Below the pieces are notes generated by a model, which made no database searches, was not told the DNA's origin, and saw only the letters and a program-made list of their open reading frames with translations. Shown one piece after another: positions 1 through 64,000 of a stretch of 64,000 nt of DNA. Both the position numbers and the translations under genes were made by a program. The stretch is taken from contig BK006946.2 in assembly GCA_000146045.2 (NCBI GenBank), positions 64,001 through 128,000 on the forward strand. The letters run 5' to 3'. Every line of letters begins with the position of its first letter. The stretch's first letter is position 1. Source of the DNA: TPA_inf: Saccharomyces. Its lineage: Eukaryota.

Positions 1-3000
1 AAAATTTGTCTGACTCTTACTTGGTTCGTTCCAACTACGGTCAGCTTTTAAAACTATATCTAATAACGGAATATCATAACCGAAATTCTCATTTTCGTTT
101 ATTCTGGATAATGGAATTTTTTGGAACGACTGAAGCTCTAAACTGGGCCATTTCTCTTTAAATTTTAAGTTTAATTCATCATGAAAAGTTTTATTGAACC
201 CATCAATTTGGAAGAAATGATGAACTAATTCAAACAAGTCTTCCTGATTCAAAAAATTTAAAATTTCCGAGTTTGAATCAGTGGAGTTGTAAATACACAA
301 CGCAAATATTTCTACAATCCTTGAGATCAATTTGTATTTCTTAATCAAAGAAACAGTTTCGTCACGAGTCAAATTTTCCTTTTTCTGAAATAATTTTTTT
401 GAGTCCTTCAACTTAGCCAATAAGGAATTCACAAATTTAGGATCTTTTATGAATATTTTAGAATTTGTCCAAGTGTTTAAAACATATGTTATCGTTTCTA
501 ATAACTTGCAACTTACTTCTTCAGGCGTTGAATCTAATAGTAAAGAATTCTTTTGCAAAACAGTTAATATAGAACTCTTTTTGTCTATGGAGGATTCGTC
601 ATTAATTTTTTTATTGGAGGCAAATTGACCTGTTAAGAAGAGGATAGATAACCCATCTTGTTTACTTTCTAATAGGGTAGTAAAAAAAATGTACAAACTT
701 CGGAGAAGGTTCCAATCTTGCACTGGAGAGCTCAGGTCCGACAGGACTTCTTTCAAAAATGCCATTGACTTTGCTTCACCAAGGAAAGATAACAGAAATG
801 GATAGTCGTCATTCCAAGGAGCCTCTACTAAATAGCTTAACAACTCTATGATCTGCACTTTGAAATGAACATAACTTGGTAGGGTATAAACGTCAACCAA
901 TTTTGATGAATTTATGAAAAGCAATTTTTCCAGGTTGCTTGGCTTTAAATCACGATTGCTACCTCGAATAGCGATCAAAAGCGTGCACAGCTTGAAGGAG
1001 TTATTCATTACCTTGCTATATAAATTACCCAAAATTTTGTCGCCTAAAATTTTTGTTGTGGTATTCAATGGTGAAATCAGAATATTCGTCAAAGTATTTG
1101 GAGCCAAATCAATGGAATCCATGGGAGTCAAAAATAACTGCAACAATTTGTTTGCTGACGAGGAAATGATTAACTGATCCTTTTGATGTGGATTTATGGT
1201 GAAAACGTCATGAAGTACATCATAAAAAATTAATGTCAAATGGAAGGCAATTTCGAATTTTTGTAAGAAGTTGTTGTACTTCCAGTTGTAATAACTCTCA
1301 AAGATATGAATTGCATGTAGAATCAACTTATTAATAATATCAATTTTACTTCTCTTGGAAATATGGATATTTTTCAATGAGAGAGATTCTCGAATAAAGA
1401 CTTTTGTTAGCTTAAGCAATTGGATAGTGAATGTGTAATCCCCCGTAGATAATTCAACCGAACCGAGTATCATATTGGAAAGACCAGTCTTACCATATTT
1501 GTCTAACAAATCCGATTTGTTCAAGTAAGAAGAAACAAGATGAAGGTAATTCGGTGTCAGCATAGTCATAAATTCACAACATTGTACAATTGAGGTATAA
1601 TCTTTTCTTTGTAGTGATATTTCAAAAATCTCGAAAATTACTTGGATAATCGACGCTCCATTTATGGTGCTGGCTGAAGTATCCAGAGAATTTGATAAAT
1701 ATGACAGAATTTCACTAGATTTCTCGATCGAGGTTTTCGGATCGACAACGTTAGTGACTAACTTTATTATGGATATCATCAATTCATGTTGTAAGTCATC
1801 CAGTTGTGTACCCTTTTCCATATATGAATGTAATAGATTTTGCAATATTCTACCCACCAAAGACCAACCATTGAATTTGTAAAGGAAAATAATCAAATTG
1901 GAAGTAGTTGGCGGCTGTTGTCCATTCTGTTGTTGTTGTTGTTGTTGTTGTTGTTTGATAGTAAGAATTTTTCCCTTTGTTGATTTTGGTATTGACAAGA
2001 GACAATTAGAGTTTTCGTTTTCTAAGGGTGGCGCCACTAGTAAATCAGACTTCAACTCTATCAAATCAGGCACTATAATATCGGAGGATGAAGAAGAGTT
2101 TGTTATTGTATCAGCAATTAAGTCATAATCCAAATCGTTCAAACTACTTTTGGTAACAGCAAATGAACATATATCTTTTAATTCAAAATTGGCAAACTCG
2201 GTATCAATTAAGGCTAAATTAATTAGCGGGATCAGTGATTCGTTCAATAGGGGCAATTTAGCCTTTATGATGCTCAATTTTTTCTCAAAAGTGTCATTAG
2301 TTAAGAAATTCTCAATGAACTGCTCTGGTGCCTTTGAAATTATCTTGGCGAAAACCCGGGAAGTAGATGCAGTTATAGGAATAAAATTTAAAGAAAACTC
2401 CAAAAATACTGTTATTACTGTGGTGTAAACAGGATCAAAGGATAGAATTTCTGAGAGAGTATTCAATTTTTGAAGAACATCATGTGATTCAGCAAACAGA
2501 GCAAATTTCGTTATGTCTGAATCATCAAATGATTCCGACGATTGTAATGCTCGCCTATAATAAAGTATAAATGACCAGGAGTAATGAATCATTGGATGGA
2601 AAATGGGGTCCTCGTTGACGATATTGGTTGCTACATCATTCTCTAGAGCGCTATTGACGGTGTCGAAAGTTTCTGTATCCATGTACAAAGGTGACTGAAT
2701 ATCAAATTGCGCGATTGAAGTGTTCAGTCCAAGTATCAATATAGTTGTGATAGTAAATAAAGATGAAATCCTGGAAATAAGCGTTTCTGAGAGGTAACTG
2801 AGGTCTTGGAAATTCTGAAACTTGTACAATTGTAGTGACGAGGTATCTATACTCTTGTCTGTTGAATTTATATTTCTGCAAAATTCAACAAATTGATTTT
2901 GATACTGTAGAAACCATTGATTGACGATATCTACTGGTACTTTTGTGTTGAGGATCATTAAATTCAAAATTTGTAATATCTGCAAGATAAACTTCAAATC

Positions 3001-3549
3001 AGAAAATTTTTTTAACTGCACCAATGAGACAATTGTGAACATGTCTTGATCGTTATTATAATCATGTGCTAAAGATGAAGCTGTAATAATGTCGTAGTTC
3101 TGGATTACAGATGATATTATAGAAATCAATTTCCCCACTACATTGAATCTATCGTTGTCAATAAATGAATATGTCTCGAGGTCGATGTCAGGGTTAACGA
3201 GAAGTGAGTATACTATATGAAGTCTAGATGATCTCTCAGACATAAAGAATTCTACAGCATGAGAAAGGTCCTCAGATTGAGCAAAGAATGGATCATTATC
3301 GACGTTTATTTGCAATAAGTTTGCAATTGTAGAGCGTAACTTGTTATGATCGCCGGAAGAAGTTACATTCTGCCTTATTGTGTTCAGACTCTCGATAAGA
3401 TTTGTCTTGTTAGCTTTCAAAAACTGTCTTATTTGGGCCAATTGCTTGGCATCCACAGCGGATACATCAGCAGCAGCATCGTTCATAAAATTAGCAACAT
3501 GAGTGAAGGTCAATTGTGGAGAGGAATTGCCAAATGAAGGTGTAGCCAT
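1..3549 (-). CDS. NUP188: Nucleoporin Nup188, N-terminal ~1180 codons; the C-terminal part lies beyond the window start. The ATG is at 3549 on the minus strand.
   Basis: I translated the minus strand by hand from 3549: MATPSFGNSSPQLTFTHVANFMNDAAADVSAVDAKQLAQIRQFLKANK... It stays open to position 1. It contains a (CAA)9 tract encoding polyQ at about 1928-1955. I recognise this as yeast Nup188 (YML103C) from memory. The ORF track omits it because the ORF is truncated by the window edge. Confidence 0.88.
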   Translation of the reverse strand, partial: MATPSFGNSSPQLTFTHVANFMNDAAADVSAVDAKQLAQIRQFLKANKTNLIESLNTIRQNVTSSGDHNKLRSTIANLLQINVDNDPFFAQSEDLSHAVEFFMSERSSRLHIVYSLLVNPDIDLETYSFIDNDRFNVVGKLISIISSVIQNYDIITASSLAHDYNNDQDMFTIVSLVQLKKFSDLKFILQILQILNLMILNTKVPVDIVNQWFLQYQNQFVEFCRNINSTDKSIDTSSLQLYKFQNFQDLSYLSETLISRISSLFTITTILILGLNTSIAQFDIQSPLYMDTETFDTVNSALENDVATNIVNEDPIFHPMIHYSWSFILYYRRALQSSESFDDSDITKFALFAESHDVLQKLNTLSEILSFDPVYTTVITVFLEFSLNFIPITASTSRVFAKIISKAPEQFIENFLTNDTFEKKLSIIKAKLPLLNESLIPLINLALIDTEFANFELKDICSFAVTKSSLNDLDYDLIADTITNSSSSSDIIVPDLIELKSDLLVAPPLENENSNCLLSIPKSTKGKILTIKQQQQQQQQQNGQQPPTTSNLIIFLYKFNGWSLVGRILQNLLHSYMEKGTQLDDLQHELMISIIKLVTNVVDPKTSIEKSSEILSYLSNSLDTSASTINGASIIQVIFEIFEISLQRKDYTSIVQCCEFMTMLTPNYLHLVSSYLNKSDLLDKYGKTGLSNMILGSVELSTGDYTFTIQLLKLTKVFIRESLSLKNIHISKRSKIDIINKLILHAIHIFESYYNWKYNNFLQKFEIAFHLTLIFYDVLHDVFTINPHQKDQLIISSSANKLLQLFLTPMDSIDLAPNTLTNILISPLNTTTKILGDKILGNLYSKVMNNSFKLCTLLIAIRGSNRDLKPSNLEKLLFINSSKLVDVYTLPSYVHFKVQIIELLSYLVEAPWNDDYPFLLSFLGEAKSMAFLKEVLSDLSSPVQDWNLLRSLYIFFTTLLESKQDGLSILFLTGQFASNKKINDESSIDKKSSILTVLQKNSLLLDSTPEEVSCKLLETITYVLNTWTNSKIFIKDPKFVNSLLAKLKDSKKLFQKKENLTRDETVSLIKKYKLISRIVEIFALCIYNSTDSNSEILNFLNQEDLFELVHHFFQIDGFNKTFHDELNLKFKEKWPSLELQSFQKIPLSRINENENFGYDIPLLDIVLKADRSWNEPSKSQTNF

Positions 3550-3762
3550 GGCTGATGGGGTCCTTTTTTTAGCGGTGGAAAGGGTTATCTCTTTATTTGT
3601 GTTTCTGTTCGAATATTAAAGATGTCTCAAAGTATTCATTTCAAGAAGAAAATTTTTGGTATTACAAAATATTCTTACCCGGAATATATACATATATACC
3701 TTAACTACAAGCAGGAGCCGGCTTTCTGGCAAGGAGGGAGAAGACATAGATTGTTTGCGTAT

Positions 3763-3940
3763 ATATGTGGGAATAGCGTCCAAGCACGCCCGTGGCTGAG
3801 GGAGCACCACGATCGTTCGGTGTACTTGACACCTCTATATGGTATGTTCTTCCCTGATATTGATATCAGCACAATTACGGCTCTAAGAAACGATGAATAT
3901 AAAAAACGTTAATTAGGAATTTGACATATGTGCTAGTATT
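3763..3940 (-). ncRNA. Candidate box H/ACA snoRNA, possibly SNR85 (which guides an 18S rRNA pseudouridine). It lies in the divergent NUP188-CAC2 intergenic region.
   Basis: The region 3551-4293 is non-coding; the two small ORFs there look spurious. On the minus strand an H-box hexamer AGAACA (3850-3845) follows a palindromic hairpin (CTGATATCAATATCAG, 3869-3854). A 12-bp GC-rich stem follows: GTCAAGTACACC at 3830-3819 pairs with GGCGTGCTTGGAC at 3790-3778, with one bulge, one mismatch and one G-U pair. It ends in ...CCC ACA TAT, with the ACA at 3768-3766 three nt from the putative 3' end. A TATA-like TAAATAAAAA lies upstream on the same strand (about 4011-4030). My recollection that SNR85 maps to this intergenic region is unverified. 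Confidence 0.4.
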
Positions 3941-4293
3941 CGGGCCCCTGAGCAAGTTTGTGCGCACGACGCCTGTCCGTTGCTGCACATGCTTGCGTGG
4001 GGCCTTTTTGTCGTGTTTTTATTTAGGGACTGTTATCGAAGGAATAGATTTCTGTGGTGAAAAGTAGAAAACTACTAGCTTTTATAGACGGTGGGGGAGA
4101 AAAAGGAAAATTAGAATTGAAAAAAATTTGAAAAAATATGAAAATGTGAAAAGGACGCCTTATTTCCTTGGGTTGCCCGGCGAACACGTTAGTTAACTCG
4201 CTGTCTAACTGATGGGCTATTATTATAGCGTTATAGTACGTATCAGAATTTAAAAGAAGGAGGCAGAAAAGCTTAGAGCAAAGGGGCAGGACA

Positions 4294-5700
4294 ATGGAAG
4301 CTTCACATTTGCAAATCTACTGGCATGATTCACAACCCGTTTACTCGCTCACATTCCAAAAGAACAGTGCGAACGACAAGCTTTTCACCGCTGGTGGTGA
4401 TAACAAGGTTAGGATATGGAAGTTGAACAGAGATGAAAACGGACAAAATGGGGGGGTGCGTAAGATTGAAAGCCTTGACTTTCTTGGCTCGCTGACGCAT
4501 CACGAACAGGCCATAAATGTAATCCGATTCAACTCGAAGGGTGACGTACTGGCGTCTGCGGGCGATGACGGCCAAGTGCTGCTATGGAAGCAAGAAGATC
4601 CAAATACACAGCAAGAATCTGTGGTCAGACCATTCGGAATGGATGCGGAGACTAGTGAAGCAGACGAGAACAAGGAGAAATGGGTTGTGTGGAAACGGCT
4701 GCGTGGTGGTAGCGGTGCTACTGCGGCGGCAGAGATTTACGATCTAGCGTGGTCACCTGATAACAGGAACATAGTGGTGGCATGTATGGACAATTCGATA
4801 CGACTGTTCGATGTTGGAGCTGGGATGCTGGTATGCGGCCAGTCGGATCATGGTCACTACGTCCAAGGTGTTGCATGGGACCCATTAAATCAGTTTATTC
4901 TCTCACAGTCTGCGGACCGGTCTCTGCATGTATATGGAGTCATTCTTTCATCTGCAGGAGTGGTTACAGGGCTGAAACTTAGAAGTAAGATTGCCAAGGC
5001 AGAACTGCCTTGTCCAGGTGATGTCCTGAGGACAAATTACCTTTTTCACAACGAGACGCTACCTTCATTCTTTAGGCGATGCAGCATATCGCCTTGTGGT
5101 GGTTTGGTCGTAATTCCCAGTGGTGTGTATAAGGTGGCTGGTGATGAAGTCGCGAACTGCGTATACGTGTATACTAGATCTGGAATACTGAACAGCGCTG
5201 GTGGCGTTAAAAACCGGCCTGCGATTAGAATCCCATCTTTGAAGAAACCAGCGCTGATGGCGGCTTTCTCGCCCGTATTTTACGAAACGTGCCAGAAGAG
5301 TGTGCTTAAGCTGCCCTATAAGCTAGTATTTGCCATAGCAACGACTAACGAAGTACTCGTGTACGACACGGATGTATTGGAGCCGTTATGCGTTGTGGGA
5401 AATATACATTACTCACCCATAACTGATTTAGCATGGTCTGAGGATGGCTCGACCCTACTAATCTCATCAACAGACGGATTCTGTTCGTATGTATCGATCG
5501 ACACAGAAACGCAATTCGGTTCAAGGATAGAGCCGCCAGCGATGCATGCAGAGCCACTAGACACTGACGAGAGCGCGGTAGCGGCTAAGAACCAGCGCGA
5601 GGCAGGTGGGATCGTGAACATGCTGCCGGTGAAGAAGATCCCCTGCAATAGTAGCGATAGTAAAAAGAGGCGCATACATCCTACGCCAGTCGATTTGTGA
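4294..5700 (+). CDS. CAC2: Chromatin assembly factor I p60 subunit, a WD40-repeat protein of 468 aa.
   Basis: Intact 468-aa ORF with WD-repeat motifs ([31 protein letters not shown]). Its length and its position after NUP188 match YML102W. Confidence 0.9.
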
Positions 5701-5734
5701 TTTTTAATATATTTAATGCGGTACATAAGAATGC

Positions 5735-6088
5735 CTAATCTAGTTTGCCAGCGAAGATATTTTCCATTGTGTGCTCAATGGACCCTGTGTTCCTGAGATC
5801 TTGCACGACTTTTTCCTGAGGCACATGTGGCGCCATCGTCATCACGATTTCAACCATGTCACTATTAACGGCTCTCTTTCGATCACTACCATGTCTGTTT
5901 AACCGAGCAACGCGTTCCTCCGGAGCCGATGGTACTGGCTCCGGAGAAGGGTCGTTGGTGGCGACCGAGGGCGCCGGTTTGGCATCCTGTACGGTTCGCG
6001 AGGGTACTTGCTTGGCGCCCCTGTGTTTCACGGTGTAAACAAACAAGCACACCATCGTCAGTATAAACACTATAGTCGATCCATCCAT
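5735..6088 (-). CDS. CUE4: Small ER membrane protein with a C-terminal CUE (ubiquitin-binding) domain, 117 aa.
   Basis: 117-aa ORF with an N-terminal hydrophobic segment ([13 protein letters not shown]) and a C-terminal CUE-like motif ([35 protein letters not shown]). The length matches YML101C. Confidence 0.82.
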
Positions 6089-6245
6089 TTTTACTTTTGT
6101 GCGCGTGGGTAGCCGTGCCTCGTCTGTGTGTGTGGGAATGTATAAATGTGTCCCGAGTTATTATTCTAAAGCGGGCACCATTGTAGTAACTTATTGCGAA
6201 ATTTCTGCTCTTCTCGTCTCGCTCAAAAATCGCGTTCAGGGTAAA

Positions 6246-6463
6246 AGGGGCGAAACAGAGGGCCAGATAGAAATTTCGAGAAAAGCGGGTCACCCCGCCC
6301 CTGCATTTTGATATGGCGTATTTGGGATTGCTTGCTCGAAAGTGTCTAAGTCCGGCTGGCGGGCCTGGCGCCCTCGCCGAAGGGAGATAGGAAGGGGCGG
6401 GGGTCCGGGCAGCGGCTATGGTGTCAGTTACCTAGGGAAGGAGAAGGGGGTAGAACCAAGGGG
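6246..6463. promoter_or_regulatory. Cluster of five stress-response elements (STRE, AGGGG/CCCCT) in a GC-rich island shared by the divergent CUE4 and TSL1 promoters.
   Basis: AGGGG at 6246-6250, 6393-6397, 6445-6449 and 6459-6463; CCCCT at 6298-6302. These lie 160-380 bp upstream of the TSL1 ATG at 6624. TSL1 is an Msn2/Msn4-induced gene, which is established knowledge. Confidence 0.5.
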
Positions 6464-6623
6464 CTAGCACACTCACCCTGGGGCCCCCGTCTAGCCAAGC
6501 TTAAATATAAATACTAATGTAACTATAAATATAAGGATCTACCGTGTCATTGCACATCCACCCACCCGTCGATTAAAAAACCAAACAAAGCAAAGAATAC
6601 AATAGCAACGCAAGATCAACACA

Positions 6624-9600
6624 ATGGCTCTCATCGTGGCATCTTTGTTTTTGCCCTACCAACCACAATTCGAGCTTGACACCTCTCTCCCTGAGAACTC
6701 GCAGGTGGACTCATCTCTCGTGAACATCCAGGCTATGGCCAATGACCAACAGCAACAACGTGCGCTTTCTAACAACATCTCACAGGAATCATTGGTCGCG
6801 CCAGCACCAGAACAAGGTGTCCCCCCAGCAATCTCAAGGAGTGCCACCAGGTCACCCAGTGCTTTCAACCGCGCCTCGTCTACGACAAATACTGCCACTT
6901 TAGATGATCTTGTCTCTTCGGACATATTCATGGAAAACTTGACTGCGAATGCAACTACCTCACATACGCCAACAAGCAAGACTATGCTTAAACCCCGGAA
7001 AAATGGTTCCGTGGAACGATTCTTCTCCCCTTCTTCCAATATTCCCACGGATCGCATCGCATCGCCAATCCAGCATGAGCATGACTCCGGTTCGAGAATT
7101 GCTTCGCCAATCCAACAGCAACAGCAGGACCCCACGACCAACTTATTAAAGAACGTCAACAAGTCATTGTTAGTGCACTCACTGTTGAACAACACCTCAC
7201 AAACTAGCCTAGAAGGACCCAACAACCACATTGTTACCCCGAAATCGAGGGCGGGCAACAGGCCTACTTCGGCGGCTACTTCTTTAGTTAATAGGACCAA
7301 ACAAGGTTCGGCCTCCTCTGGATCTTCTGGGTCTTCTGCGCCACCTTCCATTAAAAGGATTACGCCCCACTTGACTGCGTCTGCTGCAAAACAGCGTCCC
7401 TTATTGGCTAAACAGCCTTCTAATCTGAAATATTCGGAGTTAGCAGATATTTCGTCGAGTGAGACGTCTTCGCAGCATAATGAGTCGGACCCGGATGATC
7501 TAACTACTGCCCCTGACGAGGAATATGTTTCTGATTTGGAAATGGATGACGCGAAGCAGGACTACAAGGTTCCAAAGTTCGGCGGCTATTCCAATAAATC
7601 TAAACTTAAGAAATATGCGCTGTTAAGGTCATCTCAGGAGCTGTTTAGCCGTCTTCCATGGTCGATCGTTCCCTCTATCAAAGGTAATGGCGCCATGAAG
7701 AACGCCATAAACACTGCAGTCTTGGAGAATATCATTCCGCACCGTCATGTTAAGTGGGTCGGTACCGTCGGAATCCCAACGGATGAGATTCCGGAAAATA
7801 TCCTTGCGAACATCTCTGACTCTTTAAAAGACAAGTACGACTCCTATCCTGTCCTTACGGACGACGACACCTTCAAAGCCGCATACAAAAACTACTGTAA
7901 ACAAATCTTGTGGCCTACGCTGCATTACCAGATTCCAGACAATCCGAACTCGAAGGCTTTTGAAGATCACTCTTGGAAGTTCTATAGAAACTTAAACCAA
8001 AGGTTTGCGGACGCGATCGTTAAAATCTATAAGAAAGGTGACACCATCTGGATTCATGATTACCATTTAATGCTGGTTCCGCAGATGGTGAGAGACGTCT
8101 TGCCTTTTGCCAAAATAGGATTTACCTTACATGTCTCGTTCCCCAGTAGTGAAGTGTTTAGGTGTCTGGCTCAGCGTGAGAAGATCTTAGAAGGCTTGAC
8201 CGGTGCAGACTTTGTCGGCTTCCAGACGAGGGAGTATGCAAGACATTTCTTACAGACGTCTAACCGTCTGCTAATGGCGGACGTGGTACATGATGAAGAG
8301 CTAAAGTATAACGGCAGAGTCGTTTCTGTGAGGTTCACCCCAGTTGGTATCGACGCCTTTGATTTGCAATCGCAATTGAAGGATGGAAGTGTCATGCAAT
8401 GGCGTCAATTGATTCGTGAAAGATGGCAAGGGAAAAAACTAATTGTGTGTCGTGATCAATTCGATAGAATTAGAGGTATTCACAAGAAATTGTTGGCTTA
8501 TGAAAAATTCTTGGTCGAAAATCCGGAATACGTGGAAAAATCGACTTTAATTCAAATCTGTATTGGAAGCAGTAAGGATGTAGAACTGGAGCGCCAGATC
8601 ATGATTGTCGTGGATAGAATCAACTCGCTATCCACCAATATTAGTATTTCTCAACCTGTGGTGTTTTTGCATCAAGATCTAGATTTTTCTCAGTATTTAG
8701 CTTTGAGTTCAGAGGCAGATTTGTTCGTAGTCAGCTCTCTAAGGGAAGGTATGAACTTGACATGTCACGAATTTATCGTTTGTTCTGAGGACAAAAATGC
8801 TCCCCTACTGTTGTCAGAATTTACTGGTAGTGCATCTTTATTGAATGATGGCGCTATAATAATTAACCCATGGGATACCAAGAACTTCTCACAAGCCATT
8901 CTCAAGGGGTTGGAGATGCCATTCGATAAGAGAAGGCCACAGTGGAAGAAATTGATGAAAGACATTATCAACAACGACTCTACAAACTGGATCAAGACTT
9001 CTTTACAAGATATTCATATTTCGTGGCAATTCAATCAAGAAGGTTCCAAGATCTTCAAATTGAATACAAAAACACTGATGGAAGATTACCAGTCATCTAA
9101 AAAGCGTATGTTTGTTTTCAACATTGCTGAACCACCTTCATCGAGAATGATTTCCATACTGAATGACATGACTTCTAAGGGCAATATCGTTTACATCATG
9201 AACTCATTTCCAAAGCCCATTCTGGAAAATCTTTACAGTCGTGTGCAAAACATTGGGTTGATTGCCGAGAATGGTGCATACGTTAGTCTGAACGGTGTAT
9301 GGTACAACATTGTTGATCAAGTCGATTGGCGTAACGATGTAGCCAAAATTCTCGAGGACAAAGTGGAGAGATTACCTGGCTCGTACTACAAGATAAATGA
9401 GTCCATGATCAAGTTCCACACTGAAAATGCGGAAGATCAAGATCGTGTAGCTAGTGTTATCGGTGATGCCATCACACATATCAATACTGTTTTTGACCAC
9501 AGAGGTATTCATGCCTACGTTTACAAAAACGTTGTTTCCGTACAACAAGTGGGACTTTCCTTATCGGCAGCTCAATTTCTTTTCAGATTCTATAATTCTG

Positions 9601-9920
9601 CTTCGGATCCACTGGATACGAGTTCCGGCCAAATCACAAATATTCAGACACCATCTCAACAAAATCCTTCAGATCAAGAACAACAACCTCCAGCCTCTCC
9701 CACTGTGTCGATGAACCATATTGATTTCGCATGTGTCTCTGGTTCATCGTCTCCTGTGCTTGAACCATTGTTCAAATTGGTCAATGATGAAGCAAGTGAA
9801 GGGCAAGTAAAAGCCGGACACGCCATTGTTTATGGTGATGCTACTTCTACTTATGCCAAAGAACATGTAAATGGGTTAAACGAACTTTTCACGATCATTT
9901 CAAGAATCATTGAAGATTAA
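6624..9920 (+). CDS. TSL1: Trehalose-6-phosphate synthase/phosphatase complex large regulatory subunit, 1098 aa.
   Basis: 1098-aa ORF. It has a Ser/Thr/Gln-rich N-terminus, then a glycosyltransferase-20 (TPS-like) domain (WIHDYHLMLVP...) and a TPP-like C-terminal domain. The length matches YML100W. Confidence 0.92.
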   Translation: MALIVASLFLPYQPQFELDTSLPENSQVDSSLVNIQAMANDQQQQRALSNNISQESLVAPAPEQGVPPAISRSATRSPSAFNRASSTTNTATLDDLVSSDIFMENLTANATTSHTPTSKTMLKPRKNGSVERFFSPSSNIPTDRIASPIQHEHDSGSRIASPIQQQQQDPTTNLLKNVNKSLLVHSLLNNTSQTSLEGPNNHIVTPKSRAGNRPTSAATSLVNRTKQGSASSGSSGSSAPPSIKRITPHLTASAAKQRPLLAKQPSNLKYSELADISSSETSSQHNESDPDDLTTAPDEEYVSDLEMDDAKQDYKVPKFGGYSNKSKLKKYALLRSSQELFSRLPWSIVPSIKGNGAMKNAINTAVLENIIPHRHVKWVGTVGIPTDEIPENILANISDSLKDKYDSYPVLTDDDTFKAAYKNYCKQILWPTLHYQIPDNPNSKAFEDHSWKFYRNLNQRFADAIVKIYKKGDTIWIHDYHLMLVPQMVRDVLPFAKIGFTLHVSFPSSEVFRCLAQREKILEGLTGADFVGFQTREYARHFLQTSNRLLMADVVHDEELKYNGRVVSVRFTPVGIDAFDLQSQLKDGSVMQWRQLIRERWQGKKLIVCRDQFDRIRGIHKKLLAYEKFLVENPEYVEKSTLIQICIGSSKDVELERQIMIVVDRINSLSTNISISQPVVFLHQDLDFSQYLALSSEADLFVVSSLREGMNLTCHEFIVCSEDKNAPLLLSEFTGSASLLNDGAIIINPWDTKNFSQAILKGLEMPFDKRRPQWKKLMKDIINNDSTNWIKTSLQDIHISWQFNQEGSKIFKLNTKTLMEDYQSSKKRMFVFNIAEPPSSRMISILNDMTSKGNIVYIMNSFPKPILENLYSRVQNIGLIAENGAYVSLNGVWYNIVDQVDWRNDVAKILEDKVERLPGSYYKINESMIKFHTENAEDQDRVASVIGDAITHINTVFDHRGIHAYVYKNVVSVQQVGLSLSAAQFLFRFYNSASDPLDTSSGQITNIQTPSQQNPSDQEQQPPASPTVSMNHIDFACVSGSSSPVLEPLFKLVNDEASEGQVKAGHAIVYGDATSTYAKEHVNGLNELFTIISRIIED

Positions 9921-10397
9921 ATTTTACCATTTTAAAATTTTAATTTTCTTGGGTATGAACTTTTATTTTCAACTGCTTATTATATATCAATTCTATAAAT
10001 TTTTTTCTTCTCTCTAACGACCAATTATAAAATTCATCCTCTTATTTATTACAGCATCTTATACATTATGTATATGGGTAGCTATTATTCATTTTTGCTT
10101 CGTAAGGTCTTTTTTTGTCAACTTTTTCATCCTAAGCGGCTAAAAGTGATTGGAGAGGAATGTCCAGGCGACCAATGATAAAAACGCTTTCTCTTGGAAC
10201 AAGAAATAGGAGCAATTGACAGTTGTCGATGAACAGCGAAAATAGTAAGATAACCTTCAAGCCCAATATTCTAATTAAAGGCGTTTATATATTTGTACTT
10301 TATGGTATGTGCATATGTATTGTAAAGAATTATTTCAAGACACAGCTCTTCCAGCTACTGGCTCCGGCTATTCATGAAAAATCCAAAAATAACATAT

Positions 10398-13040
10398 TTA
10401 TGATAGCATCAGATTCATTTCCCAATCTTTATAAACAGAATACCAATTATCGCCCGGCTCATCCTCTTTCCGTCGCCTCCAAACTTCCAACATTACTTGC
10501 CTGGCTCCCCAATAGGAGCCCACTCCACTTTCAGCTAATTTGGCTGCCCATCTTCTAAACTCTTGCTGTCTGTTTTCATCTGTGCAAGCACATCCTGCCA
10601 TGAAACCTTGCCAAATTAAAGGGACAATTTTCACTTTTTTTTGATCCACCAATTCTTCCATTGCATTTAAGTGATCTAATACTTTGGCAACATAGTTTTG
10701 TAGAAATTGGCAATTTAAACTTCTTGCCATTGTAAAATAATAAATAATTAAACTGAAATAAAAGCTCATTGTATGGTGATATAGTGCTTCAGCCGTTGAG
10801 TTTATGAAGCTTTTTCCCTCCGAATTTTCTTGATGGAAGTTCCATTCTGATTTCCATTTCAATAATCTTTTTTCGAAATTTAACGAGAGTTCATTAAATT
10901 TTCGGGGTACAGGTAGGTAAGTTAAATTATAATATTCATTATGTCTCACTATCCTAACACAGTCTGAAAATAGTAATATTAATGAATTAGGCAATCCATA
11001 GAGTGAATCTGTACCAATTATGTTTTCATCAGTCTTCGATACTAGCTTAGATATATCAGATTTATTATAGTAACTTTCTGTTGCTATGTTGGTAAAAATT
11101 GGAGGAGTGGTCGAAGATGGAGTAGAGTCAGCGGATACGTTTGTGATAGGCTCCTTAACGAATTCAATATGTATTTTGCCGTCATTTTCATTGAGTGCCT
11201 CTCTAAATAAACCTTCCTGCACAACGTCAACTCTTGGCTCACTGCTACTGGTAGTAGCGTTAGATGTATCTAATGGTTTGTAATTATCATCTTCTTCACT
11301 TGGTAAAATAACAATTTCCTTTGCCCTGACTTTATCCAACGCAGTGCTATCTTGAATTAACTTCAGAAACGAGAAAATCCTGTGTAAGGTTTTTGTCTTT
11401 TCAGAAATATTAGGTCTTAGTTTCATTCTTGACTCAACGAAGTCTTCACAAAGAGCCAAGTGATCCTGGCAATCTGCCATCGTCCCCCATACAACATCAA
11501 TAGAGTTCATAGATAAGATCGCAGTTAGTACGTCTTTATATTTCTCAGGTATGCTTGATTTTGTGTTCAAACATAATCTTAGAAAGTTCGAGGCTTGATT
11601 TCTCAATTCGATACCTAGGCCCAGAAAGTATTTTTGTAGTTTGTAGTTCCTTGGGTACTTGCTTTGCAAGTGGAAGCAAGAGACAGCAAGAAGAGCATTC
11701 AACAACGCATTCCTCGAGTTGGAGGATTGTCCCAAACCCGCTAAATCGCCTAATGCCATCAAGGCTCTGGGGAAGTATAATGTTTTCCATGGGTTCTTTT
11801 CGAGCACGACCACTGTCATTTTATCTGCAACATTATTAAAATAATGATTTAAAAGAAATCTCGCTAAACCATGTACGGTAAGGTCTGTTTTGGGTATAAT
11901 ATCTACCAATTCAGGTGGTAGGTCACTGGAATAGGATGTGAGTTCTAACATGGACTTAGGCATGCGTGATTCTTCATTTGGAGGAGCTAGAGTTATTTTA
12001 TTCAGATCAGATGCGGGCAGAGATCTTGGTTCAATATTGACGAACACATCGTCGATCAATGCTTGAGGGTCTGGTTCCTCACTGTTCGAAGAGTTTTTCT
12101 GGAAGAGTAACTTCAAGTTTTGCTGGTAAAGTTTATCATTGGCACTGGCTGCTTTATTAGGTAAAGTTGATGAACCTTGATTATCAGCCTCAAAGGCACA
12201 TCCATGTTCTTTGGCATTCACATGCTCTTCCCCACTCACGACATTAGAGTTTTCCTCTAATGAGATTTCTTGTGGCTGTGTGTGTCCTAAGTGATGTCCC
12301 TGTAAGGTCACCGCTGACAATAATGCATCATCTCTGAGTTCACTCGAGATCCATTCGTAACCTGTTATATTCAGATTGTTCCAGTCATAATCTAAAAGAT
12401 TTGGTGTTGGTGGAACACCATCATTAGCAGAGAGAATACCTGTCTTTACATGCCCTTTATTTCTCAACTTGTCTTCAATATGTCTAATTGGAAAGGAAAT
12501 AGTTGAAGAAGATGGTAAAGAAGATAACGAAATAGAAGCTGAGCTCTCCAAGCTTTTGGCAACTCTTTTCCTATTGCGCTTCTTCCTTGGAGCGTACTGC
12601 TTGTCGATCTTATCTGTTCCTTTAAACACCCCAAATTTCTTTATGATCCACGTCTTGTTATCGCTTATTTTCTCAATTGGGGGAGTATGCAGCATTGTTA
12701 GCTCATCATCCATATCTTCATGATACACGTATTCTTCATCATAGCGCACAAAATCGATGTTCCGTCGTTGGTATTGTGGTTCATCGACACTACCTGATAA
12801 GTTCGTAGTAGTTGCAGGAGAATTTTGTGGGATTGGGACACCGTACGGGTCAAATTGCATAGGCTTAGACCACCGGAGTTTGATATCATAACCGCCACAA
12901 GGCAAATTAGACTTTTCACATCGTTGGCAGTGGGGATGCCGAAGATCACACTTAACTTTTCTTCCTCTGCACGTCCAACACCCAGTAAACGTCTTTGCCC
13001 TTCCCATTTTTTTAGGGCCATTCTTGCTGGAAATTCCCAT
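10398..13040 (-). CDS. ARG81: Zn2Cys6 binuclear-cluster transcription factor of the arginine regulon (ArgR-Mcm1 complex), 880 aa.
   Basis: N-terminal CWTCRGRKVKCDLRHPHCQRCEKSNLPC zinc cluster and a C-terminal fungal transcription-factor middle homology region. The 880-aa length matches YML099C. Confidence 0.9.
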   Translation of the reverse strand: MGISSKNGPKKMGRAKTFTGCWTCRGRKVKCDLRHPHCQRCEKSNLPCGGYDIKLRWSKPMQFDPYGVPIPQNSPATTTNLSGSVDEPQYQRRNIDFVRYDEEYVYHEDMDDELTMLHTPPIEKISDNKTWIIKKFGVFKGTDKIDKQYAPRKKRNRKRVAKSLESSASISLSSLPSSSTISFPIRHIEDKLRNKGHVKTGILSANDGVPPTPNLLDYDWNNLNITGYEWISSELRDDALLSAVTLQGHHLGHTQPQEISLEENSNVVSGEEHVNAKEHGCAFEADNQGSSTLPNKAASANDKLYQQNLKLLFQKNSSNSEEPDPQALIDDVFVNIEPRSLPASDLNKITLAPPNEESRMPKSMLELTSYSSDLPPELVDIIPKTDLTVHGLARFLLNHYFNNVADKMTVVVLEKNPWKTLYFPRALMALGDLAGLGQSSNSRNALLNALLAVSCFHLQSKYPRNYKLQKYFLGLGIELRNQASNFLRLCLNTKSSIPEKYKDVLTAILSMNSIDVVWGTMADCQDHLALCEDFVESRMKLRPNISEKTKTLHRIFSFLKLIQDSTALDKVRAKEIVILPSEEDDNYKPLDTSNATTSSSEPRVDVVQEGLFREALNENDGKIHIEFVKEPITNVSADSTPSSTTPPIFTNIATESYYNKSDISKLVSKTDENIIGTDSLYGLPNSLILLFSDCVRIVRHNEYYNLTYLPVPRKFNELSLNFEKRLLKWKSEWNFHQENSEGKSFINSTAEALYHHTMSFYFSLIIYYFTMARSLNCQFLQNYVAKVLDHLNAMEELVDQKKVKIVPLIWQGFMAGCACTDENRQQEFRRWAAKLAESGVGSYWGARQVMLEVWRRRKEDEPGDNWYSVYKDWEMNLMLS

Positions 13041-13266
13041 TATATCTGCAACTTAAAATTTTCGAGGTACTGATATCGGTAACTATTGCCCACTAAAGCA
13101 TCAAATCTAAAAGAGATGCTTTTCGCAAGGTGTATTTTTTTTTCATTTATTTTTGAGTTCTAGCGGAAACCGCAGGCGAAGAGTCATTGATAACAAAGAA
13201 GGTTCATCAACAACTGCAACATGAAATCCAAAAGGTAACGGCAGGCGAGGGTGAGCTGGATAAGAT

Positions 13267-13770
13267 ATGTCTAGGAAGCTGAAAAAAACGAATCTGTTTA
13301 ACAAGGATGTAAGTTCCTTGCTTTACGCTTACGGCGATGTGCCGCAGCCACTACAAGCTACTGTGCAGTGTTTGGATGAATTGGTATCTGGATATTTGGT
13401 GGATGTTTGTACTAACGCATTCCATACAGCCCAGAATTCTCAGCGCAATAAGCTCCGATTGGAAGATTTCAAGTTTGCCCTCCGTAAAGACCCGATAAAG
13501 CTTGGGAGAGCAGAAGAACTGATAGCTACTAATAAGTTGATTACGGAAGCTAAGAAGCAGTTCAATGAGACAGACAATCAAAATTCATTAAAGAGGTACA
13601 GAGAAGAGGATGAAGAGGGTGACGAGATGGAAGAGGATGAGGATGAGCAGCAGGTGACGGATGATGATGAGGAAGCAGCGGGCCGTAATAGCGCTAAACA
13701 ATCAACAGATTCGAAGGCAACAAAGATTAGGAAGCAGGGGCCTAAAAACCTCAAGAAAACAAAAAAATGA
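13267..13770 (+). CDS. TAF13: TFIID subunit Taf13 (histone-fold), 167 aa.
   Basis: 167-aa ORF with a histone-fold region (LLYAYGDVPQPLQATVQCLDELVSGYLVDVC) and an acidic tail. The length matches YML098W. Confidence 0.88.
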   Translation: MSRKLKKTNLFNKDVSSLLYAYGDVPQPLQATVQCLDELVSGYLVDVCTNAFHTAQNSQRNKLRLEDFKFALRKDPIKLGRAEELIATNKLITEAKKQFNETDNQNSLKRYREEDEEGDEMEEDEDEQQVTDDDEEAAGRNSAKQSTDSKATKIRKQGPKNLKKTKK

Positions 13771-14334
13771 TATAGCTACTTGGCAGGCCCGTTTACGTAG
13801 GCTTGATTCAGATATACGTAGTACATATGTCCCTTTGATTTATTAATTAGGCGTTTGCTCTATAAAAGGGGTTTTGAGTTTGCGTTGGTGCTGAACAAAA
13901 ACACTTGTCATTACAATGGCACAATTTTGAATGCATTGTTTTCTTATTTATATATTTTTCCAAGTAAAATCTTAGGATTCAACTGGTACATTTATTCTTT
14001 TAGATTCAAAAACCCTGCTACATTAGTAACGGCAAACTCCTCCCTCTGATAGTTGTGTTGCAATACTCAGCTGTCAGCATTGGATAGTTAAGATGTATTG
14101 TTAAGTCACCGCCTGAAACAGCAACTTAAGCTCCCTTCTGTGCTTAGGAAGGTACGTGCGCCTCCTAACCCATCTATTATTTGATTCTAAGTCACAACGA
14201 GCCTGTACTAACGAGTTTTAGAAGCGATCGTTATCAGTAAAAAATGTCTCCTGCGGTAAGTTATTTTTACTATTATATTTTTACAAATACATATTGCTAG
14301 GCTACTCTATACATGAAATATGTGCATGAGATCA

Positions 14335-15690
14335 TTATTCTGACAGAGAAAGTAGAGCATCAACACAGGGCCCAATACGCGATTTTTTAGCAATACAAAC
14401 ATCCTCTATCAGGCTTGGGTCCATATCTGGAAACATATTCTGTAATGTGTTCAACGTGTCCTTTCGTTCGTTCTCTTCAATTTTCTTAATTAACGAAGAA
14501 ACGTCTTCTTCTTTATTGCTCTGTTCAGATTTCAATGCCTCTTCTTGTGTGGGCTCTCCAATTGGAGAAAACAGTTCATTGAATTTAGAAATTACAATAT
14601 TGGTAACTTCGTCTAAGGGTTTCAGTAAAGTGCCGTTTGGCTGTAACTCATCCGGAATCTCTAGTTGTTTTTTCTTCTCTTCTTCCTCTTTTTCTTCTGC
14701 TAGTTGTTTAAAATTTCTTTGGTATGCCTCTTCAAAATCTTCGTGATCTTCGATAGTTAAAGAACGTTCAGTCAAGTTCATAATGAAGTTAAGAGCAGCC
14801 TGAAGACTGCTCAAGTAATATTCCTCTTCGCCCCGAATGAAGTCTGGTGATCTGAATCTTTCGATGTAGTTCACATTCGAAACTAGATATCGTACTTGTC
14901 CTTTCAAAATACAGTATATTAGCACAGGTATAAAGCTGTCAGCGCCATTTTGTTCCAACTTGGTATGTTTTAGTAAACCAAATATAACCTTGCTTGCATT
15001 CAAAACGCAAACCATCTTGTCCCTTGGTGACTTAAACCTATTTATTTTGCCCAACTCTTTACTGGCCAAATGGACAAACTTATTCAGCCTGGCATTCGGC
15101 ATAGTATCAGGAATATCTAACATAATGGGGCTTATGAATCTATAATGCCTAATCTTTTCTAGTAATGTGTCATCGTTGGTTAAATCTTTCATATGCTCAT
15201 CGTCTAATGGTTTCTGCAGAATTTCATAAAGACTTGGTGAAAAACAGCGAGAATATAGTTTCCCCATTATTAACTTTTCCATACCTTCCTTGGCATTTCT
15301 CATCTTGGAATTGTCAAGACTTCGGAAAGGCTCGTAAAGAGTGAATTTATCGTAAATGAAGGTCTTAAAGTCACTGATGAGTTTTATTTCTTCGCTGACC
15401 GTCCATAGAAGTCTTTGCGCCAAGAAGTTACGTAAGAATGATTTCGTATATTTAACCAGAGGATCTGCACCAGGAGTCTGAAGCTGCTTAATGAATATTT
15501 GAAAGTCATAAAATGGCTCCTCATCTCCTTTGTCCTGCGCGGATATGTCCCTATTAGTTTCTTCTGCCGCTGCCCTATTAGGATCATCCTTTTTAAACTT
15601 CACATCTTTATCTGGGTTGCCATTTGCCTGTTCCAATTGGCTGAAAGGATCAAATTCTTTCAATATCTCCCTCTTTTCATCATCAGTCAT
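14335..15690 (-). CDS. VPS9: Vps21/Rab5 guanine-nucleotide exchange factor with a VPS9 domain and a C-terminal CUE domain. The annotated protein is 451 aa and starts at the internal [10 protein letters not shown] methionine; the open frame extends 15 codons further to 15735.
   Basis: The ORF ends in a CUE motif ([25 protein letters not shown]) and has a central VPS9 catalytic domain. The 451-aa length is recalled for YML097C. Confidence 0.85.
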
Positions 15691-15908
15691 GGCTGTTGAT
15701 TCCTGTTCTTTGTTGTTTGATGAAGAGAAACTCAAGCCCGTTGGATGTAGAACTTTTCAATGTTATGTGTCATTACATCAAGTACCGGCAGCTTGATATA
15801 GCCCATTCGCGAAAAAAATAATAAAAAAGAAAGAAAAGTGAAAAATATTAAGGCATCGGAAAGTTCCAGATTTAGTAAAGCCTTGAGCATCTGGCATTAC
15901 TATGAGAC

Positions 15909-17486
15909 ATGTGCGGGATTCTATTGCATTATTGTCCAAACAATAACTACCTGAATGATGAGTTAATCGAATTTCCAGAAGGAACTGAATTTGGAGATAC
16001 AACATGTACCAATGAATCGTCGATTTTCAACAAAATCATTCCGTACATAGCCGCAAGAGGTCCAAACTACTCCTCTCTTCGAGCTGTCAAAGCTTATCGA
16101 ATAAGTTGGTTTTCTTCTGTTTTATCTTTGAGGCAGCCTTTCACGAAACAGAGTATTAACGTGGATGACAGATATTTCCTACAATTCAATGGTGAGTTAT
16201 ACAATAAAGAGATATCGCAGGGTGATAATGATAGTCTTTATATTGCTTCTATGTTGCAGAATTTGAAAGAGGGTATGGGCGTTATTGATGTTATAAAATC
16301 ACTGGAAGGCGAGTATGCTTATACTATATATGACGTGAACTCATCCAAACTCTATTTCGGCAGAGATCCAATTGGCAGGCGAAGTTTGTCTTATTCGGTC
16401 ACTCCAGACAACGAATTGTACGTCGCTAGTGTAACGGGGTCTGCTGGGTCCTTTCAAGATTGTATAGGTGGAGTTATTTATGAATATGATACACGAACTA
16501 AGTTGTTAAATTCCAATCAGAGGTCACATCTTCCATACGAAGTGACATCAGAGATAGATCTGAATTTCACATCATTGTCAGAGGTGTCTAAAAATTTATA
16601 TGCTGTGCTACGTGATTCTGTAAAAAAAAGGGTAGAGTCCATACATCCCAGGCATATTGAAAACTCTCCTATTGCGGTACTATTCTCAGGAGGAATTGAT
16701 TGTTCAGTAATAGTAGCGTTGATCTGCGAGGTGTTGCAAGAAAATGATTATAAATGTGGAAAACCAGTTATAGAGCTTCTAAATGTATCCTTCGAAAACC
16801 CCAGGACTGGTCTTTTTCCCAGTGATACACCTGATAGAAAACTGTCCATTAACAGTGCAAAGACTTTACAAAACTTATATCCTAATGTTGATATCAAACT
16901 GGTTGAAGTTGACGTTCCTTATGATGAGTATTTAAAATGGAAGCCATTTGTTATCAATTTAATGTATCCTAAACAGACTGAAATGGACTTGTCTATAGCC
17001 ATTGCTTTTTTTTTTGCGTCGAGAGGTAGAGGTTTCTTAACTTCTCTGAATGGGGAAAGAACGCCATATCAGCGCCATGGGATAGTGTTATTCAGCGGAC
17101 TGGGAGCAGACGAACTCTACGGTGGATATCACAAGTTTGCCAACAAACCACCCCATGAACTTGTGGAGGAACTTACAAGGCAAATAAACAACATTTATGA
17201 TCGCAACCTGAATCGTGATGATAAAGTGATAGCTCATAATGGCGTGGAGGTGAGATACCCATTTTTAGATGAATATGTTATAAAGTTATCTACAGCAGAA
17301 ATTCCCATTAATTTCAAGGTTAACAAATTAATCCTTCGAAAAGTTGCCTCGCAGTATTTGAAGTTGGATGGAATATCATCAGAACCAAAAAGGGCCATTC
17401 AATTCGGTGCTAAAAGCGCTAAAATGACAAAGGATGGTAATAAGCATGGAACAGATTTATTAAAAGAAAATAGGAATTGTTCATAA
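15909..17486 (+). CDS. Asparagine synthase-like protein (class II glutamine amidotransferase N-terminus plus an AsnB-type synthetase domain), uncharacterised, 525 aa.
   Basis: It starts MCGILLHY, with Cys2 the nucleophile typical of Ntn amidotransferases, and has an SGGIDCS PP-loop motif. The length matches YML096W. Its stop codon overlaps RAD10. Confidence 0.83.
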   Translation: MCGILLHYCPNNNYLNDELIEFPEGTEFGDTTCTNESSIFNKIIPYIAARGPNYSSLRAVKAYRISWFSSVLSLRQPFTKQSINVDDRYFLQFNGELYNKEISQGDNDSLYIASMLQNLKEGMGVIDVIKSLEGEYAYTIYDVNSSKLYFGRDPIGRRSLSYSVTPDNELYVASVTGSAGSFQDCIGGVIYEYDTRTKLLNSNQRSHLPYEVTSEIDLNFTSLSEVSKNLYAVLRDSVKKRVESIHPRHIENSPIAVLFSGGIDCSVIVALICEVLQENDYKCGKPVIELLNVSFENPRTGLFPSDTPDRKLSINSAKTLQNLYPNVDIKLVEVDVPYDEYLKWKPFVINLMYPKQTEMDLSIAIAFFFASRGRGFLTSLNGERTPYQRHGIVLFSGLGADELYGGYHKFANKPPHELVEELTRQINNIYDRNLNRDDKVIAHNGVEVRYPFLDEYVIKLSTAEIPINFKVNKLILRKVASQYLKLDGISSEPKRAIQFGAKSAKMTKDGNKHGTDLLKENRNCS

Positions 17487-18113
17487 ATTCAAATATTCAA
17501 TATATTTTGCAGCTTGTTCAAAATTAAATGCTAAAAGTAGAGTAAATCCGTTGAACATACATAGTTTTGTAATGTCATTAAGGGTATCTTCAGAGTTGTT
17601 ATCGTCTACTATGAATATCAGTATATTATTTTCGTTTCTAGATAAGGGCTGCATTCTCCTAGAGATATAATCGACATATAATTTGTGATAAGTCAAAGTT
17701 AAGAACAGTACACTTCTTCCACGAACTAGATAGTCGTAGTATATCATATTAATTCCTGTTGAAGATACATATCTCCAATTGGTGCTCTTTAAGTGGTTCA
17801 GGAGTGGATTTTCTTTTTGGGTAGTGTTCACTAGTACAGTTTTTCCCGGTCGAGTACTCCTGAAGGGTCTCTTTCGATTATAGTCATCTGTAGCCTTTGA
17901 GTCGGTCCATTCTTCCGGTTTTTGCTGATTGAAGGCGTTTATGACCTGGTTTGAATTTATGCGTCTTGATGTTTGCGGTTCCTGCTGCTGGAGTTTTGAT
18001 GCATCTATTTCTAACGATTGAGATCCAGTAGTATCTGCACCACTCTTTTCCTTTCTCAATTTGGCCACACCAGCCAATATACTTTCAAATGAAGTAGGAT
18101 CAGTATTGTTCAT
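17481..18113 (-). CDS. RAD10: Nucleotide-excision-repair endonuclease subunit (Rad1-Rad10, an ERCC1 homolog), 210 aa.
   Basis: 210-aa ORF with an ERCC1-like central domain. Length and position match YML095C. Its TGA stop (17481-17483, minus strand) lies inside the last codons of YML096W. Confidence 0.88.
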   Translation of the reverse strand: MNNTDPTSFESILAGVAKLRKEKSGADTTGSQSLEIDASKLQQQEPQTSRRINSNQVINAFNQQKPEEWTDSKATDDYNRKRPFRSTRPGKTVLVNTTQKENPLLNHLKSTNWRYVSSTGINMIYYDYLVRGRSVLFLTLTYHKLYVDYISRRMQPLSRNENNILIFIVDDNNSEDTLNDITKLCMFNGFTLLLAFNFEQAAKYIEYLNL

Positions 18114-18274
18114 CTTCTAGGATAACCAACTTTGTTTATGCCCTTTTTTGTGTTGCGTGGCTGTCTCATAAGTTACAATTTTCTTTTTTGTTCTAACGAT
18201 TTTAAATAGAAAAGTGTCTTAGATGAAAATCTTGCTGTGACCCAAACAAGAAAGAGCACTGTAAAAATCAAGCC

Positions 18275-18849
<575 letters not shown>

Positions 18850-18971
18850 GTAACTCTTTTGCTTTTCCTACGATTTTTCATATCTCATTTGTAGCCATCT
18901 GATATACGTTTATCTATATGCAACGTAATTTTTTATTTATCGTCACTTTGTAGTTTTCCGGAAAAGGCCAT

Positions 18972-19014
18972 TGAAAATTTTTCAAATTCCTATGGCGATG
19001 AGCTGAAAAAATTC
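18972..19014. promoter_or_regulatory. Ribosome-biogenesis regulon promoter motifs: an RRPE followed by a perfect PAC element, upstream of UTP14.
   Basis: TGAAAATTTTT at 18972-18982 is an RRPE. GCGATGAGCT at 18995-19004 is the PAC consensus, immediately followed by TGAAAAAATTC. These lie 75-120 bp upstream of the UTP14 ATG at 19090. Confidence 0.55.
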
Positions 19015-19089
19015 ATTAAGTGTGCATTCAATAACATCTTGTTATATACTAATAAAAGAGGCTTCAAGACAAAATAAGCTAACTTAAAT

Positions 19090-21789
19090 ATGGCAAAAAA
19101 GAAATCTAAGAGCAGATCCAAGAGTTCTAGAAGAGTTTTGGATGCTTTGCAACTTGCTGAGAGAGAAATTAATGGTGAATTCGATAACTCCAGCGACAAT
19201 GACAAAAGACATGATGCTCGTCGTAATGGTACAGTTGTCAACTTGTTAAAAAGGTCAAAAGGTGACACTAACAGTGATGAAGATGATATCGATTCTGAGT
19301 CGTTTGAAGATGAGGAGTTGAACTCTGATGAAGCGTTGGGCTCTGATGATGACTATGACATTTTGAATTCCAAATTCTCACAAACTATTCGTGACAAGAA
19401 GGAGAATGCAAACTACCAAGAAGAAGAGGATGAAGGTGGGTATACTTCCATTGATGAAGAAGATTTGATGCCACTGTCTCAAGTGTGGGACATGGATGAG
19501 AAAACCGCACAGAGTAACGGCAATGATGACGAAGACGCTTCTCCACAATTAAAATTGCAAGATACAGATATAAGTTCCGAATCAAGCAGTTCCGAAGAAA
19601 GCGAATCGGAATCTGAAGATGATGAAGAGGAAGAGGATCCCTTCGACGAAATATCTGAAGATGAAGAAGACATCGAATTGAATACAATTACCTCAAAACT
19701 GATTGATGAAACCAAAAGTAAAGCTCCAAAGAGACTAGATACGTATGGCTCAGGTGAGGCCAATGAGTATGTTTTGCCCTCTGCAAATGCAGCTAGTGGA
19801 GCTTCTGGGAAATTGAGTTTGACGGATATGATGAACGTTATTGATGACAGGCAAGTTATTGAAAACGCTAACTTGCTTAAGGGTAAGTCGTCGACGTATG
19901 AAGTTCCGCTACCACAACGTATCCAACAAAGACACGATCGTAAGGCAGCATACGAGATCTCTAGGCAAGAAGTGAGTAAGTGGAATGATATCGTCCAACA
20001 GAACAGAAGGGCTGATCATTTAATCTTCCCGCTGAACAAACCCACCGAACATAACCACGCCTCGGCTTTCACTAGAACTCAAGATGTTCCTCAAACAGAA
20101 TTACAGGAGAAGGTAGATCAAGTTCTTCAAGAGAGTAATTTAGCGAACCCAGAAAAAGACTCAAAGTTTGAAGAGTTGAGCACTGCTAAAATGACACCCG
20201 AGGAGATGAGAAAGAGGACTACCGAAATGAGATTGATGAGAGAATTGATGTTTAGAGAAGAAAGAAAAGCTAGGAGGTTGAAGAAAATAAAATCTAAGAC
20301 ATATCGTAAGATCAAGAAAAAGGAATTGATGAAAAATAGAGAGCTAGCTGCTGTTTCCAGCGACGAAGACAACGAAGATCATGATATCGCTAGGGCTAAA
20401 GAAAGAATGACTCTAAAACACAAGACAAATTCCAAGTGGGCTAAAGATATGATCAAACATGGTATGACAAATGACGCTGAAACCAGAGAAGAAATGGAAG
20501 AGATGCTAAGACAAGGTGAACGTTTAAAGGCAAAAATGTTGGATAGAAATTCTGATGATGAAGAGGATGGTCGTGTGCAAACATTAAGTGATGTTGAAAA
20601 TGAGGAGAAAGAGAATATAGACTCAGAAGCATTGAAGAGTAAATTGGGTAAAACTGGCGTAATGAATATGGCCTTTATGAAGAATGGTGAAGCTAGAGAA
20701 AGAGAGGCGAACAAAGAAACCTTACGTCAATTAAGGGCCGTTGAAAATGGTGATGATATTAAGCTCTTCGAAAGTGACGAGGAAGAGACGAATGGAGAGA
20801 ATATTCAAATAAATAAGGGCAGAAGAATATATACCCCAGGTTCCTTGGAATCCAACAAAGACATGAATGAACTAAATGACCACACTAGAAAAGAGAATAA
20901 AGTTGACGAATCAAGAAGTTTGGAAAACCGACTAAGGGCCAAGAATAGTGGGCAATCGAAAAATGCAAGAACTAACGCAGAAGGCGCAATAATTGTGGAG
21001 GAGGAAAGTGATGGTGAACCTCTTCAAGACGGTCAGAATAATCAACAGGATGAAGAAGCAAAAGATGTTAATCCTTGGTTAGCTAATGAAAGTGATGAAG
21101 AACACACTGTCAAGAAACAATCTTCCAAAGTTAACGTTATTGACAAAGACAGTTCTAAAAATGTTAAGGCCATGAACAAAATGGAGAAAGCTGAGCTAAA
21201 GCAAAAGAAAAAGAAGAAAGGTAAGTCAAACGATGATGAAGATCTCTTGTTGACGGCGGATGATTCTACACGGCTAAAGATAGTCGATCCATATGGTGGT
21301 TCTGATGACGAACAAGGGGATAATGTATTCATGTTCAAGCAGCAAGACGTCATTGCGGAAGCCTTTGCTGGCGACGACGTGGTAGCAGAATTTCAGGAGG
21401 AAAAGAAACGTGTCATTGATGATGAAGATGATAAAGAAGTTGATACCACTTTACCTGGTTGGGGTGAATGGGCCGGTGCAGGTTCTAAACCAAAAAATAA
21501 GAAGCGTAAATTCATCAAAAAGGTTAAGGGTGTTGTTAATAAAGACAAAAGAAGAGATAAGAATCTACAAAATGTGATCATAAATGAAAAAGTTAATAAG
21601 AAAAACTTGAAATACCAATCTTCAGCGGTACCATTCCCATTCGAAAATAGAGAACAATATGAAAGATCTTTACGTATGCCGATAGGTCAAGAATGGACAT
21701 CCAGAGCATCTCATCAAGAGCTTATCAAACCGAGAATCATGACTAAGCCAGGCCAAGTTATTGATCCTTTGAAGGCACCATTTAAGTAA
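19090..21789 (+). CDS. UTP14: SSU processome / U3 snoRNP component Utp14, 899 aa.
   Basis: 899-aa highly charged ORF with acidic Ser/Asp/Glu tracts and a basic C-terminus (KKRKFIKKVKGVVNKDKRRDK). The length matches YML093W. Confidence 0.9.
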   Translation: MAKKKSKSRSKSSRRVLDALQLAEREINGEFDNSSDNDKRHDARRNGTVVNLLKRSKGDTNSDEDDIDSESFEDEELNSDEALGSDDDYDILNSKFSQTIRDKKENANYQEEEDEGGYTSIDEEDLMPLSQVWDMDEKTAQSNGNDDEDASPQLKLQDTDISSESSSSEESESESEDDEEEEDPFDEISEDEEDIELNTITSKLIDETKSKAPKRLDTYGSGEANEYVLPSANAASGASGKLSLTDMMNVIDDRQVIENANLLKGKSSTYEVPLPQRIQQRHDRKAAYEISRQEVSKWNDIVQQNRRADHLIFPLNKPTEHNHASAFTRTQDVPQTELQEKVDQVLQESNLANPEKDSKFEELSTAKMTPEEMRKRTTEMRLMRELMFREERKARRLKKIKSKTYRKIKKKELMKNRELAAVSSDEDNEDHDIARAKERMTLKHKTNSKWAKDMIKHGMTNDAETREEMEEMLRQGERLKAKMLDRNSDDEEDGRVQTLSDVENEEKENIDSEALKSKLGKTGVMNMAFMKNGEAREREANKETLRQLRAVENGDDIKLFESDEEETNGENIQINKGRRIYTPGSLESNKDMNELNDHTRKENKVDESRSLENRLRAKNSGQSKNARTNAEGAIIVEEESDGEPLQDGQNNQQDEEAKDVNPWLANESDEEHTVKKQSSKVNVIDKDSSKNVKAMNKMEKAELKQKKKKKGKSNDDEDLLLTADDSTRLKIVDPYGGSDDEQGDNVFMFKQQDVIAEAFAGDDVVAEFQEEKKRVIDDEDDKEVDTTLPGWGEWAGAGSKPKNKKRKFIKKVKGVVNKDKRRDKNLQNVIINEKVNKKNLKYQSSAVPFPFENREQYERSLRMPIGQEWTSRASHQELIKPRIMTKPGQVIDPLKAPFK

Positions 21790-21986
21790 CTGATATTTAT
21801 TGGTGGTAAAAAAATGCATATGTGGCACATTCCACTTTTTATATCTATTTATTATGCATTGTGTAGAATAGTAATACTGGAATAATTAGAAAAAAATCAT
21901 TTAAAGGTTATGTAAGTTATATACACAATTGGCTTTCTTTTGGATAAGTTGAGTGAGATGGGTGATTGGCGGGGATAATTATAACA

Positions 21987-22739
21987 TCATAATGCTTCTA
22001 ATCTATCATTTATTTCTTGAGAAGTTAATTTTCTAAATCTAGGGCCTTTATCGGTTGGAATACCAGTGTAGCCTAGCAAGTCAGGGTTCTCATCGCCAAT
22101 AATAGCCAGTTCAATGGTGTCACCATTGAATTCGCCCTCTACCGACTCCTTCAGCGTTAGTAAGGCAATATGAATGGCGTCTTCTAGTTCCAGTTCATCA
22201 TTCCATCTTTTCTCTAAAAACGTTTTTGCCGCCACAGAACCTTTTCCTATAGCGGTGGCTTTCCAAGGGAAGTAGGAACCGGAAGGATCCACTTGATATA
22301 AACTAAACCCATTAAATTCGTCGTGGCCAGCAATCAACAGTGAAACACCAAAGGGTCTGACACCACCGGACTGTGTAGCCTCTTGCATTATTTTGGCTAC
22401 TTCAGAAACCAGTAATTTGGTGGGAGGGTATTCACCATAAATTCGTTTATAACTAGTATGTGCTACCTTTCTTGATTTATCCACTAAAACTCTATAATCA
22501 GGCCCCATACCGGAATATACTGCACCAATGTCCGGTGTTAGTAAGGATACCTTCGAAAGTGTTTCTGACATGGCCAGTGGCGAGGACGACTTCTTTTCTG
22601 TGGCAATTACTACACCATTCGTAGCTTTTATACCCAATGAGGTGACACCTTGTTTTACTGCCGTCAAGGCGTAATCAATTTGACCCAATTTACCGCTGGG
22701 AGAAAAAGTGGTCAACGAAAAAGAATATCTGTCGGTCAT
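21987..22739 (-). CDS. PRE8: 20S proteasome alpha-2 subunit, 250 aa.
   Basis: 250-aa ORF with the proteasome alpha N-terminal signature ([20 protein letters not shown]). The length matches YML092C. Confidence 0.92.
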
Positions 22740-22850
22740 AATTATAGAACTGTGTTGATTGGTGTCTTATGGTTGCTTACTACTAATTGAAACTAAAAAT
22801 ATAAAATGCTTCACCTATTCCACTCTCAGCTTATTGGGGCCGGGGACAAT

Positions 22851-22859
22851 TTTGCCACC
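22851..22859 (-). promoter_or_regulatory. Proteasome-associated control element (PACE, an Rpn4 site GGTGGCAAA) about 115 bp upstream of PRE8.
   Basis: The plus strand reads TTTGCCACC, which is a perfect GGTGGCAAA nonamer on the PRE8 coding strand. Confidence 0.55.
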
Positions 22860-22940
22860 TTAATAAGCTATTATCGCTTTTCACGTCGAAAGGAAAAAAT
22901 AAAAGCGTAAGCAATGGTGTAGATACTTCTTATATAGACG

Positions 22941-23060
<120 letters not shown>

Positions 23061-23122
23061 GACATTAATTACTTGTAATTATGTTATAACAGTGAAATAA
23101 ATAAAATATCAAATTGTAAAGG

Positions 23123-26100
23123 TCATGCTTGAAGAGGCTTGCTCTTCCTTAAAAGGGACCTGAATTCCCTGACCTTTTCAATATTGGCATCATTTCCACT
23201 AGTGATGAAGCTTTCTTCTAGATAGCTCAGTATCTTATTGAGACCTTTCTGTTGGAGTGAATAGATCAACCCATTCTGAAGGACTAACGAGGAAGCGTGT
23301 TCGTTTATATAAATAGTTTCGATCAAGTTATTGAACAACATTGAAGGAGTGAAAGGATTTAAAAAAGACTCGACTGAAACCAAGGTCTTCAGTTCATCCA
23401 TGTCCAATTCAGGTGACTTCAAATAAGCTTTGAATCTGCAGTAGTTCTTTACTTTTTCTCTCAATTTTTCCTTCATTGATTTGTCATTTTCAATGCTGGG
23501 AGACAATAGTCTGATGGAATCATACAAATTGTTTAGCATTTGATTCAGGATTTCTTTTTTAACTTTTGCTGCCATTCCACCGACGTTGAAGTTCATGAGG
23601 TGATCTGAATGGGCAATTAAGTTGTACGTCGATAGTAAATTTATGAAGCTTGTTTGGCTGGATAAAATATTGGCGAATTGTAATGTATTTTCCGGACTTT
23701 CATAATACGTGATGTTCCTATTGAAACTATCCAAAAATAAGGCAAATGTATAAAGGTCCATAGTCTTATGGGGGGTTCTCAGCTCCCTTGGAGTCTTTTC
23801 AAACAGCGTGAATGCCCCTTTTAAATCATTCTTATTAATTAAATATTCTAGCTGAATATCAATTTTTGATGATTCGCTTATTTTGTCATTAAACTTTTTA
23901 GAGAGACTTTCATACTTCTTGAATTCACCAGACCTGATACAAGATTTTAATAAAAGTTCCAAATTTAACACCGGAACAATATTATTATATCTCAAAATAT
24001 CTGCGTACTTACCGCCGTCAAACAGTCTTTCATAAATCAGCTCAATAGCATTTTTGTTTTCGGCTTGAATAGCAATACTTTTGAACTTTTCTGGGAAATC
24101 ACAGATTCTTATGAAATTCGATAAAGATTCGCAGTTTTCGATTAATTTTAACATAGAATCATTTCTTAAATTTGGCACAAAAACTTTGCTAAATTTTGGA
24201 TTATTGATTATCAATTGGGTTAGGTTCCTACCAGGAATCTTTGAAATCATCAAATTTACGATATTTTTTAGTTCAATTGAATCAGGGCATACCTCTAAGC
24301 ACTTGTCAATAATTTGTTTGTTAATAGCTCGTTTAATTATCAATTCTTTATAAGTGTCATAATCAAAGCAATAACCTTCTTTGCTCAATTTCGTAAATTC
24401 TCTTATACCACCTCTGGGTGAGTTCCTGATGAAAGAACCTAGTGACAAAGGATAAGATTTGTCCCAATCACCTGGATGATTGAAAAAGTTCAATAAATCT
24501 TGTCCATTAGCGGTGTCATCTAGGTTAACCATTTTCATAGCTTGAGATACGACACCTGCTAACAAATTAGGATCTAGGTTTAATCTGCAGAAGTTTTGAG
24601 CTAACATTTTAAACTGATGTTCAATTTGATCTCTAAACTTCAAAAGAACCTCGTTGTTGCCATTTTGCAAAATTGGGTAAGTGTCAAAATCAAATAATTT
24701 TGTTACCAAAATTGCATGAATCTCCAGAATGTATGGGAAATCCTTTATTGTCTTTGGAATTTTAATGAAGTTATTAATGCATGATATTAGCCCATTATAG
24801 CTGACCAATTCACAGTTTTCTAAATTGAAATCTTCTACGAAGTTTTTGAAAAACTTTGCGTGGGATATTTTGTTTAATAATGATTGTGATTGGAAATTAT
24901 CAACTATCATATTTAAGAATTGAAATTTGTTAATTGAGTTGCTCTTCTTGATAAACTCAGCGTGTGATTCAATAAATCTCATAAGGTAGTCCTCGCCGCA
25001 CTGAATTTCTCTTAAATAATTGAAAACAAATGGATAAATGCCAATATCAAAAGAAAAATTTTTGACAATGGACTCTTCTAGAATTTTCATAATAACTTCA
25101 TTATCTTTCAATTGTAAAGAATAATCTAACAAAGAGGTCGTAATGGAGTCAACACCGATTGGATGCAGTAAGTAATCTGATAATTTTTGTTTTTTTAATG
25201 GAGACAAATTTCTTTCCATAGGAAAAATATAGTCATATATTTTCTTAGTCAAATTCCAATCTTGGAAACTGTTTGCCATGAAAACCAAATAAAATTCGTA
25301 AGAGAACTCAGGTATCCAATTTAAATTATGGAATTTAAACCATATTTCATAAGCTTTTGAAGGATCTACCTTACTCATCGAAATTAAGAAACTCGATAGC
25401 AATAAAGAAATATTGGAAGCGAGACCATTTGAGCTTTGAATTTTGGAAACTAAATCGTCCAAAAGATTGGTAGCCAGTTCAACTTCGCCAGTTTCAATAA
25501 AACTAGAAAGAATCACGCTGTAAATTTCAAACTGGTCATCAAATAAGCCTTGGTCTGGACTGCCAGATGATAAAGATAGTCTGAAATCTTCATAAAGTTC
25601 TTTAATGGCAAACTTATCATTTGTTAATTTAGCGTATGAGAAGCATGCTATGAAGTAAAAAGAATCTTTGATAAAGGCAGGTGAAGATTTAATAACTTGT
25701 TGGGCTTTTGACAGGGTGATATGGCCCGGATAGATGTTCATCGCTAAAAGGTTATAGTCGAGAACATCTTTGGAAAAATTGCGAAACTTAACCACACTTT
25801 TTTGCTTTGGATCGTTGGTGGTCGTATTGAATAATTCAATGGCAATTTTGTAAAAATCACTACCGTTTGGATTTTCGAACTGATAGGCCAAAATTGAGCC
25901 CTTGAAAAGAGACAATAGTACAATATTATAAATCTCATCAGGAGGTTTTAATCTATTGTTGATCATATCTTGGTAGCACGTCAAGAGTTCGTACATTTTG
26001 TTGTCTAAATCATTGTTATCTAGCGGCCTTTTGCAAAGAGAGTCCAAAACCTTCGTAAATATTTCCAGTGGCGGAACGATATCATTTCTTTTCAATGATT

Positions 26101-26731
26101 GATATAAAGAGTTGATTTTGTTATAATTTTTTTGTTCGTAACAACGATTAATTTCATCAATATGAGTTTGCAAGTATGTAGATTTATTCAGGCATGGTTC
26201 TGTGTCCTCCTTCCAAACTGGAGCGTTTTCGTCTTTTAGAAGGCTGTACTCATTTTGTGGCTGTTGTACTGATGGTTGTGATGTTTTTAATGATAGATCT
26301 TGGAAGTTCCTATTACTAAAGTTTAAGGGGTCATATTGGTTTGTTGGTAATGTGGGGCCGGTAGAATAATACCTATGTTGATTGTTGTTGTTGTTATTAA
26401 CATAGTTTGTACTTTGCTGCTGCTTCAGCGATCGAAGGGAAACGTTTTGGTTATAAAGTAGTTCTTCGTGGGTGAGGGGGTTGTTAGTGTTGTTTATGCT
26501 AGAATCCAGGTCGTGCGGATGCAAAATATCATCTACGTTGTTATAGTTTACATTCGCTACTACGACCGGATGAGGATGTAGATGAGATGCATGAAGTACG
26601 GGATCCGAATTTACCAAACCTTGGTTTTGCCTTAGATACTGGTAGGAGCTATCGAAAAAAGATGTTGCAGTTTTCTTTTGAGCGGCGGAACGATGATAAC
26701 CTTTAGAGTATATGAATGATTTGAAAGCCAT
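23123..26731 (-). CDS. RPM2: Mitochondrial RNase P protein subunit, 1202 aa.
   Basis: 1202-aa ORF with an N-terminal region rich in Asn/Gln/His/Tyr and a long helical, PPR-like repeat body. The length matches YML091C. Confidence 0.9.
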   Translation of the reverse strand: MAFKSFIYSKGYHRSAAQKKTATSFFDSSYQYLRQNQGLVNSDPVLHASHLHPHPVVVANVNYNNVDDILHPHDLDSSINNTNNPLTHEELLYNQNVSLRSLKQQQSTNYVNNNNNNQHRYYSTGPTLPTNQYDPLNFSNRNFQDLSLKTSQPSVQQPQNEYSLLKDENAPVWKEDTEPCLNKSTYLQTHIDEINRCYEQKNYNKINSLYQSLKRNDIVPPLEIFTKVLDSLCKRPLDNNDLDNKMYELLTCYQDMINNRLKPPDEIYNIVLLSLFKGSILAYQFENPNGSDFYKIAIELFNTTTNDPKQKSVVKFRNFSKDVLDYNLLAMNIYPGHITLSKAQQVIKSSPAFIKDSFYFIACFSYAKLTNDKFAIKELYEDFRLSLSSGSPDQGLFDDQFEIYSVILSSFIETGEVELATNLLDDLVSKIQSSNGLASNISLLLSSFLISMSKVDPSKAYEIWFKFHNLNWIPEFSYEFYLVFMANSFQDWNLTKKIYDYIFPMERNLSPLKKQKLSDYLLHPIGVDSITTSLLDYSLQLKDNEVIMKILEESIVKNFSFDIGIYPFVFNYLREIQCGEDYLMRFIESHAEFIKKSNSINKFQFLNMIVDNFQSQSLLNKISHAKFFKNFVEDFNLENCELVSYNGLISCINNFIKIPKTIKDFPYILEIHAILVTKLFDFDTYPILQNGNNEVLLKFRDQIEHQFKMLAQNFCRLNLDPNLLAGVVSQAMKMVNLDDTANGQDLLNFFNHPGDWDKSYPLSLGSFIRNSPRGGIREFTKLSKEGYCFDYDTYKELIIKRAINKQIIDKCLEVCPDSIELKNIVNLMISKIPGRNLTQLIINNPKFSKVFVPNLRNDSMLKLIENCESLSNFIRICDFPEKFKSIAIQAENKNAIELIYERLFDGGKYADILRYNNIVPVLNLELLLKSCIRSGEFKKYESLSKKFNDKISESSKIDIQLEYLINKNDLKGAFTLFEKTPRELRTPHKTMDLYTFALFLDSFNRNITYYESPENTLQFANILSSQTSFINLLSTYNLIAHSDHLMNFNVGGMAAKVKKEILNQMLNNLYDSIRLLSPSIENDKSMKEKLREKVKNYCRFKAYLKSPELDMDELKTLVSVESFLNPFTPSMLFNNLIETIYINEHASSLVLQNGLIYSLQQKGLNKILSYLEESFITSGNDANIEKVREFRSLLRKSKPLQA

Positions 26732-28234
26732 TTTCGTTTGTGTATGCTTGTTTTTTCTTTTCTGTTTGTTGTAGTCTCTATAAATTTAAATGCACTTATC
26801 TTTTTATGCAAAAAAAGCTGGGCGAGTTATTTGTTTCTATATTTGTATAATTTTTTTTTTTGTGAAGATGAATATAAACTGACAAAAAATTGTGTCAGAG
26901 TTGAAGCTATAGCTCCTTTTATGATGTGTCTTGGTTCTTTGGGTGCGATATTAGGGAAACAACGCACAGCAAATTTTCTTCTGCTTTCTTATAACGTTAT
27001 AAACAATCCTGTTGTCTTGGTTTATTATGTGGAAAACTTTTCACGGATCAATTTTATAAAGCATACAACTAAAGAGAAAAGTGTAATATGGACGAACGAG
27101 AGACAACTTAATCCATGGATTTGTAATTGACGTGTGTATGATTCGAGGGAAACTGACAGTTTTTGCTTTGTCATGGGGGAATTGTAAGGCACACCGAGTC
27201 TCGGCCCCGAGTGCCTGGCCAATGAGAACGCGCGCATTCGGAGCTGCCCCACTTTTTGTGCGCTCTTGCATTTCATTGGTTAGCCGGAGGAATTCGGCGG
27301 TTAAAAGCGGACTCGAGCGGAAATAAAGTCTTTGCTTATTGTATGCCAGGAAAAGCTCTACAAATCTACTAAAAGAGTCAAATATACAGCTTTGCCAAGC
27401 GTGCGGCATAGGGAATAACAACAAATTGGAAATGTGCGGCTAGCGTAATCTTGGTATCTACTACCGACTCTGAAGAGTTTAGCGGGCTCTCAGACGGTTT
27501 TTTCGCTTTTGGCATTTTATTCAGGTAGCCTTAGATGTTAAATTTTCCATGGCATCTTGCGTAAAGCCTGCTAGGTTCCTTGCCACGTATAATTGCGCCG
27601 CGAATTCTGTGATAAATATATTGTAAGATTTTCTGTTGTCTTGGAATTGCTCTCTCTTTAAATAATACTTTATATGTTTACCCCAATTCTTTGCCGCCGA
27701 AAGGTCAGCGTTGCATTACGTGGTGTCCGGTCGCTATTTCCTGGGTTTTCTGCGGCAGATTCGCACTGCGCGCCACAGCTGCAACAACTGCAGTGTTATT
27801 TCGGGTGCCAATTTAGCGTGCTTCGATCTAACTATTCTGTAAATTCTGTAGTGACTCTTTAGGGCGAAGTACGTATTTCATGATTTAAAATCCCCGTCTT
27901 CAAATATACCGAAAAAAGAAACAAGACATTTTTTAGCAGTTTATGTACGCATTTTAAAAGCCGGGAAATGCTTCTTGTTACCCCTTTTGGCGCTTTGGAT
28001 AAGTAGTTCACTTAGCTATTTTTTTTTCCGGTTCGAACTCGGGGTGAGGCTTTATCATGCACTTTTTTTTGGCTATTATTAATTTTCGCAGCCTTAATTT
28101 TTCCCTTTCCATTTTCTCGCATGTGGCGGTTTTCAGTATTACTTAGAGATGCCTTAAATAAATCTAACAGGCAGGTATACCAGGTACGAGTTAAAAACCT
28201 TTATCAGGTGGCCGACACTAGGGAATAAGACAGC

Positions 28235-30241
28235 ATGGAGCGGCCTGGCTTGGTATTGCAGGACCTTCCACCCGAAATCCTGATAAACATCTTTTCTCAC
28301 TTAGACGAAAAGGACTTGTTCACGTTGCAAGAACTTTCTACGCATTTCCGGAACTTAATTCACGATGAAGAACTTTGGAAGAACCTGTTTAAGTCTAGAG
28401 TTCACACGACTCATTTCCCCACATTTTCTCAGTCTTCGAAATTTAGTGTAGAGTATATTGAAAGGACACGGGGTCTTCATCATTGGCAGCATAACAAGGC
28501 TATAAGAACCAAATACACAATAATTCCGACGAGAAACTGGGATCAGCCCAGTATAGAACGCATAGTGTTTGATTATCCACGAGTTGCAGCTTATAATGAT
28601 GGTACCATTACAATTTTACAGTTACAAAATCACAAAAGGCAGAAGAAATTTAAGAAATTGATTTATATTCCATGTACAACACCACAAGGTTGTTCTACCA
28701 TGGACTTCAATATTAATGCTGCAGTGTTTGGTAGGTTTGACGGCAGAGTGTTTGGAAAACTGCTAAGTAACAAATCGTACTTAACGCCCGTGATGGAATT
28801 TACGGGAAGGCATAGTGCAGGCGTTACTGCCATTTGTAATTCAGAATCCTGGGACACGTCAAGAGAGGACTGGTCTGTTAGTGGCTCTGAAAACGGTGAA
28901 ATTATATGGTGGTGCGAAAATAAGCTTGTTAAGATGTGGAAGGTTTCTAATAGGGTAATTTGGAAACTGGCTTTTTTTAAAGATTGGACCTTAATTATGG
29001 ATGATGAAAAGCTGTACATTATCCATCAAATGCAGGAATTGCACAGTATTGATATTCCTAAGGATCTGGACGAACAGCCTATGAGGGTACGGTTTTTCAA
29101 GATGGATTTCGGTTCCATGACTTTGGTACTTGCTGACCTGAATAACGTTTATACAATATCGGTCAATCCCAATGGTAACTTCGGCAATTTGAGAAAGTTG
29201 GAGATGCCTGAACAAATATGCGCAGTTGAAATAGATGAAAAAACTTCTCAAAGGGAACAAAACTGGCAATTTGCTGGTGATGACGGCTGCTATATCAGTC
29301 TTTTGACGACACAGAACACTTTATACATTATCAATATAAGAGATCTTTCTTCGTCAGGCTTAAAAGTTCAATGTAAGATAAGTTTTGATGAGCAGGTATA
29401 CGTATCGCAGGTGACAAATTTAATAGTTGTGGTAGCATTGCCAAATGTTCTTCAAATATTGAACGCGATGACAGGCGAGTTAATAAAGACAGTGTTGAAA
29501 ACCGAGAAGTTTCCCGAATTTTTGAAGGTATCGCAGGATAAAATCATTATGGGAAGCGGTAACGTTTTGAATTATTTAAAGTTTGTTTCAAGTGATTCAA
29601 AGAAACATCACCATTCCACTAAAGGTAAAAACACAGTAAGCAATAAGTGGAATGAAACTTTGAACACGGAGCTGCAATATTATGATGAAGATGAAGACCT
29701 TAGAAGAAAAAGACAGTCAGAAATATCAAGATTGATCGATGCGTATGGTGGAGACCTTGAACTTTCAGGCGACACCGATGAAGAAAACGACATTCAGTTG
29801 AGAATTGCACTCTTAGAATCACAGGAGGCGCAAGCACGGAATCAAGCTGAAGCGGGGGAGCCTGTCGGAGATGATGAAGATGAGCAGTTAAGAAGGGCGC
29901 TGGAGGAATCTCAACTGATATATGAGACGCAAACGAATAGCTCTGCGAATCATGGTAATAATACGAATGATGAGATAGATGAAGATGATGAAGAGTTTCT
30001 CAGAGCCATCAGACAATCAAGAGTGGAGGACGAAAGGAGAAGACATCTTAGAAATCATACTACAGGTCGACGAAATGGGCCCTTGAGCGACGATAATTTT
30101 GCTACATATGGTGCAGCAGAGTCATCCGAACGAACCTCAACTGAGAACACTATCGGTAGTTCTGTTGGCGTTGATGCTAGTAATAATGTTGATGAAGACT
30201 TACAATTGGCCATTGCGTTGTCATTGAGTGAAATCAATTGA
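28235..30241 (+). CDS. UFO1: F-box protein (an SCF substrate receptor) with WD-like repeats and four C-terminal ubiquitin-interacting motifs, 668 aa.
   Basis: F-box at residues 8-50 (LPPEILINIFSHLDEKDLFTLQELSTHFRNLI). Four C-terminal UIMs: ENDIQLRIALLESQEA, DEQLRRALEESQL, EEFLRAIRQSR and DEDLQLAIALSLSEIN. The length matches YML088W. Confidence 0.9.
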   Translation: MERPGLVLQDLPPEILINIFSHLDEKDLFTLQELSTHFRNLIHDEELWKNLFKSRVHTTHFPTFSQSSKFSVEYIERTRGLHHWQHNKAIRTKYTIIPTRNWDQPSIERIVFDYPRVAAYNDGTITILQLQNHKRQKKFKKLIYIPCTTPQGCSTMDFNINAAVFGRFDGRVFGKLLSNKSYLTPVMEFTGRHSAGVTAICNSESWDTSREDWSVSGSENGEIIWWCENKLVKMWKVSNRVIWKLAFFKDWTLIMDDEKLYIIHQMQELHSIDIPKDLDEQPMRVRFFKMDFGSMTLVLADLNNVYTISVNPNGNFGNLRKLEMPEQICAVEIDEKTSQREQNWQFAGDDGCYISLLTTQNTLYIINIRDLSSSGLKVQCKISFDEQVYVSQVTNLIVVVALPNVLQILNAMTGELIKTVLKTEKFPEFLKVSQDKIIMGSGNVLNYLKFVSSDSKKHHHSTKGKNTVSNKWNETLNTELQYYDEDEDLRRKRQSEISRLIDAYGGDLELSGDTDEENDIQLRIALLESQEAQARNQAEAGEPVGDDEDEQLRRALEESQLIYETQTNSSANHGNNTNDEIDEDDEEFLRAIRQSRVEDERRRHLRNHTTGRRNGPLSDDNFATYGAAESSERTSTENTIGSSVGVDASNNVDEDLQLAIALSLSEIN

Positions 30242-30430
30242 AAGTATGTACATTTGGAAGAGCATATGTTAAATATTTTATTTATAGATTTTTCGTTGTG
30301 AAATATTATTTTTTTTTTTTTGAAAAAAATGTCGGACTTTATTCCTCCTAATTATTAATAAAATACGAATATATATCTAAATATAATTAATGCTTATTTA
30401 CATGAAAAATCATCAATCGTAAACAGTTGA

Positions 30431-31369
30431 TTAAAAAACAAAAACTTTATCGGTTCCATTACCTTTGTGAAACCCATTACTCCACCCCAACTCCTTTGCA
30501 TAATTCAAAACCATTTCATTCATTTTAGGTGGTCCGCAAATCAATAAACGATGGTCCTCCGCTTGTTTAGGTAGGTATCTTTTCATTTCCTCTAGAGTTA
30601 CGTACCCAACATCACCGTTCCATTTACCGTTTGGCTTATGAATTACATAATGAACTTTAAAATGCGGGTACTCCTTAGCCATGTGGTCTAGTTGCGATTT
30701 CATGAGAATGTCATCCTCTGTTTCGTTTGCGTATATCAAAGAAATGTGTGTTAGGTCTTCTGGAGAGGGTATGATTTCTTGCAGCACTTGCAATACAGGG
30801 GTTATACCAGACCCCCCTGCGATTATACCCAACTCTGTTGCGGTGTCCTGATCATATTCCAGCTCACCTAACGGCCCTTTAAATTCAACATACTGGCGAA
30901 TTTTTAATTTATCAAAATACTTAGAAACGACACCATGTTTATACGTCTTGACTACTAATTCCAAGTGACCCTCCGTATTAGGAACATTTACTGGCGTATA
31001 GTACCTCACTAATCGCTCACCATTTATTGTAACCCTTACTGCCAGGTGGTATCCCATGGGAATATGCAATCTTTCAAATGGGTACTTTAACTTGAAGCAG
31101 TACAGACTAGTATTACGAGAAATGCGGGTCTTCTTGGATAGCGGTAGCGCGACCCATTTATTTCTGTAAAGAGATTTATCAGTTCCAATCGAAATAAACG
31201 CTGTGGCATAAAGTACTACGAATTGCAGCAATGAAACGACCACGATTCTACCATTTTGCGTTTTCCAAAAGTAAAGAGGTGTAACCACACAATTCAGAAG
31301 CAATCCAGTACAAAATGGATAAAACGGATTTGTCGAAACAAAAGATATGCATGTCTCTACTATCGACAT
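30431..31369 (-). CDS. AIM33: NADH-cytochrome b5 reductase-like flavoprotein with an N-terminal membrane anchor, 312 aa.
   Basis: N-terminal transmembrane segments, an FAD-binding RYYTP motif and an NAD-binding GGSGITP motif. The 312-aa length matches YML087C. Confidence 0.82.
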   Translation of the reverse strand: MSIVETCISFVSTNPFYPFCTGLLLNCVVTPLYFWKTQNGRIVVVSLLQFVVLYATAFISIGTDKSLYRNKWVALPLSKKTRISRNTSLYCFKLKYPFERLHIPMGYHLAVRVTINGERLVRYYTPVNVPNTEGHLELVVKTYKHGVVSKYFDKLKIRQYVEFKGPLGELEYDQDTATELGIIAGGSGITPVLQVLQEIIPSPEDLTHISLIYANETEDDILMKSQLDHMAKEYPHFKVHYVIHKPNGKWNGDVGYVTLEEMKRYLPKQAEDHRLLICGPPKMNEMVLNYAKELGWSNGFHKGNGTDKVFVF

Positions 31370-31790
31370 TGTTGCGAATGGTTGCTTTTTACAAAGAAAA
31401 AATGTGATATGAGTTAATACTAAACATACTTAAATCCTAGAGAGAAAAAAAGTACTGCAATATATACAGCACTCAAAATACATTTCTATCTGATTTCTAA
31501 AAACTTCCCTGTAGATGGATCTACGTTACGCCATGCCGATGTTTCGTTTTTGCTTATACGACCAATCATTACCGCGTTCGGCTTTTCCAAAAAAAAAAAA
31601 CTATAGTAAGGATAATGAAAAGAAAAAAGGGTCCCATGATTACTAAAAAGCTCTAATTCAAAAAAAAAGTCTTTGATAGGCAGCTAGGAATAGTTATTAG
31701 AATGTACATGAACAGTCATCACACTGCTATATATATATATATATATATTCTTTTTTAGTAAAATATAGAGATTATTGAGACAAAAAGAGA

Positions 31791-33371
31791 CTAGTCGGAC
31801 AACTCACTAGGATCTATAATACCATTTATGATAGCCCACTGTTTGTTTGCCAAGAATACATTATCGGGATCTTGCTCCTTTCTTATTTTCCGGAACTTTT
31901 TCAAATCCTCGCCATACCATTCTTCAACCTTCAATGCCATCCCCCTCATTTCAAAGTCATCGTAATCAGTATCCTTTTTCACTGGTCCAGCAGCTAGAGT
32001 GGTTGAGCCTAGGAAGTTCTTGGCCCAATGTGGCTTACCTCCCGCTACCATCATAGTATTTTCAAAAAGGGTAAACCATTTATGAATTGGAGTATTACAG
32101 CCAAACGGCCTATAAATGGTAGCATTTATGTACAACGTCAACTGACTGTTGGTAACATTTTCCAACGGAGCAAATCTGCAATGGGATGGTGTGTTATCCA
32201 GGAATGGGCGGCACACATTGCCATAAACGGGACCGGGACTGGTGTTTGTTCTCTTGCTAGTATCCAAGGGTTCAGAAGGTAATGTAGTATTTGAGCAACG
32301 GACTTCCATAGGCACGTGGACATAAAATTCTTTGTTTATGGCAGCCTGCGCAATAGAATGATCCAATGAACGTAAGACTTCCAAACCATTATCCATAGGG
32401 CACCCCCATTCATCAACAAATTGTGAAAACAAACAGTCCATATTAAATCCGCTGATAGAATCGGTAACATTAACATCACCAGTAGAGCTCTTCTCCAATT
32501 TCCCGTATTGCCTGTTGAAAACGAACTTTTCCACAAATGGGGTTAATGGCGCATAGATTTTGGTAGAGATCCATAATAGAGTTTCGTAGAAAAATCTACC
32601 CAGCTTGGTACCCCACCATGACTTGGCTGGACCATTTTGGGCATCTGTAGTTTTGTTACCCCTCCATAGAACACATTTTCTAGTATAAGGGTACCACCAA
32701 ACTCTGATAAATTCAGATGAAGTCCATAGGGTATCCCATTGCTTCAAAAGGTTTTCAAAAGTAATCACTTCTTGAGTGGATTTAATATTGAAGCCGGGAA
32801 CAACCCTGATAGTAGCAGAGACAATGATACCAATTTTTCCAACTGAAAGTAAAGCAGCTTTAAAGACTTCTGGATCGTTTTCAGCATCCAAGAACTTCAA
32901 TTCGCCCTTACCATTAACAATAGTCAAGTTTACGTATTGAGAAGAAATCAAACCGTGATAAGGTGAGGAACCATGACTACCAGTAGAGATTATGCCAGCA
33001 ACACTTTGTTCTGAGATAGAGCCTAAATTTTGGATAGAGTAACCTTTCGCACCCAAAAATTCATTCAATTGGTAAAGCCTCATACCGGCATCAACTGTGA
33101 CATCGGCATAATGTAACTCAGGATATTCAACAAACTTTTGTACTTTGTCCAATCTGTCTAAGTTAACAAGCCATTCATCAGTAACGCACATGTTACTAGG
33201 AGAATGGCCCGAACCAACAGTAACTAAGCTTTTTTCAGCTAGCCTGGCACTCTTTACTAACTCGACAACCTCATCAATTGAACTTGGTTGGAAGTAACGT
33301 TCTGGTTTTGCAGAATAAATTCCGGCCCAGTTTTTGAACACATAGTTCTTTCTAAATGGGATAGTAGACAT
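31791..33371 (-). CDS. ALO1: D-arabinono-1,4-lactone oxidase (FAD-linked, erythroascorbate biosynthesis), 526 aa.
   Basis: 526-aa ORF with an FAD-binding PCMH-type domain (VTVGSGHSP, with the His for covalent FAD) and an ALO C-terminal domain. The length matches YML086C. Confidence 0.9.
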   Translation of the reverse strand: MSTIPFRKNYVFKNWAGIYSAKPERYFQPSSIDEVVELVKSARLAEKSLVTVGSGHSPSNMCVTDEWLVNLDRLDKVQKFVEYPELHYADVTVDAGMRLYQLNEFLGAKGYSIQNLGSISEQSVAGIISTGSHGSSPYHGLISSQYVNLTIVNGKGELKFLDAENDPEVFKAALLSVGKIGIIVSATIRVVPGFNIKSTQEVITFENLLKQWDTLWTSSEFIRVWWYPYTRKCVLWRGNKTTDAQNGPAKSWWGTKLGRFFYETLLWISTKIYAPLTPFVEKFVFNRQYGKLEKSSTGDVNVTDSISGFNMDCLFSQFVDEWGCPMDNGLEVLRSLDHSIAQAAINKEFYVHVPMEVRCSNTTLPSEPLDTSKRTNTSPGPVYGNVCRPFLDNTPSHCRFAPLENVTNSQLTLYINATIYRPFGCNTPIHKWFTLFENTMMVAGGKPHWAKNFLGSTTLAAGPVKKDTDYDDFEMRGMALKVEEWYGEDLKKFRKIRKEQDPDNVFLANKQWAIINGIIDPSELSD

Positions 33372-33940
33372 GGGGTGAAAAACCTGATAATATCGGTAAC
33401 TTTAATTTTACGGGTTCTTGTTTTACCTTCTAATGAATTTTAAGTTTTGAAAAGCAGAAAATCAGATATTGAAACTATAGATCTGCTTACCTTGAAGTTC
33501 ACTATTTTTGGAATTCTCCTTGCTAATAGTTACTTCTACTCTTGCTTTGTCCTGGATATCAATGGAAGATGTCCTCATTTCCATTTTTTTTTTCAATTCG
33601 ACGGCAAGGCGGGAGAAAAGGAACTAGGGATACAAAAATGCAATTACTAATGAAATCCGTGAAATAATCATGGAAATGGGTGATGTAAGAATCTGATGAA
33701 ACAAGTACAAATGTCTTTGGCCCATCAACTACGATGAGACTTACTAAGCTTTCATCAAATGCAGGTTAGAGAAGGAGAATGGTTTTTTTTTTTATTTTTT
33801 GTACATAGATATTAGAGAAATATAATAAGTAGATTATAGATAAGATATCACCAAAGAGATATAACAGTAGGGGGAATTTTTTTTTTTACAATATACTTGA
33901 AATATAGAAAGGATAAGGAGGTTGGGGGCGAGAGTGAACC

Positions 33941-35400
33941 TTAAAATTCCTCTTCCTCAGCGTATGAGTCGGCACCCACTTCGATGTAATCTCTTTCTAA
34001 AGCAGCCAAATCTTCTCTAGCTTCGGTGAATTCACCTTCTTCCATACCTTCACCGACATACCAGTGGACGAAAGCACGTTTGGCATACATTAAATCGAAT
34101 TTTCTATCGATTCTCTTCCAAGCCTCAGCAATGGATGTGGTATTTGACAACATACAGACGGCCCTATCCACAGTGGCCAATTGTGAGTTTGGTGTGGCAG
34201 TTGGAGGTTCGTAGCAAATACCGATCTTGAAACCAGTTGGACACCAATCAACCAATTGGACGGTCTTCTTGTTTTTCACCTGCTCGACAGCTCTTTGAAC
34301 ATCTCTTGTTACCACATCACCCCTGTATAACAGACAAGTAGCCATGTATTTACCATCTCTTGGATCACACTTGACCATCTGGTTACCAGGTTCAAAACAA
34401 GCGTTTGTAATTTCTGACACAGAGTTGGACTCATGGAATGCCTTTGATTTGGATAAGACTGGAGAATATGAAACTAAGGGGAAATGAATTCTTGGATATG
34501 GAACCAAATTGGTTTGAAATTCGTTCAAATCTACATTTAATGAACCGTCGAATCTCAATGATGCTGTAACAGATGATACCACTTGAGCAATTAGGTTGTT
34601 TAAGTTTGCAAAGCTTGGTCTTGGGATATCCAAGTTTCTTTTGCACATGTCGTAAATAGCCTCATTATCGACCATGAAAGTACAATCTGCATGTTCCAAT
34701 GTAGTATGTGTAGTTAAAACTGTGTTGTAAGGCTCAACCACAGAAGTAGACACTTGTGGAGCAGGGTATACGGCAAATTCCAGCTTGGATTTCTTACCGT
34801 ATTCAGCGGATAGTTCTTCCAACAGTAAGGACCCTAGACCGGAACCAGTACCACCACCAAGAGAATGGGTAAACAAGAACCCTTGTAACCCATCACATTG
34901 GTCTGCCAGTTTTCTAATCCTATCCAGAACATCGCCCAAAATTTCTCTACCAACGGTGTAATGGCCTCTTGCATAATTATTAGCCGCGTCCTCCTTACCA
35001 CTGATCAACTGTTCTGGATGGAACAAGTCCTTGTAAGGACCGTTACGGACTTCGTCAATAACGTTGGGCTCTAAATCCACGTAAATAGCCCTTGGAACGA
35101 ACTTACCGTAGCCGGTTTCATGGAAAAACGTGGAGAAACCCTCTTCTCCTCCCTTCGGCTTTGAAAGGCCATCTTCTAGATGTCCATCCGGCTTAATACC
35201 GTGCTCAAGGGAATATAATTCCCAACAGGCATTACCAATCTGACAACCAGCTTGACCGACTGTAAAGAGAAATCAAAAAAAAAAAAATTTTGCGTTGAAG
35301 TTAGTAATGAAAGATGAAACGCCAAAATGAACTAACAAAAAAAAGATCTAGCCTGGACGGGCAAATCGAACATACCATTAATACTAATAACTTCTCTCAT
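33941..35400 (-). CDS. TUB1: Alpha-tubulin, spliced: exon 1 at 35376-35400, intron at 35260-35375, exon 2 at 33941-35259. The product is 447 aa.
   Basis: Exon 1 reads ATGAGAGAAGTTATTAGTATTAATG, followed by GTATGT. The acceptor is TTTACAG. The spliced N-terminus is [24 protein letters not shown]..., and exon 2 matches alpha-tubulin through ...EEEF. Confidence 0.92.
35260..35375 (-). other. TUB1: TUB1 spliceosomal intron (116 nt).
   Basis: GTATGT donor at 35375-35370 and a CAG acceptor ending at 35260. It restores the tubulin N-terminus. Confidence 0.88.
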
Positions 35401-35793
35401 TGTTTGTTTGCAGTTGTAAGTTTACAGATCTTGGGTGGCGAGAACTGTTGTAGACGGATATACTGAATTGGGTAAAACGATATAGTAGATGTTTTTGTTT
35501 TGTTTTGTTTTGTTTTGTAGTTTAGTTTTTCCCTTGGCTCGAGGCGTTTTCGCGTGGCATAACCCGGCCGGAAACTACGGTGATATTATCGTCTGGCACA
35601 TATATATATATATATATGTAAACTATACTTATATTAATAGTTTCCGATCGTCTTATTACTCACTTACTATCAATGGAAGCACTATTTCATTACTTAAAAA
35701 ATACTTTCTATTGCAGGATCTGAAACAGTCAGTTATAATGGAAAAAGTATGCAATTGTGTTTTCTTAAAGAAGGATACAGATATTTATATATG

Positions 35794-37050
35794 TTAGTTC
35801 CTCTGGAATATATCGCTAGATGCATTAAACATGAAGAAATTTGCCGTATGAATTATTCCTGTATGTACACCAAATGTGTCATGATCTTCTTGTTTCTTCA
35901 ATGTGGCGCTGGCATTCGAGAGTGATGATGCTTGGTGTGAGCACTTGAAATGTCTCCTCTTTAAGAAAGACAATCCTATCCTTTCATGATCAAGGGCTTC
36001 TAAGGCGTCTCTCAATGCCAATTTCAAATCGGTAGGGTCTGACACGGTCTGGTAGCATTTATTAATGCAGTGGGTAAGGAAGAGGGAGGGCTTGATAATG
36101 TGGTTGGCTGAAATCGGATGGCAGTGCCCGCCATTGATAGACTCAAATTTTACTGTCTTCGTACAGTGGTTGAAGGTCAGTATGAGTTTTGACTCGCAGA
36201 TCAAATGTATTTTGTACTTTTCAGGAGTCCTTGTTCTTTGTATACGCTTATTGCTGAGTTGCTCGTGAACATTCATCTCACAAACGAGTTCGTACTTGTT
36301 CTTATTGATTTTCTTTGTCCTGTAGATGAAACTAATGAATGAATATACTCTAACGAACTGCTCAAACGACAGGGTACATAGGAACTCGAAGGAGGATTTT
36401 GGATGCTTGAAAATAAAGTCCCTGAAGTTTAGAATGTTGTTGATATTTTCGATCTCGTCCTTGTTTACTGGATGGTGATATTCCTGTGCGCATGCAATTA
36501 GTTGTTTACCAGACCTAACTTTGCTCAATTGTGCCTTTGTTTTTGCACAACCAATGTAGTTTGGAATCTTCCTAATTAATTCCTCGGTACTATCTCGCTC
36601 AACATCACGGCCGCCGCCATTCCCGATCACAATTTTGGGCAGGATAGGATGTGAAACTCTGTCCTCTACTGTGCTGGGCACAGGCGACGGTGGTAGTTTC
36701 AAATCTGGCAGCTTTATGGCGACCGGGGCCAAAGGGGGTGAGGGAGCCGTTGCTTCAAACTGAGGTCTTGGGGAGGTCATAGGTGTGATAATAGGCATCA
36801 TTGCGGCATGATTTCGTACAGCGACAGGGATAGTGACAACCTGTTGTGACCAATGGACGGGCGTATTTGTGCTCATAGAAGGCAATATGGGTGTTGGCAA
36901 GCACCTGGGGCTGGAGTACCCAAATGTCAGCGAATGTTGTTGATCTAACGCCAATATGATTGGGGGCAGAACGGGCGATAGGCACTGCCTGCCTGGAGGT
37001 GTTCTGGGAACGTGCGCCTGGTTGTTGTTATATACATGTAAATAGTCCAT
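35794..37050 (-). CDS. Uncharacterised protein YML083C. The annotated 418-aa form starts at the internal MDYLHVYNN methionine; the open frame extends 16 codons further to 37098.
   Basis: 434-aa open frame with a Pro/Ser-rich N-terminal half and no recognisable domain. The length and position match YML083C. Confidence 0.75.
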   Translation of the reverse strand: MDYLHVYNNNQAHVPRTPPGRQCLSPVLPPIILALDQQHSLTFGYSSPRCLPTPILPSMSTNTPVHWSQQVVTIPVAVRNHAAMMPIITPMTSPRPQFEATAPSPPLAPVAIKLPDLKLPPSPVPSTVEDRVSHPILPKIVIGNGGGRDVERDSTEELIRKIPNYIGCAKTKAQLSKVRSGKQLIACAQEYHHPVNKDEIENINNILNFRDFIFKHPKSSFEFLCTLSFEQFVRVYSFISFIYRTKKINKNKYELVCEMNVHEQLSNKRIQRTRTPEKYKIHLICESKLILTFNHCTKTVKFESINGGHCHPISANHIIKPSLFLTHCINKCYQTVSDPTDLKLALRDALEALDHERIGLSFLKRRHFKCSHQASSLSNASATLKKQEDHDTFGVHTGIIHTANFFMFNASSDIFQRN

Positions 37051-37403
37051 TGAGTCTTTACCAGGTTCTATCTTAACTAAAGAACTACTTCTACACAAGA
37101 CTTAAGGCACCTTCATACGAAAACCCTCTCCACGATGGCGTTCAATCTTTCGTCTTTATATACATATGTTACTTTATATATTTATATATTTACGTATACA
37201 CCCGAATGTATTTATATATTTGTATGCATATGCCCACACGTATATGCTCAAGAGTAAATTCTCCGACCCGTTTAAAAGCAAGCACACGTCAAGGTTTGCT
37301 GTCTCCACTCGATTCGTACCGTTCCTGCGGTACTCCTAGGCAAGCAGTTAGGCCCTGCCATTCACCCACTCAACAGTTTTAACAGTATACGACTGCAAGG
37401 CCA

Positions 37404-37481
37404 TCGTTTACCGGCAGGGTCTATTGTTCTGCGCGTTCCTTATTAGGCACCGCCAAAAAAACCCTTGAAATTTTCGTTTAG
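37404..37481. promoter_or_regulatory. Hypoxia/sterol-type promoter elements in the GC-rich divergent YML083C-YML082W promoter: a Rox1-like operator and AR1 (Upc2/Ecm22) elements.
   Basis: TCTATTGTTCTG at 37420-37431 matches the Rox1 consensus YYYATTGTTCTC at 11 of 12 positions. TCGTTTAG at 37474-37481 is an exact AR1 (TCGTTYAG). TCGTTTAC at 37404-37411 is a one-mismatch AR1. Confidence 0.4.
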
Positions 37482-37861
37482 GTGCCGGCTCGTTAAGGGC
37501 CCTTTTGCTCTCGCATAACGCAGGCACAGGTCACGAACTGCGGTGCGGATACCCTCGATTTAAAGACAGGCAGCAGGTGAAGATAATACCATGCTCAACA
37601 TGGACGCCAAGGATAGACGTGTAAGTTTAAGTTTCTCTCGTTGTATCGACTGACCTCTTTAATAGCAGTCCTTACCAAGTTGAAAAACCACATCTTCGTG
37701 TTACCCGACTACCTGTGCGATGCCGTCTGGAAAATTCGCAATGAAAATTTGATGAAAAAATTGCCTCTCAATAGTGAAAGAAGTATAGCAGGGCCACGCA
37801 GAGAGTAAGGGCTATAGGCGAAGTTTTCCTGACATTTTCTTCTTCTATAGGACATTATAAT

Positions 37862-39811
37862 ATGGTTTCAGCGCAAGTGGCTACCGAGCTAGGACAGCCT
37901 ATACCACTGGACACTCAACATGCGGTATCTGTATGTTTCCCGACATGGAAATCTGTAATTTCGTATGTGGAGAAAGACCCCAAAGTTTTAGGGTGTTTAA
38001 AGTCTGGCTACCCCAGGTTTTGGATCCACCCCTCGATTCAAAAGCTGCGTGATATTTTAATAGAAAAGTATGCTAAAGAAAACGAAACGTGCTTTTGCTT
38101 CCCCTCTTATAGAGTTGCCAAACGGTGCAGAGAGTATGTAAGAAGGAAGTGCGCGCATCGCAATGGCAAAGTAAGGATATTACAGTTAGCCACGGCGAAA
38201 CCTATCAACGAGGAGCAGAAGACGTGGAAAAGAGAGTGTAAGATTGCGGTAGTGTTTGTAGATGGGGCATACGAGAATATATTAAAACAGTATTGGCAAT
38301 ACACCGGAGAGATCATCTCAAGCAGACTAGCTGAATATGTTTTGCATGAACTTTTCATGGTAGAAAAGAAATCCAGCCCTGCAGAGGAAAAGGAATACAT
38401 AGAGATGCGGTATGGCAGGAATCTGAATTTTGCATTTGCCGATCGAGCCAAGGAATTGATTAAGAAGAGGATCGCTACAAAGGTTATAGATAAAGATGAG
38501 CACGATGAGGAGGAAAACTACCATTTCTTAGCAGGTAACCAAGATGAACAGGACTTCCAGGACACGTTTCTGGATTCATCCCTCAATGAGGCTAACCACG
38601 GAGAAGATCATGACGGCGGGATTAGCGGTGAAGTAGACAGTCAAGAAGAACCGCATAATGGCCTTGTTTCCACTATACCCCCGGAGCCCATCGAAATGAG
38701 CACGATAGAGGAAGAGCAATCCGTAGAGGAAGATGCCGGGAGGTGTGCATTAAGGGTTTGCCCTGAGAGAGACGTTTTTTTGTTTCCGAGCGGCATGGCG
38801 TCGATATTCACTGCGCATAGATTGCTGTTGCAATGGGACTCACTGCGTTTGAATAGATCCAGAAATGGAAGCGACGTCACCTCGTCACCTCCGAATAAGA
38901 AGACCGTGATTTTTGGGTTCCCTTATGCGGATACATTACATGTCTTGCAAGAGTTTAATGAAACGTATTTCTTGGGAGAAGGAGATGAGTCTTCAATGAA
39001 AGAACTAACAAAAATTTTACATTCCGGGGAGCAAATTCTTGCCGTTTTTATAGAGACCCCATCAAACCCACTATTAAAAATGGGAAATTTACTGGAACTG
39101 AAAAGGCTTTCGGAATTATTTGGGTTTTTCATTATCATTGATGAAACTGTGGGTGGAATAGTTAATATTGACGGTCTACCGTTTGCTGATATCGTTTGCA
39201 GTTCATTGACGAAGACATTTAGTGGGGACTCTAACGTCATTGGTGGTTCAATGGTTTTAAATCCACAAAGCCGGGTATACGAGTTTGCCTCCCGTTTTAT
39301 GCAATTAGAAGACGAATATGAAGATTTATTATGGTGCGAAGACGCAATTTACCTGGAAAGAAATTCCAGAGATTTCATTGCTAGAACCATCAGGATCAAC
39401 TACAGCACCGAATACCTCTTAGATAAAATACTGAAGCCACACGTAGGCGAAAATAAACTATTCAAGAAAATCTACTACCCTAATCTAACCTCAAAAGAAA
39501 CACTAACCAACTATGACATGGTGAGGTGTAAGAAAGAAGGTGGATACGGCGGGCTCTTTTCACTAACGTTCCATGACGAAGATCATGCTGCGGCCTTTTA
39601 TGACAATCTAAAGCTGAACAAGGGTCCTTCCTTGGGCACAAATTTCACACTCGCATTCCCCTATACGCTCATGACATACTACCACGAACTCGACATGGCT
39701 GAAAAATTTGGGGTTGAGAGAAATCTTCTCAGAATCAGCGTAGGCCTCGAAAGTCAGTCAATATTGGGCAAGATCTTCCAAGAGGCAATTGATAAAACGG
39801 TAGAAATATGA
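37862..39811 (+). CDS. PLP-dependent cystathionine gamma-synthase family protein (a Cys/Met-metabolism enzyme paralog) with a long N-terminal extension, 649 aa.
   Basis: C-terminal Cys/Met-metabolism PLP-enzyme fold (SLTKTFSGDSNVIGGSMVLN). The 649-aa length matches YML082W, the STR2 paralog. Confidence 0.85.
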   Translation: MVSAQVATELGQPIPLDTQHAVSVCFPTWKSVISYVEKDPKVLGCLKSGYPRFWIHPSIQKLRDILIEKYAKENETCFCFPSYRVAKRCREYVRRKCAHRNGKVRILQLATAKPINEEQKTWKRECKIAVVFVDGAYENILKQYWQYTGEIISSRLAEYVLHELFMVEKKSSPAEEKEYIEMRYGRNLNFAFADRAKELIKKRIATKVIDKDEHDEEENYHFLAGNQDEQDFQDTFLDSSLNEANHGEDHDGGISGEVDSQEEPHNGLVSTIPPEPIEMSTIEEEQSVEEDAGRCALRVCPERDVFLFPSGMASIFTAHRLLLQWDSLRLNRSRNGSDVTSSPPNKKTVIFGFPYADTLHVLQEFNETYFLGEGDESSMKELTKILHSGEQILAVFIETPSNPLLKMGNLLELKRLSELFGFFIIIDETVGGIVNIDGLPFADIVCSSLTKTFSGDSNVIGGSMVLNPQSRVYEFASRFMQLEDEYEDLLWCEDAIYLERNSRDFIARTIRINYSTEYLLDKILKPHVGENKLFKKIYYPNLTSKETLTNYDMVRCKKEGGYGGLFSLTFHDEDHAAAFYDNLKLNKGPSLGTNFTLAFPYTLMTYYHELDMAEKFGVERNLLRISVGLESQSILGKIFQEAIDKTVEI

Positions 39812-39982
39812 CAAAAGAAGGAAGATAGGCATAGTGAATTTTATTTCTAATTTCACTTTTTATGTTTTTTTTTTCGATATTTAATTTTTTCACGCATTAC
39901 GAATATATTTCTATATACAAACATATGTAGTAGTACTAGTAGCTGTCATCATCACCTACAAATGTGTTTGTCCTAGCATTAT

Positions 39983-40162
39983 TCAATCAACTTCCACAAA
40001 CTTTCCACCTTTTGCGAATCTGGGATTTCTTGGATCATTGATAAATTCCTTCGTGTTAGAAGAAAGGTCAGCAGCTTTACTCATACCATAATACACTGCG
40101 GCGCCAGCCACAAAGAAAGGCCAGTATACTTTAAGGATAGGGGTAGGGAATCTTTTCAACAT
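39983..40162 (-). CDS. ATP18: Mitochondrial F1F0 ATP synthase subunit i/j, 59 aa. The open frame extends 5 codons upstream to 40177.
   Basis: MLKRFPTPILKVYWPFFVAGAAVYYGMSKAADL... contains a single transmembrane helix. The 59-aa length matches YML081C-A. Confidence 0.8.
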   Translation of the reverse strand: MLKRFPTPILKVYWPFFVAGAAVYYGMSKAADLSSNTKEFINDPRNPRFAKGGKFVEVD

Positions 40163-40776
40163 GGCAGTACAATCCAATCAATTAATCTGTCGTCGTATGT
40201 TAAACTAACGATATCTGAGTCGAACTCTTCTCAACACATCTCAGCTGATTGTTCCTTATATTTTCTCTAGGCCTTTTTAAACCCTCGGAGATTTATCCGT
40301 GTAAAGCCGCATTGTTTGACCTTATTGGGTCGTTAAGAGTGATACATGATTTATTGGATGTTTTTTTGGCCAAGTTTTGATTATTAACCTTTCGTGTTAT
40401 TATTGCACGATTAAGTACAATAGATTAATGTTGGTATACTTTGGTTGTGGCTGCTTTGAATACTTTTAGTTTTGTTGTTATAACAACTATCATTGCACGG
40501 AATCGCAGCTATTTTAAATCCGGGTAATGGCTCGTTCATAGTGGCTTAATCTTTTTTTTTGCTGAAAAACCCGTAGATTATTAACAATGATGAATGGATA
40601 AACGCCATTGTTTGGTCTCAATAAAGTGGTCGTATTGGGTTATTCTGGTCATACTGGTGGTTAAATCGACTGTCGGAAAGCACCACGGATACCCTGGGTA
40701 AAATAAAAGCCCAGTTGTCTTCTGTTCTATCAGCAGCGAATATTTCAGCTTCTTGTAATTGTACGTTGCATCTGCC

Positions 40777-43700
40777 ATGTCATCGGAAGAATTCAAAGGA
40801 CTTCCGATCAAACGAGATATATCCTCCACTATCTATGCTGATAGACCTCCAGCATTATCTGCTCCTCCGTGCGTTGGTGCTACTGGGAATGATAAAATAC
40901 AAGTACTACCGATCCCCAAGAAATCTAGGACTATCAAAACCGATAAGCCAAGACCTTTCCTATGCCACATCTGTACAAGGGGGTTCGTGAGACAAGAGCA
41001 TTTAAAACGACATCAAAGAGCACATACGAACGAGAAACCCTTTCTCTGTGTCTTTTGCGGAAGGTGTTTTGCAAGAAGGGATCTGGTTTTGCGGCATCAA
41101 CATAAACTACACTCAGCACTGGTTTCTAAAGAATCTATAAACTCTAAGGATAAAACTGAAATAGATGCTATCAATGATAAGAATATAATTCAGATTCAAG
41201 GCAATAAGCAAACAATTTTACCAACGCCTAGCAATCCGCTAGCAAAGACGGCAGTACAGTTGAAAAAAGCCGCCAAAGAGAAAAAAAATGGTAAGCAAGG
41301 CAAATTAGACCTGAGTCCTTCATACGGGGCAAATAATCATAGTACAGACGTTTCACCGTCAGTGGGGAACTCATCAACACCTGCTGTAATCGAAGAGACA
41401 GACTCGTCTTCCCATTTTCCGCTTCCAGATACAAATATTCCGACCAAATCAAAGAGGCATGCATCATTTTCGGCATCTAGCGCATTCACATATAGTTCAG
41501 ATAACTTTCAAAAGCTACATCAACAAGCAAAATCGGATTTTGATGAACTACAGGAAAGTATCCCTCACCAAGTGGGATTTTCTACACCCCAATTAACGGC
41601 ACAACAACTTATAGAAAATGCTATTGAATCTGGTGTTGTGGACTTGGAAACTTTGGATTTACCGCCATTTTTATCGTTAGATGGCTTACCACCCGCGAGC
41701 TCAAGTGCTGCTGTAGCAGCATCCGAGCAGATAGATATCTGTCCCTCCTCTGCGACAGACACTATCTCTGGCGCTAACAGTACTCCAAACCAAGCAGCAA
41801 CAGCTCCTCCTTTTCAATTACCAATAGCAAGGGAAAGCAGTTCCTTGTTTTTGGCAAATACCCCTTATTTATCTGACTTTTTAACAATGGGATCTTCCTA
41901 TGGTGGTTCTGGAGGGTTTGCCAAATCTATCACTGCTGATCCCAGTTTGGACTATTTCAACTACAAAAACCATTCGCATCCAGATTCAAGGCATAACAAC
42001 AGCTCCAGCGGTATCAATTATAGCAATAATAAAAACAACAATGAATCAATTGAAAAATCTCAAAACAACAGTAACGTAATCAATGAAACTATTGACCACA
42101 CTGACATCCATGCCCATCACGCGGATGCTCATGATGACTCCTTCATAGAAAGTGAAGAGTGGCTCTCTAAGTTTATTATGGACTCTCAGATTGATAATGA
42201 TCTTAAACTTAATATAAACCATTTTAACGATATTGGGTTTAACAATTTACACCCTCAAAATCCTACGACCCATTCTGAACCAAGAAATATGCATAATGAA
42301 AACAGAGATATGCACCGATCTGCAAGCAAATTTCAATCTGTATCGGAAAACATCTCTCCAAGGGAACAAATGTCTTTGTTTAAAACTAAACAGAACAAGG
42401 CCATTTCAAAATTTCTGTCTGACGAGAAAATTCCTTCAACTGCGTCACCATCTTCCTCTGCTTCGCCAGTTCAGTTTGATAAAAAAAATGTTGACATCAA
42501 TGAATTTTTACTGGACGAGTCCGTGTCCAACTTATTCACGACTAGGCAAATTGATTTATTCAAGAAAAATGTGAACTTATATTCACCACTATTTCAAAAT
42601 CAAAAAGACGCAGTCTCATCTACAAGCCTGACGCCATCGTTGACTACACAAACTGCAACGACACAATCGGGGCCAGGGTGGACAGATTCCTCCCAAAAGC
42701 TGACTTTCTTTACAGAACAGTTGAGAAATTTAATTATTAAAGAAAACAATCTAAAGTCTAATCTCTTTCCCACTGTTGATGAACTGAATCATTATGTCGA
42801 TTTATATCAAGTGGAATTTCATAAATATTTCCCCTTTATTCATTTATACTCAATTATACCATCCAGTGAAAACTATCCTTTAGTAATATCCATCAGTATG
42901 ATTGGTGCTCTTTACGGATTTCATTCCACACATGCACTACTATTGTCGAAAATAGCAAGGACGAGAGTTAGAATGTTCCTAGAAAATACTCGAAGCAATC
43001 ATGATAAGACACCAATTTGGCTAATGCAATCTTTAGTCTTATTAACGTTTACCAGCATTTTCTCCAATGATATGAATGCCTTTAGAACCGTGAATACCCA
43101 GATAATGATTTTGGTTCAGTTGATTAAAATTTCAAAGTTGAATTACCCATTAGAAAACTTCATTAAGCCACCGATCGAAAGTGACCATGTTTTAGAATAT
43201 CAAGATAACCCCGCTGTTTTGAACCAGTTCAAGGCTCAATACAATACCCGTGAACAAATAAACAGAAATTTCAAATATTTTATCTTAGCACAATCAAGAA
43301 TAAGAATATGCCACATAGTCCTGCTGATTTCTAACCTCTTTAAATCCTTAGTGGATTTCGATTGTTGTTTTCATTCCATAGATTTGAAGTGTGGTGTTCC
43401 TTGTTACAACGAGGTACTGTTCTTTTGCGAAAATTCAAGAACTTGGAATGAGAACTTGACGAGATTCAATATCGTTTTGGATTCCAAGTTTTCCCTAATT
43501 GAAGTATCTAATGGTGAATCAAACTACGAGAAGTGCTTGATGTATTTGTCAAACGGTAATCCTTATCTTTATAAAAACGCTAAAATCTCATTCAAGACTT
43601 TGCTATCTTTACTGATCTCTATTCATGAAAAGATAAACATCGAAAGAGATGCGTTGAAAGATAGTTACGAAAGCGATTTCCATGCGAAGAATGTTCAGTG

Positions 43701-44532
43701 GCGGATGCATTCAAGACCCTTGGTCGCCACAATGCTAAAACATTGGGAACTACTTTACATCAAAAATGGTGGGATATTGGCTCTCAGTGACGAAAACCTG
43801 CCAATAATAAATACTAATCCGTCGTTTAGATTGATAATTCCCTTGTACTTCTTTGCAAAGCTAAGGAAGTGCCTTGATATTGCTCCAACACTAAGATGCA
43901 TTTGGAACCAAGACTGGAACTCAATGAATAGCTCTTTAGAAAAAGTGTGCTACGAGCGGGAATCACTACGAGAGGCCACAGAGTACGCTGTATCCGTTAT
44001 CACTTTCTGGATTGATACTGTCTCTGTAATGAAGGGTAAATCGACACAGACTCCAATCTTCACCATTACTTGTATTTTTGTTTCGATATTGGTCATAGCG
44101 GGGTACATGAGGAGATTGGAAGACTTTGCTCAAAACAAAAACAGTGATTGTATGATTGGTAGTTTAAAAAGCACTGACAGGATCTTGTGGTTAAAAGCAT
44201 TCAAAACTTTGAAGAGGATCGAATCACATTTATCTGAAAGAGAGTATAAATTACAAACATTTGCTGAGTTTTTAAGGGTTCCAGATAATGGCAGTCTTGA
44301 TATTGAGAGTTTGGACTCATCCTTAATAGAGAATACTTTGAATTCACATGATGTTACCAATCAAGCGCTGGACATAATCACGAGAACAAGATTGTCATCA
44401 AGAACATTGTATTGCGGTGCTAGAATTCTTGGCGATACACCAGTCTGGCCCGTATCTCTGTTGTTTGCTCATGCCTTACAATCTAGGGCTATTTACAATA
44501 TCAACCACAGGAAATCTGTAAACAGTGTATAG
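40777..44532 (+). CDS. TDA9: C2H2 zinc-finger transcription factor (an Rsf2 paralog), 1251 aa. The open frame starts 6 codons upstream at 40759.
   Basis: Two C2H2 fingers: FLCHICTRGFVRQEHLKRHQRAHTNEKPFLCVFCGRCFARRDLVLRHQHKLH. It also has a fungal transcription-factor middle homology region. The length matches YML081W. Confidence 0.85.
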   Translation: MSSEEFKGLPIKRDISSTIYADRPPALSAPPCVGATGNDKIQVLPIPKKSRTIKTDKPRPFLCHICTRGFVRQEHLKRHQRAHTNEKPFLCVFCGRCFARRDLVLRHQHKLHSALVSKESINSKDKTEIDAINDKNIIQIQGNKQTILPTPSNPLAKTAVQLKKAAKEKKNGKQGKLDLSPSYGANNHSTDVSPSVGNSSTPAVIEETDSSSHFPLPDTNIPTKSKRHASFSASSAFTYSSDNFQKLHQQAKSDFDELQESIPHQVGFSTPQLTAQQLIENAIESGVVDLETLDLPPFLSLDGLPPASSSAAVAASEQIDICPSSATDTISGANSTPNQAATAPPFQLPIARESSSLFLANTPYLSDFLTMGSSYGGSGGFAKSITADPSLDYFNYKNHSHPDSRHNNSSSGINYSNNKNNNESIEKSQNNSNVINETIDHTDIHAHHADAHDDSFIESEEWLSKFIMDSQIDNDLKLNINHFNDIGFNNLHPQNPTTHSEPRNMHNENRDMHRSASKFQSVSENISPREQMSLFKTKQNKAISKFLSDEKIPSTASPSSSASPVQFDKKNVDINEFLLDESVSNLFTTRQIDLFKKNVNLYSPLFQNQKDAVSSTSLTPSLTTQTATTQSGPGWTDSSQKLTFFTEQLRNLIIKENNLKSNLFPTVDELNHYVDLYQVEFHKYFPFIHLYSIIPSSENYPLVISISMIGALYGFHSTHALLLSKIARTRVRMFLENTRSNHDKTPIWLMQSLVLLTFTSIFSNDMNAFRTVNTQIMILVQLIKISKLNYPLENFIKPPIESDHVLEYQDNPAVLNQFKAQYNTREQINRNFKYFILAQSRIRICHIVLLISNLFKSLVDFDCCFHSIDLKCGVPCYNEVLFFCENSRTWNENLTRFNIVLDSKFSLIEVSNGESNYEKCLMYLSNGNPYLYKNAKISFKTLLSLLISIHEKINIERDALKDSYESDFHAKNVQWRMHSRPLVATMLKHWELLYIKNGGILALSDENLPIINTNPSFRLIIPLYFFAKLRKCLDIAPTLRCIWNQDWNSMNSSLEKVCYERESLREATEYAVSVITFWIDTVSVMKGKSTQTPIFTITCIFVSILVIAGYMRRLEDFAQNKNSDCMIGSLKSTDRILWLKAFKTLKRIESHLSEREYKLQTFAEFLRVPDNGSLDIESLDSSLIENTLNSHDVTNQALDIITRTRLSSRTLYCGARILGDTPVWPVSLLFAHALQSRAIYNINHRKSVNSV

Positions 44533-44805
44533 ACTTTAGATAGATATTTAGCATATCCGTATGTAACATTATATTAGTTCTTTAGGGCAAATTGAAAAAT
44601 TTAATCATCTTTTCTTATTCTTAAAAGCGTGAAAATCAAAAAAAAAAATCGATGAGTTGAGAACATATGATAAATAAAAACAAGCAAGGTGATCGTCAAA
44701 CTGCACTCACGCACACATAGATTTTTAGCTCCCAAAGTGCTATCGTCTATACTATCCAAGTTTTTACAGGCTCGCAATAAGCTCAATAAACAATATCAAC
44801 TGCAT

Positions 44806-46077
44806 ATGACTGAACCTGCCCTGAGTAGCGCTAATAACGCTCTGATGCAAAAACTAACAGGTCGACAACTTTTTGACAAGATCGGCCGTCCTACTAGGAT
44901 CGTTGCACCAATGGTAGACCAATCCGAATTAGCATGGCGTATTCTATCGAGAAGATACGGTGCAACCTTGGCGTACACTCCCATGTTACATGCAAAATTA
45001 TTTGCTACCTCGAAGAAATATAGAGAAGATAATTGGTCTTCCTTAGACGGCTCTAGCGTAGATAGGCCGTTGGTTGTACAGTTCTGCGCTAATGACCCAG
45101 AGTATCTATTGGCGGCAGCTAAACTGGTGGAAGATAAATGCGATGCGGTAGATTTGAATTTGGGCTGTCCTCAAGGCATAGCTAAGAAAGGTCACTATGG
45201 GTCATTTTTGATGGAAGAATGGGACCTTATACACAATTTAATCAACACCTTGCACAAAAATTTGAAAGTTCCAGTTACAGCAAAAATACGTATATTTGAC
45301 GACTGTGAAAAGAGTTTGAATTACGCCAAGATGGTGCTGGATGCTGGAGCTCAATTTTTAACCGTCCATGGGAGAGTAAGAGAGCAAAAAGGACAAAAAA
45401 CTGGTTTAGCTAACTGGGAAACAATCAAATACCTAAGAGATAATTTACCTAAAGAAACCGTGTTTTTTGCTAACGGGAATATCTTATATCCTGAAGATAT
45501 TTCACGTTGTATGGAACATATCGGTGCTGACGCAGTGATGAGTGCTGAGGGGAACTTATACAATCCTGGTGTTTTCAATGTAGGCCAAACTAAGAACAAG
45601 GAGAAGATATTTCCACGCGTAGATAAGATTATCAGAGAGTATTTCCAGATTGTCAAAGAATGCCAGGAATCTAAAGCCTCCAAGACAGCAATGAAATCAC
45701 ATTTTTTTAAGATTTTAAGGCCTTTCTTGCCGCATCATACTGATATTAGGTCAACACTTGCTACTATGAATGCAAAAGCCACGTGGGAAGAATGGGAGGA
45801 ACAAGTAGTGAAGCCTGTCGAAAAAGTAGTGCAAGAAATATTTGAACAGCCAGATATCGCTATTAAGGATGAAATTACTATCGGCGAAAAGCAATCATGG
45901 GGTGGTTCATATAGAACTGTTCCATACTGGAGATGTCAACCATATTTTAGGCCTGTTAACGGTATCACAGGTGATAAAAGAGTTATGCAAGGCCTCATAG
46001 ATGAAAGCGTGAACAAGAAACGTAAAGCTGACGTGCCATTAGAATCTGCTGATAAAAAGAAGGACGTGAAAGCTTAA
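44806..46077 (+). CDS. DUS1: tRNA-dihydrouridine synthase 1, 423 aa. The annotated start is the MTEPALSS methionine; an in-frame 39-codon extension reaches 44689.
   Basis: Dus-family TIM-barrel motifs (VAPMVDQSELAWR, DLNLGCPQ, the catalytic Cys in LGCP). The 423-aa length matches YML080W. Confidence 0.86.
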   Translation: MTEPALSSANNALMQKLTGRQLFDKIGRPTRIVAPMVDQSELAWRILSRRYGATLAYTPMLHAKLFATSKKYREDNWSSLDGSSVDRPLVVQFCANDPEYLLAAAKLVEDKCDAVDLNLGCPQGIAKKGHYGSFLMEEWDLIHNLINTLHKNLKVPVTAKIRIFDDCEKSLNYAKMVLDAGAQFLTVHGRVREQKGQKTGLANWETIKYLRDNLPKETVFFANGNILYPEDISRCMEHIGADAVMSAEGNLYNPGVFNVGQTKNKEKIFPRVDKIIREYFQIVKECQESKASKTAMKSHFFKILRPFLPHHTDIRSTLATMNAKATWEEWEEQVVKPVEKVVQEIFEQPDIAIKDEITIGEKQSWGGSYRTVPYWRCQPYFRPVNGITGDKRVMQGLIDESVNKKRKADVPLESADKKKDVKA

Positions 46078-46246
46078 AACCTGATAAAATCCATGTATAT
46101 TTCTTTGCCTTTTCTATTCTTTTCTCTAAGTATAGTTTTTATGTATGTATATTAATTCAAACAGAAAATGTTCAACTCCGTCTCCATAAGAAAACTTCTT
46201 TCAATTTGAACACTTGTATATTCAATCAGAATTCGCCATAGAGAGC

Positions 46247-46852
46247 ATGTCAGCCAATGTACAAGAAGCTGCAAATGCAGCTATAGAGCCGGCCAGTTTC
46301 GTTAAAGTCCCAATGCCTGAGCCACCAAGTAGTTTGCAACAATTGATCAATGATTGGCAATTAATCAAGCATAGAGAAGGTGGGTATTTTAAGGAAACAG
46401 ATAGGTCTCCCTACACCATGGAAGTAGAAAAACCAGTAAATGGAGGCTCAGGTAATACTGAAATGGTAACAAGAAATCAATCTACGTTGATCTATTATCT
46501 ACTAACCCCCGACAGCCCAATTGGGAAATTTCATAAGAATATTAACAGGATCATACATATCTTACAAAGAGGCAAGGGTCAATACGTTCTAGTATATCCT
46601 GATGGTCAAGTGAAGTCATTTAAAGTTGGTTTTGACTATAAGAATGGAGAAGTCTCGCAATGGGTTGTCCCCGGAGGTGTGTTTAAGGCAAGTTTCCTTC
46701 TGCCAAACGAAGAATTTGACAACGGTTTCTTGATTAGTGAAGTAGTGGTACCAGGTTTTGACTTTGAGGACCATACCTTCTTGAAGGGTGAAGATGAACT
46801 GAAACATCTTGTGGGACCTGAAAAGGCAGCTGAGTTAGCTTTTTTAGCTTGA
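46247..46852 (+). CDS. Cupin-fold protein of unknown function, 201 aa. The open frame extends 11 codons upstream to 46214.
   Basis: The length and position match YML079W. It has a beta-rich cupin-like pattern. Confidence 0.75.
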   Translation: MSANVQEAANAAIEPASFVKVPMPEPPSSLQQLINDWQLIKHREGGYFKETDRSPYTMEVEKPVNGGSGNTEMVTRNQSTLIYYLLTPDSPIGKFHKNINRIIHILQRGKGQYVLVYPDGQVKSFKVGFDYKNGEVSQWVVPGGVFKASFLLPNEEFDNGFLISEVVVPGFDFEDHTFLKGEDELKHLVGPEKAAELAFLA

Positions 46853-47001
46853 ACTTTTGTACTTAGTTATTATCAAAATAACCAATAAGAATTATTTTAG
46901 TCCTTTCGCACCGCGATTATTAATAAACTCAATATTTTTTTCCTATTTAATTCCATAAAGAAACAAAAAAAAAAGCAAGCAACTACAAAGGTCTACTTAC
47001 C

Positions 47002-47550
47002 ATGTTTAAACGTTCCATCATTCAACAGTCCCGCTTATTCTCCAATTCTGCTTCTAGACTAGGTAAAAAAGTGTTCTTTGATCCTGCGGTCAATGGAACC
47101 AAAATCGGCAGAATAGAATTTGAATTATATGATAATGTGGTTCCTAAAACTGCTGAAAATTTCAGAGCCTTATGTACCGGCGAAAAGGGCTGGGGCTATA
47201 AAGGTGTCCCTTTCCACAGAATCATCCCAGACTTCATGATCCAAGGTGGTGACACTGATTTGACTAACGGTTTTGGGGGCAAATCCATTTACGGTTCCAA
47301 GTTCGCTGACGAAAATTTTGTCAAAAAGCATGACAAGGCAGGTTTGTTATCTATGGCAAATGCTGGACCAAACACTAACGGTTCTCAATTCTTCATTACC
47401 ACTGTGCCTTGTCCATGGTTGGATGGAAAACACGTTGTCTTTGGTGAGGTAACCAAAGGTATGGACATTGTCAAAGCAATCGAATCATACGGTACTGCTT
47501 CTGGTAAACCAAGAGCTGAAATCGTTATCGAAGAAGCTGGTGAGTTATGA
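47002..47550 (+). CDS. CPR3: Mitochondrial cyclophilin (peptidyl-prolyl isomerase), 182 aa, with an N-terminal presequence.
   Basis: Cyclophilin core ([33 protein letters not shown]) preceded by [23 protein letters not shown], which looks like a mitochondrial targeting sequence. The length matches YML078W. Confidence 0.92.
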
Positions 47551-47864
47551 AGGCTTATATGAAGCTAAGGTCTCTCATATTTCTAGCATATAAGGTATGC
47601 GTTATCTCTATGTCTACGAATTATATCTGTTTATAGTGTTTTATTTTATATAGACTCGCTGGCTCATAAAAAATCAACCAACTTTTATTCTGGTTTGCCT
47701 CAGTCGAAATGTTGTCCTTTACTATTGACTAGTGTTGAAGAATTTCCGGATCTTATATTTTCGACAATTGAGTTCCAACATACATTACAGAAAAAATACA
47801 AAAAAAAAATACAGAACTATCGTAAGATAATCTGCTTTTGATATAAATCATAAATCAGTGGAGC

Positions 47865-48344
47865 ATGGGGATATATTCATTTTGGATCTTTGATAGGCAT
47901 TGTAACTGTATATTTGATAGAGAATGGACATTGGCGTCCAATAGCGCAAGTGGTACAATAAACTCCAAACAGAATGAAGAAGATGCAAAACTTCTGTATG
48001 GTATGATATTTTCGTTACGCTCCATTACACAAAAGCTCTCCAAAGGGTCTGTTAAAAATGACATACGGAGTATATCTACAGGAAAGTATAGAGTCCACAC
48101 ATACTGTACAGCTTCAGGGCTATGGTTTGTTCTATTGTCCGACTTTAAACAGCAGTCTTACACTCAGGTTTTACAGTATATTTACAGCCATATTTATGTC
48201 AAATACGTGAGCAACAACTTATTATCACCGTACGATTTCGCTGAAAACGAAAATGAAATGAGAGGTCAAGGGACAAGAAAGATCACCAATAGAAACTTTA
48301 TATCCGTTCTCGAGTCATTTCTAGCACCAATGGTTAATCAGTGA
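47865..48344 (+). CDS. BET5: TRAPP complex core subunit Bet5 (longin-like), 159 aa.
   Basis: 159-aa ORF with a sybindin/Bet5 fold pattern. Length and position match YML077W. Confidence 0.88.
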   Translation: MGIYSFWIFDRHCNCIFDREWTLASNSASGTINSKQNEEDAKLLYGMIFSLRSITQKLSKGSVKNDIRSISTGKYRVHTYCTASGLWFVLLSDFKQQSYTQVLQYIYSHIYVKYVSNNLLSPYDFAENENEMRGQGTRKITNRNFISVLESFLAPMVNQ

Positions 48345-48512
48345 GCACGAACCATGAGCAGAAGAAAAACCTAAAATAAATAGAAGCGATGAATTGAATT
48401 GCATTCATCGTATATATACCTAAGGATAAATTAATTAGTTTTACATATTTTAAACTTTGTTTGTTAATACAAACTCGGATCTGGTTTGGGTCATAATTTT
48501 TGTTGTGGGGGC

Positions 48513-51347
48513 TCAAATATCATTCATGAAAAGGTCTGTCCAAAACTCGTCATTTAATGAATTAACGCCCCATGCTAAGGAGTTTATATCCGTCAAATAA
48601 TCGTTCAAGTTGTCTACCGATGAACTAGGTGATGGTTTTATATTAGTTGAGTCAGCAGAGTTAGTCACATCATTAGAAATAAATGGTGGTGGTAATAGAG
48701 TTGTGCCTGTCATACTCTCTCGGTGTTCATGTGGGGATTCATTCATATATGAAGTACTGTTAATATTCAGGTTCATTGCGGCAGTATCGTCACGAACTCT
48801 TGAGTATACTGGCAGCATTTCATCAGGTACAGCGGTTATGTTTTGGTTTGTATTATTGTCGATAATTGGATCTTCTTCTGTTGGCATCTTTTGTGACTCG
48901 GTTACATATGCATTTATTGGCTTCGTACCATCGTGGCCATTGCTTACTTCGTCTATGACCTGCTTTTCCTTTAGTTTCTCCCTTTCTGCATTGTAGCGAT
49001 CAGCAACATCAATAACTTTGTTTGCGTAGGTTTGACAAAATAACGCAATAACATACCTAAATTTGTAAAGAGAGTTGTTGAAGGGATACAGCTCTGATGT
49101 TTTTTCTAAAAGATTGTTTACCCCTATTACCAAGGCAATAGCATCATCTGTAAGGGGCATTAAATCGTGAAACGAAGGAATAGCGACTACGGAATAGCGC
49201 AGCTTTAATAAGAGCATACCAACGGTATATATGATCCTGGAAGTATGAAATAAAGGTAATGAGGTAATTAAAATTGGCTCCAACTTGGAAAATTCCTCAA
49301 GGGCAGATTTACAGCAATGATAGCATTTAACAAAATCATCCATTATTTCTCTGGGCAATTCGACTTTTTCGTTTATGGTATGCGACATTTCCCCGATGAA
49401 TACTGCAAGTTTATACTGGTATAAATAAGCTTCTACAGAGTAATAAAATGCAATCACTCTTGGCCTGTTTCTGTCAAGTTTAGTGAAAATCTCTTGCAAT
49501 TGCTTGTGGTATTTTTCCATTAGTTTATTAAGATACTTTTTAGTAAAAATAGGATCATCAAACTCGTCATCATTTAGATCTCTCTCATGTAGGTGTGTGT
49601 GAATATTTTCCAAGACGTGGTTCATTTTAGCAAATTGAACCAAGATGGGATCATCAGCTGAATCAAGTAATAGTTTATCGTTGTCATAATGTCGCGATTT
49701 TTTCGTCTCTTTAACTAAATCCTCGCAGGCCTTTTCCGTGACGTGACTCCAACGAGCTTGTATTGATTGACGTAGAAAAATTGAAATATTGAGTGCGGAA
49801 ATGTATACCAATAAAGTTAAACTGGCGCCATTACTGTAAAGTTCCAAAGGTGACTTGAATCTCTTTGGATCCTCGTCACTAAACATACCAAAGGATCGAT
49901 TGACATAGGTAGGCCCCAAATCTCTAGTTAAACAGCAACAGATGTAATTAAATATATGGTATCTCGTTTTACTTGACCATTCAAAAAAATTATACCATAG
50001 ACATAATGTAGACAGTGATTCGATGATTTCGATAGATTTATTATTAGCCTTGAAAATCTGATTTGTAATTAAGTTTAGTACAAAACTATCAAGCTTCATA
50101 ATAGTTCCTCTGGTGGTTTGTTTGGGTGTTAGTACAATTGAAACACATGACATAATGACGGAGAATAAAATAGGTTTCTTCTTTCTTAATTCATCGACAC
50201 TAACATTCTCTTCGACCTTTATGAATGGTAATTTTGACAAATATGAAATCTCGGTTTTATAAAGATGTAAGCGAAGCGTCGCTTCTTCATGAGATATGAT
50301 TCCTACTGATACAGGATCTGCAATGGTTGGCAAAAACATGCTCTTTTCAACAAGGTCATTCCACTGCTTTGACCAAGTGTCAAGCTTCATCGAAATATCT
50401 CTAATTTTACCTTTTTGAGAAATAATCAGTGATTGTAGCTGCTTCCTGAACGACCGTGTCATATGTCTAGAGTATGATTTCTTTTGTCTTTTCACTTTGA
50501 CGTTCTGTGTTTCCTCATCACCCACAATTTTAGGCCTATGTTTGAACAGTGCCTCGCTGTTAATGCTGGTAGGCGCAGATGAAATCGGTACGGGGGAGTT
50601 GTAGGTACTGTATATAACTGGCGCATCACTAATATTAGTATGCTCATCGTTAGATGCTAAAACTGCTGGATTTGTGGGCACACTGCCATTGGATTTTGTA
50701 TGATTATTGGTGGTTATCTCTCCGGTAGATGTGGTTTCGGCCTCTCTTGCTCCATATGAGGGTGGTTGGCTTAAAGTTGACCAAAGATCGGATAAACTTT
50801 GTTGAAGTCCAGGTAAGACTGTCCGAGAGTTTGGAAATTGTTTAGCGTTTGGGTCAGAAGGGAAACTGGCGAGGTAAGATGTACCATCCTTCAAGCTAGA
50901 TTCTTCAGAATCTGTTGGGCCTTTGCTTTTAGTAGAGACATTCACCATCGGCGATTCAAAAGGTGTGGGTGACCTTGATCTAGGCTTTCTCTTCCTTGTC
51001 CTTTTTGAAAGATCAAACTTGCACAGCTTCTTGTGTTTCAGACACCTTCGACAAGGTTTCCTATAAATATCGTTAACATCAGAAGGCTCACATTTTTGCT
51101 TCAAGGAATGGCAGCATACACAAGCAAATGAGTTTCTTTTGGTCTTCCCCTTTTCAGTAGTCTCTAGTTTTGTAGGATACGAAAGCCTAGGGTCATCTTT
51201 GGAGCATCCTTCTATAATAGTTTGTGTGGCCTTATCTATGCATGGGACATCCGCCTTCGGCAAAGAAACTTTTTGGTCGGTCTTTGAATTATCATTATTG
51301 ATTTCTTTCCCGACGGCAACGCCAGTTATTGCAATCTGCGTGTCCAT
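48513..51347 (-). CDS. WAR1: Zn2Cys6 weak-acid stress transcription factor, 944 aa. The open frame starts 4 codons upstream at 51359.
   Basis: Zinc cluster CVCCHSLKQKCEPSDVNDIYRKPCRRCLKHKKLC plus a fungal transcription-factor middle homology region. The length matches YML076C. Confidence 0.88.
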   Translation of the reverse strand: MDTQIAITGVAVGKEINNDNSKTDQKVSLPKADVPCIDKATQTIIEGCSKDDPRLSYPTKLETTEKGKTKRNSFACVCCHSLKQKCEPSDVNDIYRKPCRRCLKHKKLCKFDLSKRTRKRKPRSRSPTPFESPMVNVSTKSKGPTDSEESSLKDGTSYLASFPSDPNAKQFPNSRTVLPGLQQSLSDLWSTLSQPPSYGAREAETTSTGEITTNNHTKSNGSVPTNPAVLASNDEHTNISDAPVIYSTYNSPVPISSAPTSINSEALFKHRPKIVGDEETQNVKVKRQKKSYSRHMTRSFRKQLQSLIISQKGKIRDISMKLDTWSKQWNDLVEKSMFLPTIADPVSVGIISHEEATLRLHLYKTEISYLSKLPFIKVEENVSVDELRKKKPILFSVIMSCVSIVLTPKQTTRGTIMKLDSFVLNLITNQIFKANNKSIEIIESLSTLCLWYNFFEWSSKTRYHIFNYICCCLTRDLGPTYVNRSFGMFSDEDPKRFKSPLELYSNGASLTLLVYISALNISIFLRQSIQARWSHVTEKACEDLVKETKKSRHYDNDKLLLDSADDPILVQFAKMNHVLENIHTHLHERDLNDDEFDDPIFTKKYLNKLMEKYHKQLQEIFTKLDRNRPRVIAFYYSVEAYLYQYKLAVFIGEMSHTINEKVELPREIMDDFVKCYHCCKSALEEFSKLEPILITSLPLFHTSRIIYTVGMLLLKLRYSVVAIPSFHDLMPLTDDAIALVIGVNNLLEKTSELYPFNNSLYKFRYVIALFCQTYANKVIDVADRYNAEREKLKEKQVIDEVSNGHDGTKPINAYVTESQKMPTEEDPIIDNNTNQNITAVPDEMLPVYSRVRDDTAAMNLNINSTSYMNESPHEHRESMTGTTLLPPPFISNDVTNSADSTNIKPSPSSSVDNLNDYLTDINSLAWGVNSLNDEFWTDLFMNDI

Positions 51348-51733
51348 GTTGTAATTCAACCCTGAAGATCTTCCCGATCACAGTCAATACACACTAGATA
51401 TTAATGTATACTGTATGAAAAAATTGACTTTCCGCTTCATTGCTCCTACATTTATCGGATGGCGCACATAGCTAAAAAAGGAAGATTTTCACTCATAAGG
51501 GAAAGGAACCGCATGACTCAAGAGAAGCATGTGGTTTTTGAGTTTTTTTCGTTGAATTTTCAGGTAAAGCTCAATAGTTATGACAATTACAACAACAGAA
51601 TTCTTTCTATATATGCACGAACTTGTAATATGGAAGAAATTATGACGTACAAACTATAAAGTAAATATTTTACGTAACACATGGTGCTGTTGTGCTTCTT
51701 TTTCAAGAGAATACCAATGACGTATGACTAAGT

Positions 51734-54700
51734 TTAGGATTTAATGCAGGTGACGGACCCATCTTTCAAACGATTTATATCAGTGGCGTCCAAATTGTTA
51801 GGTTTTGTTGGTTCAGCAGGTTTCCTGTTGTGGGTCATATGACTTTGAACCAAATGGCCGGCTGCTAGGGCAGCACATAAGGATAATTCACCTGCCAAGA
51901 CGGCACAGGCAACTATTCTTGCTAATTGACGTGCGTTGGTACCAGGAGCGGTAGCATGCGGGCCTCTTACACCTAATAAGTCCAACATGGCACCTTGTGG
52001 TTCTAGAACAGTACCACCACCGATGGTACCTACTTCGATGGATGGCATGGATACGGAAATTCTCAAATCACCGTCCACTTCTTTCATCAATGTTATACAG
52101 TTGGAACTTTCAACATTTTGTGCAGGATCTTGTCCTAATGCCAAGAAAACAGCTGTCACTAAATTAGCTGCATGTGCGTTAAATCCACCAACAGACCCAG
52201 CCATTGCAGATCCAACCAAATTCTTAGCAATGTTCAACTCAACCAATGCGGAAACATCACTTTTTAACACTTTTCTGACAACATCACCAGGAATAGTAGC
52301 TTCTGCGACGACACTCTTACCACGACCTTCGATCCAGTTGATGGCAGCTGGTTTTTTGTCGGTACAGTAGTTACCAGAAACGGAGACAACCTCCATATCT
52401 TCCCAGCCATACTCTTCTACCATTTGCTTTAATGAGTATTCGACACCTTTAGAAATCATATTCATACCCATTGCGTCACCAGTAGTTGTTCTAAATCTCA
52501 TGAAGAGTAAATCTCCTGCTAGACAAGTTTGAATATGTTGCAGACGTGCAAATCTTGATGTAGAGTTAAAAGCTTTTTTAATTGCGTTTTGTCCCTCTTC
52601 TGAGTCTAACCATATCTTACAGGCACCAGATCTTTTCAAAGTTGGGAAACGGACTACTGGGCCTCTTGTCATACCATCCTTAGTTAAAACAGTTGTTGCA
52701 CCACCGCCAGCATTGATTGCCTTACAGCCACGCATGGCAGAAGCTACCAAACAACCCTCTGTAGTTGCCATTGGTATATGATAAGATGTACCATCGATAA
52801 CCAAGGGGCCTATAACACCAACGGGCAAAGGCATGTAACCTATAACATTTTCACAACAAGCGCCAAATACGCGGTCGTAGTCATAATTTTTATATGGTAA
52901 ACGATCAGATGCTAATACAGGAGCTTCTGCCAAAATTGAAAGAGCCTTCCTACGTACCGCAACCGCTCTCGTAGTATCACCTAATTTTTTCTCCAAAGCG
53001 TACAAAGGTAACTTACCGTGAATAACCAAGGCAGCGACCTCTTTGTTCTTCAATTGTTTTGTATTTCCACTACTTAATAATGCTTCTAATTCTTCTAAAG
53101 GACGTATTTTCTTATCCAAGCTTTCAATATCGCGGGAATCATCTTCCTCACTAGATGATGAAGGTCCTGATGAGCTCGATTGCGCAGATGATAAACTTTT
53201 GACTTTCGATCCAGAAATGACTGTTTTATTGGTTAAAACTGGTGTAGAAGCCTTTTGTACAGGAGCAGTAAAAGACTTCTTGGTGACTTCAGTTTTCACC
53301 AATTGGTCTGCAGTATAACTGGTATGAATTCTAGCAGCATTCAATAAATACACATTGATGACAGCACTGCATACTAAGGCGGAAAGAACTAATTTACTGA
53401 CGAACCTATCACGAATGGCAACACTGACATTACGAAGCAATAGAAGAACCATATCCTCAATGCGTTGGTAGGACTTAATGGGTTTGTAATATAATAATGG
53501 GGTGACACTAACAATAGCTTGCTCTTTAAAGTTTTCAGAGGCATTCGAGGTAATAAAATCTGGTAGAGAAACACGTTCCTTATCGAAGTACAATGAATTG
53601 AAGGCATCATTGACCCAATTTGCACCAAAGTTATAAAAGTTGATGAAGACAAACAACAGTATGACAGAGAGTTTCATGATAATGACAACCACACTGAGAT
53701 TTAAGAAAGAAGATACGGATTTCTTTTCTGCTTTAGAAATGATTCTTGCTGTAGATGGAACAACACCGTCTTCTTCTAATGTTTGCTTGATAATAGTAGA
53801 TCTGTGGATAACATTCATTTCCAGTCTAAGCGCTAAGATAGCAGAATAAAATGTAGGAGTTAAAATCAATTCAAAAATTAGGATAAATGCTGATAATATG
53901 CAGAAGTTTGTCAAAGTCTTCAATTGGTGAGCATACATAGAGCATCCGATAAAGGCAAAAATACAAAGCAAATGGTCTTGAATCAAACGACCACCCTCTT
54001 CGCTCACGGATTCAAAAACGATTTCATCGGTAGTAATCCTTTTAGATAAACCGACTCTTTCAAATTTCTCCAGGGCATACTGGGCAATCTTGATTTTGTG
54101 CTTGAAACCAACAACAACTACAATGAAAGGCAAACCTTCAAAAAGAGTTAATGCGGAAACTTCTTTGCCTAGAATACATTGGGTGACATACAATGCTAAG
54201 AAAAGTGATGATGCAGAATTGACCACTGTAGAGGCGCTCAACCAAAAATTTGACCCGGTCTTCCTCATGTCATTGAAGAGGCCGAATATGGTGTAGAACA
54301 TCATTAGGTAGGCAGTAACCATAATAAGGACGTCAAACGGGTCTGCTTGGGTTACATTTTCTGAAAATACATCGTAGAGAGAATATGCTAACGTCTTTAC
54401 GTCGAAAAGACTTTTTCTGTCACTTCTTAACCTCCATTTCGTTCCATCAGTAGAAGAAATTTCTTTGGAAACACTGAGATCTTCTTGCAGAATATATTTT
54501 GTATTATCTTTCTCAAAAACCGTGTTAGCTAGTTCTGGAATGGAGTCAGTTTCATTAGGACTATTGAAGTTCAGGTTTAATAGATAGTAATGGTGTGGGG
54601 CTGGTAACTCACTAGCTTCATGCGCGGTGATTGATACCCAACCATCTAGAGAGGAATCTCTGTAGTAATGGGAACATTCTTGAAATAGAGTGTTGGAGTC

Positions 54701-54898
54701 TTTATTTGGAGCAGTTTCAAAAACACTATTTGAATCTAGTTGCCAACCATTGAAGTAATACTGAATGACGGATAGATAAGCGAATGCGGATATGATTAGA
54801 GAAAAAAGTATTATATGAATTGGTCGTTTCGCCGAAAATCTTGAAACATAGGCAATTGGCTTTGCCATCTGTTTCAGTCCCTTGAATAGCGGCGGCAT
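51734..54898 (-). CDS. HMG1: HMG-CoA reductase isozyme 1, with an N-terminal sterol-sensing multi-transmembrane domain and a C-terminal catalytic domain, 1054 aa.
   Basis: Catalytic motifs ([28 protein letters not shown]) and a multi-transmembrane N-terminus. The 1054-aa length matches YML075C. Confidence 0.94.
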
Positions 54899-56088
54899 GC
54901 TTGTTTTATGTATTTATCTACTTTGTATCAACAATTAGACAATGATACACTATGTTCCAGCCCTTAGTCTTTTCCTGACTAGAATTGGGTAGAAAGAAGA
55001 AAAAAATAAGTTAATAAAAATCAAAAAACCGAAGACGAATATAGCTCTTTCAAGTTGTCTTTTTTAAAGGAATGCCTTTGAAAATTAGATCTTTTAAACT
55101 TTCAAAAATCTTTGCCTGGATTTATCGAACAACAGCTTTTCATAGCCGAAAAGATACAGGAAAAATGAGGAAGAAACCGATGAATTGTTTTATAAGCTAT
55201 CACCTAGCGATAATAATAGGTAAAGTAGAGATCCTATAGCTAGTACGGACCTTTCTTTCGGACGTTCTATAGAGTTTTAAACGAGCGGGCGTAGAGACTC
55301 GCACTACGTTTTCTTCGCACTACGCTGAGGTCTTCCAACTCTTCTCCAGAAGGCTTTTCTTTCCCTTAGTCCACCCGATAAAAATGGGGCCCTTTGAAAT
55401 TCCGTTTTGTAGCTTAGTTTCTCGGACTTAAAGCATGTGCTCACCATACTACCATCACCCGAATGTACAGCCAACGCCACTTTAGTGGATAATAAGTCAT
55501 GATAGTGGACGAACAATCGGGGTAAAAGGGGTTGGAAGAGAACGGCTGGAATCCATCAATCAGCAGCGTTTAACGGTTCTAATTTTCAGTTACAAGGATG
55601 ATCAACGAGAGCCTTATTTCTAATGTTCCCTAATGTATATGTGTTCCGGCTACTGTTTAGCTGAAGAGCTGTGTCTAGCCTTCCTGGCGGTTATCGTTCA
55701 CAGTCAGCTTGCGCTTTATTTCATTAACATCGAACTAAATACTAGAGGCCATAACCGCAATTACAGCTGCGGCGATAATCTAATTTAACGTCAATGTCTG
55801 AATTCTTATTGCTTTGAAGATTTCTTCACCTTTCTTGACGACCATCCAGTAGCACTCAGTGAAATAGGAACAGAAAGAAGATAACGCTTTTTTTGCCGCC
55901 ATATATTTCTTTCTATACAACACAGCTTCTTTATTTGTATCATCCGCGGAGAAAAGTAAAATGAAAAGCTTATAAAGAGCAATAGATACTAAAAAGAAAT
56001 AGAATGTTTTCGGATTTACATACAGAAGGTTACAATATTATGTAAAAAGAATAATATATATAAACATCTATCCGTACGAGCGCGTGTA

Positions 56089-57324
56089 CTAGTTTTTCAT
56101 AGAAACCAATTTAACGTCGAATGTCAGTTCGGAATTGGCAGGAATACCTGGCAGAGCTTGCTTCCCGTAGGCATATGGTGCTGGAATGATGATTCTACGT
56201 TCGCCACCAACAGACATACCGGCAACACCAATGTCCCAGCCTTTGATAACTTCACCACGGCCAAGTTTGAATGCAAATGGTTTACCGCTGGTGTTCTTGT
56301 CGAAAACTTTACCGTTCTTTAACTTACCAATGTACCTCATGCCTACTCTGGCACCTCTCTTAGCCTGTGGGCCATCACCGATAGTACGGTCTTCGATTAC
56401 TATGCCGCCTTCCAAAACCTTACTCTTTGGTTTATGCTTATCTTGTTCCTTTTTGCTTTTGGGTTTTGTTGGACCCTCCTCTAAGTCCTTCTTGAATTCG
56501 ACCTTCTTTACTTTTTTAGCTTTCTTTTCTTCTTCTTTCTCTTCGTGCTTTCTCTTTTTTTCCTTTTTGCTTTTCTTAGGTTCTGGCTTAACTTCTTCTT
56601 TTTGTTCTTCTTCTTCTTCTTCTTCTTGTTCTTCTTCTCCATCATTATCTTCTTCATCTTCTTCTTGGACTTCTTCAATACGAACTTCTTCTTCCTCTTC
56701 GTCATCCAAGTCGTCCATGTCGTCGCCAATAATTTCATCCTCATCTGGGGTCAAGTCGTAGTCTTCACTGTCATAGATGTCAGCGTCTTCATCTTCGTCT
56801 TCACCTTCGACTCCCATTGGAGTATCAAATGGATGCTTAACATAGTTACCGCTCAAGGAGATAGCGTAAGAACCAGTGACAATGAATTGGACTTCTTCTT
56901 CTGGAGTAATGGTCAAGTCCAAAGATTGTTGGTATTGGGCTTCCGGAGATAAAGTCAAAAGGACGGATTCTTGGAACTCATCGTCCTCGTCATCGTCTTC
57001 TTCATCATCCTCACTTTCACTTTCAGCCTTCTTGCCTTTACTCTTCTTTTTCTTTTGGGTTTTTTCCTCTTCTTCTTCCTCAGAGGATTCTTCGTCTATT
57101 TCGTCTTCATCAAAATCACCACCTAAAAAATCATCATCTTCAAAGTCCGGGTTTCTTTTGATAATTCTTAAAGTCGATGGTTTGTTCTCTTCATCGATGG
57201 CTTCCGGGTTCAAAGCAGCCATAGTAATACGAACGGTGATGGGCATCGTGACGTCGATTGCTGGAACCGGGGTATAAGGTTCAACATTCAAACTGTAGGT
57301 AGCTAGTGGTAACAAATCAGACAT
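56089..57324 (-). CDS. FPR3: Nucleolar FKBP-type peptidyl-prolyl isomerase with a nucleoplasmin-like N-terminus, long acidic tracts and a C-terminal FKBP domain, 411 aa.
   Basis: C-terminal FKBP domain ([27 protein letters not shown]...LVSMKN), with poly-Asp/Glu and Lys-rich tracts in the middle. The length matches YML074C. Its GAA/GAT-repeat DNA produces several spurious low-complexity antisense ORFs. Confidence 0.92.
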
Positions 57325-57420
57325 ATTGGGCTGGTTGGATGCTTGCTTTCAATTATGTATGAACTTTCACACAATTATGTATTATATAGAAACGTGTTAG
57401 TAGGCTCTTTTTTCGAATTT

Positions 57421-57429
57421 AAAAATTTT
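57421..57429. promoter_or_regulatory. RRPE-like element (AAAAATTTT) about 100 bp upstream of FPR3.
   Basis: TTAAAAATTTTA at 57418-57430, close to the RRPE consensus TGAAAAATTTT. FPR3 is a nucleolar ribosome-biogenesis-co-regulated gene. Confidence 0.35.
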
Positions 57430-59226
57430 ACCTTCACTTTTAAATTTTGCCGTCCTTTAGGAATGACGACAGTCCGTAGAGGGCTGAAAATTGAACAGCG
57501 AGCTAATACTAGTGGATTCTAATCAATGGAACATGAAGCATGTATCATAATCTCTGTTCTTGCCGGTTTTGACTATATAGATGTAGATGCAATCCAGATT
57601 TTAGTGAAAGGTAGAGGAAGCAAGCCAGTTGAAAAAGGTAGAAAGTATGCGATGTGTCATATACATTTGGCATATTCTCCCCATAATATCATGAACAGGT
57701 GATAGTAGAATGTTTGGAGCATTGATGACAGATTATTTCCAAAAGAAGTTTGATTGTGCGATCGCTCTCTTTTATGTTCTTTGATGCATTTTTGTACAAT
57801 ATATTAAAGTAACAAATCGGCGAAAGAACGTCAGTAATGTGTCGTTGCCAACCGTAAAGTGCTCGATGATTAATTTCACAATACATTTCAACCAAAGTGT
57901 TTTCATTCAAATACTGGCACAAAGGTTTGTTTTTCTAAGTGCCTATGGTGTGCGATAAAATGTTTTTGATGGAACACAGTTCATTGCTCAGAAAATACGC
58001 CATTTATCTATTTGTGTCGTTCTTCCTTCCAAGAATTACAAGAATTTTATTTTTTATTCAATGCTCAATCGTCTGCTCAAGGACTTCTGGTAAGTTACGT
58101 TAAATAATAGCTATGGCGCTTTTCTCATTTCTATAATGCAGAGTTGGTGGCTATAACCGTATTATCGATGTTATTACCGTTCGAATATATGTAAGCTTAA
58201 CATTGCCGCATTAGTTTTGCTTGAAGATGCTCTGTCCATATTTTGTTAACCCGTCTTAGAATTGATCATTGCTTGCTTTAAATAATGAAGATCTTTTGAC
58301 GAAGCCAATGACTATGCTGTCTTCAACTTTTGGCAGTAAAGCCAATTCTGTGAGAACTCGCGGGGAAACTCCAAAGCACACTTAGAGAATAAAAATACAT
58401 GGAGTCGAAGCATGACTCGGATGATTTCTAACGTCCTGACATTTACTCGAAAGTATTTCACTACCAGTGGGGTAAAGGACAATATCGACGTCCGTTGGCT
58501 ATGTTGGTAACTGAGATGAAGTTGTAACAAATTCCTGCAGGATGCTTTTACACTCACCGGTTGCATTTTCCTCATTTCATAGATAACAAAGTAAACAGAG
58601 CGCATTTTTTGGAGTATTTTATACGTCAATGCGACTTTGATACCTGAAATCCCCTTAATATTGGTAGGAACATTGGGCTCAAGCGATGCATTTTCTCTTG
58701 CATTTTGTTTCTCACTATTTGTCTTTTCTACTTTCAATTTTCTTATCTTTGTTCTATTCCCGTTCCTGTTCTATTCCCGTTTTATTTGCTGTGAGCAGGC
58801 CTTGTTATTGCCAACGTTTAAAACCATTTACTTTTTGTTTAAAAATCTCTCTTCTATTTCCACATCTCACCTAAAACAACGATCATTATATAACATGAGG
58901 TGTATTGTTTTTCCTCACCATACGATCAAATATAACATCACAAAGCTTACAGCAGAGCGACACTTTTTTGCTTAACAATTTGTATTTTGTATGATGCATC
59001 CAAGTCTTGCGCCAAGAAAGTCTACATTATAGGAAAGATCAAAGGAACTTGAAATAATGTATTCCTTTTTCTTTTCACGCCCTTTCTCTGGGTGATTGCC
59101 GCAATGAAGATATAAATATGCGAATAAAAAACCAATGCTCAATACAAATGCACTTATGAAACTGTAGTTAAATTATAATTTTACCTGCATATATATTATT
59201 ATAGAAGTTCGTTAAAATAATTATAT

Positions 59227-60172
<946 letters not shown>

Positions 60173-60494
60173 TTCGTTGGATGGCTATTACTTTGTTGTT
60201 TCGCCTAATGTAAAACTGATATTCAATCTTTAATGAGTAGTACATTTAATCTATTCATGTAACCCTTCCATTCGATAACCTCCATACCAACGAAATTTTG
60301 CAAAAGGAACAAAGCACACTCCAGTGGGAAACTGGACAAATCCGGTGAGTCCTCCCAGACGGGAAACGTGTCTCTCGCTTCTGTTGTCCGCCCAGCGGAG
60401 AAGCCCTCTCCAGAACGCTTTAGCCGCAACCGCAATGGTCTAGGCGGGCCGCTTTTCGAATCTGGTTAAGGAAAAAACTGAAGAAAAATATAAC

Positions 60495-60508
60495 AAATCC
60501 ATACATTT
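60495..60508. promoter_or_regulatory. Rap1-like site about 330 bp upstream of the RPL6A ATG.
   Basis: AAATCCATACATTT matches the Rap1 consensus ACACCCATACATTT at 12 of 14 positions, with the CCATACA core intact. This is the typical position for a ribosomal-protein gene promoter. Confidence 0.35.
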
Positions 60509-60729
60509 TAATAATGTACGGATTTAATAGCAGTCTTCACATTTCTTTCTTCTCCCTAAGCAGTAACAGGAGAGCGTTGAAATATGTTGTAATATATGTT
60601 GTAATATATTATAGTAAATATAACGTTATATAATAATAGCGCAAAATTATAACAAACACAGAAAAGACACCTGTTAACACACCAAATGTGCCCTTATTGA
60701 GCGTATAAAAGAATAGTTTTCACTGTTTA

Positions 60730-63700
60730 TTACTGCGTGTATTCTTGAGGAACTTCTGGCACGGGAGGTACCTGACCATTCTTGTCTTTACCGTAATTAA
60801 TCTTTACAATCAGATGACCGTCTCCTAATTTTACAGAAATTTGGCCATCTTGTTGAATTTGAGGGTCACCCAAGTTGATTTGAGCAATACCAAGATCTTT
60901 GTCCCTCGATAGTCTTTGATGGGAAATTGCACCCAGTACCAAATTGGCTTCGGGAGAAGCCTTGAACGAGCACTCTTCATCAAATACGGCAACACCATCA
61001 TTATTGGCTTTTTGGCTTTTCGTTTTGTATATGTGTTTTAGTCTACCACCTTGAGTTAAAGAGATCTTAATTTGAACATGCTTGGCAACGTTTTCCGCAG
61101 CAACCACGGTAATAAAACCATTGTAAGTGCCATGAGGAGCTAAAGTACGCGCAAAACTGCTTGCACGAGAATGTCCTCTAGAGTTGCTACTAGGGGTATC
61201 TTTTTTGTTGCTTGAGCTAGAAGTGTTGTCAGTTGGCTTGACTACAGGAGATGCGCTTTGAACGGGCGCGTAACTTGTGTTAGGTACTGATGGATCATAG
61301 TCTAGTGAAGCTCTTGGTGTTACACTAGTGCTATTCAAATTACTTGGGGATCTCCTATCAAAAGATTTTTTCTCTGATGATTTTTTTGCACCGTTGGACT
61401 CATTTCCATTGCTGCTCTTGCTTCTTTTCATTGGATTGCCACCTAGAGATTTTAGAAGGTGACCACCTTTCTTTAAACCACCAGTGGCAACTCCTGTTGC
61501 TGCTCCTATACCAGTACCAGCTATGCCAACAGTTGCATGGGCTGCACCACTGGCTATTTTCATCGGCTTATCAGTGATACCGCCTTTCACGATATCAAAA
61601 CTTGGCTTGATATATTCTGGGTTGAATGAACCTTGTAATTTGATACTTCCTTGTGTGTTTAAATTCAAATTCCAGTTGTAAGTTTTACCAACTTCTAATG
61701 AGGAAACGTCAAGTGAAGCTTGGCCTAAGTCGTCATTATCACCTGCACGATCCCAATCAAGAACATTAAATATGACTTGATTCTTACTTCTTGAAAGGAT
61801 TGGTATTTTAGCATCTTCGTTCCATACGGGATCCAATGTTTTCTTTTTAATGTTCGATTTGAAAACTTTTTTATCATTGACAAAGATGTGAACAAATGGA
61901 TCTGAATAGCCATTCCTATCTGCGGACTTCAGACCGTGTCCGGAAATAAGCTTTATATTCAAATAACCAGTGTCTTCAACACTTTCACTGCTAGGCAGTT
62001 TCACGCTAGTGGGCGTGTACAAAAATCTTACCTTCATTTTAGACCCATTGAAGTTTAACCACATGGGCTCTTCGTAAGCTTGCTTTAGTAGCTTCAATGT
62101 ACTATAGGAAGTTTCGGATATGACATCATCTGAATCTTTGGCAATATGTTTCTTCGATACTCTAAAATGTAGTTTACTGTAATTCAAATCTCTAATGAAA
62201 ATATTTGCCATCTCCGAGTTTAGTTTACCTTGAGATGGTTTCATGCAAATGAATACAGGGTACGAAATGTCATCCGCTAAGATTTCTAGGTAAGCAGAGG
62301 ATGGGCTCAAAGTCCCTTCCAATATTTGCATAGACAAAATACCAGATTTTTGCTTGATCAACTCGTTTAAAGATAACTTGGCCTTCCTGTTTATTTTTTT
62401 TTCATCGCTGTCAAATGGGTCTTCGATCTCGGCAACTTCCCATTCCTTTGGATTTTTTTCCATCTCTTGCTCGTTTTCTTCTTGGGTAGCTTCGAATTTT
62501 TTCTTCTTTTCCTTCAACTCCTTTTCTAGTTTCTCAACATTCACCAACTCCTCAGGGGAATACACCAGATTGATTGGGATAAATGTTGTTGAAACATTGA
62601 CAATGCTTTCGGTAACTTTGTGTTCGTGGTCTTTTAATTTTAGTTTTGAAATTTCTTCTTTGCCATTATTCCCAACATATTTTCCTGATTTAGGATCTTT
62701 TTTGAAAACATTTGATGTAGGAATTTGTACAGAGCCAATGAAACGGTCTTTGCCGATCTTTTGATAATCATGAAATTCGAGAGTCAAAATTTGATTTGGA
62801 GAGAAGATAGGAACGTAGGTGCTGTTGTCAAAAATGGGATGATCCGTATCAGAATGATATATGGACTTGTAAAGAACACGTCTATTCAACGATACGGTGT
62901 AATATGGATCAACATCCCCTACACCGGATAAGTCACCCTTGATAATGGCATCCTTAACGTCTAGCTTAATACAACCAATAGGTTCGCTTACAGAGTTTGC
63001 AGCGGCAAAAGCTCCGGTCATTTCAATTGATTTCCAAGAAACATCCAAATAAATGTCACCTTGTGGTGAGCCTTTAACAAACTCTTGAGCAGTGTCTAAA
63101 GTAGTCATTATATCATCTAAAGAAGATGAATACTCACAGATCAGCGCCTTACCATTCATTCTGTCATCGAATATTTTTAGGACAAACTTAGAGTTAGATT
63201 TTGATGGAACCAAAACTTCGATGGTCTCATTCCAAGATGGCTCATTGATACGTCTCAAAGTTCTATAGCTCTTTACTTTTTGTCCATCAATGAATAATTC
63301 AGCACATGGGCTCAAGCTACCGGTCATAGAACTGGTTGTATCCAGATATTTGACCTTTTGTAAAGTGATCTTGGCAATCCCGACATCAGTTTGAGAACTT
63401 TCTTCATTCTCGTCTTCTTCTTTTTCAGTAGTGTCCTCGTTTTCATCTTCTTTCTTGCCCTTGGCCTTAGCTTCGGCACGCTCAACTGCTTTTTCCTCTG
63501 ATTTATCTTCTTTCACAGGGAACCAGTGTAAGGAATAATGTAAAATACCTTTTGATTTTGTACCGGATCTTAATTCAGCAGTTTGATTATCCAAAACAGG
63601 GTTTTGTAGTAAATCTGCCAAGTCAAGTTGAAGATCACCAATTACGGTATCTTTTCTTACATCATTGAAGTCAAAGCACTTTAAGTTTAACTTTTGCTCT

Positions 63701-64000
63701 AAGGTGTTTAATAATAGATATTTGGTTTCGTTCCAACGTGGATTTTTAACATTTGATTTGATAGATGTACGCACTTCTTCATCTGTACCAGGCACAGCAT
63801 CTTCGGTAGTCATAACAATATAAGGATCGACAGTATTGGTAATGAAATCTGAGCCTTTCAAAGAGTCGGCAGAAGCAATGGTTACGGCAAGGACACCAAT
63901 AGCTTCTTTTGATTGAGCAGCCATAATGTCTTCAACATTAATATCCAAATGGTTCGGAGGGAATAGCATAGGCCCTATATTGGAGTTGATAATGTTTTTA
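60730..64000 (-). CDS. TCB3: Tricalbin 3 (an ER-plasma-membrane tether with SMP and multiple C2 domains), C-terminal ~1090 codons. The N-terminus lies beyond the window end.
   Basis: The frame is open through the window edge, upstream of the first Met at 63969. It has C2-domain motifs and a Ser/Thr-rich C-terminal tail. The position after RPL6A matches YML072C. Confidence 0.85.
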   Translation of the reverse strand, partial: KNIINSNIGPMLFPPNHLDINVEDIMAAQSKEAIGVLAVTIASADSLKGSDFITNTVDPYIVMTTEDAVPGTDEEVRTSIKSNVKNPRWNETKYLLLNTLEQKLNLKCFDFNDVRKDTVIGDLQLDLADLLQNPVLDNQTAELRSGTKSKGILHYSLHWFPVKEDKSEEKAVERAEAKAKGKKEDENEDTTEKEEDENEESSQTDVGIAKITLQKVKYLDTTSSMTGSLSPCAELFIDGQKVKSYRTLRRINEPSWNETIEVLVPSKSNSKFVLKIFDDRMNGKALICEYSSSLDDIMTTLDTAQEFVKGSPQGDIYLDVSWKSIEMTGAFAAANSVSEPIGCIKLDVKDAIIKGDLSGVGDVDPYYTVSLNRRVLYKSIYHSDTDHPIFDNSTYVPIFSPNQILTLEFHDYQKIGKDRFIGSVQIPTSNVFKKDPKSGKYVGNNGKEEISKLKLKDHEHKVTESIVNVSTTFIPINLVYSPEELVNVEKLEKELKEKKKKFEATQEENEQEMEKNPKEWEVAEIEDPFDSDEKKINRKAKLSLNELIKQKSGILSMQILEGTLSPSSAYLEILADDISYPVFICMKPSQGKLNSEMANIFIRDLNYSKLHFRVSKKHIAKDSDDVISETSYSTLKLLKQAYEEPMWLNFNGSKMKVRFLYTPTSVKLPSSESVEDTGYLNIKLISGHGLKSADRNGYSDPFVHIFVNDKKVFKSNIKKKTLDPVWNEDAKIPILSRSKNQVIFNVLDWDRAGDNDDLGQASLDVSSLEVGKTYNWNLNLNTQGSIKLQGSFNPEYIKPSFDIVKGGITDKPMKIASGAAHATVGIAGTGIGAATGVATGGLKKGGHLLKSLGGNPMKRSKSSNGNESNGAKKSSEKKSFDRRSPSNLNSTSVTPRASLDYDPSVPNTSYAPVQSASPVVKPTDNTSSSSNKKDTPSSNSRGHSRASSFARTLAPHGTYNGFITVVAAENVAKHVQIKISLTQGGRLKHIYKTKSQKANNDGVAVFDEECSFKASPEANLVLGAISHQRLSRDKDLGIAQINLGDPQIQQDGQISVKLGDGHLIVKINYGKDKNGQVPPVPEVPQEYTQ

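What the first reader, a model, noticed from the sequence alone, without database searches (positions are those of the whole stretch)
3763..3940. Candidate H/ACA snoRNA between NUP188 and CAC2
The 743-bp divergent intergenic region holds no plausible ORF, but its minus strand has the full architecture of a box H/ACA snoRNA. A palindromic 5' hairpin is followed by the H box AGAACA (3850-3845). A 12-bp GC-rich stem follows, whose single G-U pair would be a mismatch on the opposite strand, which points to the minus strand as the RNA. It ends in ACA (3768-3766) three nt before a plausible 3' end, with a TATA-like TAAATAAAAA upstream. I believe this corresponds to SNR85, a pseudouridylation guide for 18S rRNA, but I cannot verify the name or the exact ends from the sequence alone.
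Basis: partly seen in the sequence, partly recalled or inferred. Interest (0 to 1): 0.55.

Follow-up and report, generated by a model that had tools for sequence, protein, structure and literature searches.

The report
Known yeast snoRNA gene SNR85

Summary
The finding is real and already known. The minus strand of window 3763-3938 is the only Rfam hit in the 64-kb window: RF01240 snR85, 209 bits against a cut-off of 37, over the full model. It lies between NUP188 and CAC2, and the window is S. cerevisiae chrXIII with an offset of 64,000. A published snR85 northern probe maps exactly to 3923-3942.

The 5' pocket arms GUCAAAUU and GCCG pair with 18S rRNA around an unpaired UU. This matches the published 8+4 bp that guide Psi1181 (PMC6049503).

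I found orthologues upstream of CAC2 in 9 of 10 Saccharomycetaceae. The 5' hairpin shows strong covariation: 8 of 15 pairs have compensatory changes and 0 of 500 shuffles reach the observed score.

Three details were wrong:
- The H box is AUAUCA at 3866-3861, not AGAACA at 3850-3845.
- The conserved TATA is TATAAAAG at 4086-4079, not TAAATAAAAA.
- No clean 12-bp stem with a single G-U pair exists.

The transcription unit also includes a conserved 5'-leader hairpin cleaved by Rnt1 (AGGC loop, 3974-3971) and a downstream Reb1 site (3675-3682). Novelty: none.

The parts
3763..3938 (-). Mature snR85 box H/ACA snoRNA, 176 nt as delimited by the Rfam model. The 5' end could lie at 3938-3940. The annotation quoted in PMC4334505 corresponds to window 3768-3938.
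   Evidence: Rfam RF01240, 209.1 bits, model 1-180/180. The northern probe from PMC2862742 maps to 3923-3942. Annotation coordinates mapped.
3867..3935 (-). 5' hairpin. Lower stem is UAGCACA (3935-3929) with UGUGCUG (3873-3867). Upper stem is CUAA..AACG (3916-3907) with CGUU..UUAG (3892-3883). The pseudouridylation pocket lies between the two stems.
   Evidence: RNAalifold on 10 species gives 15 pairs, 8 with compensatory changes. 94% of cells are paired against 28-47% in the slid controls, and 0 of 500 shuffles reach the observed value. The single-sequence fold agrees.
3918..3925 (-). 5' guide arm GUCAAAUU. It pairs with 18S rRNA AAUUUGAC, immediately 3' of the unpaired U1181-U1182.
   Evidence: 8 bp by direct complementarity to the 18S string GAGCCUGCGGCUUAAUUUGACUCAACACGGG. 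Invariant in 10 species. PMC6049503 reports 8 bp on the 5' side.
3876..3881 (-). 3' guide arm GCCG, which can extend to GCCGUA through a G-U and an A-U pair. It pairs with 18S rRNA (UG)CGGC, immediately 5' of U1181.
   Evidence: One search gives 4 Watson-Crick pairs plus 2 possible further pairs. PMC6049503 reports 4 bp on the 3' side. Conserved in 9 of 10 species, with GCCA in T. globosa.
3861..3866 (-). H box AUAUCA (ANANNA). It starts one nt after the 5' hairpin and 15 nt after the first nt of the 3' guide arm.
   Evidence: The hexamer at this offset fits ANANNA in 9 of 10 species: AUAUCA, AUAUUA, AAAAUA or AUAAUA. It is upper-case (well conserved) in the Rfam consensus.
3845..3850 (-). It is not the H box. 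Its first A (3850) is the last base of the basal stem GGGAA of the 3' hairpin, and the rest lies in the internal loop.
   Evidence: It lies 31 nt from the pocket. It reads AGAACC, AGGACA and AGAAUG in L032, S. kudriavzevii and S. eubayanus.
3769..3854 (-). 3' hairpin. The basal stem is GGGAA (3854-3850) with UUCCC (3773-3769). The interior is branched and variable, and no guide function is known for it.
   Evidence: The basal stem is kept in 4 Saccharomyces species, with one G-C to G-U change. The small hairpin GGUGU/ACACC becomes GGUGC/GCACC in L032, a compensatory change read from the alignment printed. PMC2551606 states that snR85 has only a 5' pocket.
3766..3768 (-). ACA box, followed by the 3-nt tail UAU (3765-3763).
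   Evidence: Present in S. cerevisiae, L032 and S. kudriavzevii. S. eubayanus has AUA at this position.
3943..4004 (-). Hairpin in the 5' leader of the precursor, the Rnt1 (yeast RNase III) processing signal. The AGGC tetraloop is at 3974-3971. The published excised fragment is 3953-3992.
   Evidence: Fold energy -33.1 kcal/mol, z = -4.1. The fold with the AGGC tetraloop enforced is isoenergetic at -33.0. GAC-AG-NN-GUC is invariant in 4 Saccharomyces species. PMC4334505 supplement file 17 lists chrXIII 67953-67992, minus strand, 55,247 reads, loop NGNN/AGGC. With an offset of 64,000 the loop sits at the centre of that fragment.
4079..4086 (-). Conserved TATA box TATAAAAG, the likely core promoter element of SNR85. 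It lies about 75 bp upstream of the leader hairpin.
   Evidence: Conserved as TATAAAA or TATATAA in 4 Saccharomyces species. Its role as the promoter is inferred. No transcription start site data were examined.
3675..3682 (+). Reb1 consensus site TTACCCGG (CCGGGTAA on the minus strand), 81 bp downstream of the snR85 3' end. It is a roadblock that backs up transcription termination and lies upstream of the NUP188 start codon.
   Evidence: Invariant in 4 Saccharomyces species. PMC5052057 lists SNR85 among the snoRNA genes with a Reb1 roadblock downstream. That this particular motif is the bound site is inferred.

Best explanation
Window 3763-3938 (minus strand) is SNR85, the S. cerevisiae gene for the box H/ACA snoRNA snR85.

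The probable pathway is as follows. RNA polymerase II transcribes a precursor from a TATA-containing promoter shared divergently with CAC2 (inferred). The precursor carries a 5' leader that folds into a hairpin capped by an AGGC tetraloop. Rnt1 cleaves that hairpin (shown in the literature), and 5'-3' exonucleases then trim back to the mature 5' end (inferred from the established snoRNA pathway). Termination and 3' trimming stop three nt after the ACA box, and a Reb1 roadblock 81 bp downstream backs up termination (literature plus the conserved motif).

The mature RNA of about 176 nt folds as hairpin, H box (AUAUCA), hairpin, ACA. It assembles with the H/ACA core proteins Cbf5, Nhp2, Gar1 and Nop10.

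The internal loop of the 5' hairpin pairs with 18S rRNA on both sides of U1181-U1182: GUCAAAUU with AAUUUGAC, and GCCG with CGGC. This places U1181 in the Cbf5 active site for isomerisation to pseudouridine. The 3' hairpin has no known target and most likely serves only as a scaffold for snoRNP assembly.
For: - Rfam snR85, 209.1 bits, E 1.4e-43, full model, minus strand only.
- The published snR85 probe matches at 3923-3942 (PMC2862742).
- The neighbours are NUP188 and CAC2. The chrXIII offset of 64,000 agrees with published coordinates.
- The guide arms pair with 18S rRNA by 8 bp plus 4-6 bp around an unpaired UU, and the H box lies 15 nt from the pocket. PMC6049503 shows by mutagenesis that this 5' pocket (8+4 bp) directs Psi1181.
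- In nhp2 mutants snR85 is almost undetectable, and the deletion is viable (PMC2862742).
- Orthologues score above the Rfam cut-off in 9 of 10 Saccharomycetaceae loci. The guide arms are conserved: the 5' arm in all 10 species, the 3' arm GCCG in 9 of 10. The 5' hairpin covaries, with 8 of 15 pairs compensatory, 0 of 500 shuffles reaching the score, and slid controls at 28-47% paired against 94%.
- The leader hairpin has z = -4.1, a conserved GAC-AGNN-GUC tip and a published Rnt1 product with an AGGC loop. The precursor accumulates in rnt1-delta cells (PMC4334505).
- A Reb1 roadblock at SNR85 is reported in PMC5052057, and the motif is invariant.
Against: Nothing contradicts the identification. 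The weak points are these:
- Single-sequence thermodynamics is uninformative. The whole RNA has z = -0.98, and the opposite strand folds slightly better.
- The interior of the 3' hairpin is poorly defined, and the alignment is uncertain even among Saccharomyces species.
- The exact 5' end (3938-3940) and 3' end were not measured here. The annotation quoted in PMC4334505 stops at window 3768, inside the ACA box.
- Nrd1/Nab3 tetramers downstream are not significantly enriched: 4 observed against 1.6 expected, p about 0.09.
- RNAalifold prefers a hexaloop tip for the leader hairpin, and one compensatory change supports that alternative.
- K. marxianus lacks a clean ANANNA at the expected offset.
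Confidence: 0.98

Rival explanations
1. The architecture is, with AGAACA (3850-3845) as the H box, so the 3' hairpin would begin only after that hexamer.
For: AGAACA fits ANANNA in S. cerevisiae and lies between the two large hairpins in some single-sequence folds.
Against: It lies 31 nt from the pocket, whereas the established rule is 14-16 nt. It is broken in three of three other Saccharomyces species: AGAACC, AGGACA and AGAAUG. Its first A is the last base of the conserved basal stem GGGAA/UUCCC. Its three A positions are lower-case (variable) in the Rfam consensus, while AUAUCA is upper-case.
Confidence: 0.02
2. The second AUAUCA copy (3860-3855), not the first, is the functional H box, or the two copies are redundant.
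For: It is an exact ANANNA match inside the 12-nt hinge that is unpaired in the Rfam structure. L032 and S. kudriavzevii have AUACCA there, which still fits ANANNA.
Against: It lies 21 nt from the pocket. No ANANNA is found at that offset in S. eubayanus or in most of the distant yeasts, while the hexamer at offset 14-15 fits in 9 of 10 species.
Confidence: 0.05
3. The conserved block reflects a protein-coding or promoter element, for example the 96-aa ORF on the plus strand at 3622-3912 or NUP188/CAC2 regulatory DNA, rather than an RNA gene.
For: An ATG-initiated 96-aa ORF overlaps the region on the plus strand. The region lies in a shared promoter interval.
Against: Indels of 4, 5 and 10 nt between Saccharomyces species fall inside the ORF. 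Substitutions are compensatory within RNA stems. There is a covariance-model hit and published northern evidence. The element also stays upstream of CAC2 in species where NUP188 is elsewhere.
Confidence: 0.005

Closest known systems
SNR85 / snR85 of Saccharomyces cerevisiae (Rfam RF01240), first described by Schattner et al. 2004, NAR 32:4281. That paper could not be read here and is cited through PMC2551606.
   Same: It is the same gene. The evidence is a full-length covariance-model match, the same chromosomal position (chrXIII 67,763/67,768-67,938), an exact match to the published probe, and guide arms that fit the published 8+4 bp pairing for 18S Psi1181.
   Different: Nothing biological differs. 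The annotation coordinates quoted in PMC4334505 stop at the first A of the ACA box, whereas the Rfam model and the ACA-plus-3 rule put the end 5 nt further on, at window 3763.
snR36 and snR35, yeast H/ACA guides for 18S Psi1187 and m1acp3-Psi1191
   Same: They belong to the same class and target the same small region of 18S rRNA. Their target sites overlap that of snR85, so they cannot bind at the same time (PMC2862742).
   Different: They are different genes with different guide sequences. In an rps15-1 background, deleting snr36 slows growth while deleting snr85 speeds it up (PMC2862742).
Vertebrate SNORA5 (ACA5/5b/c)
   Same: PMC2653536 lists snR85 as the yeast counterpart of the chicken ACA5-type guides for the equivalent 18S uridine, chicken 18S-1196. 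The function is the same: an H/ACA guide for the homologous rRNA position.
   Different: The vertebrate genes lie in introns of host genes and are released by splicing. Some carry the guide in the 3' pocket or guide additional sites. SNR85 is an independent Pol II unit with an Rnt1-processed 5' leader. I did not test sequence homology beyond the guide arms.
Rnt1-processed snoRNA precursors, such as snR39B, snR60, snR81, snR83 and snR87
   Same: All have a 5' leader hairpin capped by an AGNN/NGNN tetraloop that Rnt1 cleaves before exonucleolytic trimming (PMC4334505; bioRxiv 10.1101/2025.03.07.642061).
   Different: The snR85 stem has a G-G mismatch next to the three closing pairs in S. cerevisiae. 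Its NGNN loop score of 0.89 is lower than that of classic substrates such as snR60 (0.99) or snR87 (0.98). An alternative hexaloop tip is isoenergetic.

Membership tests
Rfam RF01240 snR85 (box H/ACA snoRNA) | Covariance-model score at or above the curated gathering cut-off of 37 bits | tested here: met
   209.1 bits, E 1.4e-43, model positions 1-180 of 180, minus strand.
Box H/ACA snoRNA | Hairpin-hinge-hairpin-tail secondary structure | tested here: met
   The 5' hairpin has 15 pairs, 94% of cells paired in 10 species, 8 pairs with compensatory changes, 0 of 500 shuffles reaching the score, and slid controls at 28-47%. The basal stem of the 3' hairpin, GGGAA/UUCCC, is kept in 4 Saccharomyces species, but its interior is less certain.
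Box H/ACA snoRNA | H box (ANANNA) in the single-stranded hinge directly after the 5' hairpin | tested here: met
AUAUCA at 3866-3861. A hexamer fitting ANANNA is present at the same offset in 9 of 10 species.
Box H/ACA snoRNA | ACA (or the AUA variant) three nt from the mature 3' end | tested here: inconclusive
   The motif ACA at 3768-3766 is followed by 3 nt up to the end of the Rfam model, and it is conserved, with AUA in S. eubayanus. The physical 3' end of the RNA cannot be measured with these tools.
Box H/ACA pseudouridylation guide | Bipartite pocket complementary to the target on both sides of an unpaired U-N, with the target U about 14-16 nt upstream of the H or ACA box | tested here: met
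   GUCAAAUU forms 8 bp and GCCG(UA) forms 4-6 bp with the 18S string CUGCGGC-UU-AAUUUGAC. The H box starts 15 nt after the first nt of the 3' arm. This matches the 8+4 bp in PMC6049503.
Box H/ACA pseudouridylation guide | Pseudouridine at the target site depends on the RNA | not testable with these tools
   Literature only. Pocket mutants of snR85 expressed in an snr85 deletion strain change Psi1181 formation (PMC6049503).
Box H/ACA snoRNP | A stable RNA that accumulates in dependence on the core proteins Cbf5, Nhp2, Nop10 and Gar1 | not testable with these tools
   Literature only. snR85 is detected by northern blot and is almost undetectable in nhp2 insertion mutants (PMC2862742).
Rnt1 (yeast RNase III) substrate | Stem-loop capped by an AGNN/NGNN tetraloop, with cleavage at a fixed distance from the loop (14-16 bp in the established model, recalled from the Rnt1 literature) | tested here: inconclusive
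   The hairpin at 4004-3943 has z = -4.1. The AGGC-tetraloop fold is isoenergetic with the minimum-energy fold. GAC-AGNN-GUC is invariant in 4 species, but RNAalifold prefers a hexaloop. The literature gives cleavage and the loop call AGGC, and that fragment is centred on 3974-3971.

The most novel reading that the evidence does not exclude
The 3' hairpin of snR85 is regarded as having no guide function, but it may have a second, undescribed role, such as an orphan or conditional pseudouridylation target or a specific protein contact. Its 3' strand GCCACGGGCGU (window 3796-3786) is invariant in four Saccharomyces species, while the opposite strand changes (AUCGUGGU to CCCGUGGC). PMC6049503 argues that known H/ACA RNAs probably have further substrates. 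Separately, the divergent SNR85-CAC2 arrangement is kept in 8 of the 10 Saccharomycetaceae sampled, even where NUP188 has moved away. This might reflect a selected shared promoter.
Probability: 0.05. Interest if true: 0.3.

Novelty: already known. Interest (0 to 1): 0.05.

Why it matters
For discovery it matters little, because SNR85 has been annotated since 2004 and its target was verified by mutagenesis.

The useful outcome is a calibration of the first-stage reader. From raw sequence alone it recognised a real H/ACA snoRNA and got the name, strand, ACA box, 3' end and target rRNA right. It misplaced the H box and the TATA element. This shows that motif-level details read by eye need checking against orthologues.

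The cross-species comparison also gives a compact map of the whole transcription unit: TATA box, Rnt1 leader hairpin, mature RNA and Reb1 roadblock. It also suggests that the annotation coordinates quoted in one paper cut into the ACA box.

Tried and rejected
- **Metagenome scan for orthologues.** I scanned with ATGTCAAATTN{30,60}GAGCCGTAAT and got 31 matches, about what chance predicts. Only three were real, and all were 99.4-100% identical to S. cerevisiae, so they gave no comparative information. I used CAC2 synteny instead.
- **Discovery papers.** Schattner 2004 (PMC514388) and Torchet 2005 (PMC1370777) are not in the held library. I therefore derived the box assignments from orthologues and the distance rule.
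- **Thermodynamics for strand choice.** Single-sequence folding was uninformative: z = -0.98 against -0.33, and the plus strand is slightly more stable.
- **Bacterial-type promoter and terminator scan.** It gave nothing beyond chance and does not apply to a yeast Pol II gene.
- **Nrd1/Nab3 motifs downstream.** They are not significantly enriched: 4 observed against 1.6 expected, p about 0.09. The termination mechanism therefore rests on the literature and the Reb1 motif.
- **A guide in the 3' hairpin.** I rejected this because the internal-loop strands in the Rfam structure are not conserved even among Saccharomyces. GAACAUA becomes GAACCUA, GGACACA and GAAUGUA, and ACGCUA becomes ACACUA, CCUUUU and GCUUUC.
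- **Coding potential of the 96-aa plus-strand ORF.** I rejected this because frame-breaking indels fall inside it.

Full report
**Observation.** The minus strand of the 744-bp interval between the NUP188 start codon (3549-3547) and the CAC2 start codon (4294) was read directly. A scan of the whole 64-kb window against all 4,227 Rfam families gave exactly one match above a gathering cut-off. It is RF01240 snR85 at 3763-3938 on the minus strand, with 209.1 bits against a cut-off of 37, E = 1.4e-43, covering model positions 1-180 of 180.

The neighbours are as stated. The translated minus-strand ORF matches yeast Nup188 (PDB 7n84_X) over 1000 residues at 2142 bits. The 468-aa ORF at 4294-5700 is the CAF-1 p60 orthologue and is 99% identical to an S. 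cerevisiae protein.

The northern probe used for snR85 in PMC2862742, GACATATGTGCTAGTATTCG, occurs once in the window, at 3923-3942.

Published coordinates fit an offset of exactly 64,000 on chrXIII. The Rnt1-excised fragment at 67,953-67,992 maps to 3953-3992, with its reported AGGC loop centred and 18 nt on each side.

**Anatomy.** Folding the 5' half alone gives three elements:
- a lower stem, UAGCACA (3935-3929) with UGUGCUG (3873-3867);
- an internal loop;
- an upper stem, CUAA..AACG with CGUU..UUAG.

The two strands of the internal loop are GUCAAAUU (3925-3918) and GCCG(UA) (3881-3876). I compared them with the conserved eukaryotic 18S string GAGCCTGCGGCTTAATTTGACTCAACACGGG, which PMC12727693 lists as an 18S capture probe. 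The 5' arm forms 8 consecutive pairs with AAUUUGAC. The 3' arm forms 4 Watson-Crick pairs with CGGC, plus a possible G-U and A-U. A UU dinucleotide is left unpaired between the two duplexes.

This is the canonical H/ACA pocket geometry. It matches PMC6049503, which reports 12 bp (8 on the 5' side, 4 on the 3' side) around U1181-U1182 and shows by pocket mutagenesis in an snr85 deletion strain that this pocket directs Psi1181 of 18S rRNA.

ACA lies at 3768-3766 and is followed by three nt up to the end of the Rfam model.

There are five ANANNA hexamers in the RNA.

That hexamer lies 31 nt after the first nt of the 3' guide arm, whereas the established distance between pocket and box is 14-16 nt. 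AUAUCA at 3866-3861 lies at 15 nt. AGAACA also overlaps the basal stem GGGAA/UUCCC of the 3' hairpin in the Rfam consensus structure.

The orthologues decide the matter. The hexamer 14-15 nt after GCCG is AUAUCA, AUAUUA, AAAAUA or AUAAUA in 9 of 10 species. K. marxianus is unclear.

The "12-bp GC-rich stem with a single G-U" is not reproducible. The inverted-repeat search reported nothing in the 3' half. From the sequence, the pairing there is discontinuous, with 10 pairs, one mismatch and two G-U. Free energies do not separate the strands. The strand is fixed by the covariance model, the boxes and the guide complementarity.

The TATA-like TAAATAAAAA (4025-4016) is not conserved, whereas TATAAAAG at 4086-4079 is.

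**Related sequences.** A pattern scan of metagenome contigs returned only three near-identical S. cerevisiae copies. I therefore searched for Cac2 orthologues and fetched their loci from ten yeasts. Rfam finds snR85 above its cut-off in nine of the ten, always on the strand opposite CAC2. The nine are:
- a Saccharomyces species with a Cac2 90% identical to the window's;
- S. kudriavzevii and S. eubayanus;
- Z. rouxii, N. castellii, N. glabratus and T. globosa;
- E. gossypii and K. marxianus.

L. fermentati gave no hit.

In a 10-species alignment of the 5' domain, the 5' guide arm and lower stem are nearly invariant, and the 3' guide arm differs only in T. globosa (GCCA). The upper stem changes sequence but keeps its pairing. 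There are 15 predicted pairs, and 8 have compensatory double changes. With controls, 94% of cells are paired against 28-47% when partners are slid by 1-3 columns, and 0 of 500 shuffles reach the observed covariation score.

Among the four Saccharomyces species the basal stem of the 3' hairpin is kept, with one G-C to G-U change. Its interior is variable, and the alignment there is uncertain. The strands of its internal loop are not conserved. This fits the statement in PMC2551606 that snR85 has only a 5' pocket.

**Surroundings and biogenesis.** Aligning the whole intergenic region of the four Saccharomyces species shows further conserved blocks.

Upstream of the mature RNA, 4004-3943 folds into a strong hairpin: -33.1 kcal/mol, z = -4.1, with only 1 of 200 shuffles as stable. 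Its tip, GAC-AG-NN-GUC, is invariant except for the NN positions (AGGC, AGUU, AGGU, AGGC). Enforcing the AGGC tetraloop costs only 0.1 kcal/mol. RNAalifold prefers an alternative hexaloop closed by a pair that shows one compensatory change, so the tip structure is not settled by computation.

PMC4334505 identifies the most abundant Rnt1 cleavage product in its data set as the 5' leader of pre-snR85, with loop NGNN/AGGC, and shows that the precursor accumulates in rnt1-delta cells. An independent PARE study also finds Rnt1 sites 5' of SNR85.

Downstream, CCGGGTAA (TTACCCGG on the plus strand, 3675-3682) is invariant. PMC5052057 lists SNR85 among the snoRNA genes whose termination is backed by a Reb1 roadblock. 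PMC4687934 notes that SNR85 is one of only three Pol II snoRNA genes without read-through in npl3-delta cells. Nrd1/Nab3 tetramers between the 3' end and the Reb1 site are not significantly enriched.

**Mechanism.** The following steps are shown, here or in the literature:
- the identity of the gene;
- the pocket-target pairing and the dependence of Psi1181 on it;
- near-loss of snR85 in nhp2 mutants (PMC2862742);
- Rnt1 cleavage of the leader.

The following steps are inferred:
- promoter use of TATAAAAG;
- 5' trimming by exonucleases after Rnt1 cleavage;
- the exact mature ends;
- a purely structural role for the 3' hairpin.

**Comparison and novelty.** This is SNR85 itself, not a relative of it. 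Functional counterparts in vertebrates are the intronic ACA5-type (SNORA5) guides for the homologous 18S uridine (PMC2653536). Nothing here is new, so I rate it "already known" with very low interest.

The only residual points are minor:
- The annotation quoted in one paper ends inside the ACA box.
- An 11-nt strand of the 3' hairpin is invariant in four Saccharomyces species.
- The divergent SNR85-CAC2 arrangement is conserved across the family.

Noticed in passing
window 3763-3768: The SNR85 annotation quoted in PMC4334505 (supplement file 12: chrXIII 67768-67938, 171 nt) maps to window 3768-3938. It stops at the first A of the ACA box and leaves out CA plus the 3-nt tail. The Rfam model and the ACA-plus-3 rule put the 3' end at 3763 (chrXIII 67,763). 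I could not check the current SGD record.
   Followed up: partly
loci L032-L041: The snR85 gene lies directly upstream of CAC2 and divergent from it in 8 of the 10 Saccharomycetaceae sampled. Four of these (Z. rouxii, E. gossypii, K. marxianus, T. globosa) have a HAD_SAK_1 gene rather than NUP188 on the other side. In N. castellii it stays beside NUP188, with an extra 337-aa ORF between it and CAC2. L. fermentati has a 394-aa ORF in that position and no Rfam hit.
   Followed up: partly
L034:3490-3500 (S. eubayanus): The S. eubayanus orthologue has AUA rather than ACA at the 3' box position (UUCCC-AUA-CGC). AUA is a known tolerated variant.
   Followed up: no
L040:3529-3545 (K. marxianus): The K. 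marxianus orthologue has GAAAUGGA where the H box is expected, and no hexamer at that offset fits ANANNA. It also has a much longer 3' region of different sequence. The Rfam score is only 45.7 bits.
   Followed up: no
window 3646-3658 (minus strand CAAAAATTTTCTT): This 13-nt block is invariant in four Saccharomyces species. It lies between the Reb1 site and the NUP188 start codon. From memory it resembles the RRPE motif (AAAAATTTT) of ribosome-biogenesis promoters. It is probably a NUP188 promoter element.
   Followed up: no
window 4173-4180 (minus strand CCGGGCAA): A second, near-consensus Reb1-like site lies inside a 30-nt conserved block (TTAACTAGCGTGTTCGCCGGGCAACCCA) in the promoter region shared by CAC2 and SNR85. 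It is an exact CCGGGTAA in S. kudriavzevii. A long T tract (about 4100-4150) follows it.
   Followed up: no
window 3786-3796 (minus strand GCCACGGGCGU): This 11-nt strand of the 3' hairpin is invariant in four Saccharomyces species, while its pairing partner changes on one side (AUCGUGGU to CCCGUGGC, turning G-U pairs and a mismatch into G-C pairs). The pattern fits an RNA read from the minus strand. No specific function is known.
   Followed up: no
From memory this resembles the Tbf1 sites reported at many yeast snoRNA promoters. It is not conserved in the other three Saccharomyces species.
   Followed up: partly
L041:1502-1612: The T. globosa locus carries a tRNA gene of 111 nt, long enough to contain an intron, between the RSN1-like and HAD_SAK_1 genes (Rfam tRNA, 48.3 bits).
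   Followed up: no
L033:4001-4100 (S. kudriavzevii): The S. kudriavzevii CAC2 gene model is 501 aa against 468 aa in S. cerevisiae. The extra 33 codons at the N-terminus align with non-coding promoter sequence in the other species, so that model probably starts too far upstream.
   Followed up: no
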